Shown here: positions 1-64,000 of the stretch, piece after piece | Layout of the letters: each line of letters begins with the position of its first letter | Numbering within the stretch: the stretch's first letter is position 1 | Source: Camelus dromedarius | Lineage: Eukaryota | Direction: 5' to 3' | Length of the DNA stretch: 64,000 bases | Assembly (NCBI RefSeq): GCF_036321535.1 | Contig: NC_087436.1 | Span: 43,278,001 to 43,342,000 of the forward strand | Program-made: the position numbers and the translations under genes | Notes under the pieces: generated by a model | The model's input: only the letters and a program-made list of their open reading frames with translations | Databases searched by the model: none | Told to the model about the DNA's origin: nothing

Positions 1-1562
1 ATTCAAATCCACAAAACAGGATAGAGTATTTTTTTCAATAACTGGCCAGCTTTCTTCTCAATTAATTACAAGGCTGAGGCTCTAAATTAAAAGAATTTTA
101 TGAGAATAAAGTACCTATTGGTGGGACACAACGATCCCACTACAAACCACTACAATATAGTTGCATTTTATTTAAAAAATCACCAAGAATATAATTAAAA
201 ATTTCTATATGAGGGATTAGTTCAGAAACTAAACCATGCATAATATGTAAGTCAAATTCAGGACATACATGTGTCTTCAATTTCTGTAACACTGCCTACT
301 AAAATTAGAGTGGTTATAAAGACACAGATGATGGTTGAAATTCTAATTATAAATGTTCTAAATTTTTAATCTGCCCTCTTTTAAAATGCAATCCAATCGG
401 GACTGCTGTCATATCATGGAATTCATGTCTTTCAACCGTAGGAAATAAAAGATAAGTAACTGTCTTTACACTAATGTTTTGATTTTAGAATTTCTAGCCA
501 AAAATATATTTAATTAGCAACTGAGTATGTTGGGTAATTGTTATCAGAAAAAAACAACTCGGCATCAACTGGACTTAACACCAAAATGTTTTATCTTGTG
601 AATGTGAGCTAACATATAAATTAATCATATTTTAAATGGCAAGTGATAAATAAACCCATTCAATAGGACTCAGCTAACTCCCTGAGAATATACTTTGCAG
701 TTAACCCATTTTGGTGAGTCCTTCAAGTTATGTTTCTAAAATTCAAATTTCCCCCAGGAGCTACACTAATCCTCTTCCCGCTTACCAAAGTCAATTAGCA
801 ATAATGGCCCACATTCCAAAGGATGTTTTGTTGTTAGATATTTTTTCACTTTGTGCAGGTGGGAAGGAGGTAGATATGCAAAACAGGTCACACCTTTTAT
901 GTTTGGGTTCAAATACAGGACAGAGCCTGGTACTTTCCCAGTAGTGCCTCCTATACATACAGTGTTTGAGGCACACAGGTCTTTTTTTGTATCACAGCAT
1001 AAGATACTGTCAGTTTCTGCATTTATTAGAACACTCATCATGAGTGTACTGAGTTCTGACCAAAGAGTGTTCTGAGATAACTTATATTGAACAGAAACAT
1101 GAACTATCCATTCTGCAAGATTAGTATCAGGGTAGATGGTCAGTGACATCACCAAAAAGCAATGTACCTCGGGCATGTTATCTCTATCCACTACAGAAAT
1201 GGCTTCACTGCATCGTGAAATATTACTACACATTTGGTTTTCATATAAAGCAGATATAAGAAATGTCCATTTGAGCAATATTAATGTCCTTATGTCTATT
1301 TTATATGGGATCTCTTGATGAATTATAGTTGAGTTCAATAACAGGAAAAAGTTTAGAATAGGAAAAGCCTCTATGCTTGTTTTCACTAATCTTTAATTTA
1401 GGAAAATTGCATAATTCAATGTGTTTGGCTTTTTTCACTAGTTTACAGGAAACATAGCATAAATTCAGTATCCATCAGAATTAAGTAACACAAGTCCTTA
1501 TTCCTCTCTTCTTTTTACTTCATTTTGCTTTTGTCTTATTTAGTTTCATTTTTAAATACTTC

Positions 1563-1692
1563 TTTTTTGGTGGAGGGAGGCAATTAGGTTTATTAATTTA
1601 TTATTTTTTTTTTTTAATGTAGGTACTGGGGATTGAACCCAGGATCTTGTACATGCTAAGCACACACTCTACCACTGAGCTATATCCTTCCC
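1563..1692 (-). mobile_element. tRNA-derived SINE (Vic-1-like, camelid type)
   Basis: Minus strand GGGAAGGATATAGCTCAGTGGTAGAG (A box) ... CCTGGGTTCAATCCCCAGTACC (B box), A-rich spacer, AACCTAATT motif and A tail. TTTCATTTTT occurs on both sides. Confidence 0.88.
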
Positions 1693-1696
1693 TTTC

Positions 1697-2034
1697 ATTT
1701 TTTTTAAATTTAAGTAGAGTTGATTTACAGTGTTGAGTTAGTTTCTGGTGTACAGCATAGTGACTCAGTTATACATACATATATGTATTCTTTTTCATAT
1801 TCTTTTTCATTATACATTATTATAAGCTACTGAATATAGTTCCCTGTGCTATACAGTAGGACCTTGCTGTTTATCCGGTTTTGTGGAGTTTTTTTTGTAG
1901 CTTTGCTGTATAAGATCTTCTGCCAGAGTTCAGCAGGTATTCTGTGAGAATTTTTCCACATGTCAATATATTTTTGATGTATTTGTGGGAGGAGATGAGC
2001 TCTGCCTCCTTCTATTCTGCCATCTTGAAGCCCC
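1697..2034 (-). mobile_element. Bipartite L1 element: L1 5'UTR start (2034-1875) fused to L1 3' terminus (1874-~1705) plus polyA
   Basis: Minus strand starts GGGGCTTCAAGATGGCAGAATAGAAGG...CCCACAAATACATCAAAAATA, typical of a laurasiatherian L1 5' end. It continues into ATAAACAGCAAGGTCCTACTGTATAGCACAGGGAACTATATTCAG, homologous to the L1 3' ends at ~15737 and ~37826 in this window. Confidence 0.8.
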
Positions 2035-2669
2035 TTCTTGTATCATTTTTAATAATATCAGAATTACAGAACACAAGTGAGTATGTGTATGTATATGTTG
2101 TGCCACCAATACTTTATTGTAAAACATTTTCAGTCCTTTGGTATCTTGAAACAGCACTATGCCAAGTGCTATGCTCACTTAGTTTCATGTACTCCCTGTC
2201 TTGCAGGATTTATAGACAACAACTATACTTTTATTAACGTGGTTGATGGTAATTAGACTGCTCAGTGACTCAAAATACTGACAGATATTTTGGGAAAAAC
2301 TTAGAAAATTTTAAATGATTTAAAAATCAAAAACAAAATGTTAAGAGAAAAATCCAAGAATTAATTAAACCTGAAAAACAGTATGCAAAGCAGAGAATTA
2401 ATATACTCAGTGTGCTTGAGAATAAAAGTCATTGGTATTATAATTCTACTGAAGCAAATCTGGAGGAAAACAGATAAATAGGCAGTAAAAAGAATTTAGA
2501 TGAAGCAATGAAAGTGAACCCTTGTCACTGAGTTAAAGAAGATTTGGAAATCTTTCCTTTTACAGTTGTTAAAAGGTTGAATGTTTCTTATTTCTATGCA
2601 ACTGACTGAATGTGTCTGGGGAGAGGGTTTCGTTTTTCTTTCTTCCCTTCTTTTTTATCTTTTATCTTG

Positions 2670-2699
2670 CTTCTTCTTCTTCTTCTTCTTCTTTTTTTT
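2670..2699. repeat. (CTT)n / polyT tract
   Basis: Directly visible. Confidence 0.9.
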
Positions 2700-2936
2700 G
2701 TGAAGGCAGTGTGGTCACCTGGAGGCATAATAATGTGGTGTTGGGAATGATAAGAAATGCAAACTTGTCCTTGCTCAGCTACTAACCAGAAGTGTGGATC
2801 TGGGCAAATCACCTAACCTCTCTGTCCTCTAATGGTCTTATCTGTGAAGAATAACGATGATGATGAAAAATGATGACGATGACAATAAACAAACATTTAT
2901 GAGCACCAGTTATGTGCTAAAGTCACTGCTTTAGCC

Positions 2937-4510
2937 TTTTTTGAGAGGATGGGGGGCAATGAATGTAAATTTACTAGAACTGTTTTGGGGAGGATGGGTG
3001 AAGGGACAGTTGTGAGTTTTCCACACAGAACTGCAGAGAGAAGCCAGTGCCCAGCCAAGAGGGAGTGGGTGTCTGGCCACAGATCCTATCTCTGGCCCAG
3101 TGTCTTCTCCTTCTGCTTCTTACACGCAATGTCCAGATTCCAGTCCTTGCACGGATGCTGATGCAGCTGGGTGGGGCGCAAGCCTACATACTTCACATTT
3201 ATTTCACACAGGGTGTGAACACTGTCACTGGGGTCCTTAAAGCTAAGGAAGTCATAGCCCTTAGTCTTGACCATGCACTTGTCAGGGATCACGTTAGCCT
3301 CATGCAAGGATGGGAAGGGGCTAAAGGTGAGTTCCAAGATGTCAGTTCCTCTTCGTTGCCAGATCCCCACAGGAGATCTGAAGTCATCTGCATCCCACTC
3401 CAGCAGGCTGATGTCCTCCCGGCTGCTCCCAGTTGCCACTGGAATGTTATGTTTCAATTTATCCAGCTTTACTTCCTTCTATCCTCACCCCAGGGCTCTG
3501 GGATCTAGAGAGCTGTGAGGCCAGGGCAGGGGGTCTGGGACCACAAACACTGGGACCAGGAGTTCAGGAATGCACAGTAGGCCTGGCAGACTGCTTCTAG
3601 CAGGAGGGACAGGGACTCAGGCAAAGCCATGGTCAGAGCCAGTGGTAGCCAGGATCCAAAGTCTGCAGGACTAGCTAGGGTGGCTTCTGCCCCTGCAGCC
3701 ACCAATGTACCAGGCTCCTCCAGCCCAGCTGCTGCCACCACCACTGCCTCCTCCTTCTCTTGCAGAATCAGTCCCAGCTCTCAACACCCAGCTCTTGGGT
3801 TGTTGCTGGGTCTTCTAGAGGAGGCCTCAGGGCAGCCATGGAGCCCAGAGAAGGGTCCCAGCACCCCGAGCCATCAGTGGCAGCATTAGAGGTGGCCCAG
3901 GGGTTGGTCCAAGCAGAAAAGGGGCCCATGAGGGCCTGGTGAGGGGGCCACAGGGCCATGGGGTGAGGACCACCTGCTGCAGAGGAAAGAGCAGAATGTG
4001 CTCTCTGTAGCACATGGAAGACTAAGGCTGGATGTGAAGTAGGACCCCTCTGGGGGGCCACAGCTGCTCTGGCAGGAATGTGGCTTCTCAAGCCTCTAGA
4101 CTGTCTAGGTGACTCCAATCACCAAATGCACCTGAGTCCACAAAAGGAGGGTCACCTATCTTGGGAGGAACCCCTGTGGCTGCAGCAGCTGTGTGGGTCT
4201 AGAGAGTCTGTTTGACCTGCTGGTGTTGGCTATAATCATTGGGCAGATCACAGGAACTGCTGGGATCACAGCAGCGACTCTACTGTGGGGACTGTGGGCA
4301 CCATGGGTGCCGCAGGCATACCAGTTGGAATTCTGGTTATGAGAGCCCCAAAACTTCCTGCTCAAACAGGGCCATCTCTGCCTCCATCTCTTTCAAGCAC
4401 TCCTTGCTGCCCTTGCCCGAGTGCCGGGGCCAGGGCCCAGGACCACGGGTCCTCTCGAACCCGGGAATCCCAGAGCTGTCCTGCCAGCTGCTGCCATTGC
4501 TGTGGCAGCA
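2937..4510 (-). pseudogene. RBM42: Processed pseudogene of RNA-binding motif protein 42
   Basis: Frame-shifted ORF pieces match RBM42 end to end with no introns: LKEMEAEMALFEQEVLG, RAAVAPQR..HVLQRA.SALSSAA, GSMAALRPPLE, VVAAAGLEE, SLLEWDADDFR, KTKGY.F.SFKDPSD, KKQKEK (RRM C-terminus). ATG at 4497-4495, stop near 3086, then 3'UTR-like sequence, a degenerate polyA signal (AGTAAA, ~2970-2975) and an A6 remnant (2937-2942). Confidence 0.93.
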
Positions 4511-7500
4511 ACCTGAATAGTAACCAACCAAAGCAGGCTACTATTGATAAGTCTTTGATATTCGCTTTATGTAAATTAATGTTAATAAAATAATATGAAC
4601 TTGAGTCTTTTGAAACAACCAACAAATATTTATTGAGCTGGCTTATTGGAAACAAAGTATTGATTGGGCCTGTACATCTGTGAGTCCCAGGCAAGATGTC
4701 ACCCTGACCTACAATTTTTAGAATAATGCTATTTCTATATAGTATCATTAAAATGACTAAATATACCACATAGTTTAAAAAAATAAGGTCTTAATACAAC
4801 TTTAAAACAGCCATGTGCACATTATCCACCTTGAGGGGCAGAGATATCTTTTTTGTTTAGCACTCTTATTAAATTTTTATAAAATAATATTATAACATTT
4901 TGTTTACCATCAAATTTTACAATAAGGTTTGTTCTCCATTTCTCGTGCTGATTTTATGAGATATTTTGTCCATTGATTGCTCTTCTATGATCATATAAAA
5001 CCAGTGGATTAAACCTCAGGTAGAACAGATAGTCAATAAAAACCTGACAGAACCATTTGAGCACTAGTTACATTTCTGGCACATATGGAAAAGGTGTGGA
5101 TTAGTCCCGCTGGAAAAGTTGAGGAACAGATTATAAAAGATACAGCTAAACACCCATGGAGGTTAAATGATTGCACCAAAATGCATTAAACTGTTTTGCA
5201 TCTTAGGACAAATCTATAACTAATATACACGTGCCAGTTAATCAGTAAGCTCAGCTCTAGGTGTGAGGTTCTAACAAATTCACATACATTCCTAACTCTC
5301 TCCTTCTGTTTTCTATCACAGAGATTTGGTTAAAGATGAGGAATTGAATGGAGTATTTTTGAGTCTAATATATAATGTTTACCTGGGTTGGGAATATTAT
5401 TAATTTGTGCAGACATGATTATTTTAAAAAGAATTTTGAATTCTAATGAAAGCTAAAAAGCAAACAGGAACCTGGTCCACTCATAGTCATTCTATCAACA
5501 ATTCAAAAAGCTGCTATTTTACTACTGAGTTTTAACTCTCTTAATTTAAATGTCACTTTCACATGGTCTCCTTTCTTTGATTAAGTTAATTTTATGAGAA
5601 ATGATAGATACAATTATTTCTTTAGCATTTGACTTAACATGTGCTAAAGCAAAACATCCGATTTAGCATGAAGCTCAAAGACAGCAAACTATTTGAGCTA
5701 CTTACCATAAATAGTCATGGTTTAAAGAGATTTAAACATTAAATTTAAAAGTCAGCAGCAAATTATTTAAATAATAACTGAAACTTATTAGAGTTTATTC
5801 TCATGTCAGGCTTGGTTCTAAGTTTTTAATTGCATTAACTCATTTAACTCTGAATCGAACATTATGAGTTAGGAGCTACTCAGTGATTCTAGCTCACAAG
5901 CTGCACTCTTAACCCCTACAGTTAAAAAAATAAAAAAGCTATGGACCCTGTATTATAATCCTATTTCACTTTCTTTAGACTTCAGTTTCTCATTAACTCT
6001 ATTTGATATTCTTCAGAATAAAAATATCCCCATCTCTCATAATAAGTCAGCAATTAAGGAGAAAATTATTTGCCTTAGTCTTCTAGACATATAATCTCTA
6101 AATGTATCAAAATTAGAAAGGAATTCTATAATGAATTCTAGAATGTTATAGTATCATATCCATGCCAAGCTTAGCTGTTTTAATTTAAAGTAAAAATGGA
6201 GGAAAAGGGTTTGGTTGTTGATCCCTTAAGTTACTTACAGTAATAAAATTCTGTGGCTCTTAGCTGACAAGTAATGAGAGTATAATTTCCAGAAGATTTA
6301 AAGAAAACATCTACGAGACTGTCTTCTCTTTGTATATTTATCACTGGCTCATTTCACATTTACATCAACTCATCTTAAAAGAGGGCATTAAAATCATGGA
6401 TTTTCTCCTTCCAATACAGAATTTATCAAGATCATCAAGCAGGGGAAGGAGTGTGTATCAGAATCAACCAGTAACCTTTTTTAAAAAAATGAAATGAGAA
6501 AATTCCCTAGTGGGGCAGCCTGAAGTGGATATGTGGGCCAAGAGTGAGACTGAAGTGAGAGAGAGATGGATGGGTGGGGTCTCAAAGGGGGGGAAGCAAG
6601 AAGGGAGAATGGAACCTAAAAAGGTTCTAGACCTTATCCCAGTATGTGCTGTGTCCTCTGACCCATAATGTGGCACAAGAGAGGAAACAGTTTTGGATGA
6701 AATATTATGTTCAGATAAAAACATGGTACAGAGTTTTAAATGAATATAGATTAGAGAAAGCTTAAATTCAATAAATAATAACTGAATATCAAAAAATAAC
6801 TGAATATCAATTATTCACCTATTAAAACTTTTTTGAACTTTTATTGTATGCCAAACATTGTGCTAGGAACCAAGTACATTTCAAGGTACTCATACAAAAA
6901 TCTTGTCATGTTATTAGAGAATTACAATGACTTCTAATCTCCCCTCCCCCCTACACACACTTTTAACAATTTTAATTAAAAATAAGCCAAATTTGGCTTG
7001 CTGGAGTCTAAAAGAACATGGGAAGAGTGAGGAGGAAGCCATCAAACAACAAAAGTTAGCTTATAGGAGTCTTCCAAGTACCACACCAACACTCTGCTCA
7101 CCATCATTATAAAATAATTCCTGGAAATTGCATTCGGTATCAATTTCAGGTTTGTCTGATACACAAGCTGGTTTAGTCACTTTATCCTCTGAACGGTCAC
7201 AAAATTTGTTTCTTTCCACAACTGATTGTGCTTTGTGTTTCCTGTTTATCTTCCCCACAAGGCCTCCCATGAAGAAAAGTCAAATCTATTCACCTTTGTA
7301 ACCTCTACCCCTAACACAGTGCCTAGCACAAGAGGAAGATACTTCAGGCAATATTCCTACAATGGACGAGCTAATGAATAGTACATACCACGCAGAGGCA
7401 CACGGGAGTTTGCTTACTTCCTCCAGTCACTGTACATTTTGTCAGTAAATGTGGTCAGTGCATGGACAAGTCAGGCACAAATACACCCATCTCTGGCCTT

Positions 7501-8547
7501 TGGAAACACAGTCAGGAAAAGTGCGCTCTCTGAGGCTGAAGCTGGTTAACATTAGCATGTATAAGAGCAAATAAGTCCCTAAGAGAAACACTTAATCTAA
7601 AGTAGCCTTTCTCAGCCTAGAATCCTTGGATGTGTTTGTTCTTAAGGATCTCAGAACTCTCTGAGAATTTTTTCAATTTAATATTTTCATTTAATTGCCA
7701 ATCTTAAAAAAATTAAGAGAAGTATATTCTGGATCATCTGGATAATCACATTTAATTAAATATAATATAGCAATTTCTTGTTCTTGCATTCTTGATTGCT
7801 GTGTTCTTGATTGATTCAGAGGGATCATTTCAAGGAACATACATTTTAATGCAGTATTTCTCAAACTGAAATGTATAGATGTGTTCTCAGGGGCCCCAAA
7901 AAAGTCTCCTTCTCACAGTAGAAGAAATACTGCCTCAAGAGATGGCTGTAAACATAACCTGATAAAACTTGGGTCTTTTCCATCTAGAAAGCAGAATAGA
8001 TGTCTGAGAAGGCATGACTAGAACCTTCCTAAGTATTAGAAGCTTTATTACTTCCCACAGAATTACAAACTGTCTTAAAGAAATAATAATAATTTTGATT
8101 ACATTGTAAGGAATAAACTCATTAGTATTTATCCAGAATTTTTCCATCCAGCTACTCTAGTTTGAGTGACATCACCAGTTATGGCCAGCCCCAATTTTTG
8201 TTAATTAACTTCTATCCAACTGCAGCTGTCAGAGCCATAAGTTGGTCTCCTGAATTAGTATGTGCAGCACACTGGGTGTTCTCACCCACTTAATGTCATA
8301 TCATTTGAGCCCAAAGTCTGTAGCCCCTGATCATGTCCATCTTAATGGACAATCAATCACCTCTTAATACAGAACTGCTTAATTCTCTTCTATACGTCCA
8401 CTTCCTTCATTTCTAAGAATCTGAATAAGTTATCATCTGAAACAAGGCTTCCTTTTTTTTTTTTCCTTTCTCTTTATTCCAAAAGAGAGAAGGCCTTGAA
8501 AAGACTAGAGACCCTAGGATTTGGGGTTACTTGTTTACGATCATCAA

Positions 8548-8549
<2 letters not shown>

Positions 8550-8595
<46 letters not shown>

Positions 8596-8600
8596 CACAC
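8550..8600. repeat. (CA)n microsatellite
   Basis: Directly visible, with one AA interruption. Confidence 0.97.
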
Positions 8601-11091
8601 AAAGAGAAAGAGAAATTTATGACAGTAGGGAGGAAAGGAGAAAGGACTGGAAACTTCTATAGAAGAAAAGAAAAAGACTGTTTAGAGGAAGTGATCAGCA
8701 AAGGAAGAGAACGTTAGACTAGGAGCAAGCAAAATCTCAGCTACTGCAAAGGGGCTGGATGGTTTTTAACGGCACAAAGGAAATAACCAAGCAGAAAAAT
8801 GACTGTGCAAGAATGGCATCTACATCCCACCTCACACTTCAGCTGTGTTTGGCTGACTGCGTATCTGAAGAGCTGTGTTGAATACACGTTTGGATCAAGA
8901 TTTTCCCTCTGTCGACCCTCCACAGCAGAAGCCAAGGTAGGACTCCACGTCTATGGCTCTTGTCTAGACTCCCCTGCCCCATTTCCTTCTCCAAATGACT
9001 CCCACAATTCACCATCACTGTCTAGTTGGACTAAACTTCTCATTCCCTGTATCCCTGCTTGTGCCAGCCACCAAGTCACTCTTCATCCCTCCAAATGCAA
9101 CCCCTGTATGCCTTGCTGTCCCCTTTTCTGACTCTGTCTCTGATCATTTTCCATTTTCTGAAGGTTGTCTAGAACACATGAATGTGGTTATCAGCAGCGT
9201 GTCTGTATCCTAAATCTTTTCTCTGAACATTTCTCTTAGCCTTTTTATTTTAAAAGAAACCTGAAGCCACTTCTTCCCTGAAGCCTACTCTAGGGATAGT
9301 ATTTAGCTCCCCACACTGCCCCAGGTGACCACTGGCCATGGTGGAGCTGTGCTGATGCTCCTCGATCCTCTTTGTTCTTTGAAACTATTTTTCCTCCTCC
9401 TTTTACATAAACCTCCAGATGCCATCAGCCTGTATCTTTTTGATCCCATCCTCATCTGTTGAAGAATGTAGCTACTAGTTCATTGCCACTTTCTCCAACA
9501 TGGATGAAAGTGGTTTTTCCAAAACTCTAGACTTTCAGGTTCCTGACTTCTCTGCCAATGATTCTTCCTTCTCCCTGCCTCATCTACTCACTTCCATGGT
9601 CATTTCCTATTTCTTGAAATAGCCTATGAGTGCTCTAGTGCCGCCTTCGGCTCTCCCCTGACCTCCTGCTTCTTCCCCCTCCCTCATTCTACTCCGGCTA
9701 CACTGGTCTCAGATCCACCAGGCATGTGCCCTCCTTGGGGCTTCTCCCAATCAGGGCTTCCTCTAAAAGGGACTCCCTCCAAACAGCACAGAGCTTCCTT
9801 GTCCAACTCCTCCGGGTCTTCTTCCGACCATCCTTCCTCCTGTGACACGCTGCTCCCTTTCCGCTCCCCCTCCTCCTCCCCAACAGTGTCTCTCACTGTC
9901 ATTTACCATCATCTCTCTTCCCACGTATTTTCTTTTTTCCTTGGTGATCGGCTCCCTCCTCTCAGGTTGCAGACTGTGAGCTATATGAGAGCAGGGTTTT
10001 GTCTCTCTCTTCACTGCACCTAGGACAGTGCCTGCATGTAGGAAACTTACAGCACATGCTTGACTAAACAGAGGAGCAGAGGGTGAGCGTGTGTTCAGAG
10101 TGGCAGAAAGACTGCTTGATGGTAACATCTGAGGTTGAGTGGCTGCCTAAGAGCTGTTTTAAAATCTACATCTTTTAGTCATTGAAAGAGAGCATTCAGG
10201 ATAATTCTTAGACTATAAATTGTTCTGTTCAATCTAAATCACTTCAGCAGAGTATTTAAGGAGACAGTCACAGAAATAATTTGCATGAAGTTACCCTTGG
10301 CATTTTTTAAATGAAATAAGAGTTACATATCGAACATCTTCGCAAATTTATGTTGTTACAAAGAGAGGCAAAATTTTTTAGACCTAGGGACAAGTAGTTG
10401 ATGAAAAGTCTCTGCTGGAATTATTTTACATTGAAGGACTATCAACATTGAAACTGAAAATTCTGGGTGCTCAAAATATTTGGCAGACATCATTCAAATC
10501 CAGTCTGAATCAGCATTACTTAGTATAGAGCAAGAATTGGCATTAATGTATTGAAGAAAATCAGAGAATAATGCAAAATCCAAAAACAAAAGGACACACA
10601 CAAACAGAACTAGACAGACATGCCACCTTTTGCTGCTTCTAAATGAGGGGTCAAAATAAACCCATTGATGTATAGTTAGATTATTTGCACATATATTTGT
10701 ACCGCATTTAACTTGTTAGAAAACGATACATAGTTCCTTTCATATTCCATTCATTCAATACCCAGCTATTCATTTTTGTTGCCTTTATAAAGTCCCAGGC
10801 TAATAAAATTGTTTTGGCATTTTAAAAGAGAGGTCCAGACCAGATAGATCCAAATGATATTTGTAAAAAAGATTTTAGTTCCAGAAAAAGATTTTAATTT
10901 AAAGTAATTCAGATAAACAGTAACTGTTATCAAATTGCTACTAAATGTGATCTTTCCTATTTGGTGACACAGGCTATGACAATACCTTTTATATTCTGTC
11001 CTGCCTGTGAGAACCAGCACCACTTTTGCTAAAGCTTAAGTGGAGAATCAATATAAAAAGATGACCTCATTATAATTAAGGACTACCAGTT

Positions 11092-11290
11092 GCTAACATT
11101 TATTGAATGCTTGTTCTGCTGAGCATTTTGCAAACATCTCATTTAATTATCACAACCATGCTATGACTTCAGTGTTGTTATGATCACTGTTTTGCAATTA
11201 AGAAAACAGTTGAGTTCTGGAGAAGTTGATTGCCCAGGGTCACATAGCTGGTAAGTGAATAAAATGAGAATTTAGATTCCAGCACCCACA
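11092..11290 (-). mobile_element. MIR SINE
   Basis: GCTAACATTTATTGAATGCTT...ATCTCATTTAATT..CACAAC...GAAAACAG...TTGCCCAGGGTCACATAGCTGGTAAGTG. Confidence 0.7.
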
Positions 11291-12619
11291 TTTTTAATGT
11301 GATTTCCAGAAAGGCTTTGTGGTCTGAGTCATAACTATGGGAGCATATGATACACTGTTGAGTGTACCTTCTTGTTGGTAAAGGTCTGGTATTTTAGGAA
11401 CACTAACATTATTTTGAAAATGGTGCTTTGACCTTGCCCTTCTGTTTTTGAGAAAGGAAACATAGGAACTAACTGATATTTTTGCACCTTTTCAGTTCAC
11501 TGGTTAAAAAGGTCAAGACCAAAAATCAGAGCACTTTAAGAACTATTAGCCTTTAGTATAATATCTGGGATTATGTCCAATAAAAGATAAATGATGTCCT
11601 TCATTCTGAAGTCACTGCAGTGTAACCAATAAATTTTGTACATAGTGCAAGTATCCGAACCTTCAGACAATTTTATTGACTTATAACTGGCTATAAGTTT
11701 TTATGAAATGGTGACAGAGACTATTTTTAATATCTGGATGTTAACCTTGCTTATAATATTATGATCTTAGGAACAACTGCTAAATAAAAAAGCATAAGTA
11801 TACCCGAGTTTCAAGAATAGAGAGCAAATGATAAGATTTATTCTCTTTCCTGAATGTGTAAGAGATAAAAAGATAAATACATGACCAGTTTAACCTTCTA
11901 AGAAAAATAAGTTAACAGATTTATAACTATTTGGAAAAGAAAAATTAAAACTCAAAGTTTTTAAAAAATAATATTGTCTTATGCAAAATTTATGAATTTC
12001 TCCCATATCCTTTAAATGATTAGAAGCCAAATGGTATTTTTTTTAACAAATTTCCAAATTCTCATGGTAGTTTTGGGACCAATTTTATAAAGAAAAAATT
12101 TTTCATCCAAGTTTCAGTTTAAGGAATCTCAGCACGCCAACACTGGCGATATTTTTGGAAAGTTGGTGCAGCCCAGATTGCTTTCCATTGAGAAATACAA
12201 CAGGGTACAGAAAGTCCTGGTTTCTATGTTACATGTCAGAATGCTCCCCAGAAACTCAAGCTTAGAAGCAAAAGAGAGAATACTGTTTCTTCTCTTCTTT
12301 CATACACCATACTAGCTTTGAGTTTTATGTATTTAGAAACAGCAATACTTTGGCTGAAGAGTTGCCTCTTTTGCCCTCCTGGGTGTTTGGAAATTATTTT
12401 CTATTTTATTTAGTTCATTGAGTTTTAGTAGTAATCCTAGTGGTGGTGCTCTTTGACTTAAAAATTCCTTTAACTACATGTTACGTTAATCTGAGGATGA
12501 CTGAAGTTCTTTTATATATTTGCGATGGCAGATTAACAATAAGGTTTCAGCTTCAAAATAAAGGATACCACCATTGTAAATTTTGAAAGGCAGATTCAAA
12601 CATCACAGGAAGAAATCCT

Positions 12620-12820
12620 GTAGTAGAAAAGACCTGTACGTGAGAGACGGATCTGTGACCCTGGGGACATCACTTAACCACTTGTGGGCTCAGTGCCTGC
12701 ATTTGTAAACTCAGGCAAATGCCCACCTCATAACATTTGTCTCTGTTGATTGATGAAACATCACACATAAAGCCCCCAGCACAAAGCCTGATAGATAGTG
12801 GCTCATTAGTTAACATTAGT
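12620..12820 (+). mobile_element. MIR SINE
   Basis: TGTGACCCTGGGGACATCACTTAACC...CTCAGT...ATTTGTAAA...CCCACCTCATA...AGCACAAAGCCTG core. Confidence 0.65.
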
Positions 12821-13974
12821 CACTTCATTTGCCAAATCTCTAAGGCACATTCTTGAAGGGTAATAATAAAGAATCAACATGAGATAACAACATTTACTTT
12901 ATACCTAGAAAATTCAGGTGAATGAAGAGAATCACTCTCATAGTCTGTGTAGAGGTCAATTTTAATTTTTCTGATTCTTGGTGAATTATACACACTAATT
13001 GCAATGACAATATGTATACCTTAGGAAGTCCTTTTTATTTCATCATTTAATTTGCACTGCAACCCAGTGGTGTAAGATTGAATGTATTATTATTTTCTTG
13101 TTTTAGAGTTTAGAAAAATGTCACTTTCTGAAGTGAAATGACTTGACAAAAGTGGAGATGGAACTTAAACTTGAGCCTCTGGGCTCTCAGTTTTGTGTGG
13201 TTTCATGACATTTTGTTGCCTTCTCACAAAAATAAATGTTCTTTCTTTTTATAGTAACATATTAGTGGACAGTGGGCCACTACAAGAAAAATACTTTAGG
13301 TTACTAAGAACTTTGCAAGGTAACTCAAGAAGTTAGGTTGGTCTATAAAGCAGATAAGAATTGAATATTTACTGATGAGAGTTTACTTTCCTTTAAAAAA
13401 AAAAACTAAGATCTTTCATACAATTAATATATTTCTTATGGTTGAGGGTTAAGTGGACTTGGCTTGACTGAGGTTAACTTCATTTTCCTTGGGTTCCTTT
13501 TTTGGCATAACTTATGATGATTTTATCTAAATGAACTAAGAGTTCTTATGGTTTCATTGTCTATTTTCCAGCATATTGCAAATTTAGAAAGTTAATGAAT
13601 CAATATTAAAATTGAGGGAATGCAATATACTTGAAAAAAGTCTAAAATAACAAGTTAAAATTTAAAATATTTCATATTCAATCTCATAGGCATTTTTGGA
13701 AGAAGTTCATATATCCATATGAGAATTTGAATGTTCTTTCTCTTTTAAAGTAATTAATGTACATAAATCCCAAATTACTTGTTTAATAGAGCATTAAAAA
13801 CATACCAAATAAAAAGATTCATAATGAAATATAAAATGGATAAGAAATAGAGATGCAAAATATGAAGATCTTATATATTGGGATAAAGGAATTTGACTTT
13901 ATTCCATAGGTCACTGTCAAGCTCATACAAGGTCTGGTATTTTTATCTTACCTACAAGCTAAAAAGCTAAACGG

Positions 13975-14580
13975 CTACTGTAGCATGATGCTGGTAGAAG
14001 ACATGAGTCTCCTGGATCAAAGACAACGGACTTTCTAGTTCACAGCAAAAGCAGCAGCTGAGTGTCAAGATGTTGCTTGCACCAGTTCCCTATGCCCTCT
14101 TCCCAATCCCATGGAAGCGACACATAGGATCAGCGATGGATGCCTATGTCATGGGTTATGTTAAAGAACACTAACCTTGGGGGATTTGTAGCTTTTAAAA
14201 TAAGAAAAATAGTTTTCTACTTTTTATCTGGAGAAAAAGTTACTTAATCTCTCAAGGTTGCTCATTGGTAGCACCACCCCGAGAAGTGGTCACCAGATAA
14301 GGAGCATTCAGGGTCTTTCATTCTTGCCACACCCAAAAGAACATGTAGGGATGCTCAGGGTGACAGCAGATTGATATTCCCAACAGCAAGCCACTCTCAG
14401 TATTGTTGCTGCCAAGAGATGTGCTCCTCTAAAGGAGAGAAATATTGCCATCGTGACAATGCTTCCTATGCTGGCAACTCTCAAGAGAAGCCAAGGAAAT
14501 CCTGCACCCTTTGCAAAAGCCTCCAGGTCATTTTGATACACCTACCTCAATGATCTAAGCATTGGTGACCAAAGATAGTT
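13975..14580. mobile_element. Old ERV LTR-like fragment
   Basis: TGCTGGTAGAAGACATGAGTCTCCTGGATCAAAGACAACGGACTTT...CACAGC resembles ancient eutherian ERVL-class solo LTRs as I recall them. Family not determined. Confidence 0.45.
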
Positions 14581-15080
14581 GAGGGTAGGGGGACTGCCAT
14601 AACCAAATTTTTCTTTTAGAAAGATGACCCAGACATAGTGTGGAGGTTGACCAGAGTGGACAAGATGAAGACAGAATGTAATAAAGGCAGCTGTTATGGC
14701 CACTATGGTAAATGACCATGTCAAGATTTGAATTAATGCAAATTTGAATGCGGATGATGGACCAAGAAAGAAGGGCTGGACTGGAGTGAGGTAAAGGAGG
14801 AGGGGTACTGTTGGAACTGACATATAGGTGAGGAAATCAGCAGGTAGGAATTTTAGACAAGAGTGAGTTTGAGTATGAGAAAATTTCAGGTTCAGTTTTT
14901 GAAAAGTTGTATTTGAAAGACTTACTAATTTCAGGGGACTACAGAGTGAACATAGCTGGGCTCAATATGTATCAGGATAGAAAGAGGCATTCTGTAGATG
15001 ATTTAGAATCCAACAATAAAATTTTTCGCTTCTTAACATAAAACTCTCTGGAATTATTCACTTCCCAGTCAGCTCTGTCA

Positions 15081-15083
<3 letters not shown>

Positions 15084-15111
<28 letters not shown>
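15084..15111. repeat. (CA)n microsatellite
   Basis: Directly visible. Confidence 0.95.
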
Positions 15112-15114
<3 letters not shown>

Positions 15115-15357
15115 TGCACAAGCAACATTTAGCACACTACAGTGAAAAAATGGAATCCACTAAATCCACTGGATACAACTCATGGCATTAACATCAGTTA
15201 AAAGTAGCACAAAAATCTCAACAGTCCTGAGACCAAATAATATCCAAAGTCTAAAGTCTTTATAAAATAGATGTGATTAATAAATAATCCAAACACTTCA
15301 CTTAAGCCAACAATTTCAACCTCTTCTCATTCAAATCCATATTTTAAAACTAATTGG

Positions 15358-15942
15358 CTATTTACATTAGCCAAGACATGGAAACAACCTAAATGTCCAA
15401 CGACAGATGACTGGATAAAGAAGTGGTAAATTTATACAATGGAATACTACTCAGCCATAAAAAGTAATAAAATAATGCCATTTGCAGCAACATAGATGGA
15501 CCTAGAGATCATCATTCTAAATGAAGTAAGCCAGAAAGAGAAAGAAAAACACCATATGATATCATTTATATGTGGAATCTTTAAAAAAGAGAGACACAAA
15601 TGAACTTATTTACAAAACAGAAACATACAGACATAGAAAACAAACTTACAGTTACCAGGGTTTTGGTGAAAGGGGGTGGGAAGGGATAAATTGGAAGTTC
15701 AAGATTTGCAGATACTAACTACTATATATGAAATAGATAAATAGCAAGTTTATACTGTACACCACAGGGAACTATATTCAATATCTTGTAGTAACCTATA
15801 ATGAAAAAGAATATGAAAGGAATATATGTATGTATATGTATGACTGAAACATTATGCTGTACATCAGAAATTGACACAACATTGTAAACTGACTCTATGT
15901 CAACTAAAAAACAAAAATTAAAAAATTAAAACAATAAATAAA
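15358..15942 (+). mobile_element. 5'-truncated L1 (end of ORF2, 3'UTR and A tail)
   Basis: AGCCAAGACATGGAAACAACCTAAATGTCC...ATGCCATTTGCAGCAAC... then an A-rich tail. 13-bp TSD TAAAACTAATTGG at 15345-15357 and 15943-15955. Confidence 0.93.
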
Positions 15943-16396
15943 TAAAACTAATTGGGGGTAAAGGAGGAATCATTTTGATTTTATCCTCTTATTTCTATAT
16001 CCCAAACTGTACCAGTTAGTTACCCCTGAGTAAAAGGCATATGGCAGACAAGAAAAGAAGCCAGAGTCTGGATAACCGGTTGATGATAAATGAGAAGTAA
16101 AACATCAATCTTGATCAACATTTCAGCTAAGGGCAGCCGAGATCATTTCACTGACAAAATTGATGTTCAATTATTGTTGATCTGTCTACTTTGCCAGCAT
16201 TATTAGCTCTAGATACAAATGTCTTTGAGGCTTCAAAAGTTGGTAAGGGAGCAAAAATGGACTTTCACCATTCTGAGTTGATGCTATTTTAGTGAATTTC
16301 AGAAGGACAAAAAAAAATGTTGGACTCTTGGAATATATGCATTGATACTAAGTGTGTCTTCAGTGTGTAATGCAGAGCCGGCTGCCGTGTTCTTAC

Positions 16397-16498
16397 CTGG
16401 TTGCAGGTATTGATGTCTATGCCCCCCTTCAGGTATTCCACTACTTTGTCTAGATTGCCGGCTCTGGCAGCGCGGAGAAAGCTTGCATTGCTGTCAGA
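16397..16498 (-). CDS. ANK2: Ankyrin-2 (ankyrin-B) internal coding exon (canonical exon 2, start of the ANK repeat region), 34 codons, phase 0/0
   Basis: Translates to [34 protein letters not shown], which I recognise as ankyrin-B. On the minus strand it is flanked by a polypyrimidine tract and acceptor (TCTTTCTTTCCCCCTCACAG|TCT) and a consensus donor (CAG|GTAAGA). Length is 102 nt. Confidence 0.97.
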
Positions 16499-19400
16499 CT
16501 GTGAGGGGGAAAGAAAGACCTTTAGTGAATTATTGATAAAATAAAAACAAATCAAAGGTAGAAAGACAAGAATGTTTAAACTTCACACCAGAAAAGCTTT
16601 AGTTGCAAAAGATTTCAATCCTGAATTTGAAACACTGAATAATAACTCACAGTACAAGGTAGCAACTTCACAGTATTTCTAGAGAGTTGTTCAAGGACAT
16701 TAAAGTCGGTGGGAAATATATGCTTATTAAACAGTGTAAAAGAACGATTATAATAAAAATAATTGTTATGCTGTATTCTAAATCTTTACCCACATTTGAA
16801 GATGAATTTACACGACCCCCAAATCCACTGTTTCCCATTCATTTTAGCTTCAGGAAGCTAGTGAATTTATACCGAGCCTAGTAAGACAAAAGGGAAATAA
16901 AAAACAAAACAAAACTATAAGAAATGAAAGGCACTGGGTTTCTTCTTTCTCTTCCTTTACTGTTTGGTTTTCGGATGTATCTGAAGGAGAACACTGAGCA
17001 TGGGTAACTTGGCAGTCATCTGTCCTCATTATAAAGGAATAACAGAAAGCTCCGAGGAAGCTTTGAGGAAAGCGGATAGCACTAGTTGGCAGGTGTGGAC
17101 TGGCCCGATGCAAATTTTGTGATCCTGGTGATTTTGGAAAAACAAGATTAAATTTAAACCAGCTGACATAATACCAGACTGAAATCTCTGGGTAAAGATG
17201 ATCACTCTGGATGGAGACTGCTTTTTAAGTCCTCATCTTGCCTTTACTCCTCTCAAAATCTGATCCTGGGTGAATCAGCTGAATTTCACGCCCGCCAGAA
17301 AAGTCCTGGAGAGGCTCCTCCAGAGGTGTAGCCACCTTCACCCTGCCTCTTTGTCTCACTGACAAAGCCTGCCTTTCGAACTTTAACACAATAACGATGA
17401 TGAACTTTTGCTAGGTTCCAAGACACTGGCATCACTTTATAGCTCTTTTTGTAGTGTAACATCTGACTAACGAGAAAACTAAGAGGAAGTGAGACGCCGC
17501 AGGTGGGACGGCTCTGAATCCAGTGTTCTCCTCGGTCGGCTCCCCTGCCTGCCTCCCTCCCTTGAAGAATGTGCTTGGAAAGGGCCCTTGGCACATGCTG
17601 TCAGACCCATTTATCATGACTGGTGATGATGTCCAGAGATAGCAGTGGAAGCGTTTTGTCCAGGAATCTCAAATACGGAATCATTCACATACTGTTAAAA
17701 TGATTTACACAGGGGAAGACTGAAAACCCAAGGATGAAATCCCCTCACATTTAACCCAAATACCACAAAGGTTTATATATTTACAAATCAGATAGATAAT
17801 TTACAAGGAGTTGTCAGGTACGACTGAACTCTACACATCTGGAATTGGTGTCTGAGTCTTCAGAAATGTATCACGGCATGACTAACACTGTACTGTTCCT
17901 CCTCCCTGCACTGTGCCTCACGCTTCATCCTTCCTGAAAGCTGTGCCCATGGCAGGGTGCCCCCAGTGTATCTGCAAAGCTGCAGCGACCGAATTGTGAC
18001 TCAGTGCAAAATGCCTATTCTAGGAAAGGATTTTGCAGTTTGCAGCAAATTCTAAATTTCAGGAAGATTTTCTGCCCTCTGGTTTCTTGCCACAGCACTC
18101 AAAAGTGAAATGTAATACAATGTATTATGTTATGTCAATATCCCACAAGAAACATTATTTACTACAAAATGACAACAGTGAAATAATATTAGGTCACAGA
18201 AAGTATGACAATATTCTTTTCCGTATATAGTTAAAAAAATAAATCCATGGGCTATATATTATATGGTAAGGCCTAGAAAGTACCACTTGTACAGGAGGCT
18301 TAATGTTATAGGTAACATTTGAGTGTTTACTGTAGGGCAGGCACAGAGCTAAGAAGTCACATGCACTATATCATTAATACAGTAATACCAGGAGGAAGGA
18401 ACTATTACACTGCTCATTTACTAAGTGAAGAAGGAAGTTTAGAAAATTTCCAAGGTCACAATTTTTCAGTGGATGATCTGAGATTGAACTCATGTTTATC
18501 AGCCTCAAAGCTAGTCTTTGCTGTTCTGCCTCACCCCTGCCGAGTATCACAGCAGATGTTCCTACAGAAACCTAACTCATGAGCTCTATGTTTATTTCGT
18601 TTGTGATAACCTCGGCATGCCCTTGGTCTACATACTCACTCTGTAAATCGTGGCACTTGCTAAATAGACTGCCTTAGCTGGAAAGAGAATTCTTGGCTGA
18701 TATCAAATCTATCAGCCATCTATGCACCTAGAAAAATGAAGAGCTGACTTGAGACAAACTACTTAGAACTGTATTCATTTGGGAATAAGGAAGGAGGTAG
18801 TAAAGTACACACTGCGCTAAAAAGCCAGCTGATTATCTCCCTTGACATGCCGAACATGGTAAAACGAACAAACCGAAGTCAGGGTGCCCTGTCACTCCTG
18901 TGGAAAAAGAAGGCCATGAACAGAGACAGAAGGGAGCACCTGACCCTGAAGGGATGCCGAAACACCTTGGAGACATCCTTTGGAAGCTTAAGGGGGGCAG
19001 TTGTCAGTCTGAAGGGTGAAGCTTTTGCTGTTACATAATAGCAAGCTTTCATAACGAGTTTTCCCTTTCCTGAATCAAACTCCTGAAAAGTAGATGCAAG
19101 TCAAAGACTTACAGCCAATCCCTGGAATTTTAGCAAAAACTTGTTCCTACTGTTTTGGAGAGGCTAGAGCCAGTGGAAATGTAACATCTGAGTCATCCTG
19201 CCAGGGACCTCCTCAACAGTTGACTCATGGTAGATTTTGCTATCAGTTGGTTTCTTCTAGAACCACATTAAGGGATTCAGTTTTCCCAAAGTGAGAAAGT
19301 GAGTTATAAATGCATTTTGCAAATGTAAATGCAAATAAGTGTGTTATAATAAAATGGTTCCAGAACACAGGATTCAAGAACAAAATTAAAAAGACTTCAA

Positions 19401-22400
19401 AATTTCTGGGTAGTTAGTAACATTATGGAAGGTTAAAAGTATAGACCTACATGGAAATATATCTTTTTCTCCCACTTCCACATAAACACAAGCAAACTCT
19501 ATGCTGCAAAGAGGTCAATCTGTGATTAAAGCTCTTGGCACAAGAGCTTAGGATAAACAGCAGTCAGTCTGGTTACCTTCAATCAACACAGAGATGAAAG
19601 AGGATTCCGGGACTCATGGTGAGAGATGCAGCAATTTTTACCATGCGATGTTTCCCTCCGAGTATGAAAAAACGTAAGAATTTTAAAAGTAAAATTAAGT
19701 AGGGGGGAAAGTATGCTTTCAAAATAGACTGTCGTCTCCTGGCTCAATCAGATTTCACACATAAAAGCACAGTAAAGAGAAAATGAGGCAATAGCAACTC
19801 CTTCGGGGGAAAAGTCTCAGGGAAATAGACTAACCTCTTTCTGCTTTGCTGCTTTATGTCCCTACAGCTCTCAATCCCAAAACCAATTGTACTGATGCCT
19901 ATAAAGTCTGACGCTGGACAAGGTATTCAAAGGCTGAGCCGCACTTATTTTAATCTGCAACAGATGGATGTCATTACAACTTGTCCCCCCTTTACAAACC
20001 AAGTGTGGCATCTCAAGCCAAGAAAGAAAAATTTCCTCTTAAATTCTTCTTGACACAGTTCTGTATGTTTTTTGGTTGGAATGTTAGAAGAACAATACTT
20101 TCTCAGCACCCAGCAGGGTGGACATGAAAGGCAAGGAGGAATGTGCATTCACAGAGCCATATTATGTCCTAAAAGAGTGCTTCACCATAGGGTCCAGGGG
20201 CACACTCACAGGGGTCCGTGAGTTTGTGCCAAGATTTTGTAAAACTTCTATGTTTACAGTTCAATAATAACCTAATAAGGAAAGTATAAGCGTGCTCCAG
20301 CTCACCTAGATGGCCACCCTTAACTGAGTACAACCATATATGGGTTGTATACGCCTCTGTGTTCTTAATTCAGTGCGTAACAGGTGAATTAGAGATGGAA
20401 CACAGACAGATGCATGATATGCAAAAGGTTTTGCCACGTGACAAAGACTAATCAGAGAATCTGGTCCTCATACATGGCAGGATGTACCAAAAGAACTTGA
20501 GCACAGCACTCAGCAGTGCATTAATGATGCAAATAAACAGCAGGCTCAGATGCTATCTCTGTATGGTCCAACTTGCCTCCACCATTTAGCGGTGAGTGTA
20601 ATAGAAAATTCAGAGTAAAATGCTTTTCAGTTCCCAACTGCAGCTTTTGCTAGATTAGGTACGCTTCTCTACCACACAAAGTAAATGAAGAGAGCTTTAA
20701 ATGATCATCAAATGGCATCCCATTAAAATTGGCATTAGTAAAATTCTCTGATAGCTTTAAGTTTTGCTATTCTTAAGTGGGAAACAAAACTTAAATGTAT
20801 GAATAACAGTCATATGCATTCTCTATATTATTTTCATTGAAGTCAAATTCAGGAATATACTAAATTCTAGAAATCTGAGGTTAAATCTTTTTACTATTAA
20901 ACCCAATACTTGTGATTTAGTTTTAGGCAATTCTGTCCATTCTGTCGGTGTCATTTATTTGAATAATACTAGTTTTGTAGTTCTGTTTCTGCTTAATTGA
21001 TAAAATTACTTTCTTTTTTAGTAATGATCTAAGATTTTAAGGAGTTTTAGTATGACATTTAAATTAACACCATAATAAAAATAACACCAGACTCCCAAGT
21101 TTTTTTTACACTTTAAAAGAGATGAATACATTACTCAAGTTTGAGAAGCACTCATGTGACTCAGCCAGCAGCTTTGACTCTCCCAGGGCGATGCAGGGCA
21201 CCTCCCCTCATAGTCTCTGGCTTATCCTGTACCATCCACAAATATTTGCTACCTGATTAACCATAGGAAAGCACATGTTCTTTGTGGAATTTAAGGAATT
21301 TGTTTATTTCCTTAGGATGCAGTTATTCCTTTGGAAAAACAGGGTCATTTACCTGCCTACCGTGAGACCCACATTTTTATAGCAATACAAAATAAATAAA
21401 ATGTACTAAAATAACTTGAGGGGAAAATCTTTAATATGAACATCACGAAATAAGCGGCATTGCTACAATTCTTTCGATCTTTTCCTAGGAAGGTTGGATA
21501 AGTTGAACCCATGTTCAATAAATTACGAGTTGTATGATCTTGAGTTTTTGTGGGTCTCAATTTCCTTATCAAAAAATATACTTCATGGAGTTGTTGGAAG
21601 AATTAAATACTATTTGAAGGTGCTTAGCCCAATGGCAGGCACAGAGGACACTTACTGAATTTGTTTTATAACTGTGGTTTTTCTTGTAAATGATAAAGGC
21701 AAGACAACAACAGCAAAGCAAAGTATAGCTGCACACACATGAATTTCTTTAGATAAAAAGGCTGCTGCCAGAGGACCAGAGTATTTGAAAATACGCTGCT
21801 GTGTGCAGGTGCAAAAAGACAGAAAAGAAGCCAGAACTGGGTATGATCTGTCTCCAATGATGATTTTACAAAGCATCCTCTTTGTGATATATGAATGCTT
21901 TTACTTAAACAATCATACTTTTGTATAGGGACTGCTGGATTGTTTAAATGTTTTAGTTCTTTTAGTAACTCAAATTCTTATCACTATCTTGTCATAAACC
22001 AAAAATTTGGGGGCAATTGAGAACTGCACACTAGATGTACTGACATTTTTAGGAAGAATCCCACAAGTTGCCTTCTTGCAGTTAGTTAGAACATGTAAAT
22101 GACAAGCAAAACACTTACACCACAAAATTCTACTCAATAATTTCTGTTCAGCTGCCACAAACAACAAAAATTTCTATAAATCATAAGTTTGTACACTATA
22201 GCTCAAACACGCTAATTAAGCTACATTTTTAGTCTCATTTCATTCTACTAAATGAGAAATGCCAAAAGAGCTCTAATCTGCAGAGAGAGTTTATATTTTT
22301 AACTTCCCTGAAGCTTGTTCTTACTTCAGTGACCTATGTTTTAAAAAAAAATTGGTTTAGGTATAGGTGTTCCTATTTTTACTTTTAAAATGTTATTTAA

Positions 22401-22789
22401 GGTAATTAATGATTAACACATACAATTGAGAATTGGTATCAGAACAATATCTAACTTTAAACAGATAAACTCTACTTGAATATTTTCTTTTTGTTGTGTG
22501 AGGTCATTTGAAATTACATTTTTATATGGACAATGTTTTCTCCCCCCTTAACTTAGTATCACATTTCTGACATTGATTTTCACTAGCACAGTAGATGAGT
22601 TATTTCATTATCCAAGTTTTCCCTAAGATTATCATCCGTGAAAAGTAAGCACTGCCTCTAGCATACCAATTCCACCCCTTTCAAAGCATTAAGAATATTT
22701 TGCAATACCATGTCGAGATTAATGAATCCCTTGTACAATTCTTATATGTCAAGAGAGTAAAACCAGAAGATTATGTAGCAGTGGGAAGA

Positions 22790-23120
22790 GAAGTGAATGA
22801 ATCTTACTCACATGCAACACCAACAGATCTCACAAAAATAATGCAAAGAAAATTAAGGCAGACCCCAAAAAGGACATCTTTATGATTCCATTTATTAAAG
22901 TTCAAAAACTGACAAAACCAATCTCAACTGTTCGAAGTTGGAATAGTAGTTTCTGGAAGGGGGTAGAAAGGGGCTTCGGTTGCTGGTAATACTGTACTTC
23001 TAGTTTCTAATTCTGGGTGTGGTTAAATGGGTATGCAAACTTTGTGAGAAATATCAAGATAAACATTATAATTTATGCACTTTCTGTATGAATATTATAA
23101 TCAAATGAAATATTTACTTT
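22790..23120 (+). mobile_element. Ancient L1M-type 3' fragment
   Basis: CATGCAACA...TATGATTCCATTTA...AAAACCAATCT...TTTGTGAGAA...TTATGCACTTTCTGTATG. Confidence 0.55.
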
Positions 23121-26100
23121 AAAAAGATGCTGACACTGAAATACAAGTTGTTCCTAACTTACACCATGGCGACAAAACCACTGAAGAGTAAACAGATGAA
23201 AAAATTAGTATTCAAAAGCAGTATCTTTTTCTTACAGTGGAGGCAATTTTTCTGATGCAGACTATTCATATTGCACAAGACTTTTAATGAAAATTGTATT
23301 TGCATTCATTTAAGGCACTACACAGGCTAAGAGACAATGCAGACTGCTAAGTTCACACAGTTTTGTTCCTGACCTCAAAAGGAGGTTTCTAAGTCAAATT
23401 CTAGAGCATCTTTTCATGAGTTGCTCTGACATCCACTGAGGCTTTGTAATTCTAAAAATTACACAATTCTATTTGATCATCATGAATTATACTCTTCATT
23501 TAGCTTTAGTGAAAGTTATTCCACTTTTCTTATCTTTGTATACAGTAATACAAATTGTACTGCACTGGTCTTCGAAAACGTTTACCACAAATCCAAAAAG
23601 ACCAGATCTGGTTCAGAGATTTCAGTTGTTAATTTTTTTTAGGATAAACAGAAGTAAATAGTCAGAGACAGTTTTATACCTTAAAAAATTTTCTGTACAC
23701 TCACTTTCTGTGTCACTCACTGTTCTGAAAACTGAATCAAAATATTAATAATGTGACAATATCCTTCCTCAATAAATTAGAAATGCTGCAAAAACACAAA
23801 ACTAGTAGGAATGAAACCCCTAAATCAGAAATGACTGTTGTGATGTACATTTGGTAACTATTTTATACTTCTAATCCCTATGTGATTTTTAAATTTTTGA
23901 GTATTTATATATATATTCCCGTAAAAGGAATCATTGAACAGAAGGAATATGAATTTCCCAGTTAGTATTTTATGAGACCATGAAAGTTTGACTTGAAAAG
24001 TAATTTTGTTTTGCTGACATGAGTTTGGTTTCATAAAATGTTTCTATAACCAGGCTCATTACTAGGATGTCATTACAGTAAGACACATTGAAACGTTCAC
24101 TAAAATGGAAATTTTTACAAAGATAGGTAAAAACTTTCTTAAGTGCTTATAATTCTGTTTCCTAGTGAACATTATGGTAAATTGAAATTTTAAGCAACTT
24201 CTAAGGCAGAAAATCAATAGGTTTTGATTATTTGTATTCTAGGCATTTCCCACAGAACTCTGAAATTCCATCACACATACAACATGTGAAATGCTTCTGA
24301 ATCTAAATGGGAAAATAGTAAGTTTGTAGATGGAAATATGTGTGGTTCCTCCACAACATTTACGAATCTAAGAAAATCAGGATAATACAGGAAACATTTT
24401 GCTGTAGCTGTAGGTCTTAAAAATATGAATTGAAGAGCACTACAATTGCATGCTTCCAATTGTTTCGAGGGATAAATTACTCTTTGGGAGGCTTCAGTTA
24501 CATGAACAGATTTAAGACATTACTGCTTCAGTTAGGTAATCATCTTAATGATTGCTTTAAATATTAAACTATTTATCAAGAGTTAAAATTTCTCCCTAAA
24601 GAGCTTATCATACTTTGAGAAAATGGCATATGATTAGGAGATTATGATATCCCACTTGCATTGCTGGTTCCTCTTGGTGTAGAGATATCTTGTAACATCA
24701 TGCTTTAATGCCATATACAATCCCTAACACTACCGCTTGAACTGATACATTTGAAAAGTTCCACTTACTTTTTTTACGTTCAAAAGGTTGACAACGCAAA
24801 GGCAGGCAAAATATTCTACAAATCCTAAACTGACAATTTTAGTATCTCCATAGTATTCCCTAATATTTTCAATAGCTAAAGTTACACGGAAATCTGCATT
24901 TAACATGCCAACAATAAAAATAACGAACACTTAAGAGATTCACAATAGAAACTTGGTAACACACACCACATCTATACAGGACTGAATTCTAAACAGTTCT
25001 CTATTATTGCTTTGAGATCTCCAACCGGTATTAATTGTGTGTAAAATAATGAAAAAGATATTTTTAAAACAATCTGTATTGTAGGTCTAATATCTTGCCT
25101 AATTTCCAATAAGCTGGACATCTCTGTAAAAATGTAAGATGCCAGCATCTTACACTCAACATGAATGAATATGGGCCAAAACATGGAAGAGCTTAACAAG
25201 TTTTATGTAGCATACACATATTTCCAAAGGAATCTCTCTTCGGGCCATCACTGGCCATAAGAGAGCAGGTTTTATAAGTGAATAATAACCTACTGCCATA
25301 ACATTTTGGTCGGGAGAAAAAACAGAGAGCTTTTGATATAATTCTGTAACCATATTTTATTTAATTCTTTCTTTAAGAAATCTTCTCTACACAAAACTCT
25401 TTTCATTCCCTGACTAATCAGGGTGTTAAAATGTTACAGGATATTTGAGGGAAAAGATATATTAGAATTCATCCCACAGCAATACTTAAGGATCAGGATA
25501 AATGGACCTGAATTAGGTTGTAGACTCCCTTGAAGGCTTTTAGAACTGTCAGGATATGCAAAAAACAAACCCAATCAAGTGAAAATATCTTTCATCAATT
25601 GTTCATTATGCCAGACATCCTACAGTGTTAATTTACTATTGCCCCCTTGAGGTAGGCACCAAATTTCTATCCCCGCCGGTCTGATTATTCATCTTCAGAC
25701 CATCTGCTCTGATGCAGACATCACTCAGTCAGAAGCAGCTTCGTGACACAGCACAGATGAGGCGCCGACCACACCCCCACACACTGCATTCACTGAAAAG
25801 GAGACTGCTTCTCTAACATTGAGTTATTCAAGACTGAATGACAAGAAAATACAATCTTGCAATGAAAGCTTCACAGCACCTTACAATGTGAGCACTATTT
25901 TAAAAGAACTTGGATAAATTTTTCTATCCTTACATTGTTGGTTCCAGTGTTGTCCTGTGAAGATGCACATAGAAATACAGAAGCGCTTTCTGTTTACAAC
26001 AGTCCAGTGTACATCTGTAATTGTCAGTCTGATTTTCTAGGGAGTATCACTTAATTACAGCTTAGCAACCACACACAGTGACAACCTGACTCTACTTGTT

Positions 26101-27029
26101 TAAATGTAATTCTGAACTCATTTCTACTATTTTCAAAAAAAAAAAAAGACTAATTTAGAGCAAATGCATCAAAATTGAGCTGCTAACTCAATTTTTTATT
26201 TCACTTTTTTTGAGTACATAAGTGTTGCAATATCAATATCTACTTCAGAATAAAGTAAGAATTGGAATTCATTACTTTCCAGTATCATTTCTTGACCCAA
26301 GACAGTATTTTAATTTTATGGGAATAATAGACCCAAGAACTCTGTTTGTGCAACCCCTTGGGGTTTCTATTTTTTGGAAATCTTTCTAATTACTGGGTGT
26401 CAGGAATTTCAGCATGATAATTATGTTGCTTATTAAAAGTAATTTGTGTCTCTAGTTCCTTTGGTTAAAGTGCTATCAAGTTCATTGTCATCTGTAAGAT
26501 GGCAAAAGCCCATCTTTCTAATGTGCATGTAATTTTTGAGAAGCTGTTTATTCACCCCATTCTCCAAAGCATGCAGGTCCCAAAGAAGAGTGCACAGCTT
26601 TCAGAGTCTTTTCCATATTTGTGATGATCTACGTGGAAGGCAAAATTCCAATTCTAAAGAAGTCTGCATTACGCTAAATGTCATATAGAAAATCATTTTT
26701 ACATTCATTTCTTGACCCCCATATTGCCGACCCAGTGGTGCACAGCTGAATGTCAACAAACCTTTTTAAAAATAAATTTAAAAAAATTAAGAATATGCAA
26801 CATGTGTGCTGTATAAGAAGGAAATCACTTCCCAGTTTGACTCACTTTATTAACCTGATTAAACTACTGAAAAGGTCTATAGTTGTACCTATCTAAATGT
26901 ATACATAGTGAAAAAAATCATAGCTTCAGTTTGGGCAAAGTAGGAATAAATTAATCAAACAACAGATTACTTTGATAATAAAGAATTAAAATAATTTAAC
27001 CAGTCCTTAAACAACAAGAAGTTATTTAG

Positions 27030-27760
27030 TTGAGAGTAAGACAAATATTTTTGAAGCACCTCCTGTGTGCCAAGCACGGTGTTAGCTCCAAGTGATTAAA
27101 TGTAGAAAAAAATAAACATTTTCCATCCCCTCAAAAGATTTCAAGATCTTCATTAAACCAATTTTTTATAGCTGCAATATGTTCCATGAATTAGATTAAA
27201 GTGGGTAAAAATGGATCCAGGGAGATCCATTTAAAGGCAGTAGTCCAAGCAATAGACATTTGTTTTATTTTACAAACATATTTTACACTTAGATGTAGAG
27301 TAGGAATAGCAACATTGCGTTTTATAAAGTTCCTGGTGATGAGTCAGCTGGAAAAAAGAGCAGGCACAGGGAACAGCAAGTGCAACAGCGTAGTGGTAGA
27401 AAGAACACAGCATGCAGAACACTGTAAGTAATGCAGTGTGTGTGAATTATAAGGGTCATGTTGGAAATGAGAAAGGAGTAAAATTCGAAAAGTAAGGCAG
27501 GGCCCAGGCCATGGATGTTCTTGTATGCCATAATAAGACTGAGTATTACCCTTTAGGTGAAAGGACGGGAAAAGCCAAAACCAGATTCTGTTTCAAAATA
27601 ATCACCCTAGTAACATATGGAGGATGAGTTAGAGGGCAAAGAGAATGGAATCTGGGGGACAACTTGGGATACAATTGACATGGTCCTGACGAGCAATGTC
27701 ATCAGAACAGCAATGTGAAAAATAAGCAATTTGTCATATATGTAGGGAAAAGAAGCTATA
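27030..27760 (-). mobile_element. L2 LINE 3' fragment (degenerate)
   Basis: AAATATTTTTGAAGCACCTCCTGTGTGCCAAGCAC...CAGGCACAGGGAACAGCAAGTGCAA...GTAAGGCAGGGCCCAG pattern typical of L2. Confidence 0.55.
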
Positions 27761-30700
27761 AAACTTCGGGGAATTGAATTTAAGGGTTTATGGAAAAGGA
27801 GAACTTAAGGAAAACTTGGAGACATCTAGCTCTGGCATGTAACGAGTGACGCAATTAACCCAGACCAGAAATTTGGGGAAACAGTACCCTAAAACTGGAG
27901 AGAGCAGAATGGTTTGGTTTTGGTCTGATAAAATGCAAGACTGACACATCCAAGAGAGGGTATTGATTACAGACACAGGACATAGAATAACCTCTGGGAG
28001 ATGGCCTGGTTTTTTGCAGTGATACTGGATTTTGCTTCACTCCTTACCATTTCTCTGTCCATAAAACTCCTAATATGGAAGCACTTCTTGTGCTGCCTCT
28101 GGAAGCAAATACTGTCAACCTATCAATATCGTGCGTGAACTGCCAGGAAGTACTGATAAAATAAGTGCAATGTATATGTATACTGCAGCATATGTATGTA
28201 TGTATATATATACCAGTAAGATTAAAACAGAATTCTGTACAGGAGACTTCTCACGTGCTCAGAATACTAACATCATGCAGCTGACATTTCCCCATAAGAT
28301 CAGTATACAACAGAGATCCACAACTTTATCCACAATGGATGTGACCTGCTGTGACTTTCTAAGTTTACCCTTGTGCTATGAACTGTAATTGTCTAGAATG
28401 GTTTGAGATATTCAACTCTAACTCCATGCAAGGTAAAGAGCTTTTGTAATTTTACACTGAAATGGAAAAGATAGGGTGAAAAACTGGCTTTAAAAAAAGA
28501 ATGTGTCTAATTAATTACAGTACATAACACATGGCAGTGGGAGAAGGTGAGCAATCAAGTATTTGTAGCTTGCACTGCCCTTTTTTTTTTTTTTTTTTTA
28601 ACATTTTAGCTCATACTACAAAATCCCTCTGTTGGAAATCAGTCAATAAAAACCCCTCTAGTTACTATTGCATTTCAGAGAATATCTGAACTTCTTCTGG
28701 GGAAGCTTTCAAAACAAATTCTTGATTTGTTGGGGGTAAACGCATTGGCATCAACTCCAAAGAGAATATTGAAAAGTAAGGAAACTCCTAATTTAAACAT
28801 AACTAAAAACAAAAGTAGGGTTAATTCATCTTATGAAACTAAGCTTTGGTTCAGATGCCCAAGACCATTTAAAAAAAAAAAATCGGGCTTAAGCCAGGTT
28901 TAATGAGAAATGGATAATGCTTTGCTAGTTGTTTTTTATTATTTGACTTCTACAAGAATTTGGGTTAAGTGGACCCTGTGAGTCTTCCCCCAGAGGCTTG
29001 GGATAGCTTCTTCACAGCACCCTCCCAACTTATCCTCTCCCCTCAAGTCTGACCACGTTCCTTTACTGTGGGGCCCCAATACACCCTGAGCACGCGGTCA
29101 TTCATAAATGTTTGTTGATTACTAGTTATAAGCACAACACTGCACTAGGTGTTGTGAATGGCTCTAGCAAGAGCCCCAGATTAGCTGTTTACTTATCTAT
29201 CTCCCCAACCAGCCTGGCCTTTCAGGGTAGATGAGGTCATGACTTACTCCTCTTTGTGTCTCCACTTCTGGGCACAGCACCCAACACAGAGTAGATCAAT
29301 AAATACTTGGGGACATAAAACAAAATAAAGGAAGAAGTTCAACAAAGTAAAATTGGCCAAATAGACACATGAAGCAGCATCAGTCAATATGAATAAAACG
29401 AGTGAGAAGTTCGGTGAATCAAGTAAATTTTTTCAGACTTACTAGATTCTAAAACTTGGTTTCAAATCCTGATTAGCAAAATTTATAGCTGTTACGTTAA
29501 TTCTTAAGCCTTTACAATTCTATCAGATAACCACAATAAGCCGCATCATGCCTGTCCCTTCTGAAGGGTAAGTGAGTGAAGAGTAATGGGTAAAGATGAC
29601 CTCCATCTGTATCTTAATCTTCTGGTTGAAGTTTTGGGAAAACTATTGTACTTAGCAATGGAATTGATTAGATAGGCTTTGGAGCTCAACATTCTCTGAC
29701 CTTAATTAGCTTAACAGATAATTGCCAACTACAACATTAGTAAAGAAATTAAATATAGAAAGAAATGGTATCTTACTGATACTAACTACAGAACCATTAG
29801 CATCCTGTTTTTCAGAAATAAACTATAATTCAGCTCTTCTCTGGGGGAAAAACTTTATATAAAGCAATAACAACTCTTTTATTATTGTATAAATCACCCA
29901 AAGAAGAGGGGAATTACTGAATGCATAACAACATGCAGTAATTTATTTCAATAGTCTCAGTAGTTACAGTAAGACTAACTAACTTCTAAATAAAAGATAT
30001 CATTGGTATGTTAAAAGACACAGAGGAGAGAGGCTGTTTTTCTTTTAGAATTATTATGCATATAAAATATGCCTCACTTCAGTCATATGGAACTATATAC
30101 TTAATTCTACCTCTACATTCTTATATAAATATCTACCTGTAACATGACATATAAAATTAAATTGTCAAATATATGTATATGTGTATGTGTGGTGTATGTG
30201 TATGAGTGTGTGTAGAGAGAGTCATATATTCCATCGGTCAGAATAAAATTATAATTTCACTTGAAGGCAGAAATCATATCTTATAATTCTAGAATTTCCA
30301 AAGCCTAGTTTAGTGCCTGAAATATACTAGCCAATAAAGAAGATTATGTTGACAATGGAAACTTGGGAAGAGCATTGTCATCTCTTTTAGTCTTATGCAA
30401 AGCTGACAAGAGGCAACATAAATACTAGTTATTCTAGCTTTAATTGCTCAAAAATTAAACTTAGAAAATAGCTTTAAAAGAGTTAGGTTACTTTTGTACA
30501 TACAAAAAGATAGCATTAGAACTTTTTTGCAAAGCAGTAGCTGTCTGTAGCTCAAAAGACCTCTTTTGTCCACCAAAATAAACTTAGTTGAAATGTCAAA
30601 ATTTTTCTTAAATATTAAAACTGTAAATACCTTATCACTGGCCCTTGACTAAGAACCAGTGGCAAGCTATCCAGTAATTAAAAAACAAAACTTGTGAAAC

Positions 30701-31366
30701 TAAAAGATGTTGAGGTTTTCATTCAAAAGATGTTTAGTCATAAATGACAAACCCCAGCTAACATCAAACTCAATGGTGAAAAGCTGGAAGTATTTCCTTT
30801 AAGATCAGGAACAAGACAAGGATGCCCACTCTCGTGACTTTTATTATAGCATTGGCAGTCCTAGCCACAGCAAACAGAAAAAGAAATAAAAGGAATCCAA
30901 AATGGAAATGAAGAAATAAAACTGTCACTATTTGCAGATGACGTGATATTATACATAGAAAATCCTAAAAACACCACCAGAAAACTACTAGAACTCATCA
31001 GTGAATTTGGTAAAGTTGCAGGGTACAAAATTAATACACAGAAATCTGTTGCATTTCTATACACTAACAACTATACACTATTAGAAACAATCCCATTTAC
31101 CATTGCATCAAAAAGAATAAAATACATAAGGATAAACCTAACTAAGGAGGCAAAAGACCTGTACTCAAAAAATTATAACCCTGATGAAAGAAACTGAAGA
31201 TGACACAACAGATGTAAAGATATACCATGCTCTTGGATTGGAAGCATTAATATTGTCAAAATGATCATACTTCCCAAGGCAATCTACAGATTCAATGCAA
31301 TCCCTACCAAAATACCAATGATATTTTTCACAGAACTAGAACAAATTTTTAAATTTATAGAAATAA

Positions 31367-31523
31367 GGGGGTAGGATATAGCCCAAGTGGTAGAGTGCAT
31401 GCTTAGCATGCACAAGGTCCTGGGTTCAATCTCCAGTACCACCTCTAAAAATAAATAAATAAACAAGTAAACTTAATCACCAACACCCCCCCCAAAACAA
31501 ATAAATAAATAAATAAATTTTTT
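31367..31523 (+). mobile_element. tRNA-derived SINE (Vic-1-like) nested in L1
   Basis: GGGGGTAGGATATAGCCCAAGTGGTAGAGTGCATGCTTAGCATGCACAAGGTCCTGGGTTCAATCTCCAGTACC followed by an (AAAT)n tail. TSD AATTTAT(A/G)GAAATAA at 31352-31366 and 31524-31538. Confidence 0.92.
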
Positions 31524-32254
31524 AATTTATGGAAATAAAAGAAAAGAGACATAAAAGCAAAGGAAATAAAAGCAAAAATAAACAAATGAGACCTAACTAA
31601 ACTTAAGAGCTTTTGTACAGCTGAAAAGACAACCTACTGAATGGGAGAAAATATTTGCAAATGAAATGACCCATAAGGGATTAATACACAACATACATAG
31701 ACAGATTATACAATTCAACATCAAAAAAACAAACAACCTAATTACAAATGAGCAGAAGACCTGAACAAACATTTTTTCAAAGAGGAATTGCAGATGGGCA
31801 ACAGGCAAATGAAAAGATGTCAACATCACTAATCATCTGGGAACTGAAAATCAAACCTGCAGTGAGATACCTCACACCTGGCAGAATGATAATCATCAAA
31901 AAAAAAAAACCCACAAATAACAAATTTTGGCAAGAATGTGGAGGAAAGGAATCCTTGTACACTGTTGCTGGGAATGTACACTGGTATAGCCACTGTGTAA
32001 AACAGTAGGTTTTCCAGAGATTTCTCAAAAAAATCTAAAAATAGAACTACCATATGACCCATCAATTACACTCCTGGGTAGATATCTGAAAAAACAAACA
32101 AACAAACAAACAAAACACTAATTCAAAAAGATACATACATTCCAATGTTCACAGCAGGATCATTTACAATTGCTAAGATATGGAAGCAACCTAAATGTTC
32201 ATCAACAGATGAATGGATAAAGATGTGGTTTATATAGACAATGGACTATTAAGT

Positions 32255-32255
32255 G

Positions 32256-32295
<40 letters not shown>

Positions 32296-32377
32296 TACAT
32301 ATGTGTGTGTATATATATATACACACACACACAGTATATATATATACATATATACATAGTGTATATGTATATACACA
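32255..32377. repeat. Compound (TG)n/(TA)n/(CA)n microsatellite inside L1
   Basis: Directly visible. Confidence 0.95.
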
Positions 32378-33920
32378 TGGAATACAACAGCCATAAAAAA
32401 GACTGAAATTTTGCCATTTGCAGCAACATGGATGGACCTGGAGGATATTATGCTAAGTGAAATAAGTCAGACAGAGAAAAAGAAATACTATATGATATTA
32501 TTTACATGAGGAAGCTAAAAAATACAATAAACTAGTAAATATAGCACAAAATTTAGCAGACTCACAGAGAACAAACTAGTGGCTATCAGCAGAGAGGGGA
32601 GAGGAGAGGAGCAATACAGGGATAAGGGAGTCAGAGGTACGAACTCTTATGTATAAAATAAGATACAAGAATATATTATACAGCATGGGGAATATAACCA
32701 ATATTTTATAATAACTGTAAATGAAGCATAACCTTTAAAATTGTGAATCACTAAATTGTACACCTGTAACTTATGTAATATTGTACACCAATTATACTTC
32801 AACAAAAAAAGTTTAGATGGTGCTGTTTCTGATTAGCAATGTGGGAACCCAGCACATAATGTGAAGCATGATGAAAGCTTGGGTATGTATTAAAATCCTG
32901 TGGCACCTCCACAGGATATAGCTCTTTATACCTGGAGAAGCTCAACTTGCATTAGGTCTCTTTCTCCCACATGGAAGAATTGCAGGATATTTTAGCAACT
33001 GAGTTTCCTTTAATAATAATATCTTTTCATGGATGTAAATACTAATTTAGTACAAATTATGTAAAGTAATCATTACAAAGATTTAGCCTGACCTAAAGCC
33101 TTTCTCTTCTGGTTATGTTTAAGTAAGAATTAATTGTATGTGTTTTGGTGGGGGTTACTACACTTTTTTTTTCGCTAAATTTTGTTTTAAGATAAACAAT
33201 TGTCAAAGACACACTAAGCAAGCAAGTCAATTCTTCATCATTTTTACATGATTCCTGTATATTTATATAGTTTAAATGATTTTTTAATTAAATGTAAAAA
33301 TATTTTCTTACAGAATATGAACTGACAAACACCGTATCAGAATTCTACATGCTTTTTGTTTTACGGTGTTCAACTACTCAAGAGACTACAGCATACAGTT
33401 TGCTTTGTGTGCATAAACCCCGACTACCCAACTAGCCTATAAATTCCTTGAAGGAATGAATAGTAGTTTGTACTTTTTGTATTTATTTCTCACACTTACT
33501 ACTGCAATATTTTTAATGGCTAATCCTACTGTATGACAAAACATTTATATTGTCATTTAATCCTCATAAGCCACCCAATTGAAGAAACTGAGCCTTAGTG
33601 AGATTAAAGTACTTGGATATTGAGTAATAAATGCCAGAGCTGAGATTGGTAGCCAGTCCAGAGGCCACAATCACACCACCGTGCAGGACACCACCTCCTT
33701 AGCTCTACCCAAAAGTGCCAAATACCTTTCCACTGTTGAATAACTTGTAGGAGTGTCTGCTGCTTCCTGTTCTGAGGAAAAGTTTCTGTGACCACATTCC
33801 TGGCCCCAGCAATCACATTCTGATTTTCCTGGATGCCCAATTCCTTTTCTTGTGCTGGGGGCAGGGCCTGGCCTAAAGTTTGAACCATGTGGCACTGACA
33901 CCTCTGGAATGTCAAGATTT

Positions 33921-34410
33921 CTTTTTTTTTTAATTGAAGTATACTATGTGTCAATTTCTGGTGTACAGAACAATGTTTCAGTCATATATATACATACATA
34001 TATTCCTTTTCATATTTTTTTCCATTAAAGGCTACTACAAGGTATTGAATAGTTTCCTGTGCTATACAAAAGAAATCTGTTTTTCATCTATGTTTTTATA
34101 GCAATTAATATTTGCAAATCTTGAACTCCCAATTTATCCCTCCCCACCCCCCTTCCTCCACTACCGGTAAACATAAGATTGTTAACTATGTCTGTGAGTT
34201 TGTTTCTGTTTTGTAGATGAGTTCATTGGTGTCTTCTTTTTCCTTTTTTTTCTGCATTATTAGCTTTTTTTTTTTTAACTCTACATATGAATGATATCAT
34301 ATGGTATTTTTCTTTCTTTTTCTGGCTTACTTCACTTAGAATGATGATCACAGTTCTGCCCATGTTGCTGCAAATAACATTATTTTATTCTTTTTTGTGG
34401 CTGAGTAGTG
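33921..34410 (-). mobile_element. 5'-truncated L1 3' end
   Basis: PolyT followed by the reverse complement of the L1 3'UTR (TCTGGCTTACTTCACTTAGAATGATG, GTTGCTGCAAAT). AAGATTTCTTT is repeated on both flanks (33914, 34418). Confidence 0.9.
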
Positions 34411-36037
34411 GAATACTAAGATTTCTTTCCTTTAATGTTGCTAACCCAAGAGTTGTGGCTTTTAGGGACACAGTTATAGTACCTCAAAATATTCTTACAC
34501 ATTACACTCGACGAGTGAATTTAGAGCCATGTCTCTATCACCATTGTTACTATTACCATTCACAGGAAAAACATTTTCAAGTTTCCCAGCACAGCAGGCT
34601 TCAAAGACATTTGTTCCTCTGTTTTTAAAGCAGCATGCAGACTTTTACTAGCTTGTACTGACATACTTTCCTGAGTGGGATTTAAACCTGGACTGCTTCC
34701 AAGATGGATGAAACTCTCAGCTGTTCTTAATTAATCACCATACCCGCTATTTAAATGTTGATTACACCTATAAGAAATGATAATAGTCTTATTTTCACAG
34801 TAAAAATTTAATAAGGATCTACTCATAAAAAGTCCTCCCTTCAAATCAATTGAAAAGCTAATTAAGTGTAAAACATTAAAATAATAAATTGTTATGAAGC
34901 CTAAAAAATACACCTATTCCATTGGAGCATTTGTCTAGAACTATATAACTTTCTACACTCTTTAACTCCTTTTTTTTATTCTTATAGTCTCCCTCCCTAT
35001 TAAAAAAAAAAGGTAGTGGGATCATTAAAAAACATACATATTCTCATAGAACATTTTTAAATGAATTTAAAAAAACCCACAATCAGCCAGCAGCAGTAAA
35101 TCCCATTACTCAAACTTAACAGTGCATGTTTTGATGTATTTTCTTTTAGAATTTTTCTACATGTACACTATATATGTGCATATAATTGATATTTTTACAA
35201 AGTTGGGATAATACTCTGTCTTCTACTTTTAAAAAGTAACATTACCAAGTAAGTATTGCCTACAACATTTAAAAGTTGTTTAAGATACTCTAAATCTCAT
35301 ATAGTGGTTTCTGGATGGATTATAACTGGTGTTAGCTTTCCCTAATCATTTGTACCACTAAAGCTTTTGTTTTCATTGTTGTCAAGAATGCTACGATTAA
35401 AAGCTATTTACCTAAATCTTTGTCCTTGTCTTGATTATGCCCATTGTTTAAATTCCTAAAGGTGGAATAATGATGTTAAAGGATGTAAATTCTTGGTACA
35501 TATTGTAACATTGCAAAACTATTCTTGAGAGAGGCTGATGCAGAAGATGCTACCATGACTGTTTGTGGAAGAGCCTGTCTCCACTCAATGACGTGCTCAA
35601 ATTTGCTCTGCTCAATAGATACGTATATCATTATGGTTTGGATTTACCTTTTTTCATTTTTGAAGAGTTTAAAAACTTAACCATACATTTTATGTCTATT
35701 ACAATTTTTGTCTTCTTTGACTTGTCCACATTTTTTGTCCTTTTAGAGTTTCAAACATCTTTTTTATTTTTAAAAACTCCACATAGACAAGAAAACATTT
35801 TGCCATATTTGTTGCAAATTTTTCCAAGTTTATGTTCTTTTTAATATATCTTTTGACTTTTATTAAAAGTCAATATATCTCTTGACTTTTAAATTATATA
35901 AATTGAAAAGTGTAAGCTTCTACTTTTAGATTTTTATTCCATTGCTTTTATTCCTTTCAACCCTGAAATCAGTAAAAAAAAAAACTTCTCTTCATTTTCT
36001 CCTGGCTTAAAAAACAAAACTTCTTTTTCTATTTAAC

Positions 36038-36161
36038 TTTTTTTTTTTGAGGAGGTAGGTAATTAGGTTTATTATTTATTTAATGGAGGTGCTGGGGATT
36101 GAATACAGGACCTTGTGCACACTAAGCATGCTCTCTACCACTTGAGCTATAACCTCTCCCC
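36038..36161 (-). mobile_element. tRNA-derived SINE (Vic-1-like)
   Basis: Reverse complement of the same SINE consensus (GGGGATTGAATACAGGACCTTGTGCACACTAAGCATGCTCTCTACCACTTGAGCTATA). ATTTAACTTTT occurs on both flanks. Confidence 0.88.
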
Positions 36162-36339
36162 TCCATTTAACTTTTAATTACCTGAAATTTGTTTTGGTAT
36201 GGGGCATAACTGACAACCTTACTTGAAATTTTTCAAGTGGGCAATTTTTTCCAATTGTTAAAAATCATTCAACCTACTTTCAACTTTCTCTAATGTCTCC
36301 TTTTTACATTTCTCTCTCTTTAAATGGTTAATGTAATAC

Positions 36340-36532
36340 AGTGAGCTTAGAACTACATTTTCAATCCTGTTTCTACCACTTACCATGAGTTATGTGACCT
36401 TGAGCAAAGTACTGAACTCAAATAAGCCTTGGTTTACTTGTCTATAACACGTATAGGATTATATGCACTAAATTAGGTAATATATGTAAAATCCCTAAGA
36501 AGAGTATGCTGGGATAGCAGACACTCAATAAA
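36340..36532 (+). mobile_element. MIR SINE
   Basis: AATCCTGTTTCTACCACTTAC...TGTGACCTTGAGCAAAGTACTGAAC...TCTATAA...CACTCAATAAA. Confidence 0.7.
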
Positions 36533-37040
36533 AGTAAACTTTAATACTTGATTCACAGAGCTATTATCAGAAGAAATGAAACTTAGATCTGTAAATGGTG
36601 TGTAGAGCATCATTACAGAATCTAGGAAATAACAGGAGCTCAAAAAATGATGGCTATCATTATCAGTAATTAATATAGAACCCCCTGTACATTCTACATT
36701 TCTTTTATTTCTTTTTTTGTATTTTCCTGCTATTTCCCATATCTAATTCAACTGTTGATCCTGAGTAGAAAAGATCTAGTCCCAGTGCCAAATCAAGTGG
36801 TTAGCACTAGACAAGAAAGCAGCCCAGAATCAATAACTTGGCTCACAGTGTCATGGCTGGGGTCTAACACAGCTGTAACTGCATGGGTCACATTTTTAAC
36901 AGGAATGGAAACTGACATGTTCATCTGGATCACTGTTTAATTCTTCAAAGAATAAATTGGTGAGTTTACACAAATCAACACCAAAGACTGATTCTTTCAT
37001 CTGTATTATATATCATGTAACAAAAGAAAGAAAGAAAGTG

Positions 37041-38011
37041 CAAAACAAACAACCCAGTCTAAAAATGGACAGAAGACCTAAATGAGCAATTTTGCAATGA
37101 AGACATGCAAATGGACAACAGGCAACATGAAAAAAATGCTCAAAGTTGCTAATTATTGGAGAAATGCAAATTAAAACTACAATGAGGTATCACCTCACAT
37201 CAGTCAGAATGGCCATCATTTAAAAGTCCACAAACGATAAACGCTGGAGAGGGTGTGGAGAAAAGGGAACCCTCCTACACTGTTGGTGGGAATGTAGTTT
37301 GGTACAGCCATTATGGAAAACAGTATGGAGATTCCTCAAAACACTAAAAATAAACTTATCATATGATCCAGCAATCCCACTCCTGGGCATATATCCAGAA
37401 GGAATCTTAACTCAAAAAGACACACGCACCCCAATGTTCATAGCAGCACTACTTACAATAGCCAAGACATGGAAACAACCTAAATGTCCATTAACAGATG
37501 ACTGGATAAAGAAGTTGTGGTATATTTATACAATGGAATACTACTCGGTCATAAAAAATAATAAAATAATGCCATTTGCAGTAGCATGGATGGACATGGA
37601 GAATGCCATTCTAAGTGAAGTAAGCCAGAAAGAGAAAGAAAAATACTATATAACACTTATATGTGGAATCCTAAAAAAAAAAAAAAAGACAAACGATCTT
37701 ACAGAAACAGAAACAGATTCACAGACATAGAAAATAAACTTATCATTATCAAGGGGGAAAGGGGGTGGAAAGGGATAAATTGGGAATTCAAGATTTGCAG
37801 ATACTAATTAATAAATATAAAATGGATAAACAACAAGGTTATACTGTATAGCACAGGGAACCATATTCAATATCTTGTAGTAACTCGTGGTGAAAAAGAA
37901 TATGAAAAATATATTTATATTCCTATATGACTGAAGTATTGTGCTATACATCGGAAATTAACAGAGCACTGTAAACTGACTATATTTCAATAAAAATATA
38001 TTTTTAAAAAA
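37041..38011 (+). mobile_element. 5'-truncated L1 (ORF2 C-terminus and 3'UTR)
   Basis: ORF 37299-37730 ([13 protein letters not shown]...[12 protein letters not shown]...PMFIAALLTIAKTWKQPKCP...W) is the L1 ORF2 C-terminal segment. AAGAAAGTG is repeated at both ends. Confidence 0.95.
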
Positions 38012-38798
38012 GGAAGAAAGTGTATGTAGACGGTAGAATTCGTTATTTACTTTCTTGGAAAAAACTGATTTAACACTTAATTTTATAGGTCTTTTAGAAA
38101 TGCATATAGAATTCTTAAAATTGAACATACATGGAGTGAATATTTAACACCTCACATTAGCTGATGTACCAAGAAATTTTAATGAGGCCAAAAGAACTTT
38201 GTTAATCATCTCTCCCAGGCTGCGTGACTTTTTAGGCAGAAGTGTGGAATTCAGCCAGAAAATTGTACTGGACTTCAATTCCAAGGAAGGATCAAATCAT
38301 TCAGAGCAATCTTGCTGTTCAAGCTGACTGCCCAACAGTGGAATGAAATTCTGCTTTTTAAAAAATTGGGGGACCCATTTTCATAACAGCATCTTATAGT
38401 ACCTCAGCGCCTAGACTTCTGATGGGAGCTGACAAGCTTAAACAATGAAAGGACTCTATATAGGTGTATAGCAATTGTTAGCTTTCAGAGGTGGAGCTTA
38501 CATTTACCTTAAGTGCTATCGTTTAAAATTCCATTGCAATACAACACAGACACTTTCTTACTTTTATGATAATACATAAGACCTGGAGGAGGTCCCATTT
38601 GTTGGCCAAGCAGCCTCAGTTCCCACATGTCCTGTGTGGTCTTGGTTTCTTAAGTAGAATTTGGCAACCAGTTGAATTAACCTGGATTAGAAGAAACTGA
38701 ATAGAATATGAAGGGTTTTTATACTCTTATGCCCTCTGTGCAGTTGTTACATATTCAGTCTGGTCTCTTCAGTAACGTCAACTTCTTAGAACATAAAG

Positions 38799-38995
38799 CA
38801 GTGGTTTATCATACATTAATGCACTTAAGGGTTACTTAGACATCATGCTTAATCTTGTTAAGTAAATATTCTTGGCTCCCACCTTGGAGATTCTAACTCT
38901 GGAGGTCTGGAATGGGGCTCAGCAATCCACATCACTTTAAAACACCCTAGGCGATTCTTCTGATGTGGGTGGTTCACGGAACACATTTTGAGAGG
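38799..38995. mobile_element. MER5-type hAT DNA transposon relic
   Basis: CAGTGGTTT... GGAGATTCTAA... GGTCTGGAATGGGGCTCAGCAATC... CCCTAGGCGATTCT...TTTGAGA follows the MER5A pattern. Confidence 0.65.
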
Positions 38996-40973
38996 TGATG
39001 ACATAAAGGATTAGCTAGACCTTTCATTCTCTGTATTTATTACACAACCTAAATACACTTTATCCCTTATGCCAGCCTCCATCATTTAGTCTGTCAGAAT
39101 GCATGATGCAAAAATGCATGAGAAATGGAATTAGATCAGCTATTTTTCGAAAGAAATAATGATGTATGACAGATAAATGGGCAATTTTGTGAAACATATG
39201 CCTTACTAACAGAAAACTGTTGAATGTCTTTTACTTCTGAAAAATGACTTTTTCCTAAAAATCTAAAAAAATACACATGTGACAACCAGTGGTTTTCACA
39301 AAGAAAAGAGTCGCAAATGCTCCTGTGTAATTCTGTTTTACTAGGTGTCTTAGTAGATGCTTTCTAACTAATTTCCTTCAGAAGGCTGACAATCTAGAAA
39401 GGTATGATTCTAAAGGAGCAAATCTAAAGACACTTCAAACTCTAATTTTAATACATTATTTCTGCCTGGAGAGATCTTTTCCTTAATGAAATGAGAATTC
39501 ATTGTTAGACAAATTATCAATCTTACAGCGTCAATTTTTAAGTACATGATGTGTTTATCTAATGGAGTTGCTATACTAGAATATAGAAATTGCTACAGTA
39601 TCAGGTAGAACATAAGATTATACTTCAAAGTATAATCTTTTGAAACTCATTGATAACTGAGGTAGGTAAAGAGTACCCCCAAAATCCCAAATTTTAAACA
39701 ATATGTCAGCAACATTTATAATTCATCAAAAACAGTTTCAACTCACAACCTCTACTATTTAACACCTGGTTTTCACATAGCTTTTAGATATAATTCATAA
39801 GCTCAAAGACACCAATGAAGTGATTATACTGCAGATGATCACTGTAATATTTGTACTTCCTACAAGCAGATTTTAAAGGTAAAAAAACAGTTTTACTGTA
39901 GCCACATAAGCTTACACAAATACGATGTGAATGTCAGCTTTGAAAAGTCAAACTCTTAAAATGTTGACAATCAAATGTGATAATAATATATCCCACATTT
40001 CAAGGAGAAACCTTTAAATGAAAATGAAGGAATCAGAAAACCAGTAGCTATTTCCTATGGCCAAATAAATTTCAAGTTTCATCCATTAAAAGGGCATTCA
40101 ATCCAAAACAGCAACTGAAAGTGGGTAAGAAAGACAGCAGATGTCTGTGTGGGAAGGAAACAAAATATGGTTGAAAAGACAACTCTCTCTCCACAGAGCA
40201 TTCTCAGCTCCACCCTACATGTGACCTTGAAAAAGCCACTGTACGTCCAGTAGAACTAATCTTATGAAATATAAAAGAAAAAAATTTTAAGTACTACATA
40301 ATTTAAATAAATAATTATGTTTGGATGAACCTCATTGTAAGAAAAATATAATAGAAGTAGATATTTTTTATATTATAATAATTCATCTTATCACAGTGTA
40401 CTCTTTCACTGAAAGGCATCTATTGCATTTTATGTGCAACTTAATCTAGAGAATGCATAATAATTACAGGAATTACTACAGCAAATATGTTTTATACAAT
40501 TAATATTTCACAGTAGTAATGTGTTTACATTTGTGTAGCAGGGTACTTTATTTTTTTTTTTGAGTAGGTTAGAATTAAAACATCTTAGTCTCCAGGTACT
40601 TTAAATGTTTTTAGAAATGCCTTTTGGACCTCTTATCGGTGTTACAGCCATGGGGATTTATATACTGCTTCTCTATCATCCTAATGTTACCACTGACTCC
40701 AAGACTGAGCTTGTGATCTGCTCATAATGCTTCAAGATTTGACTTTTTGTAACCCTCTGAAACATGCTTTCTCATCACACTGGAACACAATATTGGGACT
40801 CCTGCTTTGTCCATCCTTGGATTATGTTCCTTTAAGCCAAGGTTGCATGTCTTATTCATCTTGATAGGCCCAGTGCCTGGCATTTAGCAGATGCTCAATA
40901 AATGATTTCCAAACATACCTTCTTCCCAACAGGAACCAAGATTGTACTCTGCTTCCAAGATCTACTTCAGGCT

Positions 40974-41428
40974 AGTATATCTATACAATGGATTACAACT
41001 CAGCCATTAAAAAAAGAATGAAATTTTGCCATTGCAACAACATGGATGGACTTGGAGGGTATTATGCTAAGTGAAATAAGTCAGACAGAGAACGACAAAT
41101 ACTGTATATAACACTTCCATAAGGAATCCAAAAAATAAACTAGAGAATATAACAAAAAAGAAACAGACTCAGAGAGAGCAAACTAGTCATTACCAGCAGC
41201 AGGAGAGAGAAGGGGGAGGGGCAAGTTAGGAGATTAAGAGGTACAAACTACTATATATAAAATAAATAATCTACAAGGATATATTGTACAGCACAGGGAA
41301 TATAGCCAATATTTTATAATAACTATAAATGGAGTATAACCTTTAAAAACTGTGAATCAATATGCTGTACACCTGAAACATATAATACTGTACAACTATA
41401 CCTAAATTTAAAGATTTAAAATTAAAAA
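40974..41428 (+). mobile_element. 5'-truncated L1 3' end
   Basis: ATGGATGGACTTGGAGGGTATTATGCTAAGTGAAATAAGTCAGACAGAG... L1 3'UTR. Degenerate TSD ATCTACTTCAGGCT / ATCGACTACAGGCT. Confidence 0.9.
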
Positions 41429-42419
41429 ATCGACTACAGGCTCCAACTTCTCCATTGGCAGAAAGGATATTCAAAATATTTAACAACTGGTACAGTTTAG
41501 GCACCAAGCAATCACAACGGATGCTGGCCGTAGCACTGGAGGAAGGTGGCCCTGGAGACCCCTAGCTGGTCCAGGCATTAGTCCTTTGTTTGCTCATTTT
41601 GGGGATGGAAGTGGACTGGGGGATCCTGGGGACAGGCTCCACGTCGTTACAGTAGAACCAGCAGCTTGGTGGGCTCCTAGAAGCAGCTATTTAATTAGCC
41701 TGTTTGGAAGCATTGCCAAGCGTGAACCGTCAGTACAGCTGCTCTGCTTCACACTGGCTGAGCCCAGCCCCGTCCGTGGGGCATTCCCAAAGCACTGTGG
41801 TCTGCACTGTTCCTCTCCTTCTCTGGCATCTCATGGGTATTCATTTCACCACTCCCATTACCACTCACTTGCCTGTTGACTCTGATAGTTAAGGGATTAC
41901 ACGTGGATAAGTCCTGTCTCTAAATCGAGATTGAAAGTTCCTAGAGCACAGAAGCCGTAACTTATCTTCTTTCAAAATTTATCTTTAAATAAACCATCCA
42001 AAAGTCACATAATCAGGCTCTATATCATTTCATATTTTCAAAAATGCCTTATCAGCATGATTTTCATTACACTCTTGGATCTTTTTCAGGTTAACAGCAA
42101 AACTACATGAAGAAAGCTTTCTCACAGCAGTTATAAAAAAGGCTACTGAAGGGGATGTTCACTATATCCTTGAAGGTCCCTTATTTCTATCCTCTTAGAA
42201 CTCAAAACTGAAAAAAGTTTAACTCTCTTGACGTACTGTATGCTTCGTAGATAAAGAATCATCTCTCTCTCACACATACACACCACACACACACCCTACT
42301 CCACCTTAGTAAATAGCACTGTCTAGTACTCACTGGCATAAGCCAATAATCGTTTCTCTTTCCTTTATAAGCCAAAACAATCCTTCAATAAAAACAAAAA
42401 TACATCCGGAATCTGTCAC

Positions 42420-42950
42420 TTCTCACAACACTAAGACCCTAATTTAATACTATGTCATCGTTCTCCTCAGGGGTTTCTGGGACGCCTTAAATTGGCCTCC
42501 GTTCTTCCTTGCTTGATGGAATATACAATCCGTTCTCCACCAAGCAGAGAGAGAGACAGAGACAGAGACAGAGGCAGAGAGAGAGCTTTTGAAGTATAAA
42601 TGGAGTCCTACTATTTCTCTGACTAAAATCCTTCAGAGGTTTCCCACTGTTCTTAGAATGAAATCCAGACTCTTTTCCAAGACCCACTGCTTTCAGAGAG
42701 AAATCTAAATTTCTGCCAAGGTGGGCCTGTGCCTGCACCTCAGACCTTGTTGCCACTGTTTCCTGTGTTCACTACTTTGCAGCCACGCACCCTCCCTGGC
42801 CCTTGGCCACGCCCAGTGCACTCCTACCTCACCTGGGCAGCATGCTCCCTGCATCTCCCTGCACTGGGTTACCGTTTGTCTCCTGTCTGTCTTGTCAACA
42901 TATCACCAGCATTTTGAACGATATCTAGCTCAATAAAAATCTGCTGACTG
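42420..42950 (+). mobile_element. L2 LINE fragment with (GAGACA)n insertion
   Basis: TCCTTCAGAGGTTTCCCACTGTTCTTAGAATGAAATCCAGACTC...CTCAATAAAAATCTGCTGACTGA, an L2 3' end. Confidence 0.55.
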
Positions 42951-44399
42951 AGTTACTATCTTTTGATTCAGCAGAGCAGAAAAGCACTGAACTGTTTTCG
43001 CAGTAACAGCAGAATTCATTGCTCATGGGCTCAATTCCCAAGAATATGTATACTATAACCAGAAGGCTGACATAAAGAAGATAAAATTATTTACTATAAT
43101 TGGGAAAAGATGTTAAAATAAATGAAACAAGAACAGAAAAATCTCTGAGAATACACTGGTAAAAAGAGAAGGATGTACTAACTTAAAAATCAGCTAGGAC
43201 AGATAACCTAAGGAATATTTGTGATGAAGCATCACATTTATGGTTTTGCTGTTGGGATGAAGCAAATTAATCTGATACGGTAAAGAAACTACAATAAAAG
43301 CACATGGCCCATTGCAAGAAAAATATAGAGAGCACTTAGATCAATATGCAAATCTATAAATGATGCCATAACAAAAATTCAAGCCAAGAAGAAGAATAAG
43401 AAATAAGACATATTCCTGATGCTGTTCTAGGTTGCACTTTACCAAAGCATGGCCAAGAAGCCGTCTATCTGGAGCCCGCTTAGCCCCTGCATGGCTTTGC
43501 TGACTCATGTCCCAGACAGAGCTCCGCTAGGGCCCAGGACGAAGTCTGTAAGGCATCTCTAAGAGCCTCTGCTTTCATAAGTGAACCTGGTATATATGTA
43601 CCAATCACCTGCGTAAATGAAAACAAAAAGGTATCTGAGAGATAATGTGGTTTTTCCTTCTGCAATCAACAGAAACATTTAGAACTATTAGTAGGACTTA
43701 TTCTGAATAAGAACGTGAATACAGCTGAATTTTGTTCTTGACTGTCTCTGCCCCACCTGCTTCCTCTTTTTGGAACTGTCAGGTTGATTGGGATAATAGA
43801 AGATCTCCGTGTCCTTCAAGGACTAACGTAAGAGGCAACCAGAGGAAAACCCTAACATGAGCTCATAAGTCTTACATCTTCATGAGGAAGGCAGGCATTT
43901 TTTTCTCTGTGGATTTGGAATAAGGTCTCTGGGAGTAGAGCTCTCTGGTGCCCTCAAATTTTGAGTGAAGGGAGGGATGGACTTGGAAATACTCACAACA
44001 GAGGGACTGCAGTCCAGCCTAGTCCATTATCTGTGGTTGGGGGTGGGAGTCTGCACAGGTTTGCCTACTCTTTTCCTCCACTCAAATACCTCCATGCTAC
44101 TAGAGTCCTCACTGCACTAGCAAAAAGAAAAAGAGAAGCTAGCTGTAACTCGTTTGAAATGTATTTCCAAATTGCTTTCCAAATAATTAGAAAAATTTAC
44201 AACACACCCAGGAATGTCTACCAGTTTCAACACAATCTTCTAAGACTGAATATTATTATATTTCATATCTTTGTTAACAGACAGAATATTTTATTTTATT
44301 GTTTTAATGTATATCTTTATAAAACAGAAATACTGTAACTAAAATTAGTATTTAGGAATTGAAAATTTTAGCAATTGATAATTTAATCATAGAAAATTT

Positions 44400-44550
44400 A
44401 GGAACTGTTGGAATACAGCCAGGTCTATTTGTTTACCTCCTGCTTATGGCTGCTTTTGTTCAGACAACAACAGAGTTGAATAGCTGCACCAGAGATCACA
44501 CGCCCACAAAGTGTAACATTCACTCTATGGCCCTTTACAGAGTTTGCAGA
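44400..44550. mobile_element. MER58-type hAT DNA transposon relic
   Basis: TATGGCTGCTTT...ACAACAACAGAGTTGAATAGCTGCACCAGAGA...CCCACAAAG...TGGCCCTTTACAGAGTTTGC matches the MER58 core as I recall it. Confidence 0.65.
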
Positions 44551-45936
44551 ATTCAGAGCTGGGATTTAAGTATTAATTTGTATATATATTTTAAAATAAT
44601 GTGTTATTTGTCCAGGTATAGAATTTTAAAATTTTGTGGCATATTAGCTGTTCACCTTTTTTGCTATAATCTTTTAAAGTTGCTTTAAAGCTTAGAAAAT
44701 TATTATATTGCCAAAACAATGTTTAGTTTTGTTTTCTACTTTTTTGATATAATTTCTAGGTTTAACTATGTACCATATCTAGAAATAAATTCTGGTCTGA
44801 TTTTTTTAATCTTATAAAAAAATGTAAAAGCCTGTAAGTGGAATTTCAAATATGGACATACAACAATATTGTTCAAGAAGAAATTATTTTTTGTTTGTTT
44901 ACTTCCAACACAATTCCTGGAAACTGATTTATTCCACATGGCTATACTCATCTATATAAACAAATGTCAAACTATTCAAAATTCTAAATAAAACTTACAG
45001 AAAAGAATGAAGCATTAATTTACATAAAGCCCAGAAGTTTTAGAACCTCAAAATTTGTATTTTTTCCATGAGTTTAGTTCTGATTATGAATAAAGCTGGA
45101 CAATGTATTTATTTGAAATTTTTGGCCTAAAAACACAATAAAGTCTATAAAACATTTCTAAGTTAATTTCCAGAAGAAAAAAAGTGCTAAGGACCTCTGT
45201 TTCTGTTTTTCCCCTCAAAAAAAATTATAAAAATATCAGTTAATAAGTTCTGAACCAATTAACTTAATCATTAATTGTGACAAGCATAAATGATGAAAAG
45301 GGGCTAATTAAGAAATGTACCTAGATGATGTAAGCAGTGACTTCAGCCTTCTAGTAGCTATTTAAAAATAAAGTAAGATGATAGAGTTCTTAAGTTTGGG
45401 AAACTTAAGCTGGATAGAACTACATATTTTGCTTCAGTCATTTTTGGTATTATGAACTAACTTCTTCCCCCCTGTGTCTAAAGTGATGAAATCCCGAGTA
45501 CAATATCCCTTAAGAAGGTAGATAACAGGTGCATTTCTATTTCTACCATAACTTTCCATGTCACAAAAATCACTGTATGCTCCTGTCTATAACGTCATTG
45601 ACAGAAGAGTTTATTCAATGATCAGCACGTTATATTATTTAATTCAGAGAAATCAGATCATAATAATTTTTTAAAAAATCAACTCACTTTTTTTTTCCAG
45701 GGCTATACTAAGAGGGTTAGAAGGATTTCAACAAGAGAATGACATCACTATGGATTATTTCTTCTTAAAAAGTTTTCAGTCATATTCTGAACTCTGAAGT
45801 TTTGGATGAATTTCTCATTTCAGCCGTTGGACCTCAAAATCACACTAACACATCCTCTTCGTTACCTAAAAGAACGTATCAGTGCATCAAGATATCATGA
45901 CTTCTGTTCTCTATATTGAAAAAAATAGGTTTTTAG

Positions 45937-46083
45937 GGAGAGGGTATAGCTCAGTGGTAGAGCCCATGCCTAGCATCATAGGTCCTTGGTTCAATCTCCA
46001 GTACCTCCGTTAAACAAACAAACAAACAAACAAACAAACCTAATTACATCCCCCACCCTCCAAAAATAAAAATTAAAATAAAT
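45937..46083 (+). mobile_element. tRNA-derived SINE (Vic-1-like) with internal (AAAC)n
   Basis: GGGAGAGGGTATAGCTCAGTGGTAGAG...GGTTCAATCTCCAGTACC, then (AAAC)n, the CCTAATTAC motif and an A tail. Confidence 0.9.
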
Positions 46084-46582
46084 TTTAAATTGGCTTTTAT
46101 ATTTAATTTTTAAAGTGCCTCTAAAATAAATTACATGCATTACATTTTAATGGTTTTTAAAAGGTGAAAAAAAATGGAATACATTTGTGTAACTTCAAAA
46201 TTTTGAAGGAATTATTAACTAATATTTTAAAGAATAGTCTAAATGCTAAATTAATTTTTTAAAAATTCCTAGAAACTACCTTTTAAATCAGGTAGTTATT
46301 TGTTAGGGCATTTATTATTTATATATTGCAACTAAGTAAGCTTGTAAAGGTACTAAAGAGTTACCTAAATGTTCACCCTTTTTTGGGGGGCCCTCAGTCC
46401 AGAAATTGCACTTTAAGTGACCACTCAGAAATCCCGAATGAGGCTCCTGGTGGGTGGAGGCCACTTAAACCATAAAGTCTAACCCAGAAGGAGAAATGCA
46501 CCAGCCCCTGGTCACAAACGAGGGCTGTGCGGCTGTTAAGGCAGGTGCTCTCTCACCCCAGTGGGATCGCCTCACTCCCCAC

Positions 46583-46702
46583 CTTTTTGCTAAATCTCTT
46601 GCCTGGGGTGGCTTCTTTCCAATTCTGGAAGCACTGCCCTTGTTTGTCACTACCGTGCTGACCTGACTTTCTTTTCAATTTTGCTAACTGCAAACACGTC
46701 GT
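46583..46702 (-). CDS. ANK2: Candidate alternative 5' coding exon of ANK2 (TTCLQLAKLKRKSGQHGSDKQGQCFQNWKEATPGKRFSKK)
   Basis: Stop-free frame 46771->46583 ends in phase 0 at donor AAG|GTGGGG and would join exon 2 in frame. It lies in a CpG-retaining, apparently unique block. No in-frame ATG (ACG ACG at 46702-46697). An alternative acceptor TTTGCAG| would start the exon at 46687. Confidence 0.45.
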
Positions 46703-47286
46703 TTTTATTGATAAGCTCTTAGTTTCTGTTTCAGTTTCACTGGGATCTGATGGAACATCAATGCTACGAAATTATGAGATTCATCCAGGTCAGAGCAAAA
46801 GACAAAGAGAGAAGGAAACCTCCTCCGAGCCCTCCCTCCTGGAAATACCGGGCACCCCTGTGAAGTACAACCTCGCCGTTTCTCCCATTCAGAAATCCTC
46901 CGAATCTTAGTTTCATGGTTTCCCTCTGAAATAAACGACTCGCTATAAGGTCACATTCCTGCATCTGACAGATCAAAGATAAACTTTAGCCTCCAACAAC
47001 TTGAAAATCAAAATATTTCAGAGAGATTTTTTGCCCTCCCCCTCCCCAAAATCACAATAAGCCTTTTGTAACCACTTTGAGGAACATACCATGATTATGA
47101 ATTACTAAAGTCTGAAAGTCAACTTAGATTATTTGCTCAACTTTTAGGCGTCGGCACAGAATATTATCATAACCAGAACAGTATTTAAAGGTCTTTGCAC
47201 TGAAGTTAGTAAAATATTAGAAATAAAATGCCTTTATAGTCTAAAGTTGGGATTCGAAATTAGCACGTGCTTAAAAAATCTTCTGT

Positions 47287-47415
47287 TGGGGGGAAGATAT
47301 AGTTCAAGTAGAGCACAGGAGGTTCTGGGTTCAAACCCCAGTACCTGCTCTAAAAATAAATAAATGAATAAACCTAATTACCTTCCCCCTCAAAAAAATA
47401 ATTTTTTAAAGAATT
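47287..47415 (+). mobile_element. Internally deleted tRNA-derived SINE (Vic-1-like)
   Basis: GGGGGAAGATATAGTTCAAGTAGAGCACAGGAGGTTCTGGGTTCAAACCCCAGTACC. Perfect 16-bp TSD TTAAAAAATCTTCTGT at 47271-47286 and 47416-47431. Confidence 0.9.
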
Positions 47416-50400
47416 TTAAAAAATCTTCTGTGACCTCATAAAAATGAACTATGAATATACACACAGGCAAAATAATTTAACAGCCTGAATGTAAGTGAAT
47501 CTCTGCAATATTGCTGCAAGTCACTCTATCATAAAATATATGTTTAGCTTTGGACAAAATTTCGAGTTAAAGAGACATCACTCTGACTTATTCCCAAATG
47601 TTAATTCCTAGCTGAAGCCAGCTCAGAAGGAAAAAATACGAGCACTTGGGAGCACCCAGAGGAAACAGCAGCAGGCCACTGAATCAGAGGCTGTCAGCTG
47701 GTTTGATCACATTGGTTTTGTTCCGTCAGCTTCCTCCCAGGAAGTTTAGAGGTTTAACCAGTAAGGGCCAATGTTGAGTCTCATGCCACCATCCTTTTGT
47801 CCTCCTGTTCATGGCTTAGAACTTACCCGCACCCCCAGTTCTTTGGTGTCCTCGCTGTTACAGCCATAGTAGTCTGGGGTTTTGTCCAATTCCTGCAAGT
47901 GTCCCTGTGCTCTTACGCTCTTATCCGCCTGGCAAGACGGGCAGAGAGCTGCATTCCCCATCTCAGTTCTACGGTTCCTGCCGTCAGTGGGCCGGTCTTT
48001 GCCGTCTGTGCTCTGTCCAGGGCTCTCAGGGGGACACTATCGGGGACGATTCATCCAGACGACCCTTGGCTCCTCTGCTCAGTTCCCCTACACGCCCCTC
48101 ACCAGCTCTCCCCATCTGCTGACCGGGTTGCTGGTGTCAGAGAGAACTCAAAACCCCAGCAACTGCAGGCTGCCTTCAGTGACCATTTCCAATTCAGGCG
48201 CTGCCAGTCTATTTTTACACCTACCAGGCCAGTTATGCATGTCAATGGAGTGAGGGGGGTGAGGCTGAGGGGGAGCAGGCGAGGGAGGGGTGGTGTTTTG
48301 TTTTTCAGCATGCGAGCAGCCTGCTTTACACATGGACTTAAGTTCCTGCTGTGTAAACGTCTCTACATAGGAGAATTTTTGCATGACTCAGTGAATGCCT
48401 TTGAGTTTCTCCCTCTTGGTCTTTCTACAGAACACTAAAGCTGCTAATGACCTCGCTTCACCGGCATGACAGGTAAAAACTACTCTTGTAATTGCTTAAA
48501 CCAAGAAGCATCCACTTGGCTTACATACATTATTCGTTATTCTTTTTTCATAATCATTTGCAGAAAAAAATTAGCCATCCTTGCAGCGTTTAAAACTCAT
48601 TGGAAATACATCACTCAAAATGGTTCATTTTACACTGATATGGATGTTTTAAATTTTATAAATTATCCATAGTTTTTCATTATTCATGATGGTTCCAATG
48701 AGAACAAGCACTTGGCTTCATTTATAATTCTTGTTACTTTTTATTATTTTGACAATGTTTCCCTCAGCTCTATTAAAAAAAAAATAATGACTTTCAACAC
48801 CATACATACTAGCTTTGAAACCATATTACAGATTTTTGAAGGAAATTATTTCCCATGAGGTGAGCACAGCAAATATATGGTAGATTTTTGAAAAAAATCA
48901 AGACTTTGTTATAGACCATAATGGGTTGAACTTCATTCCCCCCACTTCAGGGTTTCCCCTGTAACATTATGTATAGAATTATTTTAACAGTGCTGTCGTT
49001 CCTCATTGGTTATTTCTTTTGTGTGTGCATATCTTCTCTGCTAGATAGGTTTTAAACTATTCACTGGTAGGGTCCAGACTTAGATTTTCTGTATCACCCA
49101 TCTACATGTTCTGTATTAAATGCTAAATATTTATGAAGTGTACTGAATTGAAATCAATCATTTGGGGAAAATAGGAAGTGGAAGATACTTAGAAATTAAC
49201 CACATTACATTTGATAGACTAGAACTCACCTTTCCAATTTGTCACTTTTTGAAAAAACTAGAAATGCTTTGTCATTTTTTTCATTAAAAACAGCATTCCT
49301 GTAATAGTCTATCACTCTGTATTGCTGCCCAAAGCCCTATGAACTTAAATCATGTTTGCTTGATTTCTGTAAGGACCCCCATGTTGCTTTTTTACCAATC
49401 CTGTTTGAATAACCCTTTATCCCAGAGTTTATGAGCTTAGGGGATGTTACTTAATACTAGAGCCCTAAACTCCAATTTCTGAAAGGCATTATCAGCATTC
49501 AGTGGAAATATTTTTACCTTTCAGCTATAGGTGAAAGCATCATTTAAACCTCTTTTTAGAAATGTACTGACTGAACCTACAATATTAGGACAACATGGGG
49601 GGCAGGGTGTGAACATAACTTCTCCATTCATGTTAAAGAGGAGCATAACCTAAACATTTTAAATGTTAAAGGTTGGGGTGAAAGTATTCAAAACGATGGA
49701 GCTTCAATAGCGTAATGAGATTAGACTGGCAGCTGAGATGTCTCTAGCAAAGCCTTCTATGTTGCCTGAATTATTCTTATATAGACTAAGGTAATGATTT
49801 TGCATAATATGGTAATTCTCATCAAATGTTTCACATACTTGAACCACGTACTGTCCGAATTAAGTAAGCTATGATGTTTAATGATGTGGTTATAAACTTT
49901 TCTAAGAGGATGTGTTTTTAATTGTTCTATCTTCTCTAGAAGAAGGTTCTTAAAGCCTTACAATGCCTTACAAAGCCTTAACAATGGCTGCTTCTTCTTG
50001 AATATATATGAACTCTTTCATTCAAAATATAAACCAAGATTTTGGCAGCTGTTGAAAGAGGGGCACCTTTCCCCCCACCTTTAGAATCAGTTAGCTGACT
50101 ATTTTTAAAACAAGAAATTTAATATTCAGCAGTCTTTACATGTAGAATCATGCAACTTAAAAACTGGAAGTGAACCCTAAAATTTCTCTCTAGCCTCCTC
50201 CCCTCATTGAGCTGAGATCTGAAAGTCTGTACTTACACACGTAAAAGGAATACCTAACTACTCCGGATTAGGGAATGATATTCCTAGGTGCTTGATAACT
50301 AATTTTACAGTGCTTTAACAGCATGAATTGTTTCCTGGCATGTTTCTGTCTCGTTAATACGTGACCCATTCTACCACTGTGCCGTCGATTTTGCTTCTCT

Positions 50401-53400
50401 TTCAGCCAAGCATGCCCCTCCCTTCCTCCATCAGTACATGTCCATTGTCTTTTTCAAAGCTCCTCCTAAAATTCACTTTCCCCTGAAAGTCTTAATTACC
50501 CCTATGTTAGTCTCTTAATTTGTTCTATCTTTTCGAATGAAGTTGGCACCACTATCAACTTGTACTCTTTTTACACAGAATGCCTCATCTCTCTCACTGA
50601 CCTTCTCACTGAGGTGAAATACACACAATAGGATTAAATGTTTGTTAAGTAAATGAATAAAAGGCAGCCACAGATGGGCGCACGATTCATACCATCAATG
50701 TTTAACTGGACTTCATTGCCCTAAACTTCTTCTTTTACACATTAACAGTAACAGATTTGATCATTATAAACATTTTAAGCAGGACAGATCTTTCCATTTA
50801 TTTCCAGATTGCAATAAACTTTAAGCCTTTGAAAACATATTAACCCTGTTTGGGGTGAATTTTCCTAGAAAGGAATTTGTAGTGCTTTGCTACAAAAGAA
50901 AAAAAAACGTTTATAAAGTACACTGAATTATGAACCAAACAAGAAACATGTTGACAAGTCTTAAAAGACACTTGTTCTAAATGATGAGCAATTAGTCTTC
51001 GTCTACCCTTCTCTCTTTTCTTCATCCCAGGAAAATCTTCTCATTCGTTCCCTAATAGAGAAAATTCATGCTTGTTTACTATCACATCCATGTTGCTATT
51101 ATTAGTGCTGCCCAAAACACTTCCCATAGTGGTACCACTGCTAAAGTTGAATGCCTAAACAAGAATGCGCAAAGGAAAGACAGGTACACACCGCTGCTGT
51201 TCCTGTGACTGCTGAAATTTTCTCTTTGCTGGCTAAACAGATTTAAACTGTAGACTAGAAGATACTATAGCCATGAAAACTGAACTTCCAATGAAGTTTT
51301 CGCATTTGTGATGTCTCCAAACTTTGCCAATGATCTGATGCTTTCAGCCTGATCAAAACTAAGGGTGAGAGGGGTCCACCGAAGAGGGCATTACTTCAGA
51401 AGGTAAGACCTTTCCAGTTTGACTCCTAGTGCTTCACTAAGAAATAAGAGTGGCCACCAGGCAGGTTTGTCACAAAGGCTTGGATGACCTGACAACCTAT
51501 ATACCTAACATTGTGTTGCCTAGAAGGCAAGGTTAGCAAATACTGTGCAGCACCCATGCCTTAATAATGTGCCAGCAGACTACTGGAATCTCTGTGGACA
51601 TGGCAAGGGATATGCTTTCTGCCTGGGCAGAACAATGTCACCACTGTTTCTCAAAAATGCTTCAAAGTCATTAGGGCAAATTACTCAGAAAGCAAATATT
51701 TGCATGTTTGGCCACACTTAGAGCAGGACACTTGAATGTGGTGCATGAGTTAGAAAGTGAAATTCAAAACCTCCACGATGTGACATATTTGCAATATCTT
51801 CTTAAATTCCCAGGCAATTTTACTGTTATTATTTCATCTGTATTGCTGTTTCAAATCCATCAAAAGAGAGAGGTGATTAAGGACTGAAAGCAAAAGCTAG
51901 CTCTATCTCAGCTGTAATCTGAAAGTAGAGGCTGAAGTCCCTATGACAGCAAATCTGAAAACCATCCACTACAGTTTTAAGAAGAAGCAATGATTACAGA
52001 AACATCAGAAAACTAACACCTTGGAGAAGAAATAACTGCCTCAGTTCTATAATTTAACCTGAAGAGTTAGATCACAGGTCCTGCAGAGGCATAAAAAGAT
52101 CTCTAAGAGAGGAGTAATGAATCCCAGATTTTGGTTCTACCACTAATTTACCTGGGTGGATCTGTGTGCCTCCACCAAATCTGGGCTTTCATTTTCTCTT
52201 TTTTAAAATAAGGGGATGAGACTGGATGATTTCTATATTCCTTCCAGCTCTGAAGTTCTTTACTTCTATGAAACAGAACTGTTAACATAAACATACATCT
52301 AACACAAGGTGGTAGTTGAAGCTAACCATCTATTTAGTTCATTAGCATGAAAAGCAAAAAAAAAAAAAAAAGATTAGAACTACTCAGCATCTGCACATCA
52401 TGCATCTCTGGTTCTATGAGCTGACTATGTTCAGTAGCATTTCCCTGGGAGACTCATGAGGGAAGATGAAAGGACCACAGTGTGAAATATGAAAATCTCT
52501 AGGTTGGTAACCAGGAGCTCTTTTCAAGATGAGGCCTCTTTTGCTCTGACTCCACCATTCCTGAATACTAGCCCCACTGCAAACCTGGAAACATTTTGGA
52601 AACCACACCCTGCCAGTTTTCTACACCTCATAATTTGTAAAACAACCTTCACCTGGAATGAGCTCGCTCACCAAAACTGACATAGTAAGACAGCTTTATA
52701 GGACCTTGTAGAACAAGATTTTGCAAACCAACTGCATAAGCTAGTAGGGGTTTTATTCTTCCTCAGACTAAAAATGTGTTCTTAAAGGGCAAGTGCTATC
52801 ATATTAAACATACTTAAAAAAAAATATTTTGCCAGAAGTCTTTAAAGTGGCACATCAGAAAAAAAGTTTCACTCAGAATCATGGAAATTAAATTTTCCCT
52901 CTCTTCCAAGTTGTAAGGGTTATTCAAGAATATCTATCACACATATTTTTAAAAATCAGTGTAGAGTCTCTCTCAACCTAAACTATGCATGTGCAAAATA
53001 AATTGTCCTAACATGATATTTAGTTAGCACTTTGTATTTTGCAGATCATTACTAATATGTAAGATTTATGTTACATTTGCTGAATTTAGAAATCTGCTTA
53101 GATTACAAACCGTCTCCCTCTTTTTTTTTCACCATGGTAACCATAATTGAAGACTGATTGTTTTGGTCAAATGTATTTATCTGATTAGAGTCATATTTCA
53201 TTACTCTAATTGTGTGCAAAATTCTCCATGCCCAACCACATGAAACCAAGGACAAGTTCTTCTAACTTTGGGAACCACTGACCTGTGGAAATACAACTGG
53301 AACATTTTATGCAACAACTGAGGCGGCATGTTATTTTCCCCCTTGTCTGGGTACATTCAATATCATTTCTTTGGCTAAAGTTAAATATGTAATGATTTTC

Positions 53401-54849
53401 ACTAGTTGGATCTGTTATATAATTGATCGATCAGGACAATTGCTGCATAATTTATAGATCTACACTCGATTCCCTATATTAACGCATAACTTTCCCACTT
53501 GAGGTCAGTACAAAGGAGTTTTACTGTTTATGCAGTACACAAATTAACTGAAGTGAATACTGCCAGGCTATTTATGTGCCCGCAAACATCAATTAGCCAA
53601 TTTAATTTTACGTTCCTGCCAGCTATTATTTCCATTGCAGACTGCTGTCTCTTGACTTCTAGTATATAAAAGAGGACATTCTTCAGTAAACAGTGCTAAC
53701 AACTTTTCTGGAGGCTCCTCCACACAAGGCCCACCACAAAGTGGGCCCTCGATAAATGTCGTTGCCTGACATTAAAGAGACTGTGAGATAAGAAGTGGAG
53801 GGAGTGCAAAGCCAGCCTAAAGGGCCATTTGACTAATTCTATGCTGTCGTGTTAAACTGGATTTTGAAACACAACAAGAATAAAACAATTTAGCCATTGT
53901 GCACTCCCAATTTTTCTGAAGAAAAATATGTGTGTACAAAATACTCAGAAAAAGGTTCACTACTAAAGCAGGGGTTCCGGACAAGCTTTGTTTATAGAGA
54001 GGGTCAAGTGATGAAAGTCAAAAAGCAGGAAGGGGGCGCCATTACAATCTGGCTTTAAGAGTTACGTTTTGAAACGTAAGTCAGTGTTTTAGTTCACTGA
54101 CATTCCTTGTAAGTTTCCATCTGTAAAGGAGGAAGACAGCTGATAGAGGCAATCTGAAAAGTACTCTGTCAAGGTGATTTTCCAATGAATGAATGGTGCA
54201 TGGTGCAACTGTAGCTCAGTTAATGGGGAAAGTCTAGTGCTTGAAGGGGCAACGTTCTCAGTGGCTGAGGAGAAAGCTGACCAGCTCTGCTCTGTATGTT
54301 GATGCCACAATTGTCTAGACATATCTATCAAAGAGGTCTCTCACATGCCACAGCGGTGAGACATGGGACTTGAGCTTTAGGACAAGATAAACCGAAGTGC
54401 TGTCCTAATGAGAATTTATGATCAATCTCTCCAAATAATGTCTGACAATTAAGCATATTGGAAACCCCACTCCTAAGCTCAAATGAATTATCCATGACTG
54501 AGACCAGCAAATAAAAATTCACTTATCCCTACCATACTGCTCAATTCCCACTTCACTCAGTATCTGGACAATGTTTCCCTTTGATGGTTCACAGGCATTA
54601 AGCTACATGCATTTATATTCTCAGTTAGTACAGTCACCCTAGAGGTTCTAGAAAAATAGCCACTGTTTATTAACTTTTTGGGTTATGACATATAATATAA
54701 GGGTTTAAGTGTTTTGATACATTTGTCATTACTGAAAGAATGTCTTCAGTTGTAAAACAGAGTCTAGTTCAGTGTAATCAGATATTTTAATCTGTTGGTC
54801 TCAAATTATTTTAAAATAATATTTTCCAAACAAAATAAATGCACACAGG

Positions 54850-54850
<1 letters not shown>

Positions 54851-54907
<57 letters not shown>
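54851..54907. repeat. (CA)n microsatellite
   Basis: Directly visible, long near-perfect run. Confidence 0.97.
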
Positions 54908-54909
<2 letters not shown>

Positions 54910-55683
54910 TCATTTGCAATGAAGCAGGAGACACAGACATTTAAAATACACTGCCAGGCTATAGACAGGCATTGATCACTCAAGAACAAATTCAAGTTCA
55001 AAATAAATATCTAATACTGGTTCAAACTGGAACAGATATGAGTATTTATCAAAATTACCGTTTAAACTGATATATTATGAGGATGGTAACTGATTTCCTT
55101 GCACTGTGTTAAAACACTGAATCAAGTAGGTTCATCCAGGTGTGCTGTACTTACCTCAGGGACTGATTGTAAAATATGGTATCACTAGTATTTTAAAAGC
55201 TGCATGTTGAGTGTGCATTTAATCAAGAATTAATGAACTGCAATTATAAAATGATAGGCTAAATTCAGCTTATTTCGAAGACTGTGAACACTTGGAGTAC
55301 CAGAAAGAACCTGAACTTTATTGTCCAACTGATAATTAATTAGGGCTGTATTTCAAGATCTCTCTAGAGCAAATTTATTCTGTGCACCTTAAGGTGTAAA
55401 TGTTTATAATCTTTCACATATTATTCATATTGGAATAAATATCCTGATTCTATGTCACTTGTTCTCCCTGGAAAACGGGAGAATTTTGAAAAGTTTTTAA
55501 TTGTCCTCTACTTTTTTTTTTTTTGACAACAATAATTTTACAGGCAATCAAAAACCATGGGAATATAAAAATAAAAACATAAAATTAATATCATTAATTC
55601 AGTTTTTCCAAAATTGTGTCAGTGTGGTCTTATGTCCTGCAAGCTACAATGTTATTCGCCATATGTTGTTAAGAAATGAATAT

Positions 55684-55782
55684 GGGGAGGAGGAGCTGGT
55701 ATAACTCAGTGGTAGAGCACATGCTTAGCATGCATGAGGTCCTGGGTTCAATCCCCAGTACCTACATTAAAAGAAAAAGAAG
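55684..55782 (+). mobile_element. tRNA-derived SINE (Vic-1-like, short form)
   Basis: GGTATAACTCAGTGGTAGAGCACATGCTTAGCATGCATGAGGTCCTGGGTTCAATCCCCAGTACC. TSD AAGAAATGAATA at 55671-55682 and 55783-55794. Confidence 0.92.
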
Positions 55783-56139
55783 AAGAAATGAATACTTGAC
55801 AGAGCACTGTCTGTGGCCATCTTGAAATTTATTCTCACGCGTATAATAATGAACTACAGTAAATAGACTCATGCTAATGTTTGTATGTGTATAATCTTTA
55901 GAGTTATAAGTTTATAAATCACTCTATGAGGTCAATGTATCATGTATCTTCTCTGCAGAAGATAAGAAGGGAAGGAACGTAAATATGATAAGAAAATACA
56001 GACCTGTTTCTAAAACTTAAGAATTTTCCTTTTAAGAGGAGTTATTTTTAAAATCTTTTTAATAGAAATGTTTTTCCTTTCTACTAGATCTTTAGAGCTG
56101 GCATTTAAACCGTCTCAGAGCTTTTCCCGGTCAATAAAG

Positions 56140-56830
56140 AATCTCCCCCCTGAGCTACTGTCCTCCCGAAACCTGCTCCTCACTTTGTCTTCTCACCAAC
56201 AAGCGCCCCTACACACCTTGCTGCTTAAACTGGAAATGCTGATGTTTTTGATATTCCCTTTTCTTACACCCAGTCCTGAGGGGTCAACTTTTTTCCATCC
56301 CTTTGCCACTCTGTTAGGTCAGGAATTAATTCTCTGTTGATTGAGCATAACCATCTCATAAAGAGTTTCCTCTTTCTAGTCCTGCTCTATTCCAATCCAT
56401 TCTGTACACCACAGCCAGAGTGATCTTTCAAAGCTTAAACCTGTTCAGGGCACTTCTTATAATCTTCAGGATAAAAGGGAAAATCTTTACTGCAGTATAC
56501 AGAGTCCTGCGGGATCTAACCCCCTCCCTCCCTCATCTTAACCTGTTCGCTTGTAATTTCTTCTGGAGTTTTATAAACAACTAATACTCCATCGGGACCA
56601 CCTCCCTGTCTCCCTGTGTATTGACAAGACTTCTCTTGGAAGCCCTGCCTGGCCAGGATTAAGGGCCTATTGTGAACATGGAGTCATCACAGCGACAGCT
56701 ACACTGCACTGTCTGTAATCAGCTCTTTTTGTGCCTGTTTCCTTCACTAGAGTATGAGCTCTTCATATTTTCTTTTTCTGTTTGTCTCTAGTGCTTCTGA
56801 TAATGCCTCTAATATAGCAGACACCCATAT
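56140..56830 (+). mobile_element. L2 LINE fragment
   Basis: TCCAATCCATTCTGTACACCACAGCCAGAGTGATCTTT...CACTAGAGTATGAGCTC are L2 motifs. Confidence 0.6.
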
Positions 56831-59299
56831 TTAATTACCGAATATATAAAAAATAAAGTTCTTCCCTAACACATTTAAAATAAGATTGCTCTGCAAACAT
56901 TTATTTCATTCATTCCATATTTATTCAGCACTATATGCCAGGCCCAAACATATCACTTAAATAAAAAGAGACAAATGTGTAATATGTCTGATATACACAC
57001 AGAAATGCTCCAAGAAATCTCTGAGAACGGCAGTCTGCAGCTATCTATTCAATTATCAGGAAATGCTCCTTAGTTTTGTTCACATTACTATTCTGTCAGC
57101 TCCTATGTGATTATTTTTTCAGATGTTTGATTTTGTAGTGAAATGGTCTAGGCACTGAACCTACTGGTAATCATCTGAATGTGAGGACGGTGAAAAGACC
57201 AAAAATACAAATGACCACAAGAGTGTTGGTAGCCACAAGCCAGAAGATGGTTTTAAGACAATTGATCACACCATGGATATTTCATCCACACCTAAACTCC
57301 ACAGAGAGGAATCACTGCTAATGCCAGACAAATGCAGTGATTGTTCTCTAGAGGTAAAATAGATTACTCTGACAATAGATGTCTACACACACACACACAC
57401 ACAGCTCTGCAGGTTGGACATCATGGGCCTCCAAGGTATTCTGTGTGGTAGAAACCTCTTTTCCTTCCATTCTTTCCACCTGTACAGCTGCTCTCTGCTC
57501 TTGCATTATAGGCTCTTTTTAAAATTGATAATAATAGGTCATCAATAGATTCCTGCACTTACTGTCACATCTAACCCTCTTCACAGCCATTACCTCTCTG
57601 CGGCCAAGATCTTCTCTGACACTGCCTCCAGTCTGTGCCACTCACTTCCTCCTCCTCTTCTCCACTGTTTCTCTTTATTTCTTCACATGTATCCTTACTT
57701 CTAACATGTCTTACCTTTAATGCAAACACTAACCTTTTGTAAACAACAACAACCAATAATATAGCAAATTCATGAATCAATGTACAGTAAGTACTCATAG
57801 AAAAGATGTGCATTTCCTACTTTCATTCATAAAAAACAACTAATTAAAGTGATTAGGTGGAATTCTACAATTTTAACCACTAGTAGACATCAGTGACTCA
57901 GATATATGTTAACTGCGGTAAATGTGCATTTTGTAAAAAGGAGCACCATAAAAATTCAAATTCTTGCCTTCTTTTTTTATGACACTTCGGAAGTTTGAAA
58001 TTTTCCAATTTCTAAATGCCTATGGTAATAACATTTATTTCTGACTTCATATTTTGATAACTCAAAGGACTCTACTGCAAGATACTAATCAGATTTTGTC
58101 AAATTTCAATAAACACATAGGTCATGTTCTATTTGGTTGACTAAGAAGCATGTTATGGAAATTCTTCCTAAAAAAGAATCATCGATAAGTATAAATCTAG
58201 CCTCCGTTAACCACTGACATTTTTAAAATGTCAATTTTACTGAAATATGTTCGTTCTATTTTAATAACGTTCGATTTTAGCCGCTTTGGGGATCAAATGT
58301 TAAAAACCATTTCTGCTAAGTTTCCTTCTCTTGGCTCTGGAACCCAAAATAGTTCAGTTTATTAATATCCCACAGTAAGATAAGGGAGGATCGATCTCTC
58401 TATGTTAGAAAGATATCATACAGATCCTTGACCTCACCATTCAGCAAAGCAGAAATGGCACTCAAAGACCTCCTCGTGCTGCCCACCTTTTTGCGTCTGG
58501 AGTCAACAATACCTCAGTGGCCTTCCTTTTCCAGTTTGCTTTGTATTTATGTTTGGGTGCTCCCTGTGGCCCAGTGAAAAAACTAACTTTCAAGAAATTT
58601 GAGAACTATCTCCAGCTGCAGTTTGATAAGCTGACTTCCAATTAACCAACCATTTGATATTTTGGATCTATGAGACCTAACTCATCTGTCCTCCACTCTT
58701 ACAACAGATTCCTGTGGAAGACGTGCAGGACTTAGACATCTGCTGTGAAGCTATTTTGATTGCTGGAGATGTGAGTCGGACTTGAGCACTTGATAATTTT
58801 AACCATTCTCCTTCTTCCTTTAATCTTATTATTGAAGACCTTACTATACTATAGTATAAACTACATTATGACTCTTAAGAGGTCCCTCTATGCATTTTGC
58901 TTTGTTCCCTGAAATCTTAGAAATATTTTTGTGTATCTTAGTGATCTATAATCCAGATCACAGATACTTTTCTCTCTAGCGTCATAAGACGGAGAAGTAC
59001 AGATACAGGTTATCCAAAGTTTTCTCTTTCTTCCTTTTTAAACTTTACTTTTTCCATTTGACAACGGGGGTCGTAATCATTTCTACCCCATGGTATTGCT
59101 GACAGATTAAATACATTGCTACATCTTATGTGCTTAGCACAGTGCCTGACACATAGCTTTGTTCAGGAAATGTTAGCTATGATTATTTATTTTTACCTTT
59201 ATCCTTTTTTTGGATTGGATGGCCCCAAATCATATCTATTATCTATTCTACAGTTTAACTTAAAAGTATTACAAAATCGGATATTGTGTCATAGTATGG

Positions 59300-59470
59300 G
59301 TTAGAGAGCAGGCATAGGCTTTGGAATGAGATATCTGGAATCTGTCTCTCACTCAAGGATTTATTTTCTGTGAGATTTGGGGACAAATGAATTCATCATT
59401 CTAAGCCTCATTTTCTTCACCTAAAAGATGAGGTTGAAAATATCTATCTTACTGTGAGAATTAAATAAAC
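59300..59470 (+). mobile_element. MIR SINE
   Basis: GGTTAGAGAGCAGGC..AGGCTTTGGAA...CTAAGCCTCATTTTCTTCACCTAAAAGATGAGG...GTGAGAATTAAATAA. Confidence 0.6.
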
Positions 59471-62400
59471 AACAAATAATTGCAAAAAACAAGTATAGAG
59501 CCTATATGTTCTTACTTCTCTTGGCATCCCATTGGCTGCCTCCATTCATCCTTAATTTCAGGACAAATGGGTCAGACTTCCTCAGACTTCCACTCAGTGG
59601 TAGCTCACAATGAAATCATCCTCAGAAGAAGCTTCTCCTGTTCCCCTGTCTCACTTACCAACCATTTAGAAGCAAGTCCTTGTACCTTCCCCTGTATCTC
59701 AAGACAACTGAAAATTATGTTACTCCCACAGTATAACTTCATTTTCCTTCACATGTTGTCACTAAAGAGGAGTAACACTTACGGCTAAATATTGTCTGTG
59801 TGATCAAAACGCTAGTGCCTCTCTCTTGCTAGAGGGCTGCCAGGAAGAGGGTCGTGGGTCGTACAACTTCCAAGGTACGTTCATCACATTTTTCTTTTCC
59901 TGACACTGAATCTCGGTCCCATGATCAATATCAGTGAAGGGTACCATGCTGGCCAAGAAGAGATGATGGCTTGATTCTCAAGTATTGATGGCTGCTGAAA
60001 TTCCCCATGGCCCAATAAAAACCCCAGCGTTGACTGTTTCTTACATCGGTGATAAGGTAATTATGTGATATCCAGCTGAGCCCAGTCTCTGCAACCACAT
60101 CGGGTCTAATGTTGGATCCCAAAGGCGCCCATCTATTTCGTGGGCCGTTTCTGGCTGAGACAGTGCCTTCATGCCTCAGGCTGGAGTTGGAAGGTATAAA
60201 GTAGTGCTGCAAAATGATCCTATACTTTAAATTTCGATACTTTTTAATTTACAGAATTTGTTTTTCAATTTCACACACTTATGAAAAGGATCCATCCCTT
60301 TGTTAAATCTTATTAAAATGATCCCTCCCTTAAGTACATTTGAAGTACATACTTCAGTAAAACTGTAACACTCTAACTTCAATATATTAAACACTCAGGA
60401 CGGGAGAAGTAGATATTATTATTATTATCAAAACACATATAAAAATGGAAATAAAACTTTGAAAAATGTAGATGTATAGACTATAGATACATATGTACAT
60501 ACATATACATACATATCATGCCTTAGGAACAGAATTCCAAGGATAAGCTTTCTCAGAGAAGAACCTACTTCAAAATGAGCTAACTAGGAAAAAAACAAAA
60601 CCCTCTAATCAAGTTGTATTAGCATTTATGGGCTGAGTGTTGTAACATCTCAGAGTAGTAGTCTATTTTTTCTTTTATATGGTAGAGACACTTTCCTGGT
60701 CAACTTTACTACTCTGGTAGGTCAAATTCTTGACCTGTTTACTTCATGGTATTAAATGATAATTGAACTCAAGGAGGAAAGTGGAGGGGGAAGCCTTTGA
60801 ACCCTTAAAGCTCTTGTCTATACATTTCATTCTTATATCTTGCCCAGCTGTGTTTTTATCCCTGAATCTCCTATGAAAATGCATGTGGGTTCACATAGAG
60901 AAAAACTGCTTCTTCAGGATATGGACAATCACAAAGATCCCATTTAACTCTCCTGCGCTTTAGTGTGCAGGAATGTGAGAAGGTTTTATACTCAGCTACA
61001 ATACACTGCTTGTTGCAACAGAAGTGCGCCTTTGGTGTTCTGTCCTGCAGGTTGGTCCCCACTTGAGAGAGTCTACAAAATATGCTGATACGCCACAGGT
61101 GCTTGTGCAGCCTTTAAAGTCTAAGTGAGCTGCACTCTTCCTTGCTTTACTTTTGCATTACAATGATGTGCCTGCTTTTTAGCAGCTTTCCAGTGGGAGA
61201 AACCTATACATATTGGGAGAGGGACTCCTTCAAAAGTTTTATAAACCACTGGAACACAGAAATGCATCACAAGGAATGAAACTCAGATTTCAGGAAAACA
61301 GCCTATACCTAAATAAACTGTATGCCTGAGTCACTGGCCTGCAGCCACCTCATCACAGGAGCTTGGGTGACATTCATTAAAATAGAGCAGGTAGAGAGCA
61401 AGGAAAGTTACTGAGTTTAGCCAAGCTTTAGGGCAGCTAGACATGCCATTAATATGCACTGCAGTTTGAACAGGATCAAGGTTAAGGGGAGAAACAATGC
61501 AAACAGGAGTTATGAGACAGCGTTGCCAGCCTAATTTGTAGACTTCATACACCCCAAAGGGAAGTTTCAAGTCCTACAAAGACAAGGAAATTTGTATTGA
61601 AAATAGTAAAATTAATAGTTTACAAAGTTATTAATTTATAGTCTTAAACATTAGTGTGACTTTAAGATGCAAATATAGTGTATTAACATTTAAATACACA
61701 AGTACATGGAAAGGTTAAAAAATATTTTTCCAGAAAACTTTCTGTCCCATCCTTCATAGCATCGTTAATTTCCTTGTTAACATACGCAGTTGAGAATAGC
61801 TGTTCACAAAATATTAAAACCTCTGGTTCTGTTCTATTCTGTGATAATTGCTTATGCTTGGTACACTCTACAAGTTACCCAAATTTGCTTTCTAAATCTG
61901 ATTCAGAAGACTAATCTATGACAAATTGGAGTTAAGGACACAAAAATAGTAATTAGATGTTTAGAATCTACTCTGTCTTAGGCAATGGTGACATTGCCTG
62001 TATCAGGAAGAAAATCGTCCGTCATTATGGGCACAGCAAGCTCATCAAATCCCTTGACACCAGGGCATTAGGCTGTTCCACACAGGACACTGTTCTCACC
62101 ATGCATTAAAACTCTGAAGCCCATAGGCTTAGAGAAAGAACCTAAACTCCTCCTAGGTAAACACATGTAGTTATCACTATATCATACAGTTATTTACATA
62201 GAGAAAATGCATGTAATGTTAACAGAAGTACCTGTATGGTCTCTGATCAGTGGTCGAGTGCTCTGCAGGAGGTGGTTTAAAACACATGCTCAACTTACAA
62301 TATCATTATACATTTGACTATAACTAAGAATTTAGTGTTGTGAGTGAACCAACATTACATACCTAAATATTTTACCAAGCTAGATTGAGGTGGACAAGTG

Positions 62401-63326
62401 AATTCCTACGGGTAAAGAAAACAGAAGGAAAATTTTTACTTAGTTCAGCTATGGGGTGACGAAGTTAATTAAAATGAGAAATGGAGTGCACTGCTGGGAG
62501 GGACCAGGGGGTGAGTCATGAGCTGTGAGAGTACTACTTGTATATGGAGAGCAGAAAATTATCAGAGATTCAACTATGGTATTTCAGAGAGAAAGTTAAT
62601 TCTCATGGCCTAAGAGGAAAAAGGGCAACTCGGTCATACATTATCACCACTGAAGCAGAAGCAGCGCATTATACAGGTCCTTGCAGATTCATGGTGTTTC
62701 TTAGTTACAAAAAAGAAGCAGAGAAGTAGGACAATTATCCCAGTAATCAAACTACAGAAAATTATAATTTTGCACACCAGCGGGAAGATGAAAAGTGCTC
62801 AGCAAATGTCTAATTGCAATGTTATTTTATCATCAGGAAATAAATAAATACACTTCTACCCATTACCAAAACAAAGATCTTTTAAATTGACATTTTACGG
62901 TCATTTTACAAACTTTAAAAAGGATTCAGGGATAAAATGAGAAAAATAAGAAAAGCATTGCAGCAATGTCAAGGTCATCTATGTCAAGAGAGTGATGCTT
63001 AGTATAAGACAGACACGTGATTCATTAAGACCAACTTCAGATATTTGAAAAATCACATGATCATGGATAAAATACAATTCTAGTAATTTGAGTTATATTA
63101 TTGATATACTATACATAAGTTCTTTGCATGTGCCATTTTTTAAAATATTAATTTAGGTAAAAATATGCAGAACTATATGTAAAACAAAAAACCCCAAACA
63201 ATTCTGTTTTGCATTTATAATTCCATTATAGCTTTAAAGTAAATTAAAAAAATACAACAGTCTCTTTTTTTGAATGTGTCTGGGAGTTCAAGAGACAGCA
63301 AAAGTTATTCTAAACTGTACAAGATA

Positions 63327-63432
63327 GCAGCCGCTCACCTGAGCCTGCCCGCTCTCCCCAAGAGTGTACTATCCATCCTTTAATAAATCCTCACTTAACT
63401 TTTTAAAAAAAATAAAAAAATAAAAAAATAAA
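63327..63432 (+). mobile_element. Short polyadenylated retroposed insertion (LTR-R-like 3' end) with 16-bp TSD
   Basis: TAAACTGTACAAGATA duplicated at 63311-63326 and 63433-63448. AATAAA at 63382-63387, with an A tail starting at 63405. Confidence 0.85.
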
Positions 63433-63589
63433 TAAACTGTACAAGATAATTGTGTCTCCTAAGTTTTTCTCTCATGAAGACGTAGACACAATTAGTTAAT
63501 TAGTAATAAATTCTGTAGCTAAAAACAATTCACTGATAGAAATTTTGAGAGTTTGAACTATCAAACAGGCTAGATTGCTGTTTACCTTT

Positions 63590-64000
63590 GAATCTTTGTC
63601 TTAATTATAATTCATATGATTTCTTCCAGATTTGTTAATTGAAATTCTACTGTAAGAAAAATATTTCCCTTCTCCTTGCTTATTAATTTAATTATCCAAT
63701 TATTTATTTCTATTAGTACATTTATATATTTTAGTATATTAGACTCATGGATATTTATTTTATTCTATCAGTTATAATTCATTACTTTCATTATTTATTT
63801 TGTTGCTCAAATTTCTCTGTAGTAGGTCACTGGGAGCTCCTTCAGGTTGGCACGCCCCGTCATTTTTTAAGCACTTTCTTACTTGATTCAGCCATTTTCA
63901 CAAGGAGTTTTGGTTCCTCATATTGGAAAACTGTATTTAGAAAAGGCCTGGGCTACATATGCTCATTGCTACTGAGATGCCATTGCTGTAAGGCCCTCTC
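63590..64000 (-). mobile_element. Ancient L1M-type fragment (runs off window end)
   Basis: GACTCATGGATATTTATTTTATTC...TATTTTGTTGCTCAAATT...GGGAGCTCCTTCAGGTTGGC...CAGCCATTTT..CAAGGAG. Confidence 0.6.

Follow-up and report, generated by a model that had tools for sequence, protein, structure and literature searches.

The window analysed here, a 64-kb stretch of DNA with a GC content of 36%, contains an exon of the host gene ankyrin-2 and, downstream of it in an ANK2 intron and in gene orientation, the remnant of an L1 element. The remnant is dead sequence and does not suggest a host function. The features on which the analysis is based are given below with their coordinates in the window.

2040-2050, minus strand: candidate left target-site duplication of 11 nt, preceded by an endonuclease-type TT/AAAA site; 10/11 identical to 1553-1543, a weak match.
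1875-2034, minus strand: L1 5'UTR head, 160 nt; exon 1 if spliced, left part of the host L1 if nested.
1874-1875, minus strand: junction; aligns with the GT-donor position of L1 5'UTRs and, in the majority of matching 3'UTRs, with the base that AG precedes.
1706-1874, minus strand: L1 3' end, 169 nt, non-coding; from alignment to window copies and read/contig mapping.
1698-1705, minus strand: A-tail remnant, read from the sequence.
1554-1692, minus strand: tRNA-Ala-derived SINE, presumed vic-1-like, a later insertion; 10-nt duplication at 1702-1693 and 1553-1544.
1490-1546, minus strand: right flank in register with post-donor L1 5'UTR, which it resembles; its two motifs lie at 1538 and 1504.
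15700-15915, plus strand: 3' end of an unrelated L1 insertion, used for comparison; AG at 15735-15736, TACTAAC 18-24 nt upstream.
16394-16504, minus strand: exon of the host gene; its translation matches the first ankyrin repeat in ankyrin-2.

The initial annotation had described 160 nt of L1 5'UTR joined directly to about 170 nt of L1 3' end, with ORF1 and ORF2 both missing. This layout was confirmed. On the minus strand the 160-nt head (2034-1875) adjoins the 169-nt 3' end (1874-1706) without filler at the 1875/1874 junction, and ORF sequence is absent between and within the two pieces while both ends of a LINE are present. Separate target duplications for each half, which would contradict a single element, were not seen at the junction. 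On the 5' side, 2039-2035 may be the purine leader of the L1. The opposite end, which had been placed at 1697, turned out not to be clean, since the SINE at 1692-1554 splits the L1 A-tail, and past the SINE the flank is similar to L1 5'UTR. The 10-nt duplication flanking this SINE is perfect, and the SINE is presumably vic-1-like. In the available text of PMC3531059, vic-1 is a simple SINE of camels. The tRNA-Ala SINE heads of the window, which is mammalian DNA, point to a camelid. Further tRNA SINE copies lie near 31400, 36100, 46000, 47350 and 55730, and broken L1 ORF2 and 3' fragments were seen at 30700-32800 and 37000-38000 (plus strand). The window also holds a copy of RBM42 resembling a processed pseudogene (3086-4600, minus strand), in which the frame 3089-3478 matches RBM42 residues 351-475 (E 1e-32); the GC-rich frames beside it probably hold the rest of this copy.

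In order to identify the 5' piece, we used the translation across 2039-1830 in a profile search, which gave 93 matches among 1.84 billion representatives. All except P0006, P0030, P0032 and P0067, which look unrelated, are open frames over the same L1 UTR head (89/93); most of the protein matches are frames that happen to be open across related UTR heads. The word-index protein searches gave 1 match each. Read depth on the 5' piece is about 140-215 per base at roughly 1x coverage (run X24), and the pig L1B/L1C consensus heads, as displayed in the supplement of PMC6501411, read like the 5' piece. A second L1 5'UTR was not found in the 64-kb window; the candidate at 35141-35188 was a weak match and was rejected as A/T-rich chance. 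A microRNA at 1966-2034 (plus strand) was also rejected, as Rfam mir-9235 scores 34.2 bits against a cut-off of 95. The mir-9235 family may itself stem from an L1 5'UTR.

A GT donor after the 5' break had been proposed in the initial annotation, and this was borne out for part of the relatives. GT stands right after the base homologous to 1875 in 8/8 of the pig heads displayed in PMC6501411 (L1B1-5, L1C1, L1C3 and L1C13) and in both antisense-frame translations (P0002 and P0108), whereas the bases after the break in the related sense translations, as read by eye, are GT in 8/15, GC in 2/15 and AT in 5/15. The 15 translations counted are those whose frame fixes both post-break bases; the others end earlier, fix one base or are unrelated. 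Translations of the P0001 type, which end in G-stop, were left uncounted because they are compatible with unspliced and joined forms alike. Four of the 93 relatives (P0056, P0064, P0066 and P0078) exit the 5'UTR at this same base into one common downstream sequence. All four come from ENA contigs and the upstream flanks differ in at least three of them. The shared exit base suggests that the donor is used, and these sequences, which belong to another L1 lineage, look like a candidate intra-5'UTR spliced or deleted derivative, or a subfamily. Continuation into an L1 3' end was found in 0/93 translated relatives. Another group (P0063, P0071, P0086 and P0092) diverges about 25 nt earlier, each into a different sequence, possibly at a second break point or donor.

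The 3' piece is 80% identical to 15736-15914 and 76% identical to 37824-37996. Nikaido and Okada reportedly described in 2000 the CetSINE/ARE repeats, abundant short cetartiodactyl L1 3' fragments that were once taken for SINEs. The 3' piece is probably of this kind; CetSINE/ARE repeats are not known to carry a 5'UTR head. An AG immediately before the 3' break had been reported for the 15.7-kb copy, and it is present there (15735-15736). Among the four window copies alignable at this point, the dinucleotide is AG at 15.7 kb and 34 kb, GG at 37.8 kb and AA at 41.3 kb; a fifth and a sixth stretch gave no useful alignment at the break. We then consider the mapping of reads and contigs at 80% likeness in 4 of the 24 listed runs. 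Loose ends at 1875 read ...AAAATAG before the 3' piece in 4/4 runs, two with contigs (863 and 1006) and two with reads (33 and 7556), ATAAAATA preceding the shared G in each of them, with the mapped reads weighted toward the most numerous subfamilies, which are not necessarily those of the parent L1. AG is the majority type among the matching L1 3' ends of this organism. No loose end at 1876 occurs among the six places listed per run, which indicates that GG-type ends are a minority. The AG is common among reads and contigs, present in two of the four window copies and absent from the pig L1B 3' ends displayed in PMC6501411, four of which are GG while the fifth is of another type without AG. 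The acceptor region is 44% pyrimidine and has no pyrimidine tract (15.7-kb copy). A branch-like motif can be seen in 3/4 window copies, as a perfect heptamer at 15.7 kb (15713-15736, plus strand) and in similar form in the 37.8-kb and 34-kb copies. By eye, the donor-side and acceptor-side sequences are alike over about 17 nt.

The junction seems to recur at other loci. Among the contigs listed (16 of about 62,000 pieces), three non-self contigs cross 1875, namely X1 record 7 (1848-1991, 21 differences), X5 record 14 (1848-2001, 27 differences) and X5 record 15 (1851-1991, 21 differences), all with only 24-27 letters on the 3' side, below the 31-letter threshold. X1 record 7 and X5 record 15 are probably one locus, and the listed contigs would then represent two other loci. 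According to a hand estimate, the differences at 1886-1968 use up most of the mismatch count of these contigs, so that an unspliced continuation would not fit. The 5'UTR-type letter at 1889 is found in 10 contigs in X5 and 4 in X1, and 9 contigs over 1886 in X5 have one common variant letter. Contig joints at single-copy depth were also seen at 1783-1919, 1814-1913 and 1864-2009, two of them in both contig runs. These hint at other L1 head-to-tail fusions, at other or undefined points.

In order to have a measure of copy number, we used the raw depth of X24 (about 1x). Beside the junction, at 1887-1903, about 15 reads cover each base, against 136-215 across the head and a maximum of 25,600 on the 3' piece. 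At 1878, 97/168 reads do not carry the 3'UTR letter, a value that was taken as a loose ceiling. Among sequences with a likeness of 80% or more, this suggests a few to some dozens of junction copies and a maximum of about 100. The idea of a SINE-like family is not supported at scale, given the difference in depth between the junction and the 3' piece, and for copies with this likeness the X24 depth gives no indication of amplification to high numbers. Pattern scans for the junction gave 0 matches in viral contigs, a collection poor in mammalian DNA that has no bearing on copy number. In metagenome contigs there were 8 matches, all just the 19-25-nt pattern in unrelated sequence, and in genome contigs 2 matches, both of the 25-nt pattern in bacterial records; blastn against plasmids and phages gave no match. 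These three collections likewise hold little mammalian DNA.

The right flank, at 1546-1490, looks like a continuation of the same 5'UTR past the donor, resuming after the tail without an indel, and this points to a 3' fragment nested in a resident 5'UTR, without splicing. Two motifs of the pig heads (at most one mismatch each, 12-35 nt apart) co-occur once in 128 kb, at minus 1538, where 0.005 such matches are expected. When the 80 nt around this place were shuffled by dinucleotides, they were matched in 0/20,000 shuffles and in 36/20,000 at two mismatches, the two motifs having been picked post hoc, after the resemblance of the flank was noticed. A profile built from the translations of 10 relatives has its maximum at 1543, in register, with rank 8-9 of about 127,900 positions and 94/20,000 shuffles. 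With an A-rich background, however, the same profile ranks the flank only at about 2,000-2,600, in the top 2%. Weak tblastn matches of P0058, P0090 and P0057 lie at 1570-1484 (E 0.03-0.05, for a 1.7-kb subject). A rough likelihood ratio for a real 5'UTR continuation is 500-4,400, with assumed divergences and before corrections for post hoc choice and prior.

Target duplications do not discriminate a single from a nested insertion. The 11-nt candidate around the whole element matches at 10/11 positions, but five of its letters are the same as the tail, and a 16-nt version matches at 12/16, a value reached by 2831/20,000 shuffles. For a nested insertion, the candidate is 1881-1872, which matches the first 10 nt of the right flank at 7/10.

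The explanation that we favour, at a confidence a little short of even, is that the element arose in one insertion from an L1 RNA of SpIRE-like kind that had lost its ORFs by splicing. For the recurring junction as a class, an origin by splicing appears likely. Under a splicing origin, an old cetartiodactyl-type L1 would have been transcribed from its own 5'UTR promoter. The spliceosome would then have linked the GT donor that follows nt 160 with an AG some 170 nt upstream of the poly(A) tail, with removal of ORF1 and ORF2, as the dinucleotides suggest. Since both ORFs are gone from the element, mobilisation must be in trans, and ORF2p from another L1 would have inserted the 330-nt RNA at the TT/AAAA site in the ANK2 intron, with the 11-nt duplication. 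The landing of the tRNA SINE in the tail afterwards can be read directly from the locus. Repeated independent splicing of parent L1s would be expected to give a low-copy recurrence of the junction, and the 5'UTR-like right flank would be a chance match in A-rich DNA. Splicing is favoured by the GT and AG in relatives, the recurring contigs, the exits at the donor base in 4/93 relatives, the 10/11 duplication and the lack of filler, and it is weakened by the flank match, the 7/15 relatives without GT, the GG-type 3' ends, the lack of a pyrimidine tract and the failure of all 93 relatives to reach a 3' end. The proposal of the initial annotation that an L1 RNA was spliced and retrotransposed is thus partly supported, by the dinucleotides in relatives and by the apparent recurrence, but not by the flank, which looks like a continuation of the 5'UTR, as nesting predicts and splicing does not.

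When a 5'-truncated L1 is nested with microhomology at its junction, its 3' end and tail lie inside another repeat and the target resumes after the tail. An event of this kind, in which the 3' end of a second L1 inserted into a resident L1 5'UTR piece of about 210 nt and splicing is unnecessary, is a serious possibility that we still hold to be less than probable. Priming would have used the AAAA run that precedes the break by 8 nt, about 170 nt would have been copied, and the process would have finished by annealing to the 3'UTR-like target. The product would be the head, the 3' end, the tail, a duplicated 8-10 nt and the remaining host 5'UTR. The in-register flank match without an indel agrees with this order, as do the tblastn matches at 1570-1484, the 7/10 duplication, the AT after the break in 5/15 related UTRs (as on both sides here) and the likeness of the donor-side and acceptor-side sequences over about 17 nt. 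However, the host L1 must end after about 210 nt and its duplication was not found (best 11-12 of 16), the truncation must coincide with a GT/AG position apparently common to other loci, and the right copy must begin with four consecutive changes. The post hoc motifs and the top 2% rank of the profile with an A-rich background also count against it. Unlike ordinary nested L1 insertions, the present one would have a very short host piece and a break that coincides with splice dinucleotides. We judged the combination of a very short host, an insertion here and a truncation at this base to be some thousand times rarer a priori, and this rarity and the likelihood ratio of the flank roughly cancel. 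About a quarter of the weight given to nesting belongs to a variant in which the incoming cDNA was that of a spliced RNA and was completed on the resident 5'UTR through perfect homology.

The similar tracts at both breaks would also permit a template switch or microhomology deletion, in which ORF2p copies the 3' end and jumps to a similar 5'UTR tract of the same or another L1 RNA within one insertion. The GG-type 3' ends, which give an exact overlap of 2-3 nt, and the poor acceptor context are in line with such a switch; AG is nevertheless dominant in this organism, the crossover falls exactly at GT and the right flank is left unexplained, and we regard the switch as unlikely. Even more improbable, with a chance that we would call slight, is a non-spliced founder of a small non-autonomous family. 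A nested structure whose transcripts start at the L1 promoter and stop at the inserted tail would have seeded the other junction copies, and this locus would be either that founder or its read-through daughter. It would unite the flank evidence with the other junction contigs, and the variant letter common to 9 X5 contigs over 1886 would fit it. On the other hand, GT and AG become coincidences, variants common to other contigs at 1886-1906 are missing from this copy, and a second tail after the flank is not present.

Several known systems are comparable to the element. In the available text of Larson et al. 2018 (PMC5860796), SpIREs are spliced integrated retrotransposed elements of human L1 and make up 131 of 6,609 full-length L1s (about 2%). 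The element resembles them in an internal deletion bounded by presumed parental GT and AG, a tail, a candidate duplication and a low copy number. It differs from the intra-5'UTR as well as the 5'UTR/ORF1 classes given there, in which ORF2 is kept, by having no ORFs and an acceptor in the 3'UTR. The accessible text of Kojima 2018 (PMC5786205) describes ORF-absent bipartite LINEs (RIME, NARTc, Bov-A and RTESINE), which like the element retain just the 5' and 3' LINE ends. Those families are amplified, arose by internal deletion and are traced there to RTE, Ingi, Vingi and R2 alone, whereas the element is an L1 of low copy number. HAL1 (half-L1), according to the same text, is similar in being a non-autonomous L1 derivative with both ends; identity with it was rejected because HAL1 keeps ORF1 and the element has no ORF1 between its pieces. 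Splicing is not mentioned in the available text of PMC8605555. We found no published 5'UTR-to-3'UTR spliced L1 of cetartiodactyls in the open literature, and Repbase or Dfam may already catalogue the family. A small ORF-less bipartite camelid L1 family that propagates from its own copies through the retained 5'UTR promoter, whether made by splicing or by a nested founder, seems doubtful to us.

If the element is nested, it is a dead repeat of the ordinary sort and would illustrate that GT and AG at a junction can mislead where the regions of the two breaks look alike. If it is spliced, it would extend SpIREs from trimmed leaders to the loss of all coding sequence, in an L1 lineage outside the primates. 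Such RNAs would then be mobilised in trans at a low rate, and L1-derived ORF-absent bipartite elements are not named in the available text of Kojima 2018 (PMC5786205). A self-propagating family, if true, would make L1 one more of the few LINE clades reported to have such elements and would represent an escape from the 'dead on arrival' fate of SpIREs.
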